From Candidatus Parcubacteria bacterium (lineage in GTDB: Bacteria; Patescibacteriota; Minisyncoccia; Minisyncoccales; JAGOPM01), in NCBI GenBank assembly GCA_017991975.1, contig JAGOPM010000002.1, positions 1-40,161 of the forward strand: DNA of 40,161 bases, read 5' to 3'. How positions within the stretch are numbered: position 1 is the first letter of the stretch; every line of letters starts with the position of its first letter. Both the position numbers and the translations under genes were made by a program. This document shows positions 1-40,161 of this stretch, piece after piece. The notes below the pieces were generated by a model. The model searched no databases, was not told the origin of the DNA, and saw only the letters and a list, made by a program, of their open reading frames with translations.

Positions 1-353
1 TCATTTACTTCTTCATATTTCACAGAACTTATTTGATTCCCTTTAAGCTCGATTATTATTTTCCCTTTAAAAGGAAGATCATTTTCTCTCTTTTCTTCTA
101 AAACAAACTCATATCCTAATCTCCAGCAATTAGGACATTCTGCAATAGGATCAAACATCTGCGATATATCTTTCCCGCCATATTTTTTGTATTGATCAAG
201 ATTTTTTATATAGCTTATTGCTATATCTTGAGCTCTTTTTACATCAATCTTAGCCTTGCTCTTTATAAAAGAATCAAAAGAAGTATTTTGAACCCAGAAT
301 AAAAATAATATAAAAATTGCCGCAGTCAAAATTATTTTCGGAAATTTTTTCAT
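1..353 (-). CDS. hypothetical membrane-anchored/secreted protein, partial (3' end runs off the left window edge)
   Basis: Hand translation of the minus strand from ATG 353-351 gives MKKFPKIILTAAIFILFLFWVQNTSF..., with an N-terminal hydrophobic segment and no in-frame stop down to position 3. Its ATG overlaps the xth TGA stop (ATGA at 350-353). It is absent from the ORF track because it is open-ended. Confidence 0.5.
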   Translation of the reverse strand, partial: MKKFPKIILTAAIFILFLFWVQNTSFDSFIKSKAKIDVKRAQDIAISYIKNLDQYKKYGGKDISQMFDPIAECPNCWRLGYEFVLEEKRENDLPFKGKIIIELKGNQISSVKYEEVN

Positions 354-1126
354 ATCTTGATTTTAATTGCAATTGGGCAATGATCTGACCCCATCACATC
401 GTTCAATATATAAGAATCCTCTATTTTATTCTTCATTCTTTTATCAACAAAAAAATAATCTATTCTCCAGCCAACGTTTCTTTTACGAGCTGCTGTTCTT
501 TGCGACCACCAAGTATATTGTCCAGAATTTTTATTAAAAATTCTGAAAGAATCAAGATATCCGTCGTTGATAATATCATCTATCCATTTCCTCTCCTTTG
601 GCAAGAAACCCGATATTTCTGAGTTCTCCTTAGGCCTGGCAAGATCAATCTCCTTATGAGCTGTATTTACATCTCCACAAAAAATAACCTTTTCACCTTG
701 AAGCTTCAAGGTGTTTATATACTTCCTAAAATCACTGTAAAAATCCATCTTATATTTCAATCTCTGGTTAGATAATTTTCCGTTCGGAAAATAAACATTG
801 GCTAATGTAAAATTACTATATCTGACAATAACCATTCTCCCCTCCTTGTCATATTTTTTAATGCCAAATCCATCAATTACTTGATTAGGCTCGATTTTTG
901 AAAATATCGCTACACCGCTATAACCAGATTTATCAGCGCAAGAAAAAAAATGATGATATCCTTTTATTTTTTCCAATTCCTTAAAAATATCCTTAGCGCT
1001 AATTTTTGTTTCTTGAAGACATAAGATATCAGGATTTTCTTTTTGTATCCATTCTAAAAACCCTTTTTTTAATATTGCCCGCAAACCATTAACATTCCAA
1101 GAAATTATTTTTATTTCCTTTTTCAT
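350..1126 (-). CDS. xth: exodeoxyribonuclease III (AP endonuclease, EEP superfamily)
   Basis: 258 aa. N-terminal IISWNVNGLRA, LCLQETK, and C-terminal SDHCPI motifs are typical of the ExoIII/Xth family. Confidence 0.9.
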   Translation of the reverse strand: MKKEIKIISWNVNGLRAILKKGFLEWIQKENPDILCLQETKISAKDIFKELEKIKGYHHFFSCADKSGYSGVAIFSKIEPNQVIDGFGIKKYDKEGRMVIVRYSNFTLANVYFPNGKLSNQRLKYKMDFYSDFRKYINTLKLQGEKVIFCGDVNTAHKEIDLARPKENSEISGFLPKERKWIDDIINDGYLDSFRIFNKNSGQYTWWSQRTAARKRNVGWRIDYFFVDKRMKNKIEDSYILNDVMGSDHCPIAIKIKI

Positions 1127-1130
1127 TTAA

Positions 1131-1892
1131 TTATTTCGCTTTCCCTTGATTCTTTACTGCTTCTATTTTCTTAGATATTTCTTCAGGATTTCCCAAATAA
1201 TAATGCTTGATAGGTTTCAAATCATCATCTAATTCATAAACTAACGGAATTCCTGTTGGAATATTCAAAACCGCAATCTCTTCTTCGGGAATATTATCGA
1301 GATATTGAATTAACGCTCTCAAGCTGTTTCCATGAGCCGATATCAGAACTTTTTTTCCAGATTTTATATCTTTTGCTATCACATCATTATAATAAGGCAT
1401 TACTCTGGCAACTACATCAGCCAAACATTCAGTCGAAGGAATATCTTTTTCTTCCAAATCTTTATATTTTGGATCATGGATAGGATGATTAGGATCTTTT
1501 TGTGGCATTTCCGGCGGACGAGTATTATAATCCCTTCTCCATAGCAAAACCTGTTCTTCACTGTATTTCTCAGCCGTTTCTCTTTTATTCATTCCTTGAA
1601 GAACGCCATAATGCTTTTCATTAAGATGCCAATCATAAACTATTGGTATATCTTCTAAGCCTAATTCTTTAACAACAATCTTTGTAGTATTAATAGCTCT
1701 TTTCAATAGAGAAGTATATATAATGTCAAAAGAATATCCTTCTTTCTTTAATACTTCCCCTGCTTCTTTAGCTTCTTTGATTCCTGTCTCAGAAAGATCT
1801 ATGTCGGTCCATCCTGTGAACCTGTTTTCCTTGTTCCAAAGGCTTTCTCCATGCCTTAATAATACTAATTTATACATATTGCTTTTTATCAA
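1131..1892 (-). CDS. gpmA: 2,3-bisphosphoglycerate-dependent phosphoglycerate mutase
   Basis: 253 aa. [29 protein letters not shown] (RHGE catalytic His motif) and [10 protein letters not shown] are hallmark dPGM motifs. Confidence 0.92.
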
Positions 1893-1958
1893 TTATAGCA
1901 AAAAAATAAAAAAACGGCTAAGCCTTTTAAAGGAAAACCGTTCTTTATCTTTAAATAT

Positions 1959-2405
1959 TTATTTAACTATAACTTGGAATTTTTCAGAGTCTTCTAATTT
2001 GGGATCTCCAGAAGGATTGTCTTTGTTAAAAACTAAAAAAATTTTCTGACCAGATGAAAGATTAAGTTTTGAGATATTTATCTTAGCATTAAATTCAACA
2101 TAATCTTTGGTCATCCAATCCTCCTGAGCTTGAGCTGTGAAAGTTTCCAAAACATTGCCCTGCTCGTCTTCTATTGTAATCGGCAAACTTGCTTCAAAAA
2201 ACCAATTGCCTTTCGCGCTTCCATTTATTTCAAAAATTTCAGGTATCTTCATATTATTTCTGAAATTATAAAATCTCCCATCTACGAATATATTACCCGG
2301 AAGAACATTGCCATTTACAATCTTGGGTTGCTTCAAAAAACCAAAATTATAAGCAACAACAAGTAAAATAAGAATCAAAGAAAAAATTATTATTCCTTTG
2401 TCCAT
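1959..2405 (-). CDS. membrane-anchored Gmad2-type immunoglobulin-like domain protein
   Basis: The ORF track gives 1959..2546, but its first 47 codons overlap the upstream gene. An internal ATG at 2405 (MDKGIIIFSLILILLVVAYN, a TM anchor) abuts the stop of 2408..2629. GSAKGNWFFEASLPITIEDEQGNVL resembles Gmad2 Ig-like domains. Confidence 0.55.
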   Translation of the reverse strand: MDKGIIIFSLILILLVVAYNFGFLKQPKIVNGNVLPGNIFVDGRFYNFRNNMKIPEIFEINGSAKGNWFFEASLPITIEDEQGNVLETFTAQAQEDWMTKDYVEFNAKINISKLNLSSGQKIFLVFNKDNPSGDPKLEDSEKFQVIVK

Positions 2406-2407
2406 AA

Positions 2408-2629
2408 TTAATTTTTTTCTTTCCCTATTTTTAGATTTAATAAAAACGCGGCCAAGAAAAATAATGCTCCAAAAAAGCATGGAGTCAAGAAAGGATTCGC
2501 TGCTCCAGCAGAGCAACCTGTGGTACAAGCTTGTTCTTTCTGCCAATTGATAAATTCATAGATAAAATTGCCCCAAGCAAATATTGTTCCTAAAAGCAAT
2601 ACATAAAACTGTTTTTTGATATTATCCAT
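2408..2629 (-). CDS. small hydrophobic membrane protein with Cys-rich loop, hypothetical
   Basis: 73 aa with two hydrophobic segments flanking CTTGCSAG. Tightly packed in a minus-strand gene string. Confidence 0.4.
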   Translation of the reverse strand: MDNIKKQFYVLLLGTIFAWGNFIYEFINWQKEQACTTGCSAGAANPFLTPCFFGALFFLAAFLLNLKIGKEKN

Positions 2630-2643
2630 AATTTTATACTATA

Positions 2644-2979
2644 TTATTTTATTTTTTCTGTATCTCTGCCATAAGAATTAAAAAAGAACAATAAACCTAT
2701 AAAAAACAAAGGGAGAGAAATAATGAGAAAAATATTCATGTCTTTATAGGTTTTAAAATAAAGCGTGGATAGCGCTCCTAATATGAAAAACAATATACCT
2801 CCCTTTTTTTCATCGCGCCAAGCTACCAGACAAGCGACGATTATTATGGCAGATGGGATCAAATGGATAATAAATCCTCTCCAATCTCCCCAAGAATCCA
2901 AAGCGAACAAGCCAATAAAAATCGCATAAGCACAGGCTAATATTTTAGCAATATCCAATATTATTTGTCTTTTATTCAT
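2644..2979 (-). CDS. hypothetical multi-pass membrane protein
   Basis: 111 aa with about 4 hydrophobic segments. 4-nt overlap with the upstream gene. Confidence 0.45.
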   Translation of the reverse strand: MNKRQIILDIAKILACAYAIFIGLFALDSWGDWRGFIIHLIPSAIIIVACLVAWRDEKKGGILFFILGALSTLYFKTYKDMNIFLIISLPLFFIGLLFFFNSYGRDTEKIK

Positions 2980-3791
2980 ATTTCATTATTTAAATTAATT
3001 TCTATTTTTTGTTCCCCTGCGGCATAAGGAGCCACTTGGTATTGCGGGAAATAAATGGTAATAATTTTATCTTGAGATATCGTGAAATTCTTAAAATTAT
3101 CCTCTTTTGGTTCAGTACCCATATCTATCATTTCTTTAACATATCCCAAGCCCTGTTCATCTTGAATGTCTTCTGAGAAATGTTCTATCAATTGCTGTCT
3201 AGCAACTTTTGAAATTTTTTCCAAGTAATCAGCTTTCCCTGAAAAAAAATCAGAAAGTTTTGAAATCTTTTTATCCTTCACATTATAAGTGAATGTAATC
3301 AAATTTTGATATCCATGAGCTCCGCCTCCAGGATAACCTCCATATCGCATAATCAAACTTACATAGTCGTCTGTTTGCTGAATTATATCGCAACTCAAAT
3401 CAAATTCAAAAGGTTCTGCGGGATTATCGCCATTTTTTTGGTTTCCGAATTCAGTATCCTTTAAAGCATTCCAATTTTCTTGAGTGATTTTTTTAAAATC
3501 CAACCATGCATTCTCTGCTTCGTCTTTTATTATTTTATTAAAACTCTCGTCAATTCCAGAAAAACGAGGATATAGTGCATTAGCCTTATATAATGGTGTC
3601 TGTTCATTTATTGCAATAAGCTGCATTTTGCTTTCTTTTTCGGATTTAGATCCTATTTCCAAAATTTGCCCTATTTTATTGTTTTCTTTAGGAAGGAAAA
3701 AGATAACTAAAGCAATAATCGCTGCTATTCCCAATATTGCCCAAAAAATTTTTTTATTCTCCATGATTTTATTTTTTATTTTAAAAAACAT
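2976..3791 (-). CDS. DUF3298/DUF4163-like (RsiV-like) domain protein with N-terminal TM anchor
   Basis: 271 aa. TM anchor, then GGYPGGGAHGY and the C-terminal YQVAPYAAG motif typical of DUF3298 domains. Confidence 0.55.
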   Translation of the reverse strand: MFFKIKNKIMENKKIFWAILGIAAIIALVIFFLPKENNKIGQILEIGSKSEKESKMQLIAINEQTPLYKANALYPRFSGIDESFNKIIKDEAENAWLDFKKITQENWNALKDTEFGNQKNGDNPAEPFEFDLSCDIIQQTDDYVSLIMRYGGYPGGGAHGYQNLITFTYNVKDKKISKLSDFFSGKADYLEKISKVARQQLIEHFSEDIQDEQGLGYVKEMIDMGTEPKEDNFKNFTISQDKIITIYFPQYQVAPYAAGEQKIEINLNNEI

Positions 3792-4494
3792 TTATATATT
3801 TGCACCAATAATCAAATAATTCCAATGTCGCTTCTAAATCCCTGGCATTATATTTGGCGATTTCTAAAAATTCTCCCTGTTTGAATAATTGCCCGACATC
3901 ATCTCCAGTCACTCCTCCTGTTTTCGGACTGTTTATTCCAAAAGCGCGACAAAAAAGATGCAAGTTCCCTTTTTTACGTACTGTCCCATAGAAGCTCAAT
4001 TCATCCATCAAGTCTATATGTTTGCAATCATGAGGTTGATAAGCTAAAAAACGCTGTCTCATGAGATTTTTGCTTATCTTAACTTTATTTATAGCAGAAC
4101 GGATTATTATAAAAGGAATATCAAAGGCTCTTCCGTTGAAAGTTATTATCTGATCATATTTCTTCACTCCTTCCCAAAACCGTTCCAGAATTTCTTTTTC
4201 ATCGGCAGGAATATAAGAGATATTATCCTCGCAAAATTCGGAAATATTTTTTCCAGGAGCAGAGAAAAGAACTTGTCCTTTATTAGTCTGACAATCAAAC
4301 GCTCCCAATGCCACTATTTTCCCTGTAAGAGGAGAAAAACCCAATCCATTTTTCAAATTCTCTAACGCGATATTGTAATCTTCTTTATTGAAAGATTCTT
4401 TTTTCAACCAATTCGTAAGTGATTCTTGAGTTTTTAAATCAAGTTGGTCAAAATCTTCTCCTATTGTTTCTATATCGATTATCAAGGAAGGCAT
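3781..4494 (-). CDS. RNase H-like 3'-5' exonuclease (PolB exonuclease-domain-like, COG3298-type)
   Basis: 237 aa. The N-terminal IIDIETIG (ExoI DxE motif), FNGRAFDIPFI and YNARDLEAT follow the DEDD-type pattern of predicted PolB-like exonucleases. Confidence 0.6.
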   Translation of the reverse strand: MPSLIIDIETIGEDFDQLDLKTQESLTNWLKKESFNKEDYNIALENLKNGLGFSPLTGKIVALGAFDCQTNKGQVLFSAPGKNISEFCEDNISYIPADEKEILERFWEGVKKYDQIITFNGRAFDIPFIIIRSAINKVKISKNLMRQRFLAYQPHDCKHIDLMDELSFYGTVRKKGNLHLFCRAFGINSPKTGGVTGDDVGQLFKQGEFLEIAKYNARDLEATLELFDYWCKYINVF

Positions 4495-4497
4495 AAA

Positions 4498-4833
4498 TCA
4501 ATTATTAGCTAATTGAATGAAATAAATAATAAATCCTAAAAGCAAGAATCCTGCTATGATGAAAAAAATAATTCTTTTTCCTTTCTTTTCCAACGGGCTT
4601 AATTGTTCCCAAGGCTTAGGCCCCTCCCATTTCTTCTTATTTAAAGCGCCTATAACCATCAAGATGGCTCCAAACAATGAAAAAAAATAATTCTTTATTG
4701 CTATACCCAATGGAATGTAAACAATCCCCATAGAAAACAAACCGTAATAATCAAACTTTCTCTTTTTCAAAGAAGAAAAAATTGAAACTATCAAGGCTAT
4801 TAAAATAAGGATTCCTGTTAATATCCAATTCAT
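4498..4833 (-). CDS. hypothetical membrane protein
   Basis: 111 aa with 3-4 hydrophobic segments. Confidence 0.45.
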   Translation of the reverse strand: MNWILTGILILIALIVSIFSSLKKRKFDYYGLFSMGIVYIPLGIAIKNYFFSLFGAILMVIGALNKKKWEGPKPWEQLSPLEKKGKRIIFFIIAGFLLLGFIIYFIQLANN

Positions 4834-4837
4834 AATT

Positions 4838-5110
4838 TTATTTTATTTTTTCAATGAATTTAGCAAGGCGCTTTTCATATAATTCTTTAGAATCATTAAA
4901 ATAAAAATCTAAAATAATTTTGAGATCCATTAGCTCTTTATCTAAATTCAAATATCCTTTATCTGTTTTAGCGGCATCTATAGCTTTTAAATGATTATCC
5001 TTGGCGAGACATTCTCTTAAATGATCCAATAGCGCTAATTTGCAAAAATATCTGTCAGACCATTTATCAGCTAACAATTTTTCTGTTTTGCTGTGATTTT
5101 TATCAATCAT
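4838..5110 (-). CDS. hypothetical protein
   Basis: The ORF track extends to 5248, but that extension runs antisense through tRNA-Ser. An internal ATG at 5110 (MIDKNHSKTEKLL...) gives a 90-aa helical protein. Confidence 0.4.
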   Translation of the reverse strand: MIDKNHSKTEKLLADKWSDRYFCKLALLDHLRECLAKDNHLKAIDAAKTDKGYLNLDKELMDLKIILDFYFNDSKELYEKRLAKFIEKIK

Positions 5111-5178
5111 AAATATATTATAACAAAAGCAATTGCTTTTTGAAATGAATTTAATTATGATATTAAAAGGATTTATAA

Positions 5179-5266
5179 GGAGAGGTCGCATAGTGGCCGA
5201 GTGCGCTCGCTTGGAAAGCGAGTATATCGAAAGGTATCGTGGGTTCAAATCCCACCCTCTCCGCCA
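5179..5266 (+). tRNA. tRNA-Ser (anticodon GGA), encoded CCA end
   Basis: Hand-folded cloverleaf. Acceptor GGAGAGG/CCTCTCC. Anticodon stem CTCGC/GCGAG with loop TTGGAAA. Long variable arm TATATCGAAAGGTATC. T arm GTGGG-TTCAAAT-CCCAC, then G-CCA. Confidence 0.9.
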
Positions 5267-5299
5267 GTAGGTATATGAAAAATAACCTTTGCAAATTTT

Positions 5300-5515
5300 A
5301 TGTATTACGTCTATTCACTAAGATGCAAAGATGGTTATTATGTCGGTTGCACTGATAATGTCCAAGAAAGATTGGAACGACATCAAAAGAGTCGGGTGCC
5401 CGCAACGACAAATAGGTTACCTGTGACTTTAGAATTTTATTTTGCCATCGAAGATAAATATAGAGCTTTTGAATTTGAAAAATATCTAAAATCTGCTCTG
5501 GTCGAGCATTTATAA
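5300..5515 (+). CDS. GIY-YIG nuclease superfamily protein (UPF0213-like), short
   Basis: 71 aa. The MYYVYSLRCKDGYYVGCTDNVQERLERH pattern is the GIY-(10 aa)-YVG motif followed by R..H. Paralogous to 32490..32756. Confidence 0.7.
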   Translation: MYYVYSLRCKDGYYVGCTDNVQERLERHQKSRVPATTNRLPVTLEFYFAIEDKYRAFEFEKYLKSALVEHL

Positions 5516-5562
5516 ACAAACACTTAATTGAACCATAAAGGGATATGCGACGGCATAATTTT

Positions 5563-5594
5563 AAAAAGCAGCCCACTCTCGCGGGCTGCTTTTT
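5563..5594. terminator. bidirectional intrinsic terminator
   Basis: AAAAA-GCAGCCC-actctcgc-GGGCTGC-TTTTT between convergent genes. Confidence 0.7.
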
Positions 5595-5611
5595 AAAATT
5601 GATAAATCTAA

Positions 5612-5869
5612 TTATCTTTTTTCCATCGGACGAGCTTCATTAACAACTAAAGCTCTTCCATCCATTTCTTTTCCGTTAAACATTGAAATTGCCTTTTGAG
5701 CTTCTTCATCGCTCCCCATTTCGACAAAGCCAAATCCTTTAGATCTTCCTGAAATCTTGTCGATAATGACTGTTGCTGAAACAACTGCTCCAGCAGCTTC
5801 AAAATTCTGCTTTAAAGCGTTGTCATTAACATTATATGGCAAATTTCCAACATACAATTTCTTGCTCAT
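5612..5869 (-). CDS. RRM-type RNA-binding protein
   Basis: 85 aa. RNP2 LYVGNL and RNP1 KGFGFVEM motifs. Confidence 0.9.
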   Translation of the reverse strand: MSKKLYVGNLPYNVNDNALKQNFEAAGAVVSATVIIDKISGRSKGFGFVEMGSDEEAQKAISMFNGKEMDGRALVVNEARPMEKR

Positions 5870-6008
5870 ATTTTTTAAAATATATTTTAGTAAGCCGACC
5901 TCGCAAGTTATGAGGCATTAAACAAGAAATGTTATTTGCCATACAAAAACTTAGCAGATACTTACAAAATCATTATCCAGCAAACGCAAAAAAAGGTCAA
6001 TAATCAAG

Positions 6009-6037
6009 TTGACAAATGACAAAAAGTGTGATATAAT
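6009..6037 (+). promoter_or_regulatory. sigma-70-type promoter (TTGACA-17-TGaTATAAT)
   Basis: ttgaca at 6009-6014, 17-nt spacer ending in tga, tataat at 6032-6037. About 80 nt upstream of the 6116 start, which has a GGAGGGAG RBS. Confidence 0.6.
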
Positions 6038-6115
6038 TATTATATAAGGCAATAAAAGCCTTTTGCTCCGGTAAGGCAAAAAGCCAAATCCGTAAAAATT
6101 TAATAAGGAGGGAGA

Positions 6116-6736
6116 ATGAGAAAATCTAAAAAAGCATTGGCGGTAGCAGCAATCCTAATTTTAGGGTTCTGCAATGTTGCCATGGCTCAAGGACTAATCA
6201 TAACAATGCAAATTGAGAATCCCATGGCTGATGTAAATGGAAAAGAGGTCGCAATGGATGTTGCTCCTATGATTGTAAACAATAGGACAATGGTCCCCTT
6301 GCGCTTCGTGGCTGAAAATTTTGGATTAAAAGTTGATTGGAACGACCACTCCAGAAAAATAACTATAAGCAGTAATCAGCAAGATCAATCAGAGATTGGA
6401 GAAGAAGTAATATTCGATAATCAGATAAGAGCTGATATCTCCAAAATCCCAGTTAGCAGTAATTGGTCAATTTCCACTTCAAAGAAGTATATAAAAATAA
6501 CTATAGTCTGCGAAGGGAAAAACCAAAAGTCAGAAATGGAATATTATATAAAAGACGCTTCTACTCATGATCAAATAGCAAAAGGAGGATACTCTGAAAA
6601 TCAATTGAAAATTCCATATCTGTGGATCAAAGAAATATCTTTCCAAAAAACATCCGACAAGATAAATCTCAATATCATAGCTAAAGAATTAAATTCTTTA
6701 CAGATATTAGCCTATGAATCAAATCTGGAGTTTTGA
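6116..6736 (+). CDS. secreted copper-amine-oxidase N-terminal (stalk-like) domain protein
   Basis: 206 aa. Signal peptide, then NGKEVAMDVAPMIVNNRTMVPLRFVAENFGLKVDWN, which matches the Cu_amine_oxidN1 domain pattern. Confidence 0.7.
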   Translation: MRKSKKALAVAAILILGFCNVAMAQGLIITMQIENPMADVNGKEVAMDVAPMIVNNRTMVPLRFVAENFGLKVDWNDHSRKITISSNQQDQSEIGEEVIFDNQIRADISKIPVSSNWSISTSKKYIKITIVCEGKNQKSEMEYYIKDASTHDQIAKGGYSENQLKIPYLWIKEISFQKTSDKINLNIIAKELNSLQILAYESNLEF

Positions 6737-6756
6737 ATCCGGAAAGGAGAAGAAAA

Positions 6757-7380
6757 ATGAAAAAAAATCTCTTTAAGTTCCTGATGCCAGCCATACTTGC
6801 TATCTTGTTTTTCGCCAATATCGTATTTGCTTCTTATTCATTGGAGATAATTCTCCCAATAGGAAGTAAAACAGCGAAAATAAATGGCAAAACAATTTCA
6901 TTAGATGTGCCTGCCCAGATAATTAATGGCAGGACTATGGTCCCCTTGCGCTTCATAGCTGATGCCTTTTCTACAGAAATCCAATGGGATCAAGCGAATA
7001 AAATTGTATATATTCGCCAGGACAAAGAAAACCAAGATGCTTTAACGAAAAGAGTTACCAATTTTTCTTTAAGACCGAACTCAGGAAGTGAAACAGCTAC
7101 CTATGATTCAACTATCCAGATATCAAAAAAATATTTGAAAATAAAATTTTCATATTTATTGACATCGGATCAATCAAGTCTTGAATGCATAGTGAGCGCA
7201 AGCAATGGCGTTTCTAAAAAAGAAACTGTCCGAGGGAAAGCCGGAGATTCTGGAACAAAAGAAATAATAATTGACAACAACAAATCAAAAACTATGTTCT
7301 TATCGTTTTATCTCTTGTCGATAGAAATCATCGATGCAGAGATAGACGAATCAGATTTTCCTGATTTCCCGGAAAACTAA
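6757..7380 (+). CDS. secreted copper-amine-oxidase N-terminal domain protein (tandem paralog)
   Basis: NGKTISLDVPAQIINGRTMVPLRFIADAFSTEIQWD. I prefer the ATG at 6757 (MKKNLFKFLMP signal peptide, preceded by AAAGGAGA) over the track start at 6733. Confidence 0.7.
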   Translation: MKKNLFKFLMPAILAILFFANIVFASYSLEIILPIGSKTAKINGKTISLDVPAQIINGRTMVPLRFIADAFSTEIQWDQANKIVYIRQDKENQDALTKRVTNFSLRPNSGSETATYDSTIQISKKYLKIKFSYLLTSDQSSLECIVSASNGVSKKETVRGKAGDSGTKEIIIDNNKSKTMFLSFYLLSIEIIDAEIDESDFPDFPEN

Positions 7381-7387
7381 AAAATAA

Positions 7388-7417
7388 AAGCGTTAAGAAA
7401 AAACTTAACGCTTTTTT
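7388..7417 (+). terminator. intrinsic terminator
   Basis: AAGCGTTAAG-aaaaaa-CTTAACGCTT followed by a T-run. Confidence 0.7.
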
Positions 7418-7434
7418 ATTATTGAATTCAGATG

Positions 7435-7977
7435 TTATAACTTCGGAAGCGCCATTATCATTCTCTTCACCCAATCATTCTGAGCAATAAATTTATATTG
7501 CAAAATTTTTAAGACAGAAACTAAATCTATCAATTCCTCCCTTAATTCTTTTGGCCCAGAAAAAACTTCCCAAGCTTCCTGCGCTAGAACTTTACTGTAA
7601 TTTTTCATCAAATCTTCTTTATCATGCGCCTTTAGATAATCGATTATCTTCTCGAACTCTCCCCTGTCTAACCATATTCCATGACATAAATTGCAAACAT
7701 CAACTTTAATATCAGAATCAGAATATTCAACTTGATAAAGCCAAGACCTGTCTTTTGGACAAATCCGCTTTTCCTGACTGGCTCGAAAATCTTTTTTGTC
7801 TTTCCATAAATCAATATCTATAAATCTTAAAGAAAAATCTTTTTTGTCTTTAGCCGAATCAAGCTCTCCTGATTCAAACCACATGCCAAAACATTTTGGG
7901 CAATAGTCAGCTTCTATGCCAGCAATTATTATTTTCTTTAAATCTTCCTTATTACAGGAATGATTAGGGCATTTCAT
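7435..7977 (-). CDS. zinc-ribbon (zf-TFIIB-like) domain protein, two CxxC-pair modules
   Basis: 180 aa. CPNHSC...YCPKCFGMWFESGELD and CPKD...CNLCHGIWLDRGEF resemble the PF13453-type zinc ribbon repeated twice. Confidence 0.55.
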   Translation of the reverse strand: MKCPNHSCNKEDLKKIIIAGIEADYCPKCFGMWFESGELDSAKDKKDFSLRFIDIDLWKDKKDFRASQEKRICPKDRSWLYQVEYSDSDIKVDVCNLCHGIWLDRGEFEKIIDYLKAHDKEDLMKNYSKVLAQEAWEVFSGPKELREELIDLVSVLKILQYKFIAQNDWVKRMIMALPKL

Positions 7978-8027
7978 ATTAATATAATTTTAAAACAATT
8001 CTGCAAAACTGCAATGTCAAAAATCGC

Positions 8028-8056
8028 TTGACATAAAAGTATACGATCACTATCCT
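8028..8056 (+). promoter_or_regulatory. candidate promoter (TTGACA-17-TATCCT)
   Basis: ttgaca at 8028-8033, 17-nt spacer, tatcct at 8051-8056, upstream of the 8124 start. Confidence 0.4.
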
Positions 8057-8123
8057 ATAGGCAAGGATGCCAGAAAGGCTAAAAAGCCTTTTAAATAACA
8101 AACCCTATTAGCGGGACATTTTT

Positions 8124-10961
8124 ATGGAAGCAAAAAAACAAAGAACTTCCTTTGGCGAGCTTTTAAAAGCAATTTTTATTATTGCTTTTTTTATTGTTTT
8201 GCCGTTACAAACGCATGCATACTGCCACAAAGGAGCAACAATTTATCAAAGTTATAATGAAGCTGTAAAGCAAAGCGTATGGACTATGGGCATAGGCTCA
8301 AGCGACCCTAACTCGATTCAAGGATATAGATCGCTTCAAGATGCCATGGGATATATAGATGACATAGGAATACTTGGATATAAATACAATCAATGTTCTT
8401 CTTACACATCTCCATCATACCCTTCATATCCAAGCCAGCCATCATACCAAACGCCCAGCGTAAACACTATTTCAGCTAATCCGACTTATTCTGATGTGAC
8501 ACTGCAAGGATATGTCTCAAGCCTTGGAGGAGCATCAAGCGCCCAAGTATCTTTTGAAATTTGGCAAAAACAAACTGGTTCTTCTGCTGCTTCTCTTATC
8601 ACTGCCAACAAAACTGTTTATTCTCCTGGATATTTCACTATAACCACTAATTACCCTCAGACCGATGCTACGCTTTTCGGATATAGAGCAAGAATTCAAA
8701 CTAACGCTGGAACAGGATATGGATATGAACAAACTTTTACCAGACCAATTTATGTTCAACCAACCCCTCCGGTGTATCCGACATATCCTCAAAATCCAAC
8801 TATTACTTACCCTCAAGTAATAACCAGTAATGCATCTTATAACAGTTATTCCAATATCGCTGATTTTTCTGGATATCTTTCAAACCTTGGCAATGATAAC
8901 TCAGCCAAAACTGGATTCTGCTTATACGAAAAAAATTATGGATTCTATTGTCAGCAAGAATTAATTTCTGAATATAATAAATATTATGCAGGAAGTTTTA
9001 CTTATTCTAATTTTTCAACAGCATCTCTGAAATCAGGAACTCAATATTGCGTCAGAGCTTTCGCGCAAAATTCATATGCCAAGCAATTCGCTTCGGAATA
9101 TCAGGATAAATGTTTTACGACAAAATCATCTTATACTCCTCCAACCACAGTTTATACTTACCCAGAAACAAGAACAGAAAATATTTATTACAACAGTACT
9201 AATGATGAAATTTCTCTCTATGGATATCTGGCAAGCGCTGGAAATTATGGATACGCTAAAACCGGATTTTGCATTTATGAAAAAAATTATGGATTTTCAT
9301 GCGTCAGCGAATTAACGGCAAATGCCTTTCAATCTTCTTTAGGAAATTTTTCATATCTAAACTATTCTACACAAAATTTGAAAAGAAATACGCAATATTG
9401 CGTAAGAGCATATGGAGAAAATGAATATGGAAAAAAATATTCCTTAGCATATTATGATAAATGTTTTACAACTAGATATGATTATTATCAGCCTCCATAC
9501 AACCCAGGAACTCCATCAACATACCTCCCTCAAGTGAGAACAATGAATGCAATTTATTATCCTAATACTCTTATTGCTAATTTTTCGGGATATGTAGATT
9601 ATATAGGATCATACATGACAGCTAAGGTAGGATTCTGCCTTTATAGATATGAAAGCGGATTTTCCTGTGAACAAGAATTGATTTCTGAATATTCAAGAAG
9701 ATATAATGGATATTTTTATTACAATAATTTCCCAAGAAATGGATTATTATCTGATACTAAATATTGTGTAAGGGCATATGGAGAAAACTCGGCTGGAAGA
9801 TATTATGCTTCGGAATATCAGGATAAATGTTTTACAACAGACCAAGGATCAATACCAAGCCAGAATGAAGCAATCGAAATATCAAAAACAGCCACAGCTG
9901 GGACAGAATGCCAAACAGCAGATATTCAAATAAGAATAAATTGCAAAAGCTCTTATTGCCAAAATGTAGTCGTCTATGATGCATTAGCAGCAAATACAAA
10001 TTATATCAGCAATTCAGCAAGCCCTATTGTTTCCTATTATTGGCCTCATAAAGGACAAGCTTCCAGATTATTAGTCTGGAGTATCGGAAACATGAATAAT
10101 GGGACAAGAACAATTCAATATAAAATAAAATTTGCAGATGGATCGACCAACCAGCTAACAAATGATTATCCGGAATCAAAAGTAACTTATAATTTCTCAG
10201 GAGCACAAGCTACAAAAATTTTTGAAAAAGTTTTTGTAAATCCGATATCTTGCTCTGCTTCTAATCCGGATCCTGAGCAACAAGATCCTGGTCAGAATCC
10301 AGATCCACAACCTCAAAAAAAGAGCTGCCAAGATTATAAAAATATCTTCAAGGATAAATTCCAATATTGCGGAGAAAAAGGATATTATAGCGTTTGCGTC
10401 AATTCTGATCGAGATTTTTATACAGGCTGCAGCTTTTCAGAATTACAATGCACAAGACTAAATTCTAAAAATATAAGCTGCCAAATTCCTGATGATTACA
10501 GACAATATAAAATACAAACCATAGGATTATATTACCAAACACTGTCATCATTCTTAGCAAGAGGATATCTTTTCTCTGGATATGGAAAAGCAGATGTTGG
10601 TTTCATAACCTATGAACAAGGTAAACAAGATCAAGCAAAAGAAATCCAAGCAAACCAAGCGCAAGCAAACGGATATTTTCAAAAAACAATAGCTGCTAAC
10701 GACTTAGGAGATCCGGGAAAAACATATTGCATAAAAGCTTTCTATATGAAAGGAAGCCAAAAAGTTTTAGCCCAAGAAGAAAAATGCTATACACTGGGAG
10801 GCTGTTATAAAGGAATCATAATATATTCAAGGCAAGGCGTTTCAAGCATGCCCTTCTGGGCGAGACTCCCCGAATATTACCAAAAACAAAATTATTCTGA
10901 ATTACAAAGTTTAATAGATGAAAAAATAAATTCCGGAAAAACTTTCAGTCAATGCCAATAA
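8124..10961 (+). CDS. large secreted/anchored repeat protein (Cys-containing Fn3-like modules, DUF11-like domain, P/Q linker, Cys-rich domain)
   Basis: 945 aa with an N-terminal hydrophobic anchor. Three tandem modules of about 102 aa end in YCVRA(Y/F)..N......KCFTT (nt 8817-9122, 9168-9473, 9534-9839). More diverged copies lie near the N- and C-termini. A PDPEQQDPGQNPDPQPQ linker is present. Confidence 0.7.
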   Translation: MEAKKQRTSFGELLKAIFIIAFFIVLPLQTHAYCHKGATIYQSYNEAVKQSVWTMGIGSSDPNSIQGYRSLQDAMGYIDDIGILGYKYNQCSSYTSPSYPSYPSQPSYQTPSVNTISANPTYSDVTLQGYVSSLGGASSAQVSFEIWQKQTGSSAASLITANKTVYSPGYFTITTNYPQTDATLFGYRARIQTNAGTGYGYEQTFTRPIYVQPTPPVYPTYPQNPTITYPQVITSNASYNSYSNIADFSGYLSNLGNDNSAKTGFCLYEKNYGFYCQQELISEYNKYYAGSFTYSNFSTASLKSGTQYCVRAFAQNSYAKQFASEYQDKCFTTKSSYTPPTTVYTYPETRTENIYYNSTNDEISLYGYLASAGNYGYAKTGFCIYEKNYGFSCVSELTANAFQSSLGNFSYLNYSTQNLKRNTQYCVRAYGENEYGKKYSLAYYDKCFTTRYDYYQPPYNPGTPSTYLPQVRTMNAIYYPNTLIANFSGYVDYIGSYMTAKVGFCLYRYESGFSCEQELISEYSRRYNGYFYYNNFPRNGLLSDTKYCVRAYGENSAGRYYASEYQDKCFTTDQGSIPSQNEAIEISKTATAGTECQTADIQIRINCKSSYCQNVVVYDALAANTNYISNSASPIVSYYWPHKGQASRLLVWSIGNMNNGTRTIQYKIKFADGSTNQLTNDYPESKVTYNFSGAQATKIFEKVFVNPISCSASNPDPEQQDPGQNPDPQPQKKSCQDYKNIFKDKFQYCGEKGYYSVCVNSDRDFYTGCSFSELQCTRLNSKNISCQIPDDYRQYKIQTIGLYYQTLSSFLARGYLFSGYGKADVGFITYEQGKQDQAKEIQANQAQANGYFQKTIAANDLGDPGKTYCIKAFYMKGSQKVLAQEEKCYTLGGCYKGIIIYSRQGVSSMPFWARLPEYYQKQNYSELQSLIDEKINSGKTFSQCQ
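8817..9839 (+). repeat. three tandem intragenic repeats of about 306 nt encoding the Cys-containing modules
   Basis: Protein-level repeats GFC.Y...GF.C..EL....Y....F.Y.N......L...T.YCVRA.......Y...Y.DKCFTT. A 29-nt identical stretch gcttcggaatatcaggataaatgttttac occurs at 9090-9118 and 9807-9835. Confidence 0.85.
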
Positions 10962-10966
10962 AAATT

Positions 10967-10990
10967 AAAATCCCTTTTGCAAGGGATTTT
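10967..10990. terminator. bidirectional hairpin terminator
   Basis: AAAATCCCTT-ttgc-AAGGGATTTT between convergent genes. Confidence 0.6.
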
Positions 10991-12152
10991 AATTTTTATT
11001 TTTTATCCTTTTTAAAATCTTATCCTTTTCCAGAATTGGAATCTTTGTTTTTCCAACAATATCCTCAAAAAAATTTATAGTCTGGTCATAAGTCTTTAAA
11101 TCAACAGGAAAAGGAATATCATCTTTTCCTCCATGAGCAAAAGAATAACGCGTAGGATCTTTATAAGAAGGTTTAGCTCCATATATCAATTCAGCCACTA
11201 AGCTCAATGCCCGCAAAGTTTTTGGTCCAACTCCTGGTTTTGATAAAAGCTTTTCGTAATTCTCTGGCTTCTCTTGGCAAAGATAATATAAAATCTTTTC
11301 CAAATATTTGCTCTTGGAAAAATCTTGATTCTCTATGTTGTGACTATAAAAATCAGTACTGTTATCTCCTAATTTTAAAAACGACATTTGTCCATTCTTT
11401 GAAGTTTCAATGCCTAAGGTCATAACTTGAGGAGAGCAATGTCTACGCATTATTCTTATATCTTTCATCAACTCCAAATAACTGCCATTAACAAATTCCG
11501 CGCTTAATTGTCTATTTTTTCCGCTTTCTTGAGCAGTCAAATTCAAAGCTTCATGCATAACCTGGCTACTGATTCCAGAATGAGGTTCGCAAATTAAATC
11601 GCTGATTTTGTCAGAATACCAATGATATCTTCTCGCGCTTTGGCTTTTAATATTCATTCCTTGTTGCACAACAGACCAAGCTCCTTTTTCAGAAAAGAAA
11701 AAAGCGTGATGATAAATCTGATAGTCATCCTGAATCATTGCGCTGTCGACTTTTGCCGACATCTTAGAATTATAAACAAGTTTATTAACAGAATTCTCTG
11801 GCAATGACAATTTACCACCCCAATTCATAATCTCATCTGGAGTTTTCTTTGAAGTTTTTCCTTTACCTCCACAAATAAAAATCCCCAAATCTTTTTCTTG
11901 CCCTCTGATAGCTTCTTTGAGAGACGCTGTAAGAATTGTAGTCAATCCAGAAGCATTCCAATCAAAAGCCAAAACAGTTCCCAAAGATTGAAACCATACT
12001 GGATCTGAGATTCTTTTTATAAATTCCTCCGGACCGTATTGGCTGATGATAGCCTTAGTCATTTCACTTCCCAATTTAGTCATCCGCTCAAAAAGCCATG
12101 GCGGGCATTTGCCATAATCAAGAGTAAATTCTGCCAAGCCTTTTTGAATCAT
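10989..12152 (-). CDS. DUF763 domain protein (archaeal-type, COG1415-like)
   Basis: 387 aa. The N-terminal LDYGKCPPWLFERMTKLG matches my memory of the DUF763 N-terminus. A helix-hairpin-helix-like GVGPKTLRALSLVAELIYG lies near the C-terminus. Confidence 0.6.
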   Translation of the reverse strand: MIQKGLAEFTLDYGKCPPWLFERMTKLGSEMTKAIISQYGPEEFIKRISDPVWFQSLGTVLAFDWNASGLTTILTASLKEAIRGQEKDLGIFICGGKGKTSKKTPDEIMNWGGKLSLPENSVNKLVYNSKMSAKVDSAMIQDDYQIYHHAFFFSEKGAWSVVQQGMNIKSQSARRYHWYSDKISDLICEPHSGISSQVMHEALNLTAQESGKNRQLSAEFVNGSYLELMKDIRIMRRHCSPQVMTLGIETSKNGQMSFLKLGDNSTDFYSHNIENQDFSKSKYLEKILYYLCQEKPENYEKLLSKPGVGPKTLRALSLVAELIYGAKPSYKDPTRYSFAHGGKDDIPFPVDLKTYDQTINFFEDIVGKTKIPILEKDKILKRIKNKN

Positions 12153-12170
12153 GCCTTATGATAGCATAAT

Positions 12171-12773
12171 TCATTTTTCAATCGAAGTTTTAAAAAATTT
12201 ATCTATATTTACGCTCCCATCTCGAATAATCAAAAATCTATTCCTTTTGATTGAAATTATAGTCGATGGAGTATTGTTCAATTCTCCTCCATCAATATAG
12301 AAATCAACTTTTCTTCCAAAATATTTTTCCGCCTCCTTAATATTTTTTGCTGGAAGCTGACCTGAAAGATTAGCGCTAGTGCTTGCTAAAGGCCCTGTTT
12401 TATTCAAAATATTTAATAGCTTTTTTTGTTTTGGCATTCTGAAAGCCAAACTCCCCTTACCTCTGTGCAAATAAAAAAATTTTTTCTTTTTACACGGGAG
12501 TATAACACTCACTTTATTAGGCCAAATCTTTTTTATAATATTCAAAATCTTTCTTTCCAATCTTATATCGAAAAGTTCGAGATCTTTAAAAGAAGAAATC
12601 AATATGATAAAAGGCTTCTTTTCGTCACGTTTTTTTATTTTATATATTTTAGATACAGCTTTTTCATCCAAAGCACTAGCTACTAATCCATAAACAGTAT
12701 CTGTAGGCATAATCCCCACAGCTCTATTCTGTATTAATGAGAATATATTCTTTTCGTCACGTTTTTTTTCCAT
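12171..12773 (-). CDS. tsaC: L-threonylcarbamoyladenylate synthase (TsaC/YwlC/Sua5 family)
   Basis: 200 aa. MPTDTVYGLVASA, KKPFIILI and ASTSANLSG are family motifs. Confidence 0.85.
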   Translation of the reverse strand: MEKKRDEKNIFSLIQNRAVGIMPTDTVYGLVASALDEKAVSKIYKIKKRDEKKPFIILISSFKDLELFDIRLERKILNIIKKIWPNKVSVILPCKKKKFFYLHRGKGSLAFRMPKQKKLLNILNKTGPLASTSANLSGQLPAKNIKEAEKYFGRKVDFYIDGGELNNTPSTIISIKRNRFLIIRDGSVNIDKFFKTSIEK

Positions 12774-12780
12774 AGCAGGA

Positions 12781-13926
12781 TTAAAGCAATCCCTTTTTTA
12801 TTTTTTCCCTGAGATTTTCAACATAGGAATTAAAATAATAAAGATTATGCATAGTCAAAAGCTGGAAAGCAATTAATTCTTTAGCTCGGAATAAATGGCA
12901 TAAATAATTTCTTTTATAAGTCTGACATACAGGACATTTACATTTCTTATCTAAAGGATTTTTATCGCTCAAATATTTGGTCTTTTCTATATCAATTCTC
13001 CCCTGGCTGGTAAAAACAACACCTCTTCTTGCATAATGAGTTGGAACAGTACAATCAAAAGTATCAACGCCATTCTTTATTATCAATTCCATATCTTCAA
13101 TCTTTCCTATTCCTAACAAATGCCTAGGCTTTTTTTCATCTAAATAAGGAATAACCCATTTCAAAACTTGATCAGTACCTGTTTTGCTTTCACCTAAATC
13201 TCCGCCTATGCCATATCCATCAAATGGCAATGATCCAATAAATTTCGCAGATTCTTCCCGCAATTCTTTAAATTTGGATCCTTGGACTATTCCGTAAAGA
13301 GCTTGGTTTGATTTCTTGTATTTCAAACATTGTTTTGCCCATTCATGAGTTGTTTGCATCGATTTTTTAGCATACTCGAAATTAGAAAGAGTCGGAGTGC
13401 ATTCATCAAAAGCAAAAATAATATCCGCTCCAAGCTTTTCCTGAATTTTCATAGATTCTTTAGGGCCTAAAAAAATTTCTCTTCCGTCTAAATAAGATTT
13501 AAACCATACTCCATCTTTGCTTATCTTAATATTTTTAGGTTGTTGTCCTAAAATTATCTCCTTTTTAGCAGAATCAATATCTTCTCTGAAAGTTTTTCCT
13601 ACTCCATAATCCATTCCGAACCCGAGAGAGAAAACTTGAAATCCGCCAGAATCAGTCATAAGCCCTCCTTGCCAATCCATAAATTTATGCAATCCTTGAG
13701 CTTTTTTAACATAATCCTCTCCAGGTCTTATATGAAGATGATAAGTATTACAAATCAGAAGCTGACTTTTTGCTTCTTTGGCTTGTTTAGATGTAAGACC
13801 CTTTACAGCTGCTTGAGTGGCCACTCCTACCAAGCAAGGAGTTTGAATTTCCCCATGAGGAGTTTTTATAATCCCTAATCTGGCCTTGCTTTTTTTAGAC
13901 TTCTTTAAAATCTTAAATTCAATCAT
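12781..13926 (-). CDS. tgt: tRNA-guanine transglycosylase (queuine tRNA-ribosyltransferase)
   Basis: 381 aa. ARLGIIKTPHGEIQTPCLVGVAT, TDSGGFQVFSL, GLGIGE-like GYGIGG, and the zinc site CKCPVC...H. Confidence 0.92.
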   Translation of the reverse strand: MIEFKILKKSKKSKARLGIIKTPHGEIQTPCLVGVATQAAVKGLTSKQAKEAKSQLLICNTYHLHIRPGEDYVKKAQGLHKFMDWQGGLMTDSGGFQVFSLGFGMDYGVGKTFREDIDSAKKEIILGQQPKNIKISKDGVWFKSYLDGREIFLGPKESMKIQEKLGADIIFAFDECTPTLSNFEYAKKSMQTTHEWAKQCLKYKKSNQALYGIVQGSKFKELREESAKFIGSLPFDGYGIGGDLGESKTGTDQVLKWVIPYLDEKKPRHLLGIGKIEDMELIIKNGVDTFDCTVPTHYARRGVVFTSQGRIDIEKTKYLSDKNPLDKKCKCPVCQTYKRNYLCHLFRAKELIAFQLLTMHNLYYFNSYVENLREKIKKGLL

Positions 13927-14419
13927 AGATAAACCTTATACTATCACCTACCTTAATATTGCTTTCTTTGCAAGTTCCAGCATTAAGTTCCAAAACTTTA
14001 TCGGCAGGATATTGAGATTCTATTGTTTCTGGAGGAGGAAGATTTTGAATGCTTATATTTTCATTTATCTGAATTATTTTATCTCCATCGATCCAAACAA
14101 AATCAAGAGGAAAATTCATTCCCTGCATCCAGAATTGCCTGACACTTTTTTTATCATAAAGAAAAATCATTCCAAAATCCTTGGGCAAAGATTCTCTTCC
14201 GGAAAGACCTATTTTCTTTTGGTTTAAAGTCTTTGCCTGCAAAAGATTAAAATGTTTATTTCCTATGTCGGCTTCCAAAATTTCGGGTATGGAGAAATCT
14301 TGAACCATTTGAGTTATAATGGAATTATCTTTAAATGACGCCTTAAAAAAATTTGCCGGATCTTGCCCATGATTATTTGAAAACAACAACGCCAATGAAA
14401 AAAGAATGAATTTCATCAT
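13919..14419 (-). CDS. DUF192 domain protein with signal peptide
   Basis: 166 aa. GMIFLYDKKSVRQFWMQGMNFPLDFVWIDGDKII matches the DUF192 core pattern. Confidence 0.65.
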   Translation of the reverse strand: MMKFILFSLALLFSNNHGQDPANFFKASFKDNSIITQMVQDFSIPEILEADIGNKHFNLLQAKTLNQKKIGLSGRESLPKDFGMIFLYDKKSVRQFWMQGMNFPLDFVWIDGDKIIQINENISIQNLPPPETIESQYPADKVLELNAGTCKESNIKVGDSIRFIYD

Positions 14420-14637
14420 GGGATTTGAATTATTTTATTAGGCTCTTTTGCTCCTTTTATTATCCTTATTTTCGAAATCGGAATTTTAAGATAATCAGAA
14501 ATGAATTCAAGCATTTCACAATTTGCCTGATTCTCTTTTGCTTTTGATTTTACGAATACTAAAAAAGAATCTTCTGATTTTTTCACAATCTCGCGTTTTT
14601 TCGAATTTGGGAAAACTTTTATTTTGATAAGCATCAA
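14416..14637 (-). CDS. DUF167 (YggU-like) protein
   Basis: 73 aa. The LIKIKVFPNSKKREIV beginning is typical of DUF167. 4-nt overlap with the downstream gene. Confidence 0.65.
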   Translation of the reverse strand: MMLIKIKVFPNSKKREIVKKSEDSFLVFVKSKAKENQANCEMLEFISDYLKIPISKIRIIKGAKEPNKIIQIP

Positions 14638-14661
14638 TTGAATTATAGCAATTTTTTGAAT

Positions 14662-14690
14662 TAAAAAAATGGAGCTTTTGCAAGCTCCAT
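14662..14690 (-). terminator. intrinsic terminator
   Basis: Minus strand ATGGAGCTT-gcaa-AAGCTCCAT followed by TTTTTTT. Confidence 0.7.
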
Positions 14691-14698
14691 TATAAACT

Positions 14699-15046
14699 CT
14701 AAATATCCAGTCTCTGACAACAAATGAAAATTTCTATTTCCTTTTTATTGATCACTTTAAAAGAAATATCCAATTTTTTGTTTCTAATATTGTTTGGAAT
14801 GGGAACTCGTTTCTCATGGTGTATATTGACTCCAAGGAATTTGCCTTCTTTCTCTTTTCCCCCGAATTTATTAAAATCCGCGATTATCCTAGTAATAGGA
14901 ATTTTCCCCGAACTATTAAAAATTATTTCGCAATTTTTTACTTCTACTTGGATAGAATTTTCCACAATACCTTCGATTTTCGGAAAAAAAACTCCACTGT
15001 TTTTTCCTATACTTGAAAGATCAACAAACATTTGACTCGTCGCCAT
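14699..15046 (-). CDS. hypothetical protein (monocistronic ORFan)
   Basis: 115 aa with a strong RBS (AAAAAGGAGGATTAATG) and its own terminator. No family recognised. Confidence 0.45.
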   Translation of the reverse strand: MATSQMFVDLSSIGKNSGVFFPKIEGIVENSIQVEVKNCEIIFNSSGKIPITRIIADFNKFGGKEKEGKFLGVNIHHEKRVPIPNNIRNKKLDISFKVINKKEIEIFICCQRLDI

Positions 15047-15237
15047 TAATCCTCCTTTTTTGTTTAAAATCAGATATTTAATGCTTGAGAACCAACCCCC
15101 TTCTTTTAATATTTATTCAAAATTATTTAAATTGAAAATGTTCTATTCCAAACATTATTATTTATAACTTCAAAATTACATTTTGTCAATCATTGTTAAA
15201 TATTGATTTTTTATAGAAAAAATATTATAAAAATATA

Positions 15238-16149
15238 ATGAAAAAAATATCGAAAAACCTTGCTGAGCTGATTAAAAAAAGCCCTGCTGTCAAAAAGCAG
15301 TTTTTTTGCGGTTTAAACCCTGTATGCAATGATTCAAATGATCCATTGCAAGAAGACAGCAAATATCTCAAAACAAAAGGATTAATTCATAAATATCCTA
15401 AAAGAGCCTTAATAATGCTTTCAAAAAAATGCGGAGCTTACTGCTCTTTCTGCTCGCGCAAACGATTCCAAAATGAAATAGAAAATTATTCTACTTCAAG
15501 AGAAGATATATCTAAAATGGCAGAATATATAAGAACTGCTCCCGATATGAATGAAATAATACTCTCTGGCGGCGATCCATTGCTTTCGGACAATCTTGAT
15601 TATGCCATAAAAACGTTTTCAAAAATTCCGCAAATAAAAATAATCAGAATACATACCAGAGCAATACTCTCAGCTCCAGATGCCTTTAATGAAAATTTTT
15701 TTGAATCATTAAAAAAATCACAAAAAACAATCTACATTTCCTTCCATATAAATCATCCTGACGAATTGACTCCGATAGCAAAAAAAATAATAAATGAATG
15801 CAGAGAAAATCATATAATCGTTCTTGCGCAAACTGTTTTTTTGAAAGGAATAAATGATTCTGCGCAAATCTTAGAAAAGCTCTTTTGCAGCTTATCGGAG
15901 CTTGGAGCTATTCCTTATTACATACACAGATGCGATAAAGTCAAAGGATTAGAAAATTTTATAGTCCCAATAGAAAAAGAAATAGAGATTATGACAAAAT
16001 TGCAAGCTAAACTCTCGGGTATAGCTCTGCCTAAACATGTAATAGACACTCCTTTCGGATACGGCAAGATTCCAGTACCGCAAAATTTTTGGGAATTCGA
16101 TAAAAAAGAATTCAAGGACTATAAGGGGAAAAAATATCAAATGTATTAA
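15238..16149 (+). CDS. epmB: KamA-family radical SAM lysine 2,3-aminomutase (EF-P beta-lysylation EpmB-like)
   Basis: 303 aa. CGAYCSFCSRKR is a CxxxCxxC radical-SAM cluster. The SGGDPL and HIN..HP.E pattern is typical of the KamA/YjeK family. epmA and efp are present in the same window. Confidence 0.75.
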   Translation: MKKISKNLAELIKKSPAVKKQFFCGLNPVCNDSNDPLQEDSKYLKTKGLIHKYPKRALIMLSKKCGAYCSFCSRKRFQNEIENYSTSREDISKMAEYIRTAPDMNEIILSGGDPLLSDNLDYAIKTFSKIPQIKIIRIHTRAILSAPDAFNENFFESLKKSQKTIYISFHINHPDELTPIAKKIINECRENHIIVLAQTVFLKGINDSAQILEKLFCSLSELGAIPYYIHRCDKVKGLENFIVPIEKEIEIMTKLQAKLSGIALPKHVIDTPFGYGKIPVPQNFWEFDKKEFKDYKGKKYQMY

Positions 16150-16179
16150 AAAAACCGTTCTTTCTCAGAACGGTTTTTT
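16148..16179. terminator. bidirectional intrinsic terminator
   Basis: AACCGTTCT-ttctc-AGAACGGTT flanked by an A-run and a T-run, shared by convergent epmB and hpf. Confidence 0.7.
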
Positions 16180-16527
16180 AAAATCATCATTATCAATTTC
16201 CGAAACTTTCTTCGTTCTATCTGGATGTTTTCCTTTATATCTCTCTATCAAGCGCTGCATATTATCTTTAACCTGATTTATCGAAGCAAACAAATCTTCT
16301 CCATAAGCTTCAGTTCTCAAAATATCAGCATGGATTCTCAAATTCGCTTCTGTCCTGAATATTTCCCCGCTCTGATGTTTGAAGCTTGGTAATCCAACCT
16401 CAACTCTCATTTCAATAGGCTCAGTTCCCTTTGGTATGAATTTTTCCAATGCTCCAAGTTTTTCTTGGACAGCTCCTTCTATTGAAGGAGTTAAATCAAA
16501 ATTTGTCGCTTTGATAATGATCTTCAT
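16165..16527 (-). CDS. hpf: ribosome hibernation-promoting factor (HPF/RaiA family, short form)
   Basis: 120 aa. MKIIIKATNFDLTPSIEGAVQEKLGALEKF is the canonical N-terminus of the HPF/YfiA family. Confidence 0.85.
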   Translation of the reverse strand: MKIIIKATNFDLTPSIEGAVQEKLGALEKFIPKGTEPIEMRVEVGLPSFKHQSGEIFRTEANLRIHADILRTEAYGEDLFASINQVKDNMQRLIERYKGKHPDRTKKVSEIDNDDFKKPF

Positions 16528-16539
16528 ATTTTTATTTTT

Positions 16540-16749
16540 TTATTTTCCAGAAGATTTTTTGTTCAAGGCTTTTAACAAGCCATCTAAATCAACACCATAC
16601 ATATGAGATATATCCCCCAAAGACAATTTATCCATTTCCTGCTTAGCAAAAGGGCATGTTATGCAAGGCACTCCGAATTGGCTTAATATTTCTCCAAAGC
16701 CTATTACTTCTTCTAATTTTGTATCTTTATTATATTTTTCTTTTTCCAT
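16540..16749 (-). CDS. DUF1858 (hybrid-cluster-protein-associated redox disulfide) domain protein
   Basis: 69 aa. FGVPCITCPFAKQEMDKLSLGDISHMYGVDLDGLLKALN matches the DUF1858 pattern (C..C loop plus HG.DL..LL..LN). Confidence 0.6.
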   Translation of the reverse strand: MEKEKYNKDTKLEEVIGFGEILSQFGVPCITCPFAKQEMDKLSLGDISHMYGVDLDGLLKALNKKSSGK

Positions 16750-16792
16750 ATTTTATTTATTATAACAAAGTATTTTATTGGTTCCAACGCTC

Positions 16793-17893
16793 TTAAAGAC
16801 TCCTGATCCTGCCTCCACCCAAGCATCTGCCTGATTTATAAAAAACGCAATATTGTCCTGGAGTGGGAGCATCTGAAATATTTAAAAAAACTATTTTAAA
16901 CATTCCCGGTTCATCAACTTTTAAAATCTTAGCATCAAATAATTCAGATCTAGCTCTGATTTTGACCTGACATTTCATCGGAAATTTAATATCGACTAAA
17001 AAATTGCAATTATCGAGTAAAATCTCCTTTTTTGATGAGTCTTTGGTGTTGCTGGAAACTATAAGCGAATTGCTTGATTGATCAAAATCAACAACAAAAT
17101 AAGGACCACCTGATAATCCTATTCCCTTACGCTGGCCAATAGTGTAAAAATGAAGTCCTTTATGTCTGCCAAGAATCTTGCCATTTTTATCGATTATATT
17201 CCCAGGATGTATCCCAATCTCTTTTGCCAAAAAGTTAGGAAATGATTTATTTGCGACAAAACAGAAATCTTGACTTTGCTTCTGCTTCTCAAAATAATTA
17301 AAACCCTGAGCTTTGGCGATTTTATAAACTTCTTCTTTTTTAAAATCCGCTAATGGGAAAATAATCCTTTCTAACCACTCTCTCTTAATATTTGATAAAG
17401 AATATGTCTGATCTTTATTTTCATCTTTTGATTGCCATAATCCGTATTCTCCTGTTTTTTGGTCAAATTTTATTTTCGCATAATGACCAGTTGCCACAAA
17501 ATTAGCGCCATAAATTTTAGCTGCCTCGAATAACTTCTGGAATTTTAAAACTCTATTGCAAATAACGCATGGATTAGGAGTGCGATTATTTTTATATTCA
17601 TAAATAAAATAATTTATCACCTCTTCCTTAAAATCTTTTGAAGCATTAACGATAAAATGTTTAACTCCCATTTTTTTGCAAATATCCTTGGCAATTCTAA
17701 AAGACTGTTGGGTGCAACAAACATTTTCTTTGAGGCAATTCTTTTTGCTCTGCCAAACTGGCAGCTTCAGCGATACTCCAATAGGTTCCCAGCCTTGATT
17801 CTTAAGCAACATCAAAGCAACCGAAGAATCCACTCCTCCTGACATTCCGACAATTATTTTTTTATTTCCCTTGGGTTTTGTTGTATTCTGCAT
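16793..17893 (-). CDS. mnmA: tRNA 2-thiouridine(34) synthase
   Basis: 366 aa. PP-loop VGMSGGVDSSVA, the catalytic Cys region NPCVICN, and ATGHYA. Confidence 0.92.
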   Translation of the reverse strand: MQNTTKPKGNKKIIVGMSGGVDSSVALMLLKNQGWEPIGVSLKLPVWQSKKNCLKENVCCTQQSFRIAKDICKKMGVKHFIVNASKDFKEEVINYFIYEYKNNRTPNPCVICNRVLKFQKLFEAAKIYGANFVATGHYAKIKFDQKTGEYGLWQSKDENKDQTYSLSNIKREWLERIIFPLADFKKEEVYKIAKAQGFNYFEKQKQSQDFCFVANKSFPNFLAKEIGIHPGNIIDKNGKILGRHKGLHFYTIGQRKGIGLSGGPYFVVDFDQSSNSLIVSSNTKDSSKKEILLDNCNFLVDIKFPMKCQVKIRARSELFDAKILKVDEPGMFKIVFLNISDAPTPGQYCVFYKSGRCLGGGRIRSL

Positions 17894-18332
17894 ATTTTTC
17901 CTCTATGAGTTTTTTCTCAACCTCTATGCGCTGGTGTTTTTTTTCAAGCCATTCGGGAATTTCTAATCTATTTTTTGATAAATAATCATAAATCGCTTCA
18001 TGCAAAGCTTCTATTCCTAAAACAGAACAATGAATTTTTTGAGGCGGTAAACCATCCAAAGAATCTATGATATCATCTTTGCTTACTTTTAAAGCTTCAT
18101 CAATGCTTTTTCCTATTACAAGTTCTGTCGCAGCGCTCGAGCTAGCAATAGCGGAAACACAACCAAAAGTCTTGAATTTCGCATCAGAGATGATTCCGTC
18201 TTTTACTTTGATATAAAGATGCATAATATCGCCACAGACAACATTGCCTACTTTTCCGATTCCATCGGCATCTTTTATCTCTCCGATATTCTTCGGATTC
18301 TTAAAATATTTTAGAACTTTTTCTGAGTACAT
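17862..18332 (-). CDS. nifU: Fe-S cluster assembly scaffold protein (NifU/IscU N-terminal type)
   Basis: 156 aa. NPKNIGEIKDADGIGKVGNVVCGD, FKTFGCVSAIASS, and PPQKIHCS supply the three conserved Cys. Confidence 0.9.
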   Translation of the reverse strand: MYSEKVLKYFKNPKNIGEIKDADGIGKVGNVVCGDIMHLYIKVKDGIISDAKFKTFGCVSAIASSSAATELVIGKSIDEALKVSKDDIIDSLDGLPPQKIHCSVLGIEALHEAIYDYLSKNRLEIPEWLEKKHQRIEVEKKLIEEKYAEYNKTQGK

Positions 18333-18341
18333 AAAATTAAA

Positions 18342-19523
18342 TTATTTAAGCGGGCTTATTTTTCTTAACTTTTCAACCGACTTTTTTAATTCCTCGACGA
18401 AATATTCCAACTGCTGTTTTGTTGTCCATCTTCCTATACTTATTCTTATCGATCCATGCATTTTTTCATAAGACAATCCGCAAGATTGCAAAACATGACT
18501 TGGCTCCAATTTAGGAGAAGAGCAAGCTGATCCTGTCGAAACCGCTATGCCTCTTTGATCAAGCTCCATCAAAAGCGATTCACCTTCAATTCCCAAAAAT
18601 CCCATATTAATATTGTTAGGCAAACGCTTTATCGAATCTCCATTCAAAAAAGATTTTGGAATTTCTTTGATAATTTTTTTAATCGTCCAATCACGCATTT
18701 TTGAAAGCTTAGCGCTCTCTTTTGCCATGTTTTTTATTCCTATTTCTGTTGCTTTGGCAAATCCTATTATCGCTGGCATATTAACAGTCGATGATCTCAT
18801 GCCTTTTTCCTGCCCACCTCCATGCAATAATGGCTCAATTTTAATACCTTGACGCAAATACAAAAATGCCGCGCCCTTGAATCCATAAATCTTATGAGCT
18901 GAAGCTGTCAGCATATCTATCCCCATTTTTCTGACATCTATAGGAATTTTAGTGAAACTTTGAGCGGCATCTGTATGAAACAATACTCCTTTACTATGAC
19001 AAATTTCTGAAATAGCTTTTAAATCCTGAACTGTTCCTATTTCATTATTCCCATGAATTATAGAAACTAAAACTGTGTCCGCAGTGATAGATTTTTTCAA
19101 TTGATCTAAATTAATAAACCCTTTGCTATCAGATTCTAAATATATGACGCCAATGCCTTTATTTTCCAAATATTTGGCAGTATTTAAAACACAATCATGT
19201 TCTATTGATGACACAATAATATGGATTTGTTTTTTTCCAGATTTAATAAAAGATTCAACTATCCCTTTTAATGCCCAGTTATTGCTTTCTGTCGCCGATC
19301 CCGTGAAATATATTTCCTGAGGAAGCGCATTTATAGCTTTAGATATTTCCAATCTTGCTTTTTCCAAAATATCAAAAGACTTTCTGCCTAAATAATGCAT
19401 TGAAGCTGGATTGCCAAAATATTCATTAAAATATGGCAACATTGTTTTAATTACTCTGGGGTCGACCGGAGTTGTTGCAGCATAATCTAAATATATTCTT
19501 TGTTTATTTTTTATTGTTTTCAT
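18342..19523 (-). CDS. nifS: cysteine desulfurase (NifS/IscS class I)
   Basis: 393 aa. YLDYAATTP, the SAHKIYGFKG PLP-lysine motif, and the SSGSACSS active-site Cys loop (STGSACSS). Confidence 0.92.
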   Translation of the reverse strand: MKTIKNKQRIYLDYAATTPVDPRVIKTMLPYFNEYFGNPASMHYLGRKSFDILEKARLEISKAINALPQEIYFTGSATESNNWALKGIVESFIKSGKKQIHIIVSSIEHDCVLNTAKYLENKGIGVIYLESDSKGFINLDQLKKSITADTVLVSIIHGNNEIGTVQDLKAISEICHSKGVLFHTDAAQSFTKIPIDVRKMGIDMLTASAHKIYGFKGAAFLYLRQGIKIEPLLHGGGQEKGMRSSTVNMPAIIGFAKATEIGIKNMAKESAKLSKMRDWTIKKIIKEIPKSFLNGDSIKRLPNNINMGFLGIEGESLLMELDQRGIAVSTGSACSSPKLEPSHVLQSCGLSYEKMHGSIRISIGRWTTKQQLEYFVEELKKSVEKLRKISPLK

Positions 19524-19534
19524 ATTTTACAAAA

Positions 19535-19912
19535 TCATTTCACTAATTGAGAAAGTTTTATTGATTTTAATTCCTTATATACAGCTTTCTGAATTCTTAA
19601 ACCAATATCATAAGTCTGACACTGACATCTCATAGCACAATTCTTAGAAATGCATTTCATAATATCTCCCTCTAAAGGAGCTATTATGTCTGATAAGGTA
19701 ATATTAGGCTTTGCTAAACAATAACCTCCATTAGGACCCTTTTTTGCCCTTAAAAGCCCTTTCTTTTCAAGTATTCCTATTATTTTCTCCAAATATGCGA
19801 AAGGTATTTTCTCGTTTTTAGAAATCTCTTTTAAGGCTGTAGGCTTATTGCCTTTTTTTGCCAGAAATATCATAGCCCTAATTCCGTATGTTGTTTTAGT
19901 TGAAAGTTTCAT
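19535..19912 (-). CDS. Rrf2-family transcriptional regulator (IscR/CymR-like)
   Basis: 125 aa. MKLSTKTTYGIRAMIFLA is the Rrf2 wHTH N-terminus. A C-terminal Cys cluster CISKNCAMRCQC is compatible with Fe-S ligation. Confidence 0.85.
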   Translation of the reverse strand: MKLSTKTTYGIRAMIFLAKKGNKPTALKEISKNEKIPFAYLEKIIGILEKKGLLRAKKGPNGGYCLAKPNITLSDIIAPLEGDIMKCISKNCAMRCQCQTYDIGLRIQKAVYKELKSIKLSQLVK

Positions 19913-19935
19913 TCTGTATATTCATCTTCTTTAAT

Positions 19936-19964
19936 ATAATATCAGACTATTTTAGTCTGATATT
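19936..19964. promoter_or_regulatory. perfect 13-3-13 palindrome, candidate Rrf2 operator
   Basis: taatatcagacta-ttt-tagtctgatatta. It starts at the edge of the -10 element of the Rrf2 gene promoter and covers the expected transcription start. Confidence 0.5.
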
Positions 19965-19992
19965 ATCATAGCCGATTCTTTATTTTTGTCAA
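19964..19992 (-). promoter_or_regulatory. promoter of the Rrf2-nifS-nifU-mnmA string (TTGACA-17-TATGAT)
   Basis: On the minus strand, TTGACA at 19992-19987, a 17-nt spacer, and TATGAT at 19969-19964. Confidence 0.55.
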
Positions 19993-19994
19993 AC

Positions 19995-20044
19995 AAAAAA
20001 AGCAGGAGAGAATTCTCTCCTGCTTTAGGATTTAGTGTTTATTA
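19995..20044 (-). terminator. intrinsic terminator block T-A, copy 1 of a 50-nt exact repeat (copy 2 at 24971-25020)
   Basis: Stem GCAGGAGAG-aatt-CTCTCCTGC (20002-20023), followed by T7 on the minus strand. The 50 nt are identical to 24971-25020 in my hand alignment. Confidence 0.8.
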
Positions 20045-20069
20045 ATATCTATAATAAACCCTATTGCTA

Positions 20070-20282
20070 TTACTTTTTGTCGTCTGCAGTAACGGTAAGT
20101 TCTCTGGGTAACATCTTTATTCTATCAAAAACAAAAGGTTCTTCAATTTCCCGGGGCAACATATGGGGCAACATATCTATCATCTCTATCATCCTCCTTA
20201 ATTTATTGGGTAACATCTTTATTCTATCAAAAACAAAAGGTTCTTCAATTTCCCGGGGCAACATATCTATCATCTCTATCAT
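20070..20282 (-). CDS. putative 70-aa micro-ORF built from a tandem duplication (coding status uncertain)
   Basis: AAGGAGG (20289-20283) followed by ATG at 20282 and ATG at 20273. Peptide MIEMIDMLPREIEEPFVFDRIKMLPNKLRRMIEMIDMLPHMLPREIEEPFVFDRIKMLPRELTVTADDKK. The track ORF start at 20354 lies in the conserved leader and is unlikely. Confidence 0.3.
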   Translation of the reverse strand: MIEMIDMLPREIEEPFVFDRIKMLPNKLRRMIEMIDMLPHMLPREIEEPFVFDRIKMLPRELTVTADDKK

Positions 20283-20296
20283 CCTCCTTAATTTAT
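20106..20296. repeat. tandem direct repeat, 101-nt unit + 89-nt unit, with an internal 12-nt micro-duplication
   Basis: gggtaacatctttattctatcaaaaacaaaaggttcttcaatttcccggggcaacatat...ctatcatctctatcatcctccttaatttat occurs at 20106-20206 and 20208-20296. The first unit carries an extra ggggcaacatat (20153-20164 repeated at 20165-20176). Each unit contains an AAGGAGG-ATG on the minus strand. Confidence 0.95.
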
Positions 20297-20374
20297 AACG
20301 TACTGCTATCTGTTTTGCCTTGTCCCAGCCGCTGATTGTGGGGTATTTGAACAAGTTTTGACAGATATTGTTAT
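20283..20374 (-). promoter_or_regulatory. conserved 5' leader of about 92 nt (leader A, copy 1), candidate cis-regulatory RNA
   Basis: Part of the 131-nt block 20279-20409, which matches 25908-26038 with 7 substitutions and no indels. Helices UAUCUGU/ACAGAUA (20367-20361 with 20313-20307) and CUUGU/ACAAG can be drawn. Confidence 0.45.
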
Positions 20375-20380
20375 ATATTA

Positions 20381-20409
20381 ATTATATCATACTATCTCTA
20401 TTTTGTCAA
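20381..20409 (-). promoter_or_regulatory. consensus promoter Pr-A (TTGACA-17-TGaTATAAT)
   Basis: On the minus strand, TTGACA at 20409-20404, a 17-nt spacer ending in TGA, and TATAAT at 20386-20381. Confidence 0.7.
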
Positions 20410-20436
20410 TACTACCCTTTTTCAAAATATATATAA

Positions 20437-20468
20437 TAAAAGCCCCTTTCTTTTGAAAGGGGCTTTTT
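20437..20468 (-). terminator. intrinsic terminator T-B (near-identical to T-C at 21888-21918)
   Basis: AGCCCCTTTC-tttt-GAAAGGGGCT, followed on the minus strand by TTTTATT. Confidence 0.8.
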
Positions 20469-20473
20469 GATGT

Positions 20474-20992
20474 TTATTTCCAAGAACTCTCTTTTAAGGA
20501 CGAATAGTTAGAAGATACTCCCAACTCGGTATGAAAAGTGTTAACAGAATCCATCCTTGCTGTATTGAATTGGACTTCACCATAATCAATAAAGACAATT
20601 TTGTCTTGCTTGGAGAATATCCTTGCCAACACTTCCAGTTCCTTTGTTTCTGAGATTATCTCCTCAGAGATAAAAGGAGTATGAAGCGTTGCAAAAAAAT
20701 TCTTCTTCTGACTGTTCTTCTTGGGAATAGTATAAATTATTTCCTGCCATTCCCGACCAGCTGTTTTAGATAGAATAGTTACTTGTTTAGATGAATAATA
20801 TGGTTCCAAAACAATTTTATATTCTATCTTTGCATCATTTTCTATCTTTTGAGTGAAAGGATTATAGTAAGATACCTTCAAAGCCATTACTATCAGCTCC
20901 ATTATACGCCAGCTCTCAGAGATTTCTGAAGGCAGTTCATTTAATGGAACTAATTCTTTATAATCTCCTTGGGCGTAAATGGAAACTGGCAT
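20474..20992 (-). CDS. hypothetical protein (ORFan, second gene of a 2-gene unit)
   Basis: 172 aa. RBS AAAGGAGAAAAAATG. 33 nt downstream of the 21026 stop. No family recognised. Confidence 0.55.
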   Translation of the reverse strand: MPVSIYAQGDYKELVPLNELPSEISESWRIMELIVMALKVSYYNPFTQKIENDAKIEYKIVLEPYYSSKQVTILSKTAGREWQEIIYTIPKKNSQKKNFFATLHTPFISEEIISETKELEVLARIFSKQDKIVFIDYGEVQFNTARMDSVNTFHTELGVSSNYSSLKESSWK

Positions 20993-21025
20993 TTTTTCTC
21001 CTTTCAGATCAGATTTCTCAGTTGA

Positions 21026-21682
21026 TCAATTTATGCCTTCTTCAAAAAGCCATTTTTTTCTCAATTCCTTGGCTCTTTTCAAGAAATTATTTATGTCTTG
21101 AACAGTGGGAATTGTTTCTGGAATTTCTTCTCTGTCTTTATTTCTAAGGCCGACCATTGCCACCGCCACTCCAGATTTCGTATCATTGAAGACTCTTACA
21201 ACAGAAACGATGAACGTGCCATTTTTGGTAACGTATACCGATTCGTTTGTTCCAGAGGAAATTTGACCATGATCATTTTCTCCAACTATGAAATTTTCCC
21301 CTACTTCTTCTTCTGTTTCTTCTTCACATTTCTTTATCATTTCTTCTGTTTTTTCTGTGGCTGTTACGAAGAAGAATTTCCCGAATTTTGGATCTTTTTT
21401 CAAAGATTGGAATTCTTCATCAGGGACTAATTCCACGGTAAGGTTTATCTCATCGTCTGGTCCGTTTATTTCATTTTTTGTAGTCACTGCATGAAAAATT
21501 TTGCCGTTCTTATCAACATATTCAAAATTTTCATATGCAAAACTCGCTTCTCCAAAAATCAATGCTCCGCGATAACCAGAATGGATTGGATTCCCGTTTT
21601 CATCTTTTCTCACTGAAATTCCTTTTTCTAAAAGTTCTTTTTCATCAAATTTTTCATTGATAATGAGCGCGGCCTTTGCCAT
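21026..21682 (-). CDS. hypothetical acidic protein (ORFan)
   Basis: 218 aa. RBS GAAAAGGAGAAAAAATG. Has its own promoter and a structured leader. No family recognised. Confidence 0.55.
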   Translation of the reverse strand: MAKAALIINEKFDEKELLEKGISVRKDENGNPIHSGYRGALIFGEASFAYENFEYVDKNGKIFHAVTTKNEINGPDDEINLTVELVPDEEFQSLKKDPKFGKFFFVTATEKTEEMIKKCEEETEEEVGENFIVGENDHGQISSGTNESVYVTKNGTFIVSVVRVFNDTKSGVAVAMVGLRNKDREEIPETIPTVQDINNFLKRAKELRKKWLFEEGIN

Positions 21683-21788
21683 TTTTTCTCCTTTTCTTCC
21701 ATGGTTCCTTTATTTTTAATAAAGGTAGGAAGCAATGCTAACTTTTTTCCCGCCAGGTTAGCCTGGACATAGGCATAGCATTATTTTA

Positions 21789-21817
21789 TATATATCATAC
21801 TATTTAATATTTGTCAA
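21789..21817 (-). promoter_or_regulatory. promoter Pr-B (TTGACA-17-TGaTATATA)
   Basis: On the minus strand, TTGACA at 21817-21812, a 17-nt spacer ending in TGA, and TATATA at 21794-21789. It shares ATAGTATGATATA with Pr-A and Pr-D. Confidence 0.65.
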
Positions 21818-21887
21818 TAGCACCTAATCTAAAATCAAAAAGGGATATATTAGTATCAAAATCATGATTTTTATTAAAAATAAACAA

Positions 21888-21918
21888 TAAAAGCCCCTTT
21901 CCTTTGAAAGGGGCTTTT
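21888..21918 (-). terminator. intrinsic terminator T-C
   Basis: AAGCCCCTTTC-cttt-GAAAGGGGCTT. Near-identical to T-B, including the upstream ataaaa context. Confidence 0.8.
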
Positions 21919-21931
21919 GCCAATGCCCTAA

Positions 21932-22546
21932 TTATGGGCAAATATAATATTGGAAGCTGATTACAAGATCTTCCATCCTCTTTTTTTCCCTAATCTTTTT
22001 CACTATCTCTGCTTTCTTTTCCTTTTCCATATCCAGATAATTGGAGTTTCCTGTCTTGATACGCATTTCCTGATAGTGTCTGCTTTCTTCTTCTAATTTC
22101 TCGATGTCTGAATTCAAGTGGCTGATTCTTTTGTTTAAAAAAGAAAAATGATCATCAGCAGTATCAAACATCATCTCGGCAATATTATCTATTATTCTAG
22201 AGCAATCATCTCTACTGCCATGGAACGATATCGGCTCATATCCGCATGCTTCCGATGAATTATCAAATTCAATGGTTGCTGAATCAAAGGATATTTTTGA
22301 GATGATTAGAACAATCTTCCCCTTCTTTCCTACGATAGGGATATTGTCTCCTTCCTTGCCTAAAAGCCATTGAATCTCTCTTTTAAAATCCGCCCCGGTG
22401 ATAACAGCTCTATTTTTCGAACTCCGAGCTTTAACTTCTATGACACTGCGATTCATTTCTTTTTCCAAAGGATTCCTATCAACGATTTCAAGGGAAAAAA
22501 CATTGTTCCCGATACGGACTTTCTTTTCTGTATTCTTTTCTGACAT
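21932..22546 (-). CDS. hypothetical protein with C-terminal coiled-coil-like region (ORFan)
   Basis: The track start is TTG at 22552. ATG at 22546 sits 8 nt after AAGGAAG. The region LNSDIEKLEEESRHYQEMRIK...EKEKKAEIVKKIREKKRMEDL is heptad-like. Confidence 0.55.
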   Translation of the reverse strand: MSEKNTEKKVRIGNNVFSLEIVDRNPLEKEMNRSVIEVKARSSKNRAVITGADFKREIQWLLGKEGDNIPIVGKKGKIVLIISKISFDSATIEFDNSSEACGYEPISFHGSRDDCSRIIDNIAEMMFDTADDHFSFLNKRISHLNSDIEKLEEESRHYQEMRIKTGNSNYLDMEKEKKAEIVKKIREKKRMEDLVISFQYYICP

Positions 22547-22629
22547 TATCAACTTCCTTTCTTTTCCCTGTTTTCATTTTTGGGTTTTTAGTTTCAAACC
22601 TAAAACAGGATCTTTTATGTGCTATATTA

Positions 22630-22658
22630 ATTATAGCATACTTATCTAAAAATGTCAA
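22630..22658 (-). promoter_or_regulatory. consensus promoter Pr-C (TTGACA-17-TGcTATAAT)
   Basis: On the minus strand, TTGACA at 22658-22653, a 17-nt spacer ending in TGC, and TATAAT at 22635-22630. AGTATGnTATAATTAATATA is shared with Pr-A and Pr-D. Confidence 0.7.
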
Positions 22659-22664
22659 TAGCTA

Positions 22665-22693
22665 TTGCCTACCAATAACTTTTAGCCTATATT
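22665..22693 (+). promoter_or_regulatory. candidate divergent promoter (TTGCCT-17-TATATT)
   Basis: ttgcct at 22665-22670, a 17-nt spacer, tatatt at 22688-22693. The RBS TAAGGAGG precedes the 22726 ATG. Confidence 0.45.
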
Positions 22694-22725
22694 AAAGCAA
22701 ACAAAAAACCTATAAGGAGGTTTAA

Positions 22726-23835
22726 ATGGAGATCATTAAAAAAAAGAGCAATAGACTGGAAACTATTTTAAAGCATACAAAATCTGGAGACCAAATTATC
22801 ATTGCTAATTTCAAGGAATATCGAGATGAAAATAGGCAAAAAATACAATGGTGGAAATTGGTGAAAAATGGAGCTTTTATTGTTGATGATCAAGGAGAGC
22901 TTTTTTACAACGATAATAAAATAGACTTCCCTAAAATCACTTATGAAGATAATATTTATGCTTTTGATAAATATTTTGTCTGTATCAGTAATCAAGACGG
23001 GATATCATTTATCAATATTCCCCAATCATCTAATAGCATTCAAAAACATATATCAATAACAAAAGATTATGATGATAATCCTATAATCGCAAAAACAGGA
23101 ATATATTTTAAAAAAGACGCTGATCTATATTTCTATTCTTTCAAGAAAAAAAGAAAAGAAATTATTTGGCAAGGGAAAACAAGAATTTGCAATATGTCTG
23201 TCTGCGATCAAGGAATAATTATTCCAGAAAAAGATGATATTATTCTAATCGAGAATTCTCGCAAAATTCTCATCCTATGGAATAAGCCTCATTCTTGCAT
23301 AGAAGAAAAATATTATACGACCAACATAACACCCAGTTACAATGATGAAAAATTATTTTTATTTGATAAAGATGGAAAAGGCATAATTCATAGCCAAAAT
23401 AGGATTGTTCAAGAAACTTCTTTTACGACAAAAAGTAATTTCTCTTTTTCTATGACACCAATAGGATTGCTTTACAATAATACAGATGATATTGAATCAA
23501 ATATCGAAATATTAACCTTAACTGGCAAAAAAATAAATCTTGGTTCTTACGAAAACCCTCATACAACAATATCAGAAAAAGGAGTCATTATATCAACTTT
23601 AAATAACTCTGGAAAAAAGCTCGGATCCCTGCATATTAATAGTCATAGAGCAGATGAATTTTTTATTCCTTTCAAAAAAATCAGAGAAGATAATTTTACT
23701 TTTTACAGAGATCGCATCAAAATTTACCTTCGTGCCGAAAACGCTTGGTTTAAATATGATCAAGATTATGATAATGAAATTGGTTATGCTCGACTAAACG
23801 AAGAAAAAAACGAAATAAGATTCTTCGTAAAATAA
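22726..23835 (+). CDS. hypothetical cytoplasmic protein (ORFan, beta-rich)
   Basis: 369 aa with a strong RBS and its own terminator. No family recognised. Confidence 0.55.
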   Translation: MEIIKKKSNRLETILKHTKSGDQIIIANFKEYRDENRQKIQWWKLVKNGAFIVDDQGELFYNDNKIDFPKITYEDNIYAFDKYFVCISNQDGISFINIPQSSNSIQKHISITKDYDDNPIIAKTGIYFKKDADLYFYSFKKKRKEIIWQGKTRICNMSVCDQGIIIPEKDDIILIENSRKILILWNKPHSCIEEKYYTTNITPSYNDEKLFLFDKDGKGIIHSQNRIVQETSFTTKSNFSFSMTPIGLLYNNTDDIESNIEILTLTGKKINLGSYENPHTTISEKGVIISTLNNSGKKLGSLHINSHRADEFFIPFKKIREDNFTFYRDRIKIYLRAENAWFKYDQDYDNEIGYARLNEEKNEIRFFVK

Positions 23836-23842
23836 TGCAATA

Positions 23843-23876
23843 AAAAAACCGCTTGAATTATAAAGCGGTTTTTTTG
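23843..23876 (+). terminator. intrinsic terminator
   Basis: ACCGCTT-gaattata-AAGCGGT followed by TTTTTTT. Confidence 0.7.
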
Positions 23877-23934
23877 TATGTAATTAATCCAGTTTACATA
23901 TTAAATTAAAATGTTATGATTTTGATATAACATT

Positions 23935-24972
23935 ATGAAAAACTGGCAAAAAATACGCAACAATCCAGCCTTAAAAGAACGCGAGATTAAACGCTCGCTA
24001 ATATTCCGCTATATTCGGGAATTTTTTGATAAGCAAGGTTTTTATGAGATCCAATGCCCTTTGCTTTTAGCCTGCCCGGGCATGGAACCCTATTTGGAAC
24101 AAATCGGCTTAGATCTTTATGATGAAAAGCGCAACAAATACCGTGGCTATCTTTCCACTTCTCCGGAATACTCAATGAAAAAAATGCTCTCTGCCGGCTT
24201 TGAAAAAATTTATAATATGGCCTCGGCCTTTCGAGGTGGAGAAAGTTTTGGCGGCACACATAATATTGAATTTACAATTTTGGAATGGTATCGCGCCAAT
24301 ACTGACTATACTGCCATTATGGAAGATGTGGAAGATTTGGCAATTTATTTGGCCCAGAAATTGCATGGAAAAACTTTAATAAAATATCAGGGGCAAGAAA
24401 TTGAATTAGCCAAACCTTGGCAAAGAATGACAGTCAGAGAAGCCTGCCAGAAATACGCCAATTTTGATTTAAGCGAAAATAAAGAATTAGAACAAATTAA
24501 AAAAACCGCGCTAGACAAGGGTTACAAAGTGGCAGACAATGCCACCTGGGACGATTTATTTTATCTGATATTCCTCAATGAGGTGGAACCAAATTTCCCC
24601 AAAGATAAACCTTTAATTTTGTGCGAATACCCCCTACCCCAAGCTGCTTTGTCAAAACCTTGCCAGCATGATCCTTGGTATGCTGAAAGATTTGAATATT
24701 ATATCGGAGGAATTGAAATTGGAAATTGCTTTTCGGAATTAGTTGACGGAGATGAACAATTAAAAAGATTGCAAGAAGAGCAAAAACTCCGCGGAATTTT
24801 GGGTAAAGAAATCTTGCCCATTGATATGGAATTTATTAAAGCTCTTAAAATGGGCGTGCCTGACTCTTCGGGCATTGCTGTGGGCGTGGACCGTTTGCAA
24901 ATGCTTTTGCTTGATGTCAAAGACATCAACGACTTATTGCCATTTCCAGACAAAGATTTGTTTAATTTATAA
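23935..24972 (+). CDS. epmA: EF-P lysine lysyltransferase (PoxA/GenX, class II LysRS paralog lacking the anticodon-binding domain)
   Basis: 345 aa. Class II aaRS motifs: FYEIQCPLL, the YLSTSPEYSMKKML-type motif 1/2 region, EWYRAN, and the GVPDSSGIAVGVDRLQMLL motif 3. Length and domain content fit EpmA rather than LysS. Confidence 0.8.
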   Translation: MKNWQKIRNNPALKEREIKRSLIFRYIREFFDKQGFYEIQCPLLLACPGMEPYLEQIGLDLYDEKRNKYRGYLSTSPEYSMKKMLSAGFEKIYNMASAFRGGESFGGTHNIEFTILEWYRANTDYTAIMEDVEDLAIYLAQKLHGKTLIKYQGQEIELAKPWQRMTVREACQKYANFDLSENKELEQIKKTALDKGYKVADNATWDDLFYLIFLNEVEPNFPKDKPLILCEYPLPQAALSKPCQHDPWYAERFEYYIGGIEIGNCFSELVDGDEQLKRLQEEQKLRGILGKEILPIDMEFIKALKMGVPDSSGIAVGVDRLQMLLLDVKDINDLLPFPDKDLFNL

Positions 24973-25020
24973 AAAAAGCAGGAGAGAATTCTCTCCTGCT
25001 TTAGGATTTAGTGTTTATTA
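24971..25020. terminator. intrinsic terminator block T-A', copy 2 of the 50-nt exact repeat; shared by convergent epmA and the GC-rich gene
   Basis: Identical to 19995-20044. Its last 3 nt (tta, 25018-25020) are the TAA stop of the GC-rich gene. Confidence 0.8.
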
Positions 25021-25911
25021 CAAAAGATCTGAAGAAAGGAAGGCCGAAGCGGAGCCGTAGTGCTCGTAGACGCTGCCGAACCAGTAGGCGTCGAAACAGA
25101 CCCTGTCGACGGCGAAGCAGCCGAAGAGCGGCGCGCTCGAGAAGCTGCCAAAGCCGCCCGGAGCGAACTCGTCACCCGCGCAGTCGACGTGCAACTGTTC
25201 CCACCGAACTTCGCGTTCCGGGTGGGTCAGCAGCATGATGCCGACAGCGAAGGCACCGAGACCGAACTCGTTGGCCTGGAAGACCTCGCGTGCCCGGCGA
25301 ACCGAGCGACCGCGATACCTGAGACCGAACTGGGCCGGAACGACGAGGATGTCGTGATCCTTCTGCTCGTCGCCGAGCTTCTGGAACATCTTCGCCGTCT
25401 TCGCGTGCTGGCGCAGGTACTCCGCTCCGAGCCGGCCGTCACGGTAGTCGTAGAACTCCCGCTTCGACGCGATCATCGCGAGCACCTTCTGGAGCGCCTC
25501 GCCGTAGGTCGGGGCGATCTTCTCCCACCTCGGAATGGCGAACCATCCTTCGGCGCCGTCGGGCAACTGCGGCAGGTTCTTGGCGTACTCGAGCGCGCTC
25601 GCCGGGTCGAGATCGAAGATCTTGGTGATTACCTTGATCTGATCCGCGATCGGCTTGGGGCCCTTGTACTCCTTCGGATACGCGTAGCTCGACTCGACTT
25701 CCTCGTGGGCGAACTGGTTGTACAGCGAGAGCTCCTTGATGCCGATGATGATGCGAGCTTGAAACTTGTCACCGTTCTCGATGAGCTTCTGGATGCCGTC
25801 CTTGTCGAGGAGACCCTCGGCGATTGCGCGATCCACGGCGTCTTCCGCGAACCGCTTGACCTGCTTCTTCTGTCCGTCTGTGACGGTGGTGATCAATGTT
25901 TCCATTGTCAT
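25018..25911 (-). CDS. GC-rich hypothetical protein (297 aa; 295 aa if the second ATG at 25905 is used), compositionally foreign
   Basis: AAGGAGG at 25918-25912, then ATGACAATG. Strong G/C third-position bias along the minus frame. Consensus promoter and terminator. The opposite-strand ORF 25060..25920 lacks any start context. No family recognised by me. Confidence 0.7.
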   Translation of the reverse strand: MTMETLITTVTDGQKKQVKRFAEDAVDRAIAEGLLDKDGIQKLIENGDKFQARIIIGIKELSLYNQFAHEEVESSYAYPKEYKGPKPIADQIKVITKIFDLDPASALEYAKNLPQLPDGAEGWFAIPRWEKIAPTYGEALQKVLAMIASKREFYDYRDGRLGAEYLRQHAKTAKMFQKLGDEQKDHDILVVPAQFGLRYRGRSVRRAREVFQANEFGLGAFAVGIMLLTHPEREVRWEQLHVDCAGDEFAPGGFGSFSSAPLFGCFAVDRVCFDAYWFGSVYEHYGSASAFLSSDLL

Positions 25912-26003
25912 CCTCCTTGATTTATAACGTGCTGCTATCTATTTTGTCTTGTCCCAGCCGCTGATTGCGGGGTATTTGAACAAGTTTTGACAGATATTGT
26001 TAT
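25912..26003 (-). promoter_or_regulatory. conserved 5' leader (leader A, copy 2)
   Basis: Part of the 131-nt block 25908-26038, matching 20279-20409 with 7 substitutions. Confidence 0.45.
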
Positions 26004-26009
26004 ATATTA

Positions 26010-26038
26010 ATTATATCATACTATCCTTATTTTGTCAA
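26010..26038 (-). promoter_or_regulatory. consensus promoter Pr-D (TTGACA-17-TGaTATAAT), paralog of Pr-A
   Basis: On the minus strand, TTGACA at 26038-26033, a 17-nt spacer ending in TGA, and TATAAT at 26015-26010. Confidence 0.7.
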
Positions 26039-26095
26039 GCAAACAGTCCCCTTGATTTTATAACATTTTTTTGATTAAATAATATTAAAATTAAT

Positions 26096-26653
26096 ATGAT
26101 AACAACAGCAGATTTCACCAAAGGAACAATTATAAAAATCGAAGGCAATTATTGGGAAATAACTGAATGCCAATTTGTTAATCCTGGAAAAGGATCGGCA
26201 TTTACAAGGACAAGGTTAAAAAACCTTAAAGACGGCCGCACAATGGAACAAACTTATAAATCAGGAGAAGAATTCCAAGATGTAGAGTATGACAAAAGAG
26301 ATGCCGTATTTTTATACAAAGACAGGAAAAATGCCGTTTTTTCAGTAGGAGAAAAAAAAGAAAGAATCAGTCTGCCTTTAGAAACTCTATCGGACAAAAT
26401 GCCCTACCTAAAAGAAAACACTGAATTAGAAATGATGTTTGCCGAAGGTCAATGTTTAACAATAATGCTTCCTAAAAAAGTCAATCTCAAAGTTGTTATG
26501 GCTCCGCCATCAATGAAAGGAAATACTGCCGGATCAGCTACGAAAACAGTAACAGTAGAAACTGGTTTAGAAATAGTAGTTCCAGATTTTATAAATGAAG
26601 GGGACATAATCAGAATAAACACTGAATTAGGTAAATATAGCGAAAGAGTTTAA
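26096..26653 (+). CDS. efp: translation elongation factor P
   Basis: 185 aa. The FVNPGKGSAFTRTRLKNLKDGRT loop carries the modifiable Lys in PGKG. Three-domain length. Confidence 0.92.
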   Translation: MITTADFTKGTIIKIEGNYWEITECQFVNPGKGSAFTRTRLKNLKDGRTMEQTYKSGEEFQDVEYDKRDAVFLYKDRKNAVFSVGEKKERISLPLETLSDKMPYLKENTELEMMFAEGQCLTIMLPKKVNLKVVMAPPSMKGNTAGSATKTVTVETGLEIVVPDFINEGDIIRINTELGKYSERV

Positions 26654-26663
26654 TAAAATATAA

Positions 26664-26708
26664 TGCACAAAAAAATCCCTGAAAGAAACAGGGATTTTTT
26701 TGTGCAAA
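26664..26708. terminator. bidirectional terminator (long palindrome)
   Basis: tgcacaaaaaaatccctg-aaagaaa-cagggatttttttgtgca between convergent efp and the HD gene. Confidence 0.75.
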
Positions 26709-26712
26709 ACAA

Positions 26713-27495
26713 TTATAATTGAAATTCTTTTATTAGAGATTCTTTACCATCTTTTACCATAATTGCATCAACGACCAGCAACCCTTCAATTCCCGATGTC
26801 TCAACTTTATCTCTGAGCAAATCGTCTATCTGAAATATCCCAGCATTATCGCTCATTTTAATAGCAATTCTTAAAGGTCTTTCTCCTTCCTGTCCTTTAT
26901 TTATTTCGACTTCTTGCACTGCCATAACTGAAACAGAATGAATACTTACGCTTCCAATTTCATAAGGTATTCTCCCCCTTCCCTTTTCCATATCAAGGGC
27001 ATCGGCAACTTTTACCACTCCAGCCTCAATTGTAAAAGGTGTTACATTGGGTTCGTGAGAAAAAATTATATGCATTGTCTCATTTTCAATAATTTGAGAT
27101 TCTATCTCGTTTGGATAAATTTCTTTGATTAATCTTTGAATAATCGGCTTGGCCACAATCAAACCTGTTTGTTCATGCTTTGTACGATGAATAACATGAC
27201 CTATATCATGCAAAATCGCGCCTAAAACAACAACTAATTCTGCGTCATCTTTGCTCATCTCATATTCAGAAACAATATTTGGTTTTATTCCCCTCTCCAT
27301 CAAAATTCTCAAAATCCTCAAAGCCGAATTGGCGACTATCTTAATATGAGTCGGCCCATGGTCATTTATTTTCATTCTTCCAATAGCATTAGCATTGCAC
27401 ATTCTCCAAAGATTCTGTAATTCTAAATCGTTCTTGATTTTTTTAATCAATAATTCAAGTTTGCTATTTTGTTCCGTTGGTATATTGAATTCCAT
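26713..27495 (-). CDS. HD-domain metal-dependent phosphohydrolase
   Basis: 260 aa. The H..(n)..HD signature is HGPTHIKIV ... AILHDIGHVIHR. Confidence 0.7.
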   Translation of the reverse strand: MEFNIPTEQNSKLELLIKKIKNDLELQNLWRMCNANAIGRMKINDHGPTHIKIVANSALRILRILMERGIKPNIVSEYEMSKDDAELVVVLGAILHDIGHVIHRTKHEQTGLIVAKPIIQRLIKEIYPNEIESQIIENETMHIIFSHEPNVTPFTIEAGVVKVADALDMEKGRGRIPYEIGSVSIHSVSVMAVQEVEINKGQEGERPLRIAIKMSDNAGIFQIDDLLRDKVETSGIEGLLVVDAIMVKDGKESLIKEFQL

Positions 27496-27521
27496 AAAAT
27501 ATTATCTCTATTTTTATTTTT

Positions 27522-28064
27522 TTAAAAATCACATACTCCCCATAATCCGATTTTATTTTTCTTTGCTTGCTGTTCTAAATCTGAAAAATATTTCATCAAA
27601 GAAAATTCGCTGTAAATAAAATTAAAAGCATAACCCTGACCTACTAATTTAGCATTCAATAAACTGTAATCTGGCAAAAAGACATAACGCAAAATTCTTC
27701 CATATTCATCTCTATCTCCAACCTTGGTATCTGACGACAAATATACATATTTGTCCGTTAATATTTTTTTGACATAATCGCTCGCTTCTTTTCCATAACA
27801 TTCAGGATTTTTGTAAACTTCGGGGGTATCTATCCCTATCAACCTCACAGTTTCTGTTTTTCCAGCAATCAATACTTTGATGGTATCGCCATCTATGACT
27901 TCCTGAACTTTTACATATATATCAGGAATATTATCATCAATAATATTTAGAGCAATATCACTTTTTCTGCTTTTCTGCAATTCAAAAACTACGAGCATAA
28001 CAGCTCCTATAATCAAAAAAACTATAAATATATTAATCAATAATTTTGATTTGACTGGGATCAT
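27522..28064 (-). CDS. membrane-anchored thermonuclease (staphylococcal nuclease/SNase family)
   Basis: 180 aa. TM anchor, then DGDTIKV...VRLIGIDTPE, YGRILRYVF and NAKLVGQGYA, which are typical SNase motifs. Confidence 0.8.
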   Translation of the reverse strand: MIPVKSKLLINIFIVFLIIGAVMLVVFELQKSRKSDIALNIIDDNIPDIYVKVQEVIDGDTIKVLIAGKTETVRLIGIDTPEVYKNPECYGKEASDYVKKILTDKYVYLSSDTKVGDRDEYGRILRYVFLPDYSLLNAKLVGQGYAFNFIYSEFSLMKYFSDLEQQAKKNKIGLWGVCDF

Positions 28065-28485
28065 TTAATATGATTTCTGCTTTTCCTTGATAACTTTTTA
28101 TAAGACCAGAAATTTCTAAATTTTTTCCATTATAAATGGAAACATCTCCAAATTTCTTTGAATCGCTTTTAAAAATAACTGCTGTAAACTGGCAAGTCTT
28201 ATAATCTTTGCAATAATCAAAGAAAGTAGTTCCTGAATTGCTCACAAAAACACTAACTATCCTCCCAACAACGCATCCTTTTTCTCCAATATGTTTTGCG
28301 GCATCCAAAAAATTGATACATTTTGAATCAAAAACGATTTTTTCTTGCGATGTTTCTTTTTCGCTAATATCTCCAACAATCGCTTTAGGAGAATTGTTTA
28401 ACCCTGATAAGAAAATAAAAATGCCTATTATCGTTCCAGCAATTATTATCGCAAAAAAATTTTTACTCTCCTGGGCTTGGTCCAT
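28033..28485 (-). CDS. membrane-anchored hypothetical protein, possibly OB-fold-like
   Basis: 150 aa. TM anchor plus a beta-rich C-terminal domain. Overlaps the nuclease start by 32 nt (likely co-translated). Confidence 0.4.
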   Translation of the reverse strand: MDQAQESKNFFAIIIAGTIIGIFIFLSGLNNSPKAIVGDISEKETSQEKIVFDSKCINFLDAAKHIGEKGCVVGRIVSVFVSNSGTTFFDYCKDYKTCQFTAVIFKSDSKKFGDVSIYNGKNLEISGLIKSYQGKAEIILNDPSQIKIID

Positions 28486-28520
28486 AATCTAATTTTATAG
28501 AATTAAATGATTCCTTGCAA

Positions 28521-28552
28521 TAAAAAAGCCTCTTAGAAAAACTAAGAGGCTT
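28521..28552 (-). terminator. intrinsic terminator
   Basis: AAGCCTCTTAG-aaaaa-CTAAGAGGCTT with a T-run on the minus strand. Confidence 0.75.
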
Positions 28553-28570
28553 AAACCCTGAATGAAACAA

Positions 28571-30649
28571 TCAATCTTTCAATTCTAATTCTGTAACTCT
28601 TGTCCAGGAATCCTGATTTATAATAATAATTTTATCATTGCCGATTATATAGAAATATTTATCTATATAAACTGCTCTCTGAGCATATATCTTATCAACA
28701 GCTTTTTTCAATTCAAGCTTATCTCCTTTATAAGAAAATAAATAGGCTCCTTGGCTTCCAGGAAGGAAAAAAACTTCCTTCTCTTTATCGGCTAAAAATC
28801 CATGATGATCATTTAAAATATTTGTGTAATATTCTTTTAGAGTATATTTATCTTTTTCTTGTGGATTGGAAGGATCAGAAACATCAAATAACGATAATTT
28901 CACATTTTGATCTTCTTTTCCTACCCCTAAAATAATATTATCTCTTAAAGGATGCAAATATCCTGAATATCCTGGAATTTTCAATTGACCTGCCATTTTT
29001 GGATTCTTTGGATCTTTTAAATCCAGAACGAAAAATGGATCAACTTGCTTAAATGTCACAAGATATCCTTTATCTCCAATAAATCTTGCTGAATATATTC
29101 TTTCTTCCAATCCTAAATCTTTTATAACTCCAGAAACTGCTAAATTAGAATCCAAAACATAGACATCATTTGCGGTATAATTATTCGAGAAATTTAATCC
29201 TTGCAAATAGATATCAAACCATCTTTGTCCTATAGTTGTGGCAACTCTTAAATTTCCCTGATACTCATCTAAAGAAAACTGATTTAATGGAGAGCCGGAA
29301 ATTTTCCCTTGAGCCTTAATATCAAAATCTTTCAAATCGATTTTTACAATTGCTGTTTGTTCCATTTCTCTCAAATGATCTTTTCTATAATCAGAAAATC
29401 TGTTAGTGAGCTCATTTTCCATTTTTAATCGCTGGTCAGGATCAAGATTCTGAATATAATTACTCCAAATAGTCTCGAATTCAACATTTTTTGCCTTCTG
29501 GCTGATATCATATCCATCAACCTTATTTAGCTTAACTATCAAATCTCCAGGAATTAAATCTCCGCATTTTTCAGAGAAAAATTTTGCAAAAAATTTTAAA
29601 TTATTTACATTAATTTGATATGTCGCATAAAGACTATTTTCCGACATATAAATAATGGAATCGTTCGAACTTCCTACAAAAGATATAGTCTTTTCAACCG
29701 ACCCAGTTTCAGGATTAACAATCATTCCCGTGAAAGTAGAATCAGTATATGAAGGTTCTATCGGATAATAAATATCTGTGCATTTTATAAGCAAATCTTG
29801 TCCATTATAAGCCAATGGTTTTATTGGGCAAGGATTAGAAATATTGATTCCACTTCTGGTTATCAGATAAATCTTTCCATTATATAATCTTGCTCCTGCC
29901 AAATAATTGCTTGATTTGTATTCTATCTTCCATGCCTGTACAGGATTTTTCTTGTCTTTTATATCATATCCATAAATTCCATCTTGTGAAAAAATTATCA
30001 ATCTGTCTTTTGACAATAAAATATTCCCCGCTTTTTTCAATTCTGATATTTTTCCGAGTCCTTGAACAGGAAACGCTGAAATGATTCTTGTTTTTGAATA
30101 ATTTTGATAATCAGGAGCAAATCCAGGAACTACCTTTAAAGTCATTACATCAGATGCTGCTGAATCCTCCATTGGCATTATCCACCCACCCCATCCTTGT
30201 TCGGAAAGATAAATATTGCTTCCATCTGTCTTTACTATATCGGGCTCATCAATAGAAAGAACTTGGGTATTTGTTTGAGAGTATCTCACCGCCTGAGAAT
30301 CTGCTTCTTTTTTAAGCATGGGAACAGGTGCAGCAGAATCATTAACTGCCATTGTTTCTTCTACATTAAATGATCGCGCGCCTCCGCCAATTCCTCCAGA
30401 AGAAATTTGATTATTCTCTACAAATTCCCTAAATTCTGAATCTGAAGAAAATTTCTTCATCGCTATATTGTTATTTACCTCTGTTTTTTGTTCTTCTTTC
30501 TTTTGTTCAGATTTTGGTTCATTAAATTTAGGCATCGTTATCTTATCCAATTTATCATAGTTGCTGGCTATGAAAAACATAGCTATCAAAGATAACCCTA
30601 TTATTACTGAAAATATAATTTGCCTTGAAAGGCTTGGTTCTTTTGCCAT
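28571..30649 (-). CDS. secreted beta-propeller domain protein (COG4880/Beta_propel-like)
   Basis: 692 aa. TM/signal anchor. DEPDIVKTDGSNIYL and the later DPFFVLDL..P..P...G.LKIPGYS..LHP pattern are typical of this family. Confidence 0.65.
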   Translation of the reverse strand: MAKEPSLSRQIIFSVIIGLSLIAMFFIASNYDKLDKITMPKFNEPKSEQKKEEQKTEVNNNIAMKKFSSDSEFREFVENNQISSGGIGGGARSFNVEETMAVNDSAAPVPMLKKEADSQAVRYSQTNTQVLSIDEPDIVKTDGSNIYLSEQGWGGWIMPMEDSAASDVMTLKVVPGFAPDYQNYSKTRIISAFPVQGLGKISELKKAGNILLSKDRLIIFSQDGIYGYDIKDKKNPVQAWKIEYKSSNYLAGARLYNGKIYLITRSGINISNPCPIKPLAYNGQDLLIKCTDIYYPIEPSYTDSTFTGMIVNPETGSVEKTISFVGSSNDSIIYMSENSLYATYQINVNNLKFFAKFFSEKCGDLIPGDLIVKLNKVDGYDISQKAKNVEFETIWSNYIQNLDPDQRLKMENELTNRFSDYRKDHLREMEQTAIVKIDLKDFDIKAQGKISGSPLNQFSLDEYQGNLRVATTIGQRWFDIYLQGLNFSNNYTANDVYVLDSNLAVSGVIKDLGLEERIYSARFIGDKGYLVTFKQVDPFFVLDLKDPKNPKMAGQLKIPGYSGYLHPLRDNIILGVGKEDQNVKLSLFDVSDPSNPQEKDKYTLKEYYTNILNDHHGFLADKEKEVFFLPGSQGAYLFSYKGDKLELKKAVDKIYAQRAVYIDKYFYIIGNDKIIIINQDSWTRVTELELKD

Positions 30650-30701
30650 ATTTTTGTTTTTAATTTAAAAACTTTTCTTGTTAAATTATAACAAATAGAA
30701 T

Positions 30702-30730
30702 AAAAAAAGAAACGGCTTAGCCGTTTCTTT
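30702..30730 (-). terminator. intrinsic terminator
   Basis: GAAACGGC-tta-GCCGTTTC with a T-run on the minus strand. Confidence 0.7.
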
Positions 30731-30737
30731 AAAACTT

Positions 30738-31664
30738 TTACCAACTCCCACTTGATCCTCCTCCACCAGAACTCCCTCCGCCAAATCCTCCACCTCCCGA
30801 CCCAGATCCCCATGATCCTGAACCAGGTCCTTTAAATTTTCCAGCCATATTTCTCACTATTTCAGAAAAAAAGCCACCGGTTTTCTGCCCTAATCGCGTT
30901 CTTGAAAGAAAAAAATCAAAAATAACTCCTATAAGAATACCAATAAAAATAAAAAATATAGCATCAGGAAAAAAAGTGACAATCATCAATGTTTTTAAAA
31001 ATACAAATAAAATAAACCCGACTATACCTCCTACTATTCCTCCTTGTCGACAAGATTTCGTCTTATAAGCAGTAGCCCCCAGACAAAAAATAAGAACAAT
31101 AGCTATAGATAGAAGAGGATATAAAGAAGAAGGAAGTTTCTGCGAAATATCGTTAAAATAATCTTTTGATGGCTGGTATTCGCCTTTTGTCGCGCTGATT
31201 ATTCCATCTAATGCCAAATCTATCCCTTGGAAATAATTCCCTTTCTTGAATTCCGGCACCATTTCTTGATTTATTATTTGGCTTGCTTGAGCATCGGTAA
31301 GCGCGCCTTCCAGTCCATATCCAACCTCAATTCTCATTTTCCTGTCATTTATGGAGATTAATATCAAAACTCCATTATCTTTCTCTTTCTTACCCACCCC
31401 CCAGTCCCCAAAAAGCTTTACGGCAAAATTTTCTATAGTATCTTTTTGCAAATCCTTAATTAGAACAATAGCAATCTCATTGCTTGTTTCTTTTTCGAAA
31501 TTGCCTATTTTTTCTTCTAATTGCTCTTTTTGGTTTTTACTAAGAATATCTGCATAATCGCTCACAGAACCTAAAGGCTGCCCTAAATCATAATAAGCTT
31601 TCCCTAAGAAAGGAAAGCTTAAAAATATAATCAATGATAAAAATATTTTTTGGTAATTCATCAT
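30738..31664 (-). CDS. TPM-domain (YgcG-like) membrane protein with Gly/Ser-rich C-terminal tail
   Basis: 308 aa. Signal peptide, the TPM core (VSDYADILS...EIAIVLI...GVLILISINDRKMRIEVGYGLEG), TM segments, and a GSGSWGSGSGGGGFGGGSSGGGGSSGSW tail. Confidence 0.75.
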   Translation of the reverse strand: MMNYQKIFLSLIIFLSFPFLGKAYYDLGQPLGSVSDYADILSKNQKEQLEEKIGNFEKETSNEIAIVLIKDLQKDTIENFAVKLFGDWGVGKKEKDNGVLILISINDRKMRIEVGYGLEGALTDAQASQIINQEMVPEFKKGNYFQGIDLALDGIISATKGEYQPSKDYFNDISQKLPSSLYPLLSIAIVLIFCLGATAYKTKSCRQGGIVGGIVGFILFVFLKTLMIVTFFPDAIFFIFIGILIGVIFDFFLSRTRLGQKTGGFFSEIVRNMAGKFKGPGSGSWGSGSGGGGFGGGSSGGGGSSGSW

Positions 31665-32221
31665 TTAGACAAATCAACTTTCGGAGCATTCTGAGCCTCT
31701 TCTTGAGATTCAAAATATGTTTTTTCAGAAAATCCAAATAATGAAGCTATCAAATTATTCGGAACTTTCTTAATAGAAGCATTGAATTCTTGAACTTTTT
31801 CATTATATCTCTGTCTTTCCACAGCAATTCTATTTTCCGTTCCTTCTAGTTGGACCATTAATGTATTAACTGTTTGCATTGAAGTAAGTTGCGGATAATT
31901 TTCCATCACAACTAAAAGCCTAGATAAAGCGCCTTCAACTTGAGTGGCTGCTTCAGCTTTTTGGTCTATTGTTTTTGCCCCTGAATATTTAGCACGCGCG
32001 TCTGCTAAATCTTTAAATATTGTCTGTTCTTGGGCCATCGCTCCTTTAACTGTTTCTACTAAATTAGGTATCAAATCAAGCCTTCTTTGATATTGTGATT
32101 CAACTTGCGCCCATTGAGCATTGATTCCCTCATCTAAAGAAACAAATTTATTATAAAATGACCAAAAATATCCTGCTAATAAAACTATTACGCCAAAAAT
32201 TATTAAATTTTTTTTATCCAT
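31661..32221 (-). CDS. lemA: LemA family protein
   Basis: 186 aa. TM anchor and the W.QVESQYQRR.DLIPNLVETVKG pattern. The LemA-TPM pairing is common. Confidence 0.85.
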   Translation of the reverse strand: MDKKNLIIFGVIVLLAGYFWSFYNKFVSLDEGINAQWAQVESQYQRRLDLIPNLVETVKGAMAQEQTIFKDLADARAKYSGAKTIDQKAEAATQVEGALSRLLVVMENYPQLTSMQTVNTLMVQLEGTENRIAVERQRYNEKVQEFNASIKKVPNNLIASLFGFSEKTYFESQEEAQNAPKVDLSK

Positions 32222-32269
32222 ATTTTTTATTATTTTTTATTATTTTTAATCCTTTGTTGCGGGACTAGG

Positions 32270-32300
32270 CCTCGCTCGTAAGCCGAGCTACGGCTGAGAG
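32270..32300. repeat. GC-rich palindromic hairpin element, degenerate copy (in the T-arm of the tRNA-like copy)
   Basis: cctcgctcgtaagccgagctacggctgagag. Same termini and core (cctcgc.cgt ... gctacggc.gag.g) as the two copies at 32348-32414. Confidence 0.75.
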
Positions 32301-32347
32301 ATTCGAACCTAGATAATCGCCTCCAGAGGGCGATGTCCTACCATTAG

Positions 32348-32414
32348 CCTCGCCCGTGGCCGGGCTACGGCCGAGGGCCTCGCCCGTAGGAAGTAGCCTA
32401 GCTACGGCCGAGGG
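32348..32414. repeat. two tandem GC-rich palindromic hairpin elements (30 nt + 37 nt) in the D-arm of the tRNA-like copy
   Basis: cctcgcccgtggccgggctacggccgaggg (32348-32377) and cctcgcccgtaggaagtagcctagctacggccgaggg (32378-32414). Each folds as CCTCG(C)CCGT...ACGGCGAGG-type stems of 9-12 bp with one mismatch or bulge. Confidence 0.85.
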
Positions 32415-32433
32415 ACGATCCTTCTGCGCAAAG

Positions 32434-32504
32434 TTGCGGGACTAGGATTCGAACCTAGATAATCGCCTCCAGAGGGCGATGTCCTACCATTAGACGATCC
32501 CGCA
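32434..32504 (-). tRNA. tRNA-Gln (anticodon CUG), no encoded CCA
   Basis: Hand fold. Acceptor TGCGGGA/TCCCGCA with U1-A72 (a bacterial tRNA-Gln hallmark). Anticodon stem ATCGCC/GGCGAT with loop CTCTGGA. T arm CTAGG-TTCGAAT-CCTAG. Discriminator A. Confidence 0.85.
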
Positions 32505-32756
32505 ACTTTGCGCAGAAATCAAAATTTTATTTTTTAATTCTTTTTTGCCTTTAGATGTTTTATAATATCTCTCCTTTTGAAAAGCTATATATCTATTACA
32601 ATATTTTTCGCTATAGATCATTCGAACTGGCAGGCGGTATTTAGTAGATTTAACTTTACCGCTACAATGTTCTTTAAATCTTTTCAAAAGATTACATGTA
32701 CACCCAATATATAAATTATTATCTTTATCACTCTTCAGAGTATAAATATAATACAT
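32490..32756 (-). CDS. GIY-YIG nuclease superfamily protein (UPF0213-like)
   Basis: MYYIYTLKSDKDNNLYIGCTCNLLKRFKEH is the GIY-YIG motif. ATG at 32756 is preferred over the track's TTG at 32765. The last 5 codons and the stop lie inside the 5' part of tRNA-Gln. Confidence 0.7.
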   Translation of the reverse strand: MYYIYTLKSDKDNNLYIGCTCNLLKRFKEHCSGKVKSTKYRLPVRMIYSEKYCNRYIAFQKERYYKTSKGKKELKNKILISAQSCGIV

Positions 32757-32772
32757 AACCCGCAAAAAATGA

Positions 32773-33705
32773 TCAAACTTTCAAATATCTTTTAACTGCC
32801 AAAGCATTTGCAAAAATAGCTATCCCGACCCCTGCAAATAATTGCATAAAAAATATTTTCCAAAAATTATTTCCAAAATACATGAAAGGATTGAAACCAG
32901 AGCTTATTGCCATAATCTTTGGAGTTGAGAAATAAGTAACACAGCCTATCAGAATTAAAGAAAATAAAACTGCCAAAATCCCGCAGACAAAACCAACAAC
33001 CATAAAAGGCCCTCTAACAAACCAATTTGAAGCACCTACTAATTTCATGACTCCTATTTCTTCTTTAAAACTTCTAACAGTAAGCCTCACAGTGGAAAAT
33101 ACCATCAAGATAACTATTAGAACAAAAAATATAGCGACAATCAAGCCCATAAACTTGATGTCTCTTGTCAAATTTATCAGTGACTTTATTATACTTTCAG
33201 TTTCATAATAACTCATCTGATCTATGATTGGAGAATATTTATCCTGTTTTAAAAATTTAGCTATTTCATCATAAGGATTAGCAGTTCCAGGAATTAAGCT
33301 ATCATCTTGTTTTGCGATGACTCTGATAGAAGAAGGTAAAGGATTTCCTTCTATTATTTCCAAAGTTTTTAATATTGAATCATCATAAGAATGTTTGTCT
33401 TTAAATTTTTGCAAAGCTTCTTCTTTAGAAATATAAATAACATCTTTTATATCTCCTCTTTGTTTAAGTTCTTGTTGCAATTTCAAAATATCATCAGTGC
33501 TTGTCTCTAATTTAAAATAAACACTAATACCGACTTTTTGCTGAACCGATTCATGCAAAAAATTATATAATCCATCTATAAAAAATGCGGAAGTTAGCAG
33601 AGTCAACCCAACCATTAAAACAAAAATTGTAGCAGAATTAAGGGCAAATTGCCTTTTAAAATTGATCAATCCAGACTTAAAAATTCTTTTGAATAAATTA
33701 AGCAT
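32773..33705 (-). CDS. ftsX: cell division permease FtsX
   Basis: 310 aa. TM1, a large periplasmic loop and 3 C-terminal TMs. The MKLVGASNWFVRGPF motif is typical of FtsX. Directly downstream of ftsE. Confidence 0.88.
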   Translation of the reverse strand: MLNLFKRIFKSGLINFKRQFALNSATIFVLMVGLTLLTSAFFIDGLYNFLHESVQQKVGISVYFKLETSTDDILKLQQELKQRGDIKDVIYISKEEALQKFKDKHSYDDSILKTLEIIEGNPLPSSIRVIAKQDDSLIPGTANPYDEIAKFLKQDKYSPIIDQMSYYETESIIKSLINLTRDIKFMGLIVAIFFVLIVILMVFSTVRLTVRSFKEEIGVMKLVGASNWFVRGPFMVVGFVCGILAVLFSLILIGCVTYFSTPKIMAISSGFNPFMYFGNNFWKIFFMQLFAGVGIAIFANALAVKRYLKV

Positions 33706-33720
33706 ATAAAAAATAAAAAA

Positions 33721-34401
33721 TTATAAAATAAATTTTCCTTTTTCTTGATCGCGGATAATCTTTCCGTTTTCAAGCGTTATAACCCTTTTTTGCAAAAAAT
33801 TAACAACGCTTTGATTATGAGTCGCTAAAATGATGGTCGCTCCCATTTGATTTACCTTAAGGAGCGCGTCCAGAATATCTCTTATGCTGTAAACATCTAA
33901 ATTGCCCGTAGGTTCATCAGCCAATATAAGCTTTGGTCTGTGAATCAAAGCTCGCGCGATTGCAACCCTTTGTTTTTCTCCGCCAGAAAGCTGTTTAGGG
34001 AAACTGTGAAATTTTTCCTTAAGACCTACCATTTCTAAAACGTCTGGGACATCTCTTTTTATTTCTGAATCATCTGCCCCAACTACTTCCATCGAATAAG
34101 AAATATTCTCAAAAACATTCTTATGATTTATTAATCTGAAATCCTGAAAAACAGTTCCGGTCATTCTCCTAAGACTATTTAAAGCATTTTCGTCGGCAAT
34201 ATTGAGATTAAGTCCGTTCACTACGACTTCGCCTTGAGTAGGCTCTTCTTCCTTTGTTATTAATTTCATTAAAGTCGTTTTTCCGGCTCCGGATTTGCCA
34301 ACAATCAATACAAATTCCCCTTCTTTAATATCAAAGGAAATATTATCTAACGCTAAAGTATTGGGATTATAAATTTTTGTGACATTCTTAAATGAAATCA
34401 T
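33721..34401 (-). CDS. ftsE: cell division ATP-binding protein FtsE
   Basis: 226 aa. Walker A GKSGAGKTT, ABC signature LSGGEKQRVAIARAL, Walker B ILADEPTGNLD. Confidence 0.9.
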   Translation of the reverse strand: MISFKNVTKIYNPNTLALDNISFDIKEGEFVLIVGKSGAGKTTLMKLITKEEEPTQGEVVVNGLNLNIADENALNSLRRMTGTVFQDFRLINHKNVFENISYSMEVVGADDSEIKRDVPDVLEMVGLKEKFHSFPKQLSGGEKQRVAIARALIHRPKLILADEPTGNLDVYSIRDILDALLKVNQMGATIILATHNQSVVNFLQKRVITLENGKIIRDQEKGKFIL

Positions 34402-34402
34402 A

Positions 34403-35510
34403 TTAAATGTCTTTTAATTTTATTTCTGCTTCAATGAAATCTTCTATTTCACCATCTAAAACACCTTCTGTGTCCGATGTTTGATAATCTGTCCTTAAAT
34501 CTTTAACCATTCTATATGGTTGCAGAACATAAGATCTAATTTGATTACCCCATTCAATTTTTACCTTTTTTCCTTGCAAATCACTTATTTCTTTTAAATG
34601 CTCTTGCTCTTTTAATTGATATAATTTTGAATAAAGCATTTTCATCGCTTTTTCTTTATTCAATAATTGCGTTCTCTCAGTTTGGCAAGTTACAGCAATT
34701 CCTGTCGGTATATGCACAATTCTTATTGCAGTTTCTCTTTTATTAACATTTTGTCCTCCTGCCCCGCCTGATCTTGATGTTTCGATTCTTAAATCATTAT
34801 CGCTAATATTTATATTTTCATCTGAATTATTTATTTCAGGCATCACTTCAATCATTGCAAAAGATGTATGCCTTAATGCTTGAGCTGAAAAAGGCGATAT
34901 TCTAACTAATCTATGGACGCCATGCTCTTTCCTCAAAAAACCATAAGCATAATTTCCATTAATTTCTAATGTTGCTTGTTTTACTCCAACATTTCCTAAA
35001 GGACTTGGTTCTCCGTAGCTGATATCAATTATCTTATAATCAAAACCTTTTTTTTCTGCATATCTACTATACATTCTCAAAAGCATTGACGCCCAATCTT
35101 GAGCTTCATCTCCGCCAGCTCCGGCAGAAATTGTTAAAATGGCATTTCTTTGATCGTATTTTCCTGATAAAAAAGTTTTGAATTCTTCTTTGCCAATCTG
35201 CTCTTCTATGACTTTAATTTTTAAAGCTAAATCTTGTTGCAAAGATTCATCACCCTCTCCTAATTCTGATAATTCTTTTAAATCTTTTATTTCGCTTTTA
35301 AACCTTTCCAAATTATCCCTTTCTTGTTTCAGTCCTGCTAATTCTTTTTGCAATCTCCCTGCTTCTCCGGGATTATCCCAAAATTCTGGTTTTTGGCTTT
35401 GGTTTTCTAAATCTACGATTCTTTTCCCTTTATTTTCAACGTCAAAGACAGTCGGCTAAATGTTTTAGCCGTTCCTCTAAAGAGTTAATTTTAACGTCGA
35501 AATTGTCCAT
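34403..35510 (-). CDS. prfB: peptide chain release factor 2, with programmed +1 ribosomal frameshift
   Basis: Frame 0: ATG 35510 ... CTT (35447-35445), then TGA (35444-35442). Shifting +1 (GAC from 35443) reads [38 protein letters not shown]... into the 34403..35353 ORF. The SPF motif (RISPFSAQ) and GGQ (GGAGGQNVN) are present. Confidence 0.9.
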
Positions 35511-35602
35511 AAAGATTATATGTATTATTGCAAAAAAACCTTATTTGGTCAAAAAAGCCTGGTTATACAAATAATCTAAAGTCCGTTATTAAGTTTCTAA
35601 TG

Positions 35603-35675
35603 AGCCGGTGAAGGGACTCGAACCCCCGATCTCTGCTTTACGAAAGCATTGCTCTACCAACTGAGCTACACCGGC
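35603..35675 (-). tRNA. tRNA-Thr (anticodon CGU), no encoded CCA
   Basis: GCCGGTGTAGCTCAGTTGGTAGAGC... Anticodon loop TTCGTAA. T arm GGGGG-TTCGAGT-CCCTT. Acceptor GCCGGTG/CACCGGC. Discriminator T. Confidence 0.88.
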
Positions 35676-35696
35676 ATCGACTCGCCATAGCACCAA

Positions 35697-35735
35697 TAAA
35701 AAAAACGGCTAATTCATATTAGCCGTTTTTTTTAT
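35697..35735 (-). terminator. intrinsic terminator
   Basis: AACGGCTAAT-tcat-ATTAGCCGTT with a T8 run on the minus strand. Confidence 0.75.
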
Positions 35736-35749
35736 TTTTTCAAACAGTA

Positions 35750-36163
35750 TTATTGTTTTTTTGTTCCAGAGAATATCCTTTTAAAAAATCGAGATATCTG
35801 AGTTATTAAAGAGTCATCGTCTCCCTGGATATTTTTTTTAGAATCATCGAGCTGACCTTGTAAATCCTTTACTACGATAACTCCTTCTCCAGCTTTCTTA
35901 TACATCCCTTTCTCACGCAAGACTTCTTCCTGATAATCTTTATTCCCTATTTCCGATACTTTAGCCTTTAAATCGGTATTAACACTTTCCGATTCTTGCT
36001 TTTTTTTCAAAATATCATTAAATTGATATTCAAGAGCATTTTTTCTCTTCTGGAGTCTTATATCTGTTATTGCCAAATAAACAACGCAAAATAAGAGAAG
36101 CGCGGCCAAGAATGCCGTAGAAAAACTCCCAGATTTAGATTTTTGCCCCCGCCTTTTCATCAA
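35750..36163 (-). CDS. septum-formation-initiator-like (FtsB/DivIC-type) membrane protein
   Basis: 137 aa. Basic N-terminus, a single TM, then a coiled-coil segment (RLQKRKNALEYQFNDILKKKQESESVNTDLKAKVSEI). Confidence 0.5.
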   Translation of the reverse strand: MMKRRGQKSKSGSFSTAFLAALLLFCVVYLAITDIRLQKRKNALEYQFNDILKKKQESESVNTDLKAKVSEIGNKDYQEEVLREKGMYKKAGEGVIVVKDLQGQLDDSKKNIQGDDDSLITQISRFFKRIFSGTKKQ

Positions 36164-36276
36164 TATTATTATAAGGCATAAAAAAAAATTTTAAATATGA
36201 ATAGCAAAACAAAAGATACAGTCTGGAAAGTCATCTTGATAATCATGCTCGTAAGCATGTTGATAGGAGTATTTTT

Positions 36277-38073
36277 TTAATCTTGTTTAAAAAGATCAAA
36301 AAAAACATTAGGCGGGATTCTCATCTTGCCTTTTTGTTGCAAAAGTTTCTTTCCTTTCTTTTGCTTGTCGAGTAATTTATTTTTTCTCGTAACATCTCCT
36401 CCGTATAAATATCCTGTAACATCTTTGCGGAAAGCAGAGATTGTTTCGCGAGCTATTATTTTACCTTTATACTTACCCTGTATCGGAACGGCATATTGCT
36501 GCTTAGGCAATGTGTCTTTTAATTTCTTAGCTATTTTGCGCGCTTCATATTCTGCTTTGCTAGCCGGGATTATTCTTGATAAGGTTTCTTCTTTTTGTTC
36601 GTTTATTAAAATCTCAAGTTTTGCCAATGGGCTTTTCTTATATCCGATTATTTTATAACTCATCGAAGCATATCCTTGAGTCGTACTTTTTAGTTTATCG
36701 AAAAACCCAACCATTATTTCTCTTAAAGGTAATTCGTAAACCAAAACTGTTTTGGCTGTTCCTATATGTTTTGTATCAATATATTCATTATCAAGATTGG
36801 CCATTAAATTAATCACCGATCCCATATATTCGTTTGGCATAACCAATTCTAATAATGCAAATTGTTCAAATGTTTCTTCTATAAATGATTCATCAGGCCA
36901 ATCAATCGGAGAGCATATTGTCAATTCTTCTCCGCCGGTTGTCTTTATCTTGTATTCAATAGAAGGATAAGAAACTATTAAATCAAGTCCGAAATCGCGT
37001 CTGAGTCTTTCAGTAGTTATTTCAATATGTAACATTCCTAAAAAACCACATCTAAAACCTCTTCCCAAAACTGGCTTTGATTCTTCTTCGTAAATCAAAG
37101 CTGCATCATTTAATTTTAATTTTCCAAGCGCGTCTTTTAATAAATCATAATCATCAGCATTATGCGGATACAAACTGGCAAAAACAACTGATTTCACTTC
37201 TTGATATCCTTCTAAAAATTCAATACCTCTATCTTTATCTTTTAATTTTATTATTGTGTCTCCTATTTTTACTTTTCCAGAATCTTTTATGCCGGTAGCT
37301 ATATATCCTATTTGCCCTGATTCTAAAATATTGCGCGCGACAAATTCGGGTTTGAAATTTCCTATTTCCTTGCTTTCTCCAATAGCATTAGCTGCCTTTA
37401 AATATATCCCTTCTCTGGGCGTTATTTTTCCATCTTTTATTCTCACGTAAGCAACAACTCCTTTATAAGAATCGTATAAAGAATCAAAAATCAAAGCGCG
37501 GAAATCATTGTTGGAATTATCTTTTGGAGGAGGAATTTTATCAACAACTCTTTGCAAAACATCTTCAATATTAATTCCTGTTTTAGCTGAAATTTTTAAA
37601 ACATCTTCGGGCTGACAATCTAATAAATCAGCCAATTCTATTATCGATTCCTCAACTTGCGCATGCAAAGCATCGATTTTATTTACCACAGGAATTATTA
37701 CCAATCCTTGTTTTTTAGCTAATTCCAAATTAGATATTGTCTGCGCCTGAACTCCTTTTGTGACATCAACCAAAAGAATAGCTCCTTCAACAGCAGCCAA
37801 GGATCTTGAAACTTCATATGAAAAATCAACATGCCCAGGAGTATCTATCAAATTTAAAAGATATTCTTTCCCAGAACGGACATCAAAATATTTCATACTT
37901 ACAGGATGCATTCTGATAGTTATTCCTCTCTCTCTTTCCAAAGACATCGCATCAAGATATTGATTTTGAATATCCCCTTTCTCTACTGTTTTAGTCAATT
38001 CTAAAAATCTGTCAGCTAATGTTGACTTACCATGATCTATATGGGCAATAATTACAAAATTTCTTATTTCCAT
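36277..38073 (-). CDS. lepA: translation elongation factor 4
   Basis: 598 aa. G1 AHIDHGKST, DTPGHVDF, NKID, and the LepA-specific C-terminal domain (YASMSYKIIGYKKS...). Confidence 0.93.
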   Translation of the reverse strand: MEIRNFVIIAHIDHGKSTLADRFLELTKTVEKGDIQNQYLDAMSLERERGITIRMHPVSMKYFDVRSGKEYLLNLIDTPGHVDFSYEVSRSLAAVEGAILLVDVTKGVQAQTISNLELAKKQGLVIIPVVNKIDALHAQVEESIIELADLLDCQPEDVLKISAKTGINIEDVLQRVVDKIPPPKDNSNNDFRALIFDSLYDSYKGVVAYVRIKDGKITPREGIYLKAANAIGESKEIGNFKPEFVARNILESGQIGYIATGIKDSGKVKIGDTIIKLKDKDRGIEFLEGYQEVKSVVFASLYPHNADDYDLLKDALGKLKLNDAALIYEEESKPVLGRGFRCGFLGMLHIEITTERLRRDFGLDLIVSYPSIEYKIKTTGGEELTICSPIDWPDESFIEETFEQFALLELVMPNEYMGSVINLMANLDNEYIDTKHIGTAKTVLVYELPLREIMVGFFDKLKSTTQGYASMSYKIIGYKKSPLAKLEILINEQKEETLSRIIPASKAEYEARKIAKKLKDTLPKQQYAVPIQGKYKGKIIARETISAFRKDVTGYLYGGDVTRKNKLLDKQKKGKKLLQQKGKMRIPPNVFFDLFKQD

Positions 38074-38074
38074 T

Positions 38075-39730
38075 TTAAGTTTTTCTTAAAAATTTTCTTG
38101 AAAAATAATTGCTTAATTCATTAGCTTCTCTGATTTTTAGAATATACCCGATAATTAAATAAATTCCAATACCAGCAAGGCTAGAAAAGCCTGTTTGGAA
38201 AAATAATCCCGCGACTGTTTTATTATCAAAAACTTGTTCAAAAATCCTTAAAAAGGCATAAGAACTTGAAATCAAAAAAAATAATGCTATGCAAACTTTA
38301 AAAATAAAAATCCAATTATCCTTGCAAAGAATTCCTTTTATTTTTTTATCCAAAAAAATTATAAGCAATATGGCTTGGATAGTCGAAGAAAAAGCAGTAG
38401 CTAATGCAATAGCCAAAACAGAAATATCTTTTATTGATTCCAAATCCATGATCTTGCGCAAAGCCTGTTCAAAAATAGCGCCTTGCCCTAATACAGAAAT
38501 AAAATAAATAAGCAATCCTATATTAAGCGCAATGCATAATAAGGAAATGATAGTCGGAGTCTTAGTATCTTTTGATGCAAAAAAAGCGCGAGCCAAAATC
38601 GGTATCATGCATGATCCTATCGATCCAAAAATAAAAATTCCAACACTTGAAGCAGTAAGCTGAGTAGCCAACCAATCAAAACTTCCTTTATGTCCCAGAG
38701 TCCCAAAAATCAATCTGACAATCTGCGCCCGAAAAACAAAAATCAAAGCGCTGACAGGAATAATAAAAAACAAAAGTCGACGGAGACTCAAAGACAATTC
38801 TTTTATAAACAAAGAGTCATTATTTGCCGCCCAAGCTTTAGAAAGAGCGGGAAAAACAGCTATTGATAATGGAATGGAAAAAAAACCGATGGGCAGAGAT
38901 CTGATATTATTAGCATAATTAAATACAGCAATGCTTCCGACTGCCAAAGTGGAAGCTATCCCCGTAATAATCAACTCATTTATCTGTTGTCCGGCAGAAG
39001 CTATTGTTCTTGGAATCATCAGGGTAAAAATTTTTTTGATACCTGATTCTTTAAAATTAAAAATAAATTTATATTTATATCCTGATTCAATAGCAGAAGG
39101 AACTTGAATTAAAAAATGTGCTAATGCTCCAAAAACCGCTCCAATAGCCGGACCATATATCGAATATTTAGGAGCAATGAATATAATTCCTAAAATTATA
39201 AAAAAATTGTAAATAAGAGGCGCAAAAGAATAAATAAAAAACTTCTCAAAATACATCAAAATAGAAGAGAAGATACTCGAAAAAGAGAAAAAAATCGGAC
39301 TCAAAAGCAATATTCTTGTAAGCGATACTAACATTTTAAAGCTCTCTCCAGAGAATCCAGGAAAAGCGATAGAAATCATCTTTTCAGCAAATACGAAAGC
39401 TATCAGGCATAACAAAATAACAAAAAATAAAAAGACATTCAAAACATTATTAACCATCTTCCATGCTTCTTCCTTTTCTTTGTGCATATACTCGGAAAAA
39501 ACAGGAAGAAAAACTATCGATAATCCTCCAGCAATTAAAAAATTAAAAATAAAATCTGGTATTTTGAAAGCTGTAAAATAAACATCAGCTAAGCTACTTG
39601 TTCCAAAATATCCCGAAACAAGCCCGTCTCTTATCAATCCTAAAAATTTGCTTGCCAAAGCCGCTATGGAAATAATGATTGCGCTTGTCGCTACACTCTG
39701 AGTTTTAGCATTAATAATTTTTTTTATCAT
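38075..39730 (-). CDS. murJ: lipid II flippase MurJ (MviN family)
   Basis: 551 aa with about 14 TM segments. SKFLGLIRDGLVSGYFGTSSLADVYFTAFKIPDFIFNFL is the MurJ N-terminal signature. Confidence 0.88.
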   Translation of the reverse strand: MIKKIINAKTQSVATSAIIISIAALASKFLGLIRDGLVSGYFGTSSLADVYFTAFKIPDFIFNFLIAGGLSIVFLPVFSEYMHKEKEEAWKMVNNVLNVFLFFVILLCLIAFVFAEKMISIAFPGFSGESFKMLVSLTRILLLSPIFFSFSSIFSSILMYFEKFFIYSFAPLIYNFFIILGIIFIAPKYSIYGPAIGAVFGALAHFLIQVPSAIESGYKYKFIFNFKESGIKKIFTLMIPRTIASAGQQINELIITGIASTLAVGSIAVFNYANNIRSLPIGFFSIPLSIAVFPALSKAWAANNDSLFIKELSLSLRRLLFFIIPVSALIFVFRAQIVRLIFGTLGHKGSFDWLATQLTASSVGIFIFGSIGSCMIPILARAFFASKDTKTPTIISLLCIALNIGLLIYFISVLGQGAIFEQALRKIMDLESIKDISVLAIALATAFSSTIQAILLIIFLDKKIKGILCKDNWIFIFKVCIALFFLISSSYAFLRIFEQVFDNKTVAGLFFQTGFSSLAGIGIYLIIGYILKIREANELSNYFSRKFLRKT

Positions 39731-39744
39731 ATCTATTTAAAAAG

Positions 39745-40084
39745 CCTAAGTAAGCAATAAGCCGAATTCTGTCTTGGGTAATCATTTATCTGCCCTACCA
39801 ATTGCTTGGCAAGATCAAGCGAGCTACTTTTCTCTATAAGCCTTTCGGCAAATAGATTTGCTCTTGCATTCAAGTAAGGATTTAGCCGTTTCACCTTCAA
39901 GGTTTCCCTTAAAGCTGACCCAAATGGATCCTCTTCTGTTTTCACAGAAAAGCGTCTCTGCTCGCACCTCTATCCTTGCGGACGGCGGCCGTTAACCGCT
40001 ACTCTTTTTCCCGTAAACGGGAGAATGTTCGGACTTTCCTCCCTTCTGCCTTGCGGCGAAGAGCGATTACCTTGCTTACTTAGG
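39745..40084 (-). ncRNA. rnpB: RNase P RNA, bacterial type A
   Basis: On the minus strand, P1 is CCTAAGTAAGCAA (40084-40072) pairing with TTGCTTACTTAGG (39757-39745). CR-I is GGGAGGAAAGTCCGAAC. Also AGATAAATGATTACC and ACAGAATTCGGCTTAT (P4 3' strand). Locally GC-enriched. Confidence 0.9.
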
Positions 40085-40123
40085 CAATTAAATTATAACA
40101 GGATATCCGTCTTAAGTCAAAAT

Positions 40124-40157
40124 AAAAAGCCCCTGCATTTTTATGCAAGGGCTTTCT
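40124..40157 (-). terminator. intrinsic terminator of an upstream gene lying beyond the right window edge
   Basis: AGCCCcTGCA-tttta-TGCAaGGGCT with a T-run on the minus strand. Confidence 0.6.
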
Positions 40158-40161
40158 TTAA

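Follow-up and report, generated by a model that had tools for sequence, protein, structure and literature searches.

Why should one set of expression signals stand twice in a bacterial chromosome, in the same direction and 5.6 kb apart, around two different inserts? The question is raised by a 40,161-nt stretch of DNA from a tiny, uncultured Candidatus Parcubacteria bacterium, which was analysed at its full length and is called the window below. In this strain-variable island of a Patescibacteria genome, locus 2 is a cassette between epmA and efp, and locus 1 lies just upstream of the Rrf2/suf operon. All shell signals, as well as both inserts, are on the minus strand, and the features are these:

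19995..20044, minus strand: 3´ shell block of copy 1, with the hairpin at 19999-20026 and a T-run abutting the -35 element (19987-19992) of the Rrf2 promoter
20070..20273, minus strand: cargo 1, an orphan micro-ORF of 67 aa (MIDMLPREIEEPFVFDRIKMLP...), 37 aa in strains without the duplication
20105..20296, no strand: recent tandem duplication that keeps the frame, its units 102 and 90 nt long, with a second Shine-Dalgarno (SD) sequence at 20193-20199, plus a 12-nt duplication
20279..20409, minus strand: 5´ shell block of copy 1, with -35 at 20404-20409, -10 at 20381-20386, leader, and SD at 20283-20289
24971..25020, minus strand: 3´ shell block of copy 2, with TAA at 25018-25020, spacer, hairpin at 24975-25002 (GCAGGAGAG-AATT-CTCTCCTGC) and T-run
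25018..25911, minus strand: cargo 2, the gene of a variable (target) protein of a diversity-generating retroelement (DGR), ORF of 297 aa, 894 nt, GC 0.61, GC3 0.84
25025..25162, minus strand: variable region (VR) of cargo 2, which closes with the conserved segment YGSASAF / TACGGxTCCGCTTCGGCCTTCC
25908..26038, minus strand: 5´ shell block of copy 2, with -35 at 26033-26038, TG-extended -10 at 26010-26015 and SD AAGGAGG at 25912-25918

A repeat search of the window aligned the two 5´ blocks (pair D2, 20279-20409 and 25908-26038) over 131 nt with 95% identity and 0 gaps, the seven substitutions falling at block positions 12, 13, 71, 92, 98, 108 and 120. The 3´ blocks (pair D9, 19995-20044 and 24971-25020) are 100% identical over 50 nt. 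Both pairs are direct repeats in preserved order, and the initial annotation, which had aligned them by hand with the same outcome, is confirmed. It was also right about the borders: on the 5´ side the homology between the copies breaks off at the initiation region AAGGAGGATGA, and on the 3´ side it resumes with the TAA that stops cargo 2. Chance in 40 kb is far too weak to yield repeats so long and so identical.

Each 5´ block carries a perfect promoter (26038-26010 and 20409-20381; TTGACA-17-TATAAT, 12/12 positions, TG upstream) and the SD sequence AAGGAGG (25918-25912 in copy 2, 20289-20283 in copy 1). Judged from these signals, transcription of copy 2 would start near 26003, leaving a leader of about 85-92 nt. 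The 3´ blocks form terminator hairpins (25002-24975 and 20026-19999) of 12 pairs with a 4-nt loop and a T-run, the fold reaching -19.7 kcal/mol (z = -6.5). The 3´ block of copy 2 doubles as the end of the convergent epmA gene, whose stop lies at 24970-24972.

A riboswitch or another known cis-regulatory leader RNA was considered and rejected: the leader gave 0 Rfam matches at the gathering threshold or at E<=1, folds without significant stability (z = -1.3, -0.15 and -1.3) and shows only one-sided changes in the predicted stem. Since the promoters match the sigma-70 consensus perfectly, the two shells might be taken for mere consensus promoters and generic terminators of an AT-rich genome. Identity, however, runs through the 17-nt spacer and the leader of about 90 nt, which has no significant structure (z = -1.3, -0.15), and nhmmer finds the promoter module at only four window sites with E <1e-7, all within 20-26 kb, the next (6009-6047) having E = 0.002. 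This refutes convergence for the 131-nt block, and we consider such an origin of the shells extremely improbable.

Cargo 2 differs sharply from its surroundings in composition (61% GC against 33.6% for the window; the genome is given as 34%). Its start is likely the ATG at 25905, 6 nt past the SD, giving 295 aa and the family start METLIT. The family comprises 2651 homologues, mostly of about 289 aa; among the matches listed whose source is named to group, all come from Patescibacteria/Parcubacteria, except one from Limisphaerales. The string of SD plus start, AAGGAGGATGAC(A/G)ATG, is a family feature present even in the distant genomes L001 and L003. Searches of Pfam, NCBIfam, PHROG and PADLOC returned 0 family matches. 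A DGR target would be expected to show its VR on a C-type-lectin-like fold; Foldseek against PDB and a PDB profile search returned 0 matches, and two AF2 models reached mean pLDDT of 47 and 65, with the C-terminal 100 residues below 50.

The nature of this gene emerges from its C-terminus. The family alignment (A1) has a conserved body and hypervariable C-terminal columns. At one homologue locus, L001, a 131-nt pair of template repeat (TR) and VR contains 17 mismatches, 17/17 at TR adenines, and adjoins RVT_1 and bAvd genes; a reverse transcriptase (RT) adjoins the homologue also in L028, L029 and L030. Compared with the heterologous L001 TR, the VR of the window differs at 20/30 adenine sites and at 9/101 other sites (Fisher p = 6.6e-10). 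VR peptides vary between strains sharing the locus, and 19/36 differences between cargo 2 of L009 and L011 fall within the last 144 of 888 nt. Overall, cargo 2 diverges between strains by 12%, against 1.2-1.6% in its flanks, and apart from the VR a discrete mosaic block (nt 231-350) is also strain-variable. These comparisons establish that cargo 2 is a DGR target whose C-terminal region is adenine-mutagenised and varies between strains.

The motif TACGGxTCCGCTTCGGCCTTCC is kept in all VRs and in the L001 TR, and a perfect 12-bp hairpin, equally a terminator, lies 3´ of the cargo-2 stop. This conserved hairpin is probably a terminator and possibly serves as a DGR target-recognition hairpin as well. 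The 40-kb window contains no RT, Avd or TR by tblastn, blastn or Pfam, and no RT or TR of this species was found in the 40 kb together with the short contigs examined.

Could the assembly have placed a GC-rich gene of another organism in an AT-rich contig, or produced the second shell copy by a mis-join? The GC steps (0.33 to 0.65) and the many homologue contigs of only about 1 kb would fit such a chimera. Against it, the order epmA-cargo-efp is found in at least seven independent assemblies (JGI, ENA, NCBI, Logan), which refute an artefact; the GC step at the borders of the coding sequence recurs in unrelated genomes; and short contigs terminate in the repeated blocks, as true repeats would. 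The chance of an artefact is practically negligible. The gene is present in 7/7 strain contigs covering locus 2, four of them reading through the whole gene and three ending inside, and in each host genome looked at, strong GC richness is confined to the coding sequence. In the relative L017, epmA and efp abut directly.

The insert of copy 1 is of another kind. It spans 234 nt with about 35% GC and contains two exact duplications, one of 60 nt (20105-20164 = 20207-20266, D7) and one of 42 nt (20165-20206 = 20255-20296, D11). TRF gave no score for this repeat because it has fewer than two copies. The tandem duplication is absent from L021, L023 and L026. When cargo 1 was compared with 1.84 billion representative proteins, the sole credible matches were P0241 and P0242, from the same species. 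We regard cargo 1 as a species-restricted orphan filler, apparently non-genic.

Comparison of same-species contigs revealed that the copy-1 slot is polymorphic within the same shell. With g172 and the Rrf2 promoter as fixed flanks, the strains carry no fewer than three unrelated inserts: the slot is taken up in some by a paralogue of the DGR target gene at full length, in others by a micro-ORF of 144 nt or by an unrelated filler of 434 nt. Different fillers at locus 1 number three. Strains L020 and L025 carry a 299-aa paralogue there, 71% identical to cargo 2 in DNA and enclosed by the terminator block and a 5´ block of 94-95% identity; L027 holds the 3´ end of the same gene, and in the MAG GCA_029560795.1 genes are present at both loci (L020 and L041). 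In the window strain, locus 1 has only the short orphan insert. The fillers have no detectable similarity to the DGR gene (shuffle tests, p = 0.2-0.99), and L022 retains the final codons of that gene, TTTGTAAC.AACAGTAATCC. A sibling species, L016 (EpmA 91% identical in amino acids), possesses a 229-aa DGR-target paralogue accompanied by the leader end GCAGCACATTAAAATAAAGGAGGATGACGATG and by the terminator block, at 97.7% identity. In their SNP patterns, the shells at locus 1 and locus 2 are mosaics of each other.

The expectation that cargo varies at fixed flanks was therefore borne out at one locus, the copy-1 slot. The two cargos, first described as unrelated genes on an equal footing, are not equals: the recurrent occupant of the shell is the DGR variable-protein gene, found in every strain sampled at locus 2, in some strains at locus 1 and in the sibling species, and the micro-ORF is an orphan filler.

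We favour, with a probability of roughly 0.6, the explanation that these are twin paralogous DGR-target cassettes whose shell is the native transcription unit, and that the locus-1 gene was lost or replaced in some lineages via general recombination. The cassette would first have been duplicated as DNA, an mRNA or cDNA copy being excluded by the presence of the promoter. Some lineages would later have lost the coding sequence at locus 1, with filler coming in its place, by illegitimate or homology-facilitated recombination; of the two ends, one may have had its anchor in a repeated module (promoter/leader or terminator), the other may have lain at a short homology such as the SD sequence, and local slippage duplications would have followed. 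At locus 2, alleles from the wider Patescibacteria pool would replace cargo 2 by homologous recombination, and because such replacement would extend no further than the conserved coding sequence and RBS, the GC-rich border would stay sharp. The cognate RT and TR would lie outside the window and act in trans. Direct repeats of 36-131 nt, with the SD microhomology, suffice for recombination of the RecA type and of the homology-facilitated illegitimate type.

That the gene was lost and not gained is suggested by parsimony with one outgroup. In the reverse order of events, the shell would first have expressed the micro-ORF small protein, and horizontally acquired GC-rich DGR target genes would have been captured into its copies. 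The micro-ORF indeed has a good SD with proper spacing and stays in frame through two duplications, the L022 filler shares its start M[VI]D[TM]LP[KR]E, and cargo 2 looks foreign (GC3 0.84). On the other hand, the micro-ORF was not found outside this species, the sibling species combines the terminator block and leader end with a DGR-target paralogue and no micro-ORF, the SD-plus-start string belongs to the DGR family even in distant L001 and L003, and 3´ codons of the DGR gene are kept in L022. Capture in this direction is unlikely.

The same ends around a different interior, with the gene missing from the short copy, also recall a MITE-like pair, copy 2 being an autonomous mobile element bounded by the shell blocks and copy 1 a non-autonomous derivative of it with an internal deletion. 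We find this very improbable. The ends are not inverted repeats (inverted arms occur only inside the terminator hairpin), no target-site duplication was seen in the flanks, no further copies at new sites with such duplications were found, and the encoded protein is a DGR target and no transposase. In addition, a 20-nt leader pattern was found in public scans only in contigs of this species, at these two slots; the search was for the exact pattern and misses known same-species leader variants. A transposon or MITE is rejected.

Several points count against the favoured explanation. The fillers show no detectable resemblance to the DGR gene, and simple internal deletion is therefore only conjectural. 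Moreover, the junctions lie at transcription start, SD and stop codon in two independent shells, which is tidier than random illegitimate recombination predicts, and therefore selection for expression must be invoked. The negative search for an RT or TR of this species in the 40 kb and short contigs, the single outgroup behind the order of loss, and the low pLDDT of the modelled C-terminus with 0 structural matches count on the same side.

How does the arrangement compare with known systems? In homology-facilitated illegitimate recombination, a homologous anchor provides one junction and a microhomology of 3-12 nt the other; the process was reportedly described in transformable bacteria by de Vries and Wackernagel and by Prudhomme et al., both in 2002. 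The present loci resemble it in that anchors would be the promoter/terminator modules, with junctions at AAGGAGGATGA or CTTAGGAGGTAG. We know of no demonstration of this process in Patescibacteria.

DGRs with multiple or remote targets are said to have been reported by Paul et al. in 2017 for the Patescibacteria/CPR clade. As in CPR DGRs, the C-terminal VR of cargo 2 differs from the TR at adenines, RT and Avd stand beside homologues elsewhere, cargo 2 has no Pfam domain or signal peptide, and paralogous targets share the VR 3´ end. Here, in contrast, no RT or TR lies within 40 kb, the two targets sit in complete transcription units that are duplicated, some strains have one slot emptied, and the coding sequence alone is GC-rich in every host examined. 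Target genes remote from the RT are known (PMC8144416), and the DGR clade of Patescibacteria/CPR has targets without recognisable domains (Roux et al. 2021, PMC8144416).

The 'upstream homology box' (UHB) family of Borrelia, erp/ospE/ospF/elp (Marconi et al. 1996, cited in PMC10016077), is similar insofar as, in that account, a conserved promoter/RBS block precedes divergent coding sequences and recombination between copies makes variants. The Borrelia copies are described there as sitting on cp32 prophage plasmids and as all encoding lipoproteins with related leaders; ours, unlike those so described, belong to a chromosomal island, share the terminator block too and include one apparently non-genic insert. 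A shared upstream block of the UHB type is indeed seen here, shell 1 preceding cargo 2, the L020 paralogue, the micro-ORF and the L022 filler. As a class, this describes an arrangement and implies no mechanism.

A promoter-gene-terminator unit inserted between the unrelated epmA and efp also has the architecture of a phage moron. However, the neighbours are epmA, efp, suf genes and hypothetical genes, with no prophage genes nearby, and the cargo protein has no match in PHROG or in GenBank phage records; a moron is rejected. IMG/VR holds four distant relatives of the cargo, without either shell module.

Besides the shells, related modules accompany other genes of the island:

20418..20467, minus strand: second terminator module (AAAAGCCCCTTTC...GAAAGGGGCTTTT), immediately upstream of the copy-1 promoter, family D10, paralogue at 21869-21918
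21774..21824, minus strand: paralogous promoter module upstream of the g218-g172 operon, nhmmer E = 5.6e-8, family D3
22618..22662, minus strand: paralogous promoter module upstream of a 206-aa gene, nhmmer E = 1.2e-8, 12/12 promoter match

The combined terminator-spacer-promoter unit recurs in L016, L020 and L022, and a second leader with RBS is common to two unrelated genes, peptidase M29 (L020) and peptidase M3 (L022), so that leader 2 too is a shared upstream block. The initial annotation had allowed that the flanks might be a generic repeat beside unrelated genes; this is partly the case, since modules recur in the island and in the sibling L016. Its idea of cargo replacement within a conserved transcription unit holds as a description, because the copy-1 inserts vary and the second leader serves two unrelated peptidases, but the new mechanism it hinted at is not required. 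The lack of a nearby integrase or transposase stands: a Pfam scan of 45 window ORFs revealed no integrase, transposase, recombinase or reverse transcriptase.

It is here that a dedicated exchange system has to be weighed, in which an enzyme encoded outside the window would act in trans on the promoter, SD and terminator modules as its recombination sites, and cassettes would be excised as circles and re-inserted, integron-like yet without a local integrase. Junctions match functional boundaries in two different shells, and in L022 the peptidase M3 cassette is flanked by duplicated terminator-spacer-promoter modules, attL/attR-like. Modules are 86-98% conserved in the sibling species, whose epmA DNA is 81% identical. 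Furthermore, the two ends of one public contig, L034, overlap by 55 nt, which makes it circular under the SPAdes criterion, and it equals the product of recombination between the two shell copies. But the copies share an identical stretch of 57 nt, longer than k = 55, and L034 coverage (6.3x) is close to that of the chromosomal contig (7.3x), and therefore an assembly-graph loop accounts for the circle. The 40 kb contain no integrase or recombinase, the modules, being plain direct repeats, have neither an inverted-repeat nor an attC-like architecture, the exact leader pattern, with the limit given above, stays within this species, and IMG/VR lacks the modules and plasmid records the shell. We judge such an enzyme quite unlikely.

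A genuine integron is rejected. Interchangeable cargos, a fixed expression site and strain-to-strain variation are common to both, but here IntI, attI and attC are absent, each unit has its own 12/12 promoter and terminator, the 3´ block is a simple hairpin with a T-run, and the direct repeats are the regulatory elements themselves. Ordinary recombination between twin DGR-target cassettes explains the emptied slot better than a new cassette-swapping machine.

The idea that the regulatory modules (promoter to +1, leader to SD, terminator) are portable recombination sites, between which whole coding sequences are swapped precisely, possibly via circles such as L034, is an improbable one. If true, it would amount to an integrase-free functional analogue of the integron, and it would account for a DGR target family that is GC-rich exactly from RBS to stop in every host.

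A repeat search of the whole window recovered both pairs of shared blocks described in the initial annotation. The 5´ blocks (20279-20409 and 25908-26038) are 95% identical over 131 nt and align without gaps, and the 3´ blocks (19995-20044 and 24971-25020, 50 nt) are 100% identical. Together they form a shell running from promoter to terminator and present in two direct copies, copy 1 beside the Rrf2/suf operon (slot 1, locus 1) and copy 2 at epmA/efp (locus 2). Signals of both copies lie on the minus strand throughout, with AAGGAGG about 90 nt downstream of each promoter and predicted transcription starts near 26003 and 20374:

26038-26010 and 20409-20381, minus strand, perfect TTGACA-17-TATAAT promoters with TG upstream, one per shell
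25002-24975 and 20026-19999, minus strand, terminator hairpin of 12 pairs with a 4-nt loop and a T-run, GCAGGAGAG-AATT-CTCTCCTGC

The hairpin folds at -19.7 kcal/mol (z = -6.5). A riboswitch or other structured RNA in the shell leader was considered and rejected, as Rfam gave no match and z-scores were non-significant. What the shells enclose differs. The copy-1 insert is 234 nt long, AT-rich and contains exact duplications of 60 nt and 42 nt (repeat families D7 and D11), while copy 2 holds an 894-nt ORF (cargo 2) with 61% GC in a surrounding window of 33.6% GC.

Convergence of two sets of consensus signals is excluded, because identity continues through spacer and leader. Assembly artefact, which would have disposed of the copy at 25 kb, is excluded as well, at least seven independent assemblies carrying the locus. 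Interpretation as a MITE or transposon fails: there are neither inverted repeats nor target duplications nor a transposase. A Pfam scan of 45 window ORFs found no integrase or transposase, as initially noted, and no reverse transcriptase (RT) either. It returned housekeeping genes, among them a release factor, suf/iscS, mnmA, tgt, epmA, efp, lepA, murJ and ftsEX. The RNA genes comprise RNase P and three tRNAs. The nearest relatives are Patescibacteria/Parcubacteria.

Some further features of the window were recorded. In the release-factor ORF (34403-35086, minus strand, RF-1 domain) the match to the PCRF domain profile starts at its position 121, so the N-terminal part must lie in another frame; the split is probably a programmed +1 frameshift of prfB. 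Part of tRNA-Gln (32433-32504) is repeated 146 nt away (32300-32356 versus 32446-32502, 57 nt, 93% identical), a tRNA fragment of the kind integrative elements leave, and both copies also match L017, a more distant relative. A 945-aa ORF (8124-10961, plus strand) without Pfam match has an internal sequence repeated three times in diverged form, at intervals of about 351-366 nt (families D1, D5, D6).

The 297-aa product of cargo 2 belongs to no Pfam, NCBIfam, PHROG or PADLOC family. It has 2651 homologues, the majority about 289 aa long; the best 120 of them are 50-94% identical (most above 60%), nearly all being unnamed "hypothetical" proteins of Patescibacteria. In the family alignment the body is strongly conserved and the C-terminal ~40 residues alternate fixed and free positions, FSxAPxFxFxxGxVxFxAxWxxxAxxxYGSASAF. 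In L001, a distant patescibacterial locus, the homologue neighbours genes for an RVT_1 reverse transcriptase and for bAvd, and between them its 3´ end recurs as an inverted copy of 131 nt. All 17 mismatches between the two fall on adenines of this copy (30 adenines in 131 nt), which is the diagnostic relation between template repeat (TR) and variable region (VR) of a diversity-generating retroelement (DGR). Three IMG/VR contigs (L028-L030) likewise have an RT next to the homologue. Compared with the L001 TR, the window VR (25025-25162) has mismatches at 20 of the 30 adenine positions and at 9 of the remaining 101 (Fisher p = 6.6e-10); for two other strains of the same species the values are 16/30 and 2/101.

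The same signature is seen within the population. Cargo 2 is about 88% identical between strains whose flanks are 98.4-98.8% identical, and the differences sit in two places, a discrete mosaic block (nt 231-350) and the final 144 nt; the latter holds 19 of the 36 differences between strain contigs L009 and L011. VR peptides vary from strain to strain in an otherwise constant locus. Cargo 2 is a DGR variable protein undergoing diversification in this population. Neither an RT nor Avd nor a TR is present in the 40-kb window, so the retroelement presumably works from outside it. Remote DGR targets have been described before, and targets lacking recognisable domains are characteristic of the CPR clade (PMC8144416). 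The C-terminal third of cargo 2 had pLDDT below 50 in two AlphaFold runs, and neither Foldseek against PDB nor a PDB profile search gave a structural match, so the expected lectin-like fold was not confirmed.

In two otherwise different loci of distant Patescibacteria the DGR target gene is followed, after about 170 nt, by a LOOT RNA (Rfam RF03000, 77 bits; L001 7038-7163, L003 7051-7175), which is absent from the window.

Using the identical Rrf2 protein as a handle, we obtained eight same-species contigs covering slot 1. In this comparison, which the initial annotation had proposed as a test, cargo varies at fixed flanks: with the same Rrf2-promoter flank and shell, three classes of insert were found.

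L020 and L025 (L027: 3´ end only), slot 1, 299-aa full-length paralogue of cargo 2, 71% DNA identity, GC 56%
L021, L023 and L026, slot 1, 144-nt insert with a 37-aa micro-ORF, equal to the window's insert minus its tandem duplication
L022 and L024, slot 1, unrelated 434-nt insert without long ORF

The paralogue (L020, L025) ends with the same C-terminus as cargo 2, ...GSASAFLPPDLL. The 434-nt insert contains a diverged duplicate of leader, RBS and start, and retains the last codons of the DGR gene, TTTGTAAC.AACAGTAATCC. At locus 2 the gene is present in all seven strain contigs reaching it (four run right through the whole gene, three end inside), and in one MAG, GCA_029560795.1, both loci carry DGR-target genes (L020, L041). 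GCA_022705665.1 is a further MAG of this species, and its source communities include JGI samples of anaerobic-digester type such as 3300009689, 3300009681 and 3300009682. Paralogous DGR targets are the usual content of the shell. The most parsimonious reading is that the shell represents the native transcription unit of the DGR target in two copies, with the copy-1 insert of the window as a derived state. The reverse direction, with the micro-ORF ancestral in the shell, is less likely: the outgroup speaks against it and the micro-ORF is restricted to this species, no relatives outside it being found among 1.84 billion representative proteins. Cargo replacement, as originally suggested, holds insofar as cargo differs inside a fixed shell and between strains. 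The shell is the home of a duplicated DGR gene, and the odd cargo is an orphan filler.

Smith-Waterman comparison of the fillers with whole DGR genes and with their first and last 60 nt was no better than with shuffled sequences (p = 0.23-0.99), and no source of filler DNA was detected in 34 loci or the window, except for the partial leader duplication inside L022. The copy-1 insert as a recognisable DGR-gene remnant, proposed from by-eye likenesses (RELTVTADDKK to ETLITTVTDGQKK, and ATTGAAGAAC in common with L016, a sibling species), was rejected as unsupported. A conserved small protein was rejected too: convincing matches of the micro-ORF all come from the same species, and the other hits, to long repeat proteins, reach only 24-25% identity and were dismissed as noise.

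The shell blocks are members of module families that recur. With an nhmmer profile covering the promoter module from the -35 to slightly beyond the -10, spacer included, there are four strong sites in the window (E <1e-7), all within 20.3-26.1 kb, and a single weak match elsewhere (6009-6047, E = 0.002); two sites in L016 lie upstream of unrelated membrane-protein genes. Preceded by a second terminator module (GGGGC type) and a spacer, the promoter module makes a unit of about 95 nt found at 20368-20466 and 21782-21918 and also in L016, L020 and L022. L020 (1234-1384) and L022 (1118-1268) have a second shell: behind this unit, whose promoter module is identical in the two, comes another leader, about 115 nt long and ending with CTTAGGAGGTAG (SD), which precedes a peptidase M29 gene in the former and an unrelated peptidase M3 gene in the latter, with one mismatch over the common part. 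L022 has the unit duplicated on both sides of the M3 cassette, which is absent from the window. The second leader includes a possible 14-codon upstream ORF (MKHLILPNRQVKTT) ending at the SD. SNPs in the 131-nt block are mosaic between loci, L007 (locus 2) for instance having CAAGCAGAAACGG in common with L022 (locus 1), which indicates gene conversion.

An exact 20-nt leader pattern, which misses the CAATTAGC variant of L020 and L022, matched same-species contigs in metagenomes. Its other hits, in two metagenome contigs and, three times, in alphaproteobacterial GTDB genomes, lie in GC-rich DNA (58-61% GC) otherwise unlike the window and were taken as chance. Terminator and promoter patterns were absent from IMG/VR, and plasmid and GenBank phage records gave no match.

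The sibling species L016 (EpmA 91% identical to that of the window in amino acids, 81% in nucleotides) carries a 229-aa paralogue of cargo 2 (42% amino acid identity, GC 50%) on the opposite side of epmA. In front of it stands GCAGCACATTAAAATAAAGGAGGATGACGATG, matching the 3´ end of the shell leader, and behind it the terminator block of the shell (44 nt, 97.7%). In L017 epmA directly abuts efp with nothing between. Relative to epmA, efp (26096-26653) has the reverse orientation of its counterpart in L017 (9027-9587), where the genes are convergent, so the cassette insertion in the window was accompanied by efp inversion. The whole epmA neighbourhood is a variable island.

Four genes between the shells (20474-23835; 172, 218, 206 and 369 aa) match no Pfam, NCBIfam, PHROGs or PADLOC family above threshold and have no tblastn match in L016, whose epmA neighbourhood carries other hypothetical genes. 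Defence-system, phage and NCBI family labels were rejected for these genes and cargo 2, the 206-aa gene giving sub-threshold matches only. A radical-SAM/lysine-2,3-aminomutase-like gene (15238-16149, plus strand), 8 kb from epmA and efp and not adjoining them, is probably epmB.

GC3 of cargo 2 is 0.84 versus 0.23-0.38 for neighbouring genes, and a GC step at coding-sequence borders is found also in L001, L002, L003, L028 and L030. This sharp edge would best be explained if alleles from a pan-Patescibacteria pool had repeatedly replaced the gene by homologous recombination, such replacement being presumably unable to extend past the conserved coding sequence and its RBS. In every genome examined (window 25018-25911; L001 6001-6873; L002, L003, L028, L030) the excess is confined to the coding sequence. 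GC3 of DGR targets reaches 0.84-0.86 versus 0.23-0.48 for host genes and 0.60-0.67 for adjacent RT and Avd. Paralogues L020, L030 and L016 lie in between (0.56, 0.55 and 0.50).

How might the two shells have arisen? The cassette would have been duplicated at the DNA level; the duplicate includes the promoter and is therefore unlikely to derive from mRNA or cDNA. Turnover after that may have proceeded by general recombination, anchored in the 36-131-nt repeats and with its second junction at the short homology of the Shine-Dalgarno string. A repeat anchor combined with a short-homology second junction is the pattern of homology-facilitated illegitimate recombination. Replication slippage could afterwards have produced the in-frame duplications, including that of the RBS. 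The 3´ hairpin is certainly terminator-like. Its near-perfect conservation in two species, always behind a DGR target or remnant, suggests that it may double as a target-recognition hairpin, an idea reportedly stemming from Bordetella phage work.

A dedicated cassette-exchange system could account for the junctions, which fall strikingly tidily at +1, SD and stop in two shells, and for L034 (ERZ761562 NODE_14666), a public contig whose ends overlap exactly over 55 nt, as SPAdes contigs do when circular (k = 55 criterion; circle of 5,617 bp). L034 joins window 22667->20279 to 26038->22613, the 5.6-kb circle expected from recombination of the two shells. The crossover lies inside a 57-nt stretch identical in both, the hybrid shell being of copy-1 type at positions 12-13 and of copy-2 type from position 71. 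However, this stretch exceeds k = 55 and L034 coverage is at chromosomal level, so an assembly-graph loop explains the contig equally well. L034 may reflect genuine excision or amplification, or else such a loop; we rejected it as proof of excision and consider a dedicated system improbable. Nor is the new mechanism envisaged initially needed: a duplicated DGR variable-protein gene and general recombination suffice, and the kinds involved, remote and paralogous DGR targets and gene families with a shared upstream block, are known.

If only this ordinary reading is true, the value lies in annotation, about 2,600 "hypothetical proteins" being labelled as DGR variable proteins. The GC excess restricted to coding sequence, in a very widespread unannotated protein family, is easily testable at scale. 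In the island, a compact natural case, regulatory modules would serve as homology arms for gene turnover in tiny genomes with few mobile-element genes. Short-read assemblies systematically break at duplicated units of this kind. In candidate-phyla bacteria, remote DGR targets can occupy complete transcription units of their own that exist in duplicate and that, from one close strain to another, are gained, lose their content or become mosaic, and the number of target genes is therefore a strain-level variable.

What the first reader, a model, noticed from the sequence alone, without database searches (positions are those of the whole stretch)
25018..25911. GC-rich 297-codon gene in a ~30% G+C genome, with the compositional step at its own start and stop codons
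Hand counts of G+C:
- 25081-25140 has 40/60.
- 25621-25680 has 32/60.
- 26041-26100, just outside the gene, has 10/60.

The minus-strand frame carries G or C at most third positions (for example GTC GAC TGC GCG GGT GAC GAG TTC GCT CCG GGC GGC). That is the codon usage of a high-GC organism, whereas every other gene here is A/T3-rich.

Both strands are open, as expected for GC-rich DNA. Only the minus frame has AAGGAGG (25912-25918), a consensus TTGACA-17-TGaTATAAT promoter and a strong terminator.

The switch from host-like to foreign composition happens within about 20 nt of the ORF ends. The regulatory DNA around it is host-type and paralogous to another locus 5 kb away.

The gene sits antisense between epmA and efp, which would otherwise be about 60 nt apart on the same strand. 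I cannot place the protein (MTMETLITTVTDGQKKQVKRF...HVDCAGDEFAPGG...YGSASAFLSSDLL) in any family.

Working hypothesis: a recent acquisition from a high-GC donor, for example an actinobacterial host of an epibiotic CPR cell, captured precisely into a resident expression cassette.
Basis: partly seen in the sequence, partly recalled or inferred. Interest (0 to 1): 0.85.

Follow-up and report, generated by a model that had tools for sequence, protein, structure and literature searches.

The report
Solo GC-rich DGR variable-protein gene
The GC-rich gene is not loot from a high-GC host: it is the hypervariable "target" protein gene of a diversity-generating retroelement family confined to tiny CPR bacteria, sitting here without its retroelement, and this whole gene family stays oddly GC-rich in AT-rich genomes for reasons nobody has explained.

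Summary
ORF 25018-25911(-) has GC 0.61 and GC3 0.84, against 0.33 and 0.28 for the 41 other ORFs (z about 13).

The protein belongs to a large Pfam-less family, about 2,700 clusters at 90% identity, and nearly all named sources are Patescibacteria/CPR. Its last ~40 residues are hypervariable at discrete positions.

In about half of 80 species-level loci, a 129-137-nt template repeat, an Avd gene and a reverse transcriptase lie beside the gene. The repeat differs from the gene's 3' end almost only at adenines. The gene is therefore a diversity-generating retroelement (DGR) variable protein.

The window copy is solo: there is no TR, RT or Avd in 40 kb. Conspecific alleles at this same epmA-efp site nonetheless differ mainly at template-adenine positions. 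A genus-level relative carries other AT-rich genes at this site, so the insertion is lineage-specific.

The GC excess is family-wide, about +16 points over flanks. It is specific to the target gene, because neighbouring RT and Avd genes track host GC. It persists although synonymous sites are saturated. It is therefore a maintained trait and not a mark of recent high-GC origin. Its cause is unexplained.

The parts
25018..25911 (-). Coding sequence of the GC-rich variable protein, a DGR target homologue. The likely true start is ATG 25905 (295 aa). The upstream in-frame ATG at 25911 abuts the SD.
25034..25162 (-). Variable region (VR). This stretch is homologous to the template repeats of related DGRs. 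It encodes APGGFGSFSSAPLFGCFAVDRVCFDAYWFGSVYEHYGSASAF.
   Evidence: Against the nearest TR (L001), 19-21 of about 27-32 mismatches fall at TR adenines. Among conspecific alleles, 26 of 30 TR-adenine columns vary against 10 of 101 other columns.
25038..25056 (-). GC-rich conserved 3' end of the VR (GGCTCCGCTTCGGCCTTCC). It is shared by the VRs and TRs of the family and occupies the IMH position. Sequence distal to it is replaced by a species-specific AT-rich tail.
25558..25662 (-). Mosaic segment (aa ~84-118). It exists in two alternative versions that are about 50% divergent in nt, among conspecific alleles and across the family.
25912..25918 (-). Shine-Dalgarno sequence AAGGAGG. The 11-nt AAGGAGGATGA is common to the family consensus and to the paralogous cassette, and marks the 5' junction.
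25912..26003 (-). AT-rich 5' UTR of about 92 nt. It is 95% identical to the UTR of the cassette at 20279-20409. It matches no Rfam family and folds modestly (z -2.1).
26010..26038 (-). Consensus sigma-70-type promoter, TTGACA-17-TATAAT with TG.
24975..25002 (.). Bidirectional intrinsic terminator hairpin shared with epmA. It lies within the 50-nt block 24971-25020, which is repeated at 19995-20044.
19995..20409 (-). Paralogous expression cassette. It has the same promoter/UTR/SD and the same stop/terminator. Its body is a 70-aa AT-rich ORF with an internal 90/102-nt tandem duplication.
25060..25920 (+). Antisense 286-aa ORF. It is a by-product of high GC3 and not a gene.
   Evidence: broken by 1-12 stops in many homologues, with openness tracking GC3

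Best explanation
The ORF encodes a variable (target) protein of a diversity-generating retroelement (DGR) family that is essentially confined to Patescibacteria/CPR.

Mechanism in complete elements of the family. A 129-137-nt template repeat (TR) is transcribed. The DGR reverse transcriptase, with Avd, copies it into cDNA while misincorporating at template adenines. In the nearest TR there are 30 adenines in 19 codons, 9 of them AAC, giving about 10^17.6 possible protein variants. The cDNA then overwrites the homologous variable region at the 3' end of this gene. That rewrites a C-terminal, presumably ligand-binding, surface while the N-terminal ~250 residues stay nearly invariant.

The window copy is a solo target.
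- It lies antisense between epmA and efp, in a variable interval of the chromosome.
- It is driven by a consensus promoter and ends at a bidirectional terminator.
- There is no TR, RT or Avd within the 40 kb.

Shown here:
- family membership;
- the VR signature;
- adenine-site differences among conspecific alleles at this same locus;
- lineage-specific presence of the gene at this site;
- a family-wide, target-specific GC excess.

Inferred:
- The VR here was, and may still be, rewritten by a DGR acting in trans from elsewhere in the genome or from a co-resident element.
- The gene reached this site by recombination, with junctions at the SD/start and inside the IMH region.
- High GC3 is held by selection or a biased process acting on the target gene itself.
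For: Family and VR signature.
- across 39 homologues residues 1-250 are nearly invariant. The last ~40 are hypervariable at discrete positions, bracketed by invariant CAGDEF and YGSASAF.
- in L001 the TR and VR are 131 nt long, and all 17 mismatches fall at TR adenines. RVT_1 and bAvd genes are adjacent.
- 204 species-level genomes encode a relative. In about 42 of the 80 loci examined, TR + Avd + RT lie within about 0.4-1.3 kb, with mismatches almost only at adenines.

Evidence at this locus.
- the window VR differs from the nearest TR mainly at adenines. The conspecific L111-type allele at the same epmA-efp locus differs from that TR at 15 of 15 core positions, all adenines. Among 7 distinct conspecific alleles, 26 of 30 adenine columns vary against 10 of 101 others.
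- independent contigs that are 96-99.7% identical span the locus.
- the syntenic relative lacks the gene at this site.

GC excess.
- the gene exceeds its flanks by +0.16 on average in 78 loci. RT and Avd differ from flanks by -0.025. GC3 is 0.72 for the target against 0.43 for RT.
- target pS is about 0.63, which is saturation for this composition. pN is about equal to that of RT.

Literature.
- Roux 2021 (PMC8144416) describes a CPR-restricted cellular DGR clade whose targets lack recognisable domains.
Against: - No TR, RT or Avd lies in the 40-kb window.
- An exact-match scan for the TR core in the metagenome collection found 18 DGRs, none from this species.
- The window allele carries about 8 non-adenine differences and a 3-nt insertion relative to the nearest TR.
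- One VR haplotype is identical in 6 contigs from different samples, and one strain has a premature stop. Diversification is therefore not rampant and may have ceased.
- The IMH-distal sequence is replaced by a species-specific tail.
- The fold of the VR domain could not be established. AlphaFold pLDDT is about 30 over residues 235-297, and there is no Foldseek, PDB or Pfam match.
Confidence: 0.8

Rival explanations
1. Orphaned relic. The gene is a former DGR target whose retroelement has been lost from this lineage. The different VR haplotypes seen in conspecific strains were imported by homologous recombination with alleles from DGR-bearing relatives, not made in situ. The protein now functions, or decays, as a fixed-sequence gene.
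For: - No DGR parts lie in 40 kb.
- Only 3-4 VR haplotypes occur among 13 conspecific contigs, and one of them is identical across 6 contigs.
- The gene is clearly mosaic, with a ~105-nt segment in two versions that are about 50% divergent.
- The window allele has non-adenine changes and an indel relative to the nearest TR.
- One strain has a nonsense mutation.
- RT and target pairwise identities are only weakly correlated across the family (r 0.40). This shows that targets are reshuffled.
Against: - All conspecific alleles keep the species-specific 3' tail and UTR, while their VRs differ almost only at TR-adenine positions (15/15 for L111-type). Retrohoming bounded by the IMH predicts exactly this pattern.
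- About half of the family's loci lack an adjacent DGR yet keep intact ORFs. Remote targets are known for DGRs (Wu 2018, PMC5758913).
Confidence: 0.3
2. The gene is a recent horizontal acquisition from a high-GC organism, for example an actinobacterial host of the epibiont, and its GC content is that of the donor.
For: - GC3 is 0.84 against 0.28 for the other ORFs.
- The gene is absent from this site in a genus-level relative.
- One homologue is labelled Limisphaerales, and a few sit in bins labelled Gammaproteobacteria.
Against: - About 2,700 clusters at 90% identity, or 2,053 at 50%, belong to the family. Nearly all named sources are Patescibacteria.
- Flanks of homologues have GC 0.29-0.59, and the gene is always the richer.
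- The adjacent RT and Avd genes are host-like in GC.
- Synonymous sites are saturated between most members, yet GC3 stays high.
- No high-GC reservoir was seen in viral contigs.
Confidence: 0.03
3. Assembly chimera. A GC-rich fragment from another organism was joined into an AT-rich contig.
For: The compositional step is sharp. Many conspecific contigs break in or beside the gene (L115-L118).
Against: At least 10 contigs from different samples and assemblers contain epmA, the gene and efp at 96-99.7% identity. They include JGI 3300025720, 3300009673 and 3300009780, and ENA ERZ778037, ERZ27257440, ERZ27257459 and ERZ795031. The AT-rich UTR and tail are contiguous with the GC-rich body in all of them.
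Confidence: 0.01
4. The real gene is the 286-aa ORF on the + strand (25060..25920), or the locus is dual-coding. That would constrain synonymous sites and hold GC high.
For: - The + strand ORF spans nearly the whole region.
- Gene callers picked + strand ORFs in some conspecific contigs (L110, L113, L114, L116).
- Nucleotide identity exceeds amino-acid identity between close homologues.
Against: - It is the codon-aligned antisense frame, and its openness tracks GC3.
- It is interrupted by 1-12 stops at varying places in many family members.
- It has no SD or promoter.
- The excess of nt over aa identity is explained by non-synonymous hypermutation in the VR.
Confidence: 0.02

Closest known systems
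Variable (target) proteins of the CPR-restricted cellular DGR clade ('clade 2' of Roux et al. 2021, PMC8144416; 'CPR set' with unclassified VRs UVR1-6 of Wu et al. 2018, PMC5758913)
   Same: - The host range is Patescibacteria.
- The protein is ~290 aa with no recognisable domain, signal peptide or TM segment.
- The VR is C-terminal.
- Homologues sit next to TR + Avd + RT with adenine-specific TR/VR mismatches.
- Some of the MAGs carrying homologues (GW2011 and RIFCSP series) belong to the data sets those surveys used.
   Different: - The window copy has no DGR within 40 kb and lies between housekeeping genes.
- Its IMH-distal sequence and C-terminal tail are species-specific.
- I could not verify which, if any, of the published VR classes it corresponds to, because the supplements are not held.
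- I found no description of the family-wide, target-specific GC excess in the papers I could search.
Bordetella phage BPP-1 DGR (mtd-avd-TR-brt), the prototype
   Same: The logic is the same: a TR copy with adenine mutagenesis replaces a 3'-terminal VR, AAC codons dominate the TR, and a GC-rich segment ends the VR and TR. The RT is homologous, with 32% identity to the L001 RT.
   Different: - The target protein is not homologous to Mtd, and no PDB match was found.
- In this family avd lies on the opposite strand, between TR and RT.
- The elements are cellular, not phage-borne. Only 5 of 2.9 million viral contigs carry the family.
- The TR contains AAG codons, which can mutate to stop codons.
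Remote or non-adjacent DGR targets (for example multi-target DGRs catalogued by Wu et al. 2018)
   Same: The target gene is separated from the RT/TR and would be diversified in trans through sequence homology of VR and TR.
   Different: In this window the separation exceeds 15-25 kb and the cognate DGR has not been located at all, so trans-diversification remains an inference.
Genomic islands acquired by HGT and recognised by atypical GC
   Same: The composition is atypical with sharp boundaries, and the gene is absent from the orthologous site of a relative.
   Different: - The atypical composition is not that of a donor genome.
- It is conserved across the gene family in hosts of GC 0.29-0.59.
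- It is not shared by the co-located RT and Avd genes.

Membership tests
DGR variable (target) protein | A C-terminal region that is hypervariable at discrete codons within an otherwise conserved protein | tested here: met
   Alignments A1 and A5-A7: residues 1-250 are nearly invariant, and residues ~250-285 vary with the D/G/Y/F/N/H/S/C/R/V/A spectrum.
DGR variable (target) protein | A cognate template repeat whose mismatches to the VR fall at TR adenines | tested here: inconclusive
   No TR lies in the 40-kb window. The feature is met in homologues: 17/17 mismatches in L001, and about 42 of 80 loci. Against the heterologous L001 TR, the window VR has 19-21 adenine mismatches against about 8 non-adenine ones plus an indel. 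The conspecific L111-type allele has 15/15 at adenines.
DGR variable (target) protein | A DGR-type reverse transcriptase (with Avd) in the same genome, usually nearby | tested here: not met
   tblastn with the L001 RT and Avd found nothing in the window. The rest of the genome could not be searched. RT and Avd are present beside about half of the homologues.
DGR variable (target) protein | An IMH: a GC-rich segment at the 3' end of the VR, shared with the TR and followed by target-specific sequence | tested here: met
   GGCTCCGCTTCGGCCTTCC (25038-25056) is conserved in family VRs and TRs. The sequence after it differs between VR and TR, and here it is a species-specific tail. Function was not tested.
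DGR variable (target) protein | The VR displayed on a C-type lectin (or Ig) fold | tested here: inconclusive
   Two AlphaFold runs gave pLDDT of about 30 for residues 235-297. Foldseek against the PDB gave no match with E<0.9. Profile searches against PDB and Pfam were empty.
Recent import from a high-GC donor | The closest homologues reside in high-GC genomes, and the composition matches the donor | tested here: not met
   Homologues lie in Patescibacteria contigs with flanks of GC 0.29-0.59, and the gene is always more GC-rich than its flanks.
Recent import from a high-GC donor | The atypical composition is shared by co-transferred neighbours and decays with residence time | tested here: not met
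   Adjacent RT and Avd genes are host-like (-0.025 relative to flanks). The target stays at +0.16 despite synonymous saturation.
Known anti-phage defence, phage or annotated protein families | A profile match in PADLOC, PHROGs, NCBIfam or Pfam | tested here: not met
   There were zero hits at E<=1. Of 59 diverse family representatives, none has a credible Pfam hit.

The most novel reading that the evidence does not exclude
The target genes of this CPR DGR family are held at high GC3 along their whole length, with 4-fold sites at A 0.10, T 0.20, G 0.28 and C 0.41. A force acting on the target gene alone does this, independently of host composition (0.29-0.59) and of the adjacent RT and Avd genes.

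Candidate forces are:
- selection against adenines or AT-rich sequence in a gene exposed to an adenine-mutagenic retroelement;
- a requirement for stable heteroduplex or DNA structure during cDNA integration;
- GC-biased gene conversion in a gene that recombines unusually often;
- deliberate use of codons that are rare in the host.

If the link to DGR biology is real, it would be an undescribed compositional signature of this target family. Three phage DGR targets checked here lack it. It would also give a handle for finding orphan targets by composition alone.
Probability: 0.35. Interest if true: 0.7.

Novelty: new member of a known kind. Interest (0 to 1): 0.5.

Why it matters
The result turns an apparent cross-phylum gene theft into something better grounded. 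It is a hypervariable surface or ligand-binding protein gene of an ultra-small, probably episymbiotic bacterium. The gene is parked between translation-factor genes without its mutagenic machinery.

Three points follow.

1. Atypical GC can mislead as a marker of recent HGT. In this case it is a stable property of a gene family.

2. The contrast between GC-rich targets and host-like RT and Avd genes, across about 80 species, is a clean and quantifiable anomaly. I found no description of it in the papers I could search. It may reveal a constraint of DGR retrohoming or of recombination in CPR genomes.

3. About half of the family's genes are solo. Trans-acting or lost DGRs may therefore be common in CPR. 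That bears on how these organisms vary the proteins presumed to mediate host attachment.

Tried and rejected
Protein annotation.
- Pfam, NCBIfam, PHROGs and PADLOC scans of the protein gave nothing.
- A Pfam scan of 59 diverse representatives gave nothing credible.
- PDB sequence and profile searches gave only a non-significant match (E~1-2) to an oxygen-binding diiron protein over the QFGLRHRGRSVRRA motif. I dismissed it.

Structure.
- AlphaFold was run twice, with alignments of 39 and 90 sequences. Mean pLDDT was 60 and 63, and the VR domain was unmodelled.
- Foldseek against the PDB returned no meaningful hit.

RNA.
- Rfam on the window and on the 5' UTR found no family.
- The UTR fold is only modestly stable.

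Search for DGR parts.
- Searches for TR, RT and Avd in the window found none.
- An exact TR-core scan of metagenome contigs found 18 DGRs, none conspecific.
- The same scan of viral contigs found 0.

Hypotheses rejected.
- The antisense-ORF or dual-coding hypothesis.
- Sense-strand adenine depletion alone as the cause of the high GC. T is also depleted, and GC3 is high in every decile of the gene.
- The DGR cassette as a GC-rich mobile unit. RT and Avd are host-like in GC.
- A generic property of DGR targets. Three phage DGRs show no such excess.

Literature.
- Searches for a described GC bias of DGR targets found only the statement that ~20% of DGRs deviate by >=5% GC from the host, read there as HGT (Wu 2018).
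- Paul et al. 2017 was not held.
- The Wu 2018 supplements were not held.

Full report
**1. The observation**

The 41 other ORFs of at least 100 aa average 0.331 and 0.277, which gives z of about 13 for both.

The step at the 5' end coincides with the SD/start. At the 3' end it falls about 22 nt before the stop, so the last codons (SSDLL) are already AT-rich.

The regulatory signals are all present:
- a 12/12 promoter with TG at 26038-26010;
- the SD at 25912-25918;
- a 12-bp-stem bidirectional terminator at 25002-24975.

The likelier start is the second ATG at 25905. It has 6-nt SD spacing and is the start used by most homologues.

The flanks are duplicated 5.6 kb away. Segment 24971-25020 equals 19995-20044 (100%). 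Segment 25908-26038 matches 20279-20409 (95%). The other copy encloses a 70-aa AT-rich ORF with an internal tandem duplication. The neighbours are an EpmA-like synthetase paralogue and EF-P.

**2. What the protein is**

No profile library recognises it. It nevertheless has thousands of homologues of about 289 aa at 46-94% identity. These amount to 2,651-2,714 clusters at 90% identity and 2,053 at 50%. All are annotated as hypothetical, and nearly every named source is a Patescibacteria/CPR MAG.

The alignment is diagnostic. Residues 1-250 are almost invariant. The last ~40 residues vary at discrete positions between the invariant motifs CAGDEF and YGSASAF.

In locus L001 the homologue lies beside RVT_1 and bAvd genes. 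A 131-nt inverted repeat links its 3' end to a template repeat, and all 17 mismatches fall at template adenines.

A scan of one genome per GTDB species found 204 species with a relative. In about 42 of the 80 loci examined, a 129-137-nt TR, Avd and RT lie within about 0.4-1.3 kb, with mismatches almost only at adenines. The nearest TR has 30 adenines in 19 codons, 9 of them AAC, which allows about 10^17.6 protein variants.

This is therefore a DGR variable protein. It matches the CPR-restricted cellular DGR clade, whose targets lack recognisable domains (Roux 2021, PMC8144416), and the unclassified CPR VRs of Wu 2018 (PMC5758913).

**3. The window copy**

There is no TR, RT or Avd anywhere in the 40 kb. 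The closest relatives (L002-L012, L014, L016) are likewise solo.

The VR (25034-25162) still carries the signature. Against the L001 TR, 19-21 mismatches fall at adenines and about 8 elsewhere, plus a 3-nt insertion.

Thirteen further contigs from other samples come from the same species, with flanks 96-99.7% identical. Ten of them span both junctions of the same epmA-target-efp locus, which excludes a chimera.

They hold seven distinct full-length alleles, all sharing the species-specific UTR and tail. The L111-type VR differs from the L001 TR at 15 of 15 core positions, all adenines. Across the alleles, 26 of 30 adenine columns vary against 10 of 101 others. DGR mutagenesis has therefore shaped this very locus within the species.

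Whether it still acts, in trans, is unresolved:
- One haplotype recurs unchanged in six contigs.
- One strain has a premature stop.
- A scan for the exact TR core found 18 DGRs, none from this species.
- A ~105-nt internal segment exists in two versions that are about 50% divergent among conspecific alleles. This shows recombination with other family members.

**4. How it got here**

A syntenic relative, L127, shares 70-79% nt identity and has GC 0.317. It keeps nifU-iscS-Rrf2 ... epmA and efp-HD-SNase-... in the same order. Between epmA and efp it has two AT-rich genes of 166 and 402 aa, and no target. The interval is thus a variable hotspot and the target is a lineage-specific insertion. It is not an insertion into a 60-nt gap.

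The junctions can be read from alignments:
- Identity to the family begins at AAGGAGGATGA, a motif also shared with the paralogous cassette.
- Identity ends inside the GC-rich IMH-like segment.
- The promoter, UTR, stop and terminator are resident-type modules.

L127 also reuses one terminator sequence twice in this interval, so reuse of regulatory modules appears to be a habit of the lineage. The direction of copying between the two cassettes in the window cannot be determined.

**5. The GC anomaly**

It is not peculiar to this copy. In all 80-odd loci the gene (GC 0.45-0.65) is richer than its flanks (0.29-0.59). Over 78 loci the mean excess is +0.16, and it is the same with or without an adjacent DGR.

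The RT and Avd genes next door track the host:
- RT and Avd differ from flanks by -0.025.
- The slope of RT GC on flank GC is 0.80, against 0.40 for the target.
- GC3 is 0.43 for RT against 0.72 for the target.

GC3 is high in every decile of the gene. At 4-fold sites the target has A 0.10, T 0.20, G 0.28 and C 0.41. RT has 0.22, 0.31, 0.24 and 0.23 in the same order.

Between family members pN equals that of RT (about 0.27). Target pS (about 0.63) is what saturation predicts for this composition. The bias has therefore been maintained over long divergence.

Several alternatives fail:
- Exchange among CPR hosts of mean GC 0.42 cannot produce a gene GC of 0.59.
- No high-GC reservoir appears. 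The viral collection holds 5 loci of the family and 0 TR hits.
- Three phage DGRs show no target-specific excess, so this is not a generic DGR property.
- The full-length antisense ORF is a by-product. It is broken in many members, and its openness tracks GC3.

The cause remains unexplained. The candidates are listed under the novel case.

**6. Function**

The protein has no signal peptide or TM segment. The confidently modelled part is an N-terminal three-helix bundle followed by an alpha/beta region. The VR domain is not modelled, and no structural or profile relative was found. By analogy with other DGR targets, the VR probably forms a ligand-binding surface. This is inference only.

**7. 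Verdict**

Its core claim of a recent import from a high-GC donor is rejected.

The gene is a new member of a known kind, a CPR DGR target. The interesting residue is the maintained, target-specific GC3 excess of the whole family.

Noticed in passing
L001:7038-7163, L003:7051-7175, and more than 10 further loci (L015, L017, L018, L019, L021, L031, L037, L095, L098, L103-L105); absent from the window: The Rfam LOOT RNA motif (RF03000) scores 76 bits against a gathering threshold of 46. It lies about 170-200 nt downstream of the target gene, on the same strand, in the DGR loci that have the RT-upstream architecture and in one solo locus. This structured RNA may be part of this DGR family. The main text of the paper that described the motif says nothing about it.
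   Followed up: partly
L090 (ENA ERZ761562 NODE_14666, 5672 nt) versus window 20279-26038: The contig is a circular permutation of the window segment bounded by the two 131-nt promoter/UTR repeats, with a 55-nt end overlap. It is either a real excised circle or tandem duplication formed by recombination between the repeats, or an assembly-graph cycle.
   Followed up: partly
Loci with DGRs, for example L001:3946-5528 and L045:9279-10848: In this DGR family avd is encoded on the strand opposite to TR and RT and lies between them (TR, antisense avd, RT). This holds in both cassette architectures. The TR also contains AAG codons, which can mutate to stop codons.
   Followed up: no
window 19995-20409 (-): A paralogous expression cassette carries a 70-aa AT-rich ORF (MIEMIDMLPREIEEPFVFDRIKMLP...). 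Its body contains a perfect 60-nt and a perfect 42-nt direct repeat that duplicate its own SD and start. It has no Pfam hit.
   Followed up: partly
window 19535-26100 versus L127:2589-10000: The whole stretch between Rrf2 and efp differs in gene content between the window species and a syntenic relative. It consists of hypothetical genes without Pfam hits and looks like a variable island. Identical promoter or terminator modules recur within it in both genomes.
   Followed up: partly
window 32282-32504: A tRNA-Gln(CTG) gene is preceded by two partial tRNA-like direct repeats (57 nt at 93% identity, and 41-nt copies). These may be remnants of integration or duplication at a tRNA gene.
   Followed up: no
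window 8124-10961 (+): A 945-aa ORF has three internal repeats of about 350 nt (67-76% identity) and no Pfam hit. It is probably a repeat-containing surface protein.
   Followed up: no
L110:2935-3816, L115-L118: One conspecific strain carries the target with a premature stop at codon 206. Several conspecific contigs end inside or beside the gene. In some contigs gene callers annotated the antisense strand. All three are practical consequences of a hypervariable, GC-rich, mosaic gene.
   Followed up: partly
L001:5780-6000 and L003:5780-6000: Homologues in other genomes share a different, longer 5' UTR of about 150 nt. It is conserved, GC-balanced and has obvious pairing potential, and it sits downstream of a TTGACA promoter. 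It matches no Rfam family at E<=0.1.
   Followed up: no
window 39743-40082 (-): A bacterial RNase P class A RNA (132 bits) lies at the end of the window.
   Followed up: no

Follow-up and report, generated by a model that had tools for sequence, protein, structure and literature searches.

A truncated, hairpin-bearing tRNA-Gln copy in a Candidatus Parcubacteria genome: probable displaced gene of a recurrent GIY-YIG nuclease/tRNA cassette

We analysed a 40,161-nt stretch of a Candidatus Parcubacteria genome (the window; contig JAGOPM010000002.1, positions 1 to 40,161), in which an intact tRNA-Gln(CUG) gene is followed by a second, interrupted copy (copy 2). Copy 2 is probably a non-functional, displaced tRNA-Gln(CUG) that forms part of a recurrent selfish GIY-YIG/tRNA cassette of Patescibacteria and that has been colonised by a REP/RPE-like palindrome. 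The features of the locus are as follows.

32759..32765, minus strand: stub TTGCGGG, matching tRNA-Gln nt -1 to 6 (sequence read; analogues in L210, L208 and L106)
32490..32756, minus strand: stand-alone GIY-YIG nuclease ORF, 88 aa (Pfam PF01541, E=1.1e-11)
32505..32517, minus strand: leader of the intact tRNA, within the 3' end of the nuclease ORF (20-nt inverted repeat)
32433..32504, minus strand: tRNA-Gln(CUG), the intact, working copy (ARAGORN; Rfam RF00005, 65.3 bits)
32422..32432, minus strand: trailer of the intact tRNA, TTTGCGCAGAA, after A73 and C (inverted repeat, copy alignment, L088)
32256..32421, minus strand: copy 2, 5'-truncated tRNA-Gln (nt 5 to 73+1) with three hairpin elements (identical blocks, sub-threshold Rfam match)
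32378..32413, minus strand: hairpin element E1, 36-nt core, C at 32414 and 32377 on either side, D-stem position 12/13 (fold; family pattern, L207)
32348..32376, minus strand: hairpin element E2, 29-nt core, in tandem with E1 (fold; exact family copy)
32270..32299, minus strand: hairpin element E3, 30-nt core, decayed, at the T-loop/T-stem boundary, position 60/61 (family alignment, fuzzy scan)

The initial annotation of this DNA described a second tRNA-Gln copy downstream of the intact one with identical tRNA segments, and this is borne out by three blocks at 100% identity: GGATCGT (32421-32415), 48 nt (32347-32300), and 13 nt (32268-32256). Of the splits that it placed in this copy, the three GC-rich inserts stand; the 5-nt insert ttctg (32422-32426) in the acceptor strand does not, being in fact part of the trailer of the intact tRNA, which pairs with the leader. 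A 20-nt perfect inverted repeat (32422-32441 / 32498-32517) surrounds the intact tRNA, the 13-nt trailer is the perfect complement of the leader, and their pairing adds 13 bp to the acceptor stem. This helix is present in the predicted MFE fold, shows two compensatory changes relative to the related locus L088, and has comparable counterparts at other CPR tRNAs. In L088 the trailer covaries with the leader and TGCG is not kept. The TGCG match that had made the acceptor stem of copy 2 seem interrupted is therefore trailer sequence as well, and copy 2 begins at tRNA nt 5. A promoter/terminator scan of the locus revealed no terminator-like site.

Because nt 1-4 are missing and the D stem and T arm are both split, copy 2 cannot work as a tRNA. 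It is not called as one by ARAGORN, its Rfam tRNA score of 19.7 bits lies below the 29-bit gathering score, and it does not provide the complete cloverleaf with a 7-bp acceptor stem of a functional tRNA. Copy 2 is almost certainly not a working tRNA gene or a tRNA-derived structured RNA with hairpins that are removed or tolerated post-transcriptionally, even though its segments perfectly match the intact copy, excising the hairpin of locus L208 in silico yields a sequence that ARAGORN calls as tRNA-Gln, and insertions are known in CPR rRNAs (PMC11270868). The loss of nt 1-4 leaves no acceptor stem, most hairpin-bearing pieces are 25-nt stubs followed by an ORF, an intact Gln or Glu tRNA adjoins such pieces wherever the contig is long enough, the region matches no Rfam family save for the sub-threshold tRNA, and E3 is decaying. 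Excisable intervening hairpins and a tRNA-derived structured RNA had both been proposed in the initial annotation, and the same evidence speaks against each of them, with only 25-nt stubs being present at at least 20 loci. Rfam searches at gathering and permissive thresholds gave no covariance-model match beyond tRNA, and a group I or group II intron, or another curated RNA family, was rejected for this reason. At E<=10, positions 32100-32800 returned only tRNA and chance-level matches, and the odd GC-rich segments of relatives matched nothing in Rfam.

Archaeal tRNA introns of the bulge-helix-bulge type have their boundaries in two bulges of 3 nt with a 4-bp helix between them. Some archaeal tRNA genes contain several non-canonical introns and resemble copy 2 in having short inserts at D-arm and T-arm positions; here, however, the host is a bacterium (with RNase P RNA of class A), there is no bulge-helix-bulge, a continuous 11-12-bp stem has the element boundaries at its base, and the hairpin-bearing copies are truncated and redundant. 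An archaeal-type tRNA intron was rejected on the basis of the boundaries and the bacterial host.

Misassembly, which the initial annotation had named as a result that would undo its reading, is ruled out by the 551-bp spacer at the locus: it is the same in all five independent assemblies compared, while their flanks differ at 2-53 positions. Both the architecture of copy 2 and the overall layout of the window locus recur in L159, L208, and L106. The tRNA-matching segments of L159 are likewise 100% identical to the intact copy, whereas the hairpin-bearing copies of L208 and L106 diverge strongly from the intact tRNA, so that identity of the two tRNA copies is no general rule. Perfect identity had been taken to imply recent events or constraint; the identity itself is confirmed in the window, and the case for constraint is weakened by L208 and L106. 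Nevertheless, gene conversion or constraint is called for by the tRNA segments of the window being 100% identical while E3 has changed. This identity may stem from a recent duplication or from gene conversion between the two copies, which lie 90 nt apart.

E1 and E2 are 11-12-bp GC stems with one G.G mismatch (-22 and -17.5 kcal/mol), and E2 is identical to the second most frequent hairpin sequence among the matches listed, a member of a 29-nt subfamily with 14 occurrences. Relative to the 30-nt subfamily, E3 has one inserted T and three to four G/C to A/T substitutions; it folds weakly (-10 kcal/mol), is recovered by the fuzzy scan alone, and seems to be an older, decaying copy of the element. 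The earlier description of every insert as a 9-12-bp GC stem is thus correct for E1 and E2 and fails for E3. Motif matches in the window number 6 against 1.15 expected, five of the six lying within the locus, and the fuzzy scan of 40 kb recovers three copies (E1-E3) with zero in shuffles. The high-GC block at 25.0-25.9 kb was considered as an array of these hairpins and rejected, being a 297-aa high-GC ORF without repeats.

The three elements belong to a family of GC-rich imperfect palindromes with a 26-40-nt core, arms CCTCGGCCGTAG and ACGGGCGAGG, and one fixed G.G mismatch. A search for dispersal of the motif, as proposed in the initial annotation, reveals a widespread element: the exact-arm pattern matches at least 120 metagenome contigs, and at least 69 distinct hairpin sequences are located in tRNA fragments, intergenic DNA, and ORFs. 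As a short imperfect palindrome at many unrelated sites, the family is REP/RPE-like. A C is present on both flanks at 55/55 non-tRNA sites among the matches listed, the net insertion is the core plus 1 nt, and no target-site motif other than the flanking C was seen. Tandem arrays of 2-4 copies exist. In-frame copies occur in PurL, UvrA, RpoB, FtsK, and PBP2, that in UvrA being a 9-aa insertion relative to solved (PDB) UvrA structures. Among the matches listed, core plus 1 is divisible by 3 in 22 of the 24 ORF copies, which come from AT-rich contigs, compared with 10 of 36 tRNA-site copies, and reading frames are therefore preserved as in a REP/RPE-like element in protein genes. The hairpin arms at orthologous UvrA and RpoB sites are far more conserved (26/26 and 39/40) than their surroundings (60-66%), which argues for a sequence-level function or site-specific re-insertion rather than junk. 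The palindrome behaves as a mobile element that is tolerated in protein genes only if the frame is kept.

Large contigs carry one or two exact copies each among the matches listed, and copy number per genome looks low, unlike that of classical REPs. With two mismatches per arm allowed, zero hairpins were found in 568 kb of loci from 80 other CPR species, and the pattern gave 0 matches to the phage and viral contigs of IMG/VR. Our literature search, which covered the motif, its encoded peptides, GIY-YIG genes with tRNAs in Patescibacteria, and UPF0213/YhbQ, returned no description. These hairpins constitute an apparently new family of very small, palindromic mobile elements with a wide distribution in CPR and with in-frame copies in essential protein genes. 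The first reading in the initial annotation, that of a decaying duplicate taken over by a miniature REP/MITE-like palindrome, holds in essence, the motif being dispersed and widespread. Additional to that reading are the recurrent nuclease/tRNA cassette, the canonical D-stem position in dozens of lineages, and the in-frame copies in protein genes.

The nuclease ORF contains the GIY and YIG motifs and the catalytic Arg, His, and Glu of the GIY-YIG superfamily, and is a UPF0213/YhbQ-like stand-alone domain with UPF0213 proteins 1zg2 and 1ywl as nearest solved structures. The catalytic residues Y5, Y16, R26, H30, and E62, as well as G18, are invariant among 16 sequences of relatives. The final four codons and stop codon of the ORF (TGC GGG ATC GTC TAA) are nt 1-15 of the intact tRNA, an overlap that is also seen in 13/16 other loci examined; small GIY-YIG ORFs lie at most 13 nt from a tRNA in 5/7 independent cases, and in many lineages the ORF is fused to tRNA-Gln, tRNA-Glu, tRNA-Thr, or tRNA-Ser genes. 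LemA synteny across 80 GTDB species gave relatives of at most 69% identity, mostly without tRNA-Gln beside LemA. Closer relatives (L086 and L088) were taken from the protein database, and the nuclease ORF is absent at the tRNA-Gln of both. The ORF of this predicted nuclease therefore occupies a homing-type setting, with a conserved target gene and presence or absence among relatives.

The association of hairpin, tRNA fragment, and nuclease is recurrent. Hairpins are present at ..TCGTC^..^TAA.. of tRNA-Gln or tRNA-Glu in at least 30 loci (at least ~35 if tandem arrays and nested hairpins are included). About 20 D-stem loci (at least 20) have a 25-nt hairpin-bearing stub followed by the ORF, with the intact tRNA located 277-413 nt downstream, and an intact, hairpin-free Gln or Glu tRNA of the same identity lies within ~400 nt of the D-stem hairpin pieces wherever the contig is long enough. 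An alternative is that the hairpin serves the nuclease/tRNA cassette in cis and is no mere passenger, with the tRNA piece being kept for its sake; possible roles would be a GIY-YIG binding or cleavage site, an mRNA 5' stabiliser or translational regulator, or a block to misfolding or recombination of the duplicated segments. At ~20 loci, the hairpin at position 12/13 is directly 5' of an AGGA-like ribosome-binding site and ATG, as might be expected of such an element. Moreover, seven loci were picked by nuclease homology (57-64% amino-acid identity to the window protein) with the hairpin ignored, and 7/7 carry a hairpin element in the tRNA-Gln stub; the arms are conserved though the ORFs diverge to 55-65% identity, stub nt 1-12 match the local acceptor sequence in 21/25 loci, and L088, where the GIY-YIG gene is of another clade, bears a palindrome of another kind at the equivalent place. 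In L088, this other GC palindrome occupies the same D-stem site of a 5'-truncated tRNA-Gln copy, and its family also occurs upstream of another GIY-YIG gene, inside a tRNA-Thr stub. We nevertheless consider a cis-element rather unlikely: the hairpin occurs at many unrelated sites, including protein genes with no neighbouring nuclease gene, and in tandem arrays of 2-4 copies; stubs persist without the ORF in L093 and L139; and the hairpins of the window are downstream of the tRNA, not upstream of the ORF.

The displaced-gene reading that we prefer builds on an arrangement in which a nuclease gene is fused to an intact tRNA gene, the ORF ending in tRNA nt 1-15, and is accompanied by a duplicated piece of that tRNA. 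As to the order of events, the nuclease-plus-tRNA unit (~32758..32422) appears to have inserted in an old tRNA gene at acceptor position 6/7, which would leave 7 nt of that gene upstream as a stub and the rest of it (nt 5-73) downstream. E1 and E2 lie at the element's canonical D-stem site, 12/13. The TTGCGGG stub, located between the FtsX stop codon (32773-32775) and the nuclease ATG, is presumed to be the 5' end of the displaced resident tRNA-Gln gene. Syntenic locus L210 reads FtsX, TTTGCGGG, hairpins, ATCGTCT, ORF, tRNA-Gln, and equivalent stubs are present upstream of the ORF in L208 and L106, longer than that of the window, as in L210. For the window, this insertion scenario draws on the 7-nt match and on analogy. 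The layout of the intact tRNA and copy 2 would equally follow from a simple tandem duplication that runs from nt 5 through the trailer. It is very unlikely, however, that copy 2 is an ordinary local duplication of this kind, independent of the nuclease and later struck by a REP-like element. The duplicated blocks are identical, L088 has the arrangement leader, tRNA, trailer, truncated copy, trailer with no ORF, and partial copies are found near other CPR tRNAs too, all of which such a duplication would explain; it would not explain the triad of hairpin, tRNA fragment, and GIY-YIG gene at the same nucleotide position in dozens of lineages, or the 7-nt stub directly 5' of the window ORF with its longer counterparts. 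In addition, the truncation point of copy 2, GGATCGTC, falls at TTGCGG^GGATCG, a second site at which hairpins are inserted in L185, L201, and L174.

Several known systems resemble parts of this cassette. The Allomyces mitochondrial atp6 insertion is a mobile endonuclease ORF that brings a replacement gene part and displaces the resident part, and fungal mitochondria harbour GC clusters and double-hairpin elements, which are GC-rich palindromes spreading in an AT-rich genome. The likeness, in a resident segment left as a pseudogene beside an endonuclease ORF and in GC palindromes, is one of resemblance only, as those cases are organellar, have protein-coding targets, and involve other element sequences. 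Rickettsia palindromic elements (RPEs) are also short palindromes of a small AT-rich genome that lie in non-coding DNA, in RNA genes, and, in frame, in protein genes. Classical RPE-1, however, is much larger than 26-40 nt, and the element described here is shorter, strongly GC-rich, unrelated in sequence, apparently present in few copies per genome, spread over many CPR lineages, and linked to a GIY-YIG gene and a fixed tRNA position. R. felis has 728 RPEs, with 85 within ORFs and 3 in RNA genes (PMC1166351).

REPs are 20-40-nt imperfect palindromes that are sometimes tandem and sometimes intragenic, for example in uvrA (Di Nocera et al. 2013, PMC3733652). REP/BIME elements and REPtrons thus share with our family the 20-40-nt palindromes, the tandem clusters, the intragenic copies, and the position beside a dedicated nuclease-type gene. 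The gene here, however, is of the UPF0213-type GIY-YIG class, not a Y1/HUH RAYT, and the cassette is not a REPtron; the element has no evident unpaired GTAG or CGTC head and an apparently low copy number, its arm sequences are identical across distant lineages, and a master-like copy lies inside a tRNA fragment. At the tRNA site CGTC stands before the hairpin, which raised the possibility of a GTAG/CGTC-tagged REP; this was rejected as coincidence since CGTC is absent at non-tRNA sites. Phage T4 SegB, for its part, is encoded by a GIY-YIG gene embedded among tRNA genes; it cleaves a region of tRNA genes and so promotes the inheritance of its own gene along with the DNA on its flanks (PMC2330249). 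Compared with SegB, the predicted nuclease here is only a ~85-aa catalytic domain with no DNA-binding domain and is cellular (0 IMG/VR matches), and its ORF overlaps the tRNA and is accompanied by a duplicated piece of that tRNA and by a palindrome.

The linked GIY-YIG nuclease may mobilise or recognise the hairpin. As a tentative extension, which we consider possible but not probable, the hairpin and the ~85-aa GIY-YIG protein might together make up a mobile system of two parts, analogous to the REP/RAYT REPtron and anchored on tRNA-Gln or tRNA-Glu genes, in which the nuclease copies the hairpin elsewhere. Two stretches of tRNA sequence would serve the ORF, nt 13-25 as its ribosome-binding site and nt 1-15 as its last codons and stop, the nuclease would recognise the strand-specific G.G-mismatched hairpin, and the hairpin would be copied beside C residues elsewhere, essential protein genes included. 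Such a system, if real, would add a new class to the mobile elements of prokaryotes, one restricted to the ultra-small genomes of CPR.

CGTC-type REPs have no known transposase (PMC3733652), and a conserved hairpin strictly linked to a minimal GIY-YIG nuclease is a candidate for how REP/RPE-like palindromes move. The genomes of CPR/Patescibacteria are tiny and streamlined, so that selfish DNA spreading in tRNA genes and in RpoB, UvrA, and FtsK is unexpected. Its presence affects annotation: tRNA calls come out broken, conserved proteins contain insertions of 9-13 aa, and small nuclease ORFs overlap with tRNAs. Interrupted tRNA duplicates in CPR genomes are explained simply, with no need for bacterial tRNA splicing.

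On the minus strand the locus runs through an RF-like factor, FtsE, FtsX, a small GIY-YIG ORF, tRNA-Gln, the hairpin-bearing second tRNA-Gln (copy 2, 32421..32256), LemA and TPM (Pfam assignments). Copy 2 is split by three GC-rich inserts, E1, E2 and E3, for which we give the core, i.e. the palindrome without its flanking C.

Features of the window
32756..32490, minus strand: stand-alone GIY-YIG ORF, 88 aa (Pfam, E=1e-11)
32504..32433, minus strand: intact tRNA-Gln(CUG) (ARAGORN; Rfam, 65.3 bits)
32421-32415, minus strand: copy 2 block GGATCGT, 100% identical to the intact tRNA-Gln
32378-32413, minus strand: E1 core, 36 nt, between copy 2 blocks
32348-32376, minus strand: E2 core, 29 nt, between copy 2 blocks
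32347-32300, minus strand: copy 2 block of 48 nt, 100% identical to the intact tRNA-Gln
32270-32299, minus strand: E3 core, 30 nt, between copy 2 blocks
32268-32256, minus strand: copy 2 block of 13 nt, 100% identical to the intact tRNA-Gln
5300-5512, plus strand: second small GIY-YIG ORF, 70 aa, starting 34 nt downstream of tRNA-Ser(GGA), 5179-5266
39743-40082, minus strand: bacterial RNase P RNA, class A (131.8 bits)

The three blocks bear out the initial annotation, in which the tRNA-matching segments of the second copy were identical to the first. Its description of three hairpins with 9-12-bp stems holds for E1 and E2 (predicted folds of -22 and -17.5 kcal/mol; stems of 11-12 bp with one G.G mismatch each) but not for E3, which folds poorly and, when aligned with the 30-nt subfamily, carries one additional T and three to four G/C to A/T substitutions. 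Misassembly was among the outcomes initially named as refuting. The 551-bp FtsX-LemA spacer is the same in each of five independent assemblies, although their flanks show 2-53 differences, and the structure is therefore real. The genome has a GC content of 31-35%, and the hairpin motif is enriched within the window and confined there to the tRNA-Gln/copy 2 locus. Elsewhere in the window, a 297-aa ORF (25018-25911, minus strand) with 60-67% GC and abrupt composition boundaries has no match in Pfam, NCBIfam or PHROG and has the appearance of a foreign gene that was acquired recently.

The nearest solved structures for the 88-aa ORF are the UPF0213 proteins 1zg2 and 1ywl, and the catalytic set of the nuclease (Tyr, Tyr, Arg, His and Glu) is invariant in 16 relatives. 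Its final four codons and stop (TGC GGG ATC GTC TAA) coincide with nt 1-15 of the intact tRNA. At the other end, the ATG is abutted by TTGCGGG, corresponding to tRNA-Gln nt -1 to 6 and located 8 nt past the FtsX stop; by our own counting estimate, the chance of such a 7-nt GC-rich match in the 17-nt AT-rich spacer is ~1e-3 to 1e-4. In the loci compared, 5 of 7 independent small GIY-YIG ORFs are situated within 13 nt of a tRNA gene; these cases include the second such ORF of the window, by tRNA-Ser, and neither a hairpin nor a partial tRNA copy is present at that ORF. The nuclease of the cassette (GIY-YIG ORF, overlapping intact tRNA and duplicated piece of the same tRNA) resembles the free-standing homing endonucleases of GIY-YIG type that are encoded in tRNA regions, T4 SegB among them (PMC2330249).

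A perfect inverted repeat of 20 nt (32422-32441 / 32498-32517) encloses the intact tRNA-Gln and comprises the acceptor stem and 13 more leader/trailer base pairs. In the relative L088 (LemA 72% identical) two compensatory changes preserve this helix: the window reads CTGCGCAAAG/CTTTGCGCAG, L088 CTGTGCAAGG/CCTTGCACAG. The TGCG match and the ttctg previously read as a 5-nt insert in the acceptor strand fall inside the trailer, and TGCG is gone in L088. Because both belong to the trailer helix, that insert has to be discarded, and copy 2 starts at nt 5, without a 5' acceptor strand. Comparable 13-14-bp helices occur at CPR tRNA genes without encoded CCA (L034, L065, L077 and L088). Such helices extend the acceptor stem past the discriminator, which implies unusual precursor processing.

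L088 has the order leader, tRNA-Gln, trailer and truncated copy, the last beginning GGATCGTC and carrying a 16-nt GC palindrome (CCTGCCGGCAGGCAGG, 6667-6682) at the matching D-stem site. This palindrome belongs to a (CCTGCC)n..(GGCAGG)n family, different from that of the window; in L088 the family also occupies the D loop of a tRNA-Thr 5' stub (820-860), downstream of which come a GIY-YIG ORF from another clade and then the intact tRNA-Thr. Two GIY-YIG clades are accompanied by two different palindromes in equivalent positions. In L086 (LemA 74% identical), an inverted tRNA-Gln precedes a GC-rich segment of unrelated sequence and then a 3' tRNA fragment of 21 nt. GC-rich, apparently structured segments of ~100 nt (L086 4039-4145; L024 ~6420-6525; L022 ~370-460 and ~545-640), flanked by inverted or direct tRNA T-arm and acceptor fragments, adjoin intact tRNAs of other CPR genomes; Rfam gives no match to these segments, which bear no relation to the hairpin family.

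The hairpin itself is widespread, as the suggestion of a dispersed repeat had anticipated. The exact-arm pattern CCTCGGCCGTAG N4-30 ACGGGCGAGG matches at least 120 metagenome contigs, with at least 69 distinct hairpin sequences among the matches listed; the second commonest of these (29-nt subfamily) is identical to E2. There are zero exact-arm matches in IMG/VR, and the hairpin was not found in 568 kb of sequence from 80 further CPR species with two mismatches per arm permitted. Among the matches listed, at least 30 loci, three of them in tRNA-Glu, carry the element at the same tRNA-Gln D-stem point, ..TCGTC^[hairpin]C^TAA.., a total that reaches ~35 when tandem arrays and nested hairpins are added. 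The usual layout (~20 loci among those matches) is tRNA nt 1-12, 1-4 hairpins, tRNA nt 13-25 providing an AGGA-like ribosome-binding site, a GIY-YIG ORF of ~79-93 aa (one of 106, usually 83-84), and the intact tRNA, within whose first 15-16 nt the ORF mostly ends. Stub nt 1-12 are identical to the neighbouring tRNA at 21 of 25 loci (seven acceptor-stem variants), nt 13-25 at only 14. Head-to-tail arrays with a 40-nt period occupy the D-stem site in L094 (4 copies), L160 (3), L137 and L173.

The layout of the window (ORF, intact tRNA, near-complete hairpin-bearing copy) recurs in L159, L208 and L106. An upstream stub TTGCGGG(G) is present in L208, L106 and the FtsX-syntenic L210, with reverse-orientation hairpins at the acceptor site; this site, TTGCGG^GGATCG, is also used in L185, L201 and L174 and is the point at which copy 2 of the window starts. 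In L210, L212 and L214, a large serine recombinase gene (Resolvase, Recombinase and Zn ribbon; 1003-1658, 1000-1655 and 1000-1655, respectively) directly follows the intact tRNA-Gln of the cassette on the opposite strand, and this tRNA-Gln is apparently an integration site for larger elements too. When seven loci were picked solely by nuclease homology (57-64% amino-acid identity), blind to the hairpin, the element was in the tRNA-Gln stub of all seven, with perfect arms in five; a nuclease-linked tRNA stub always contains it.

Among the matches listed, long ORFs contain the element at ~60 of the remaining loci, and the hosts are bona fide core proteins: PurL, UvrA and RpoB (two orthologues each), FtsK, PBP2, a VirD4-like ATPase and a solute-binding protein. 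According to its strand and frame, the element encodes LGRSPTGEA, ASPVGLRPR, LARRATAEG or PSAVAERAR. Compared with solved structures of UvrA, the copy in this protein inserts 9 residues, and the RpoB copy lies in a length-variable region. A C stands directly on either side at 55/55 non-tRNA sites in these matches, with no flank preference beyond it, so that the net insertion is core + 1 nt, which fits a 1-nt C duplication or insertion beside a C. In AT-rich contigs among these matches, core + 1 is divisible by three in 22/24 ORF copies, compared to 10/36 at the tRNA D-stem site. The window obeys the same flank rule (E1/E2, GTC-[core]-C-[core]-C-TAA; E3, AATC-[core]-C-CTAG). In diverged genomes, orthologues have the hairpin at the same site, with arms 26/26 identical and flanks 60-66% identical for UvrA (L149 and L186), and 39/40 and ~65% for RpoB (L091 and L103). 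The element works like RPEs (PMC1166351) and intragenic REPs (PMC3733652); unlike classical REPs, it appears to have a low copy number per genome, and since no RAYT is involved the system falls outside the definition of a REPtron.

The best reading of copy 2 is that of a tRNA-Gln remnant, displaced and without function, which belongs to the GIY-YIG/tRNA cassette and was colonised by the palindromic element. The earlier proposal of a decaying duplicate colonised by a REP/MITE-like palindrome was essentially right but understated. The competing proposal, that the hairpins are intervening sequences excised from a tRNA, fails because copy 2 lacks nt 1-4, hairpin-bearing pieces elsewhere are mostly 25-nt stubs, an intact tRNA of the same identity (Gln/Glu) is adjacent wherever the contig is long enough, and the element boundaries lie outside any bulge-helix-bulge; the hairpin does not belong to the tRNA introns. 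That the tRNA blocks are perfectly identical in the window and L159, taken initially as a sign of a recent event or of constraint, is most simply attributed to recent duplication, or to gene conversion, the other copy being 90 nt away, but does not extend to L208 and L106, where the hairpin-bearing and intact copies differ strongly. Arm conservation, the constant presence in nuclease-linked stubs and the different palindromes that two GIY-YIG clades have in equivalent positions suggest that the nuclease may recognise or mobilise the hairpin, or that the hairpin may be a cis-element of the cassette. In the open-access literature we found no description of the motif, its encoded peptides or the GIY-YIG/tRNA/hairpin arrangement in Patescibacteria. 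The locus is one case of a widespread and apparently so far undescribed composite, in which a tRNA-fused nuclease gene is combined with a duplicated piece of tRNA and a conserved GC-rich palindrome; the palindrome invades protein genes as well.
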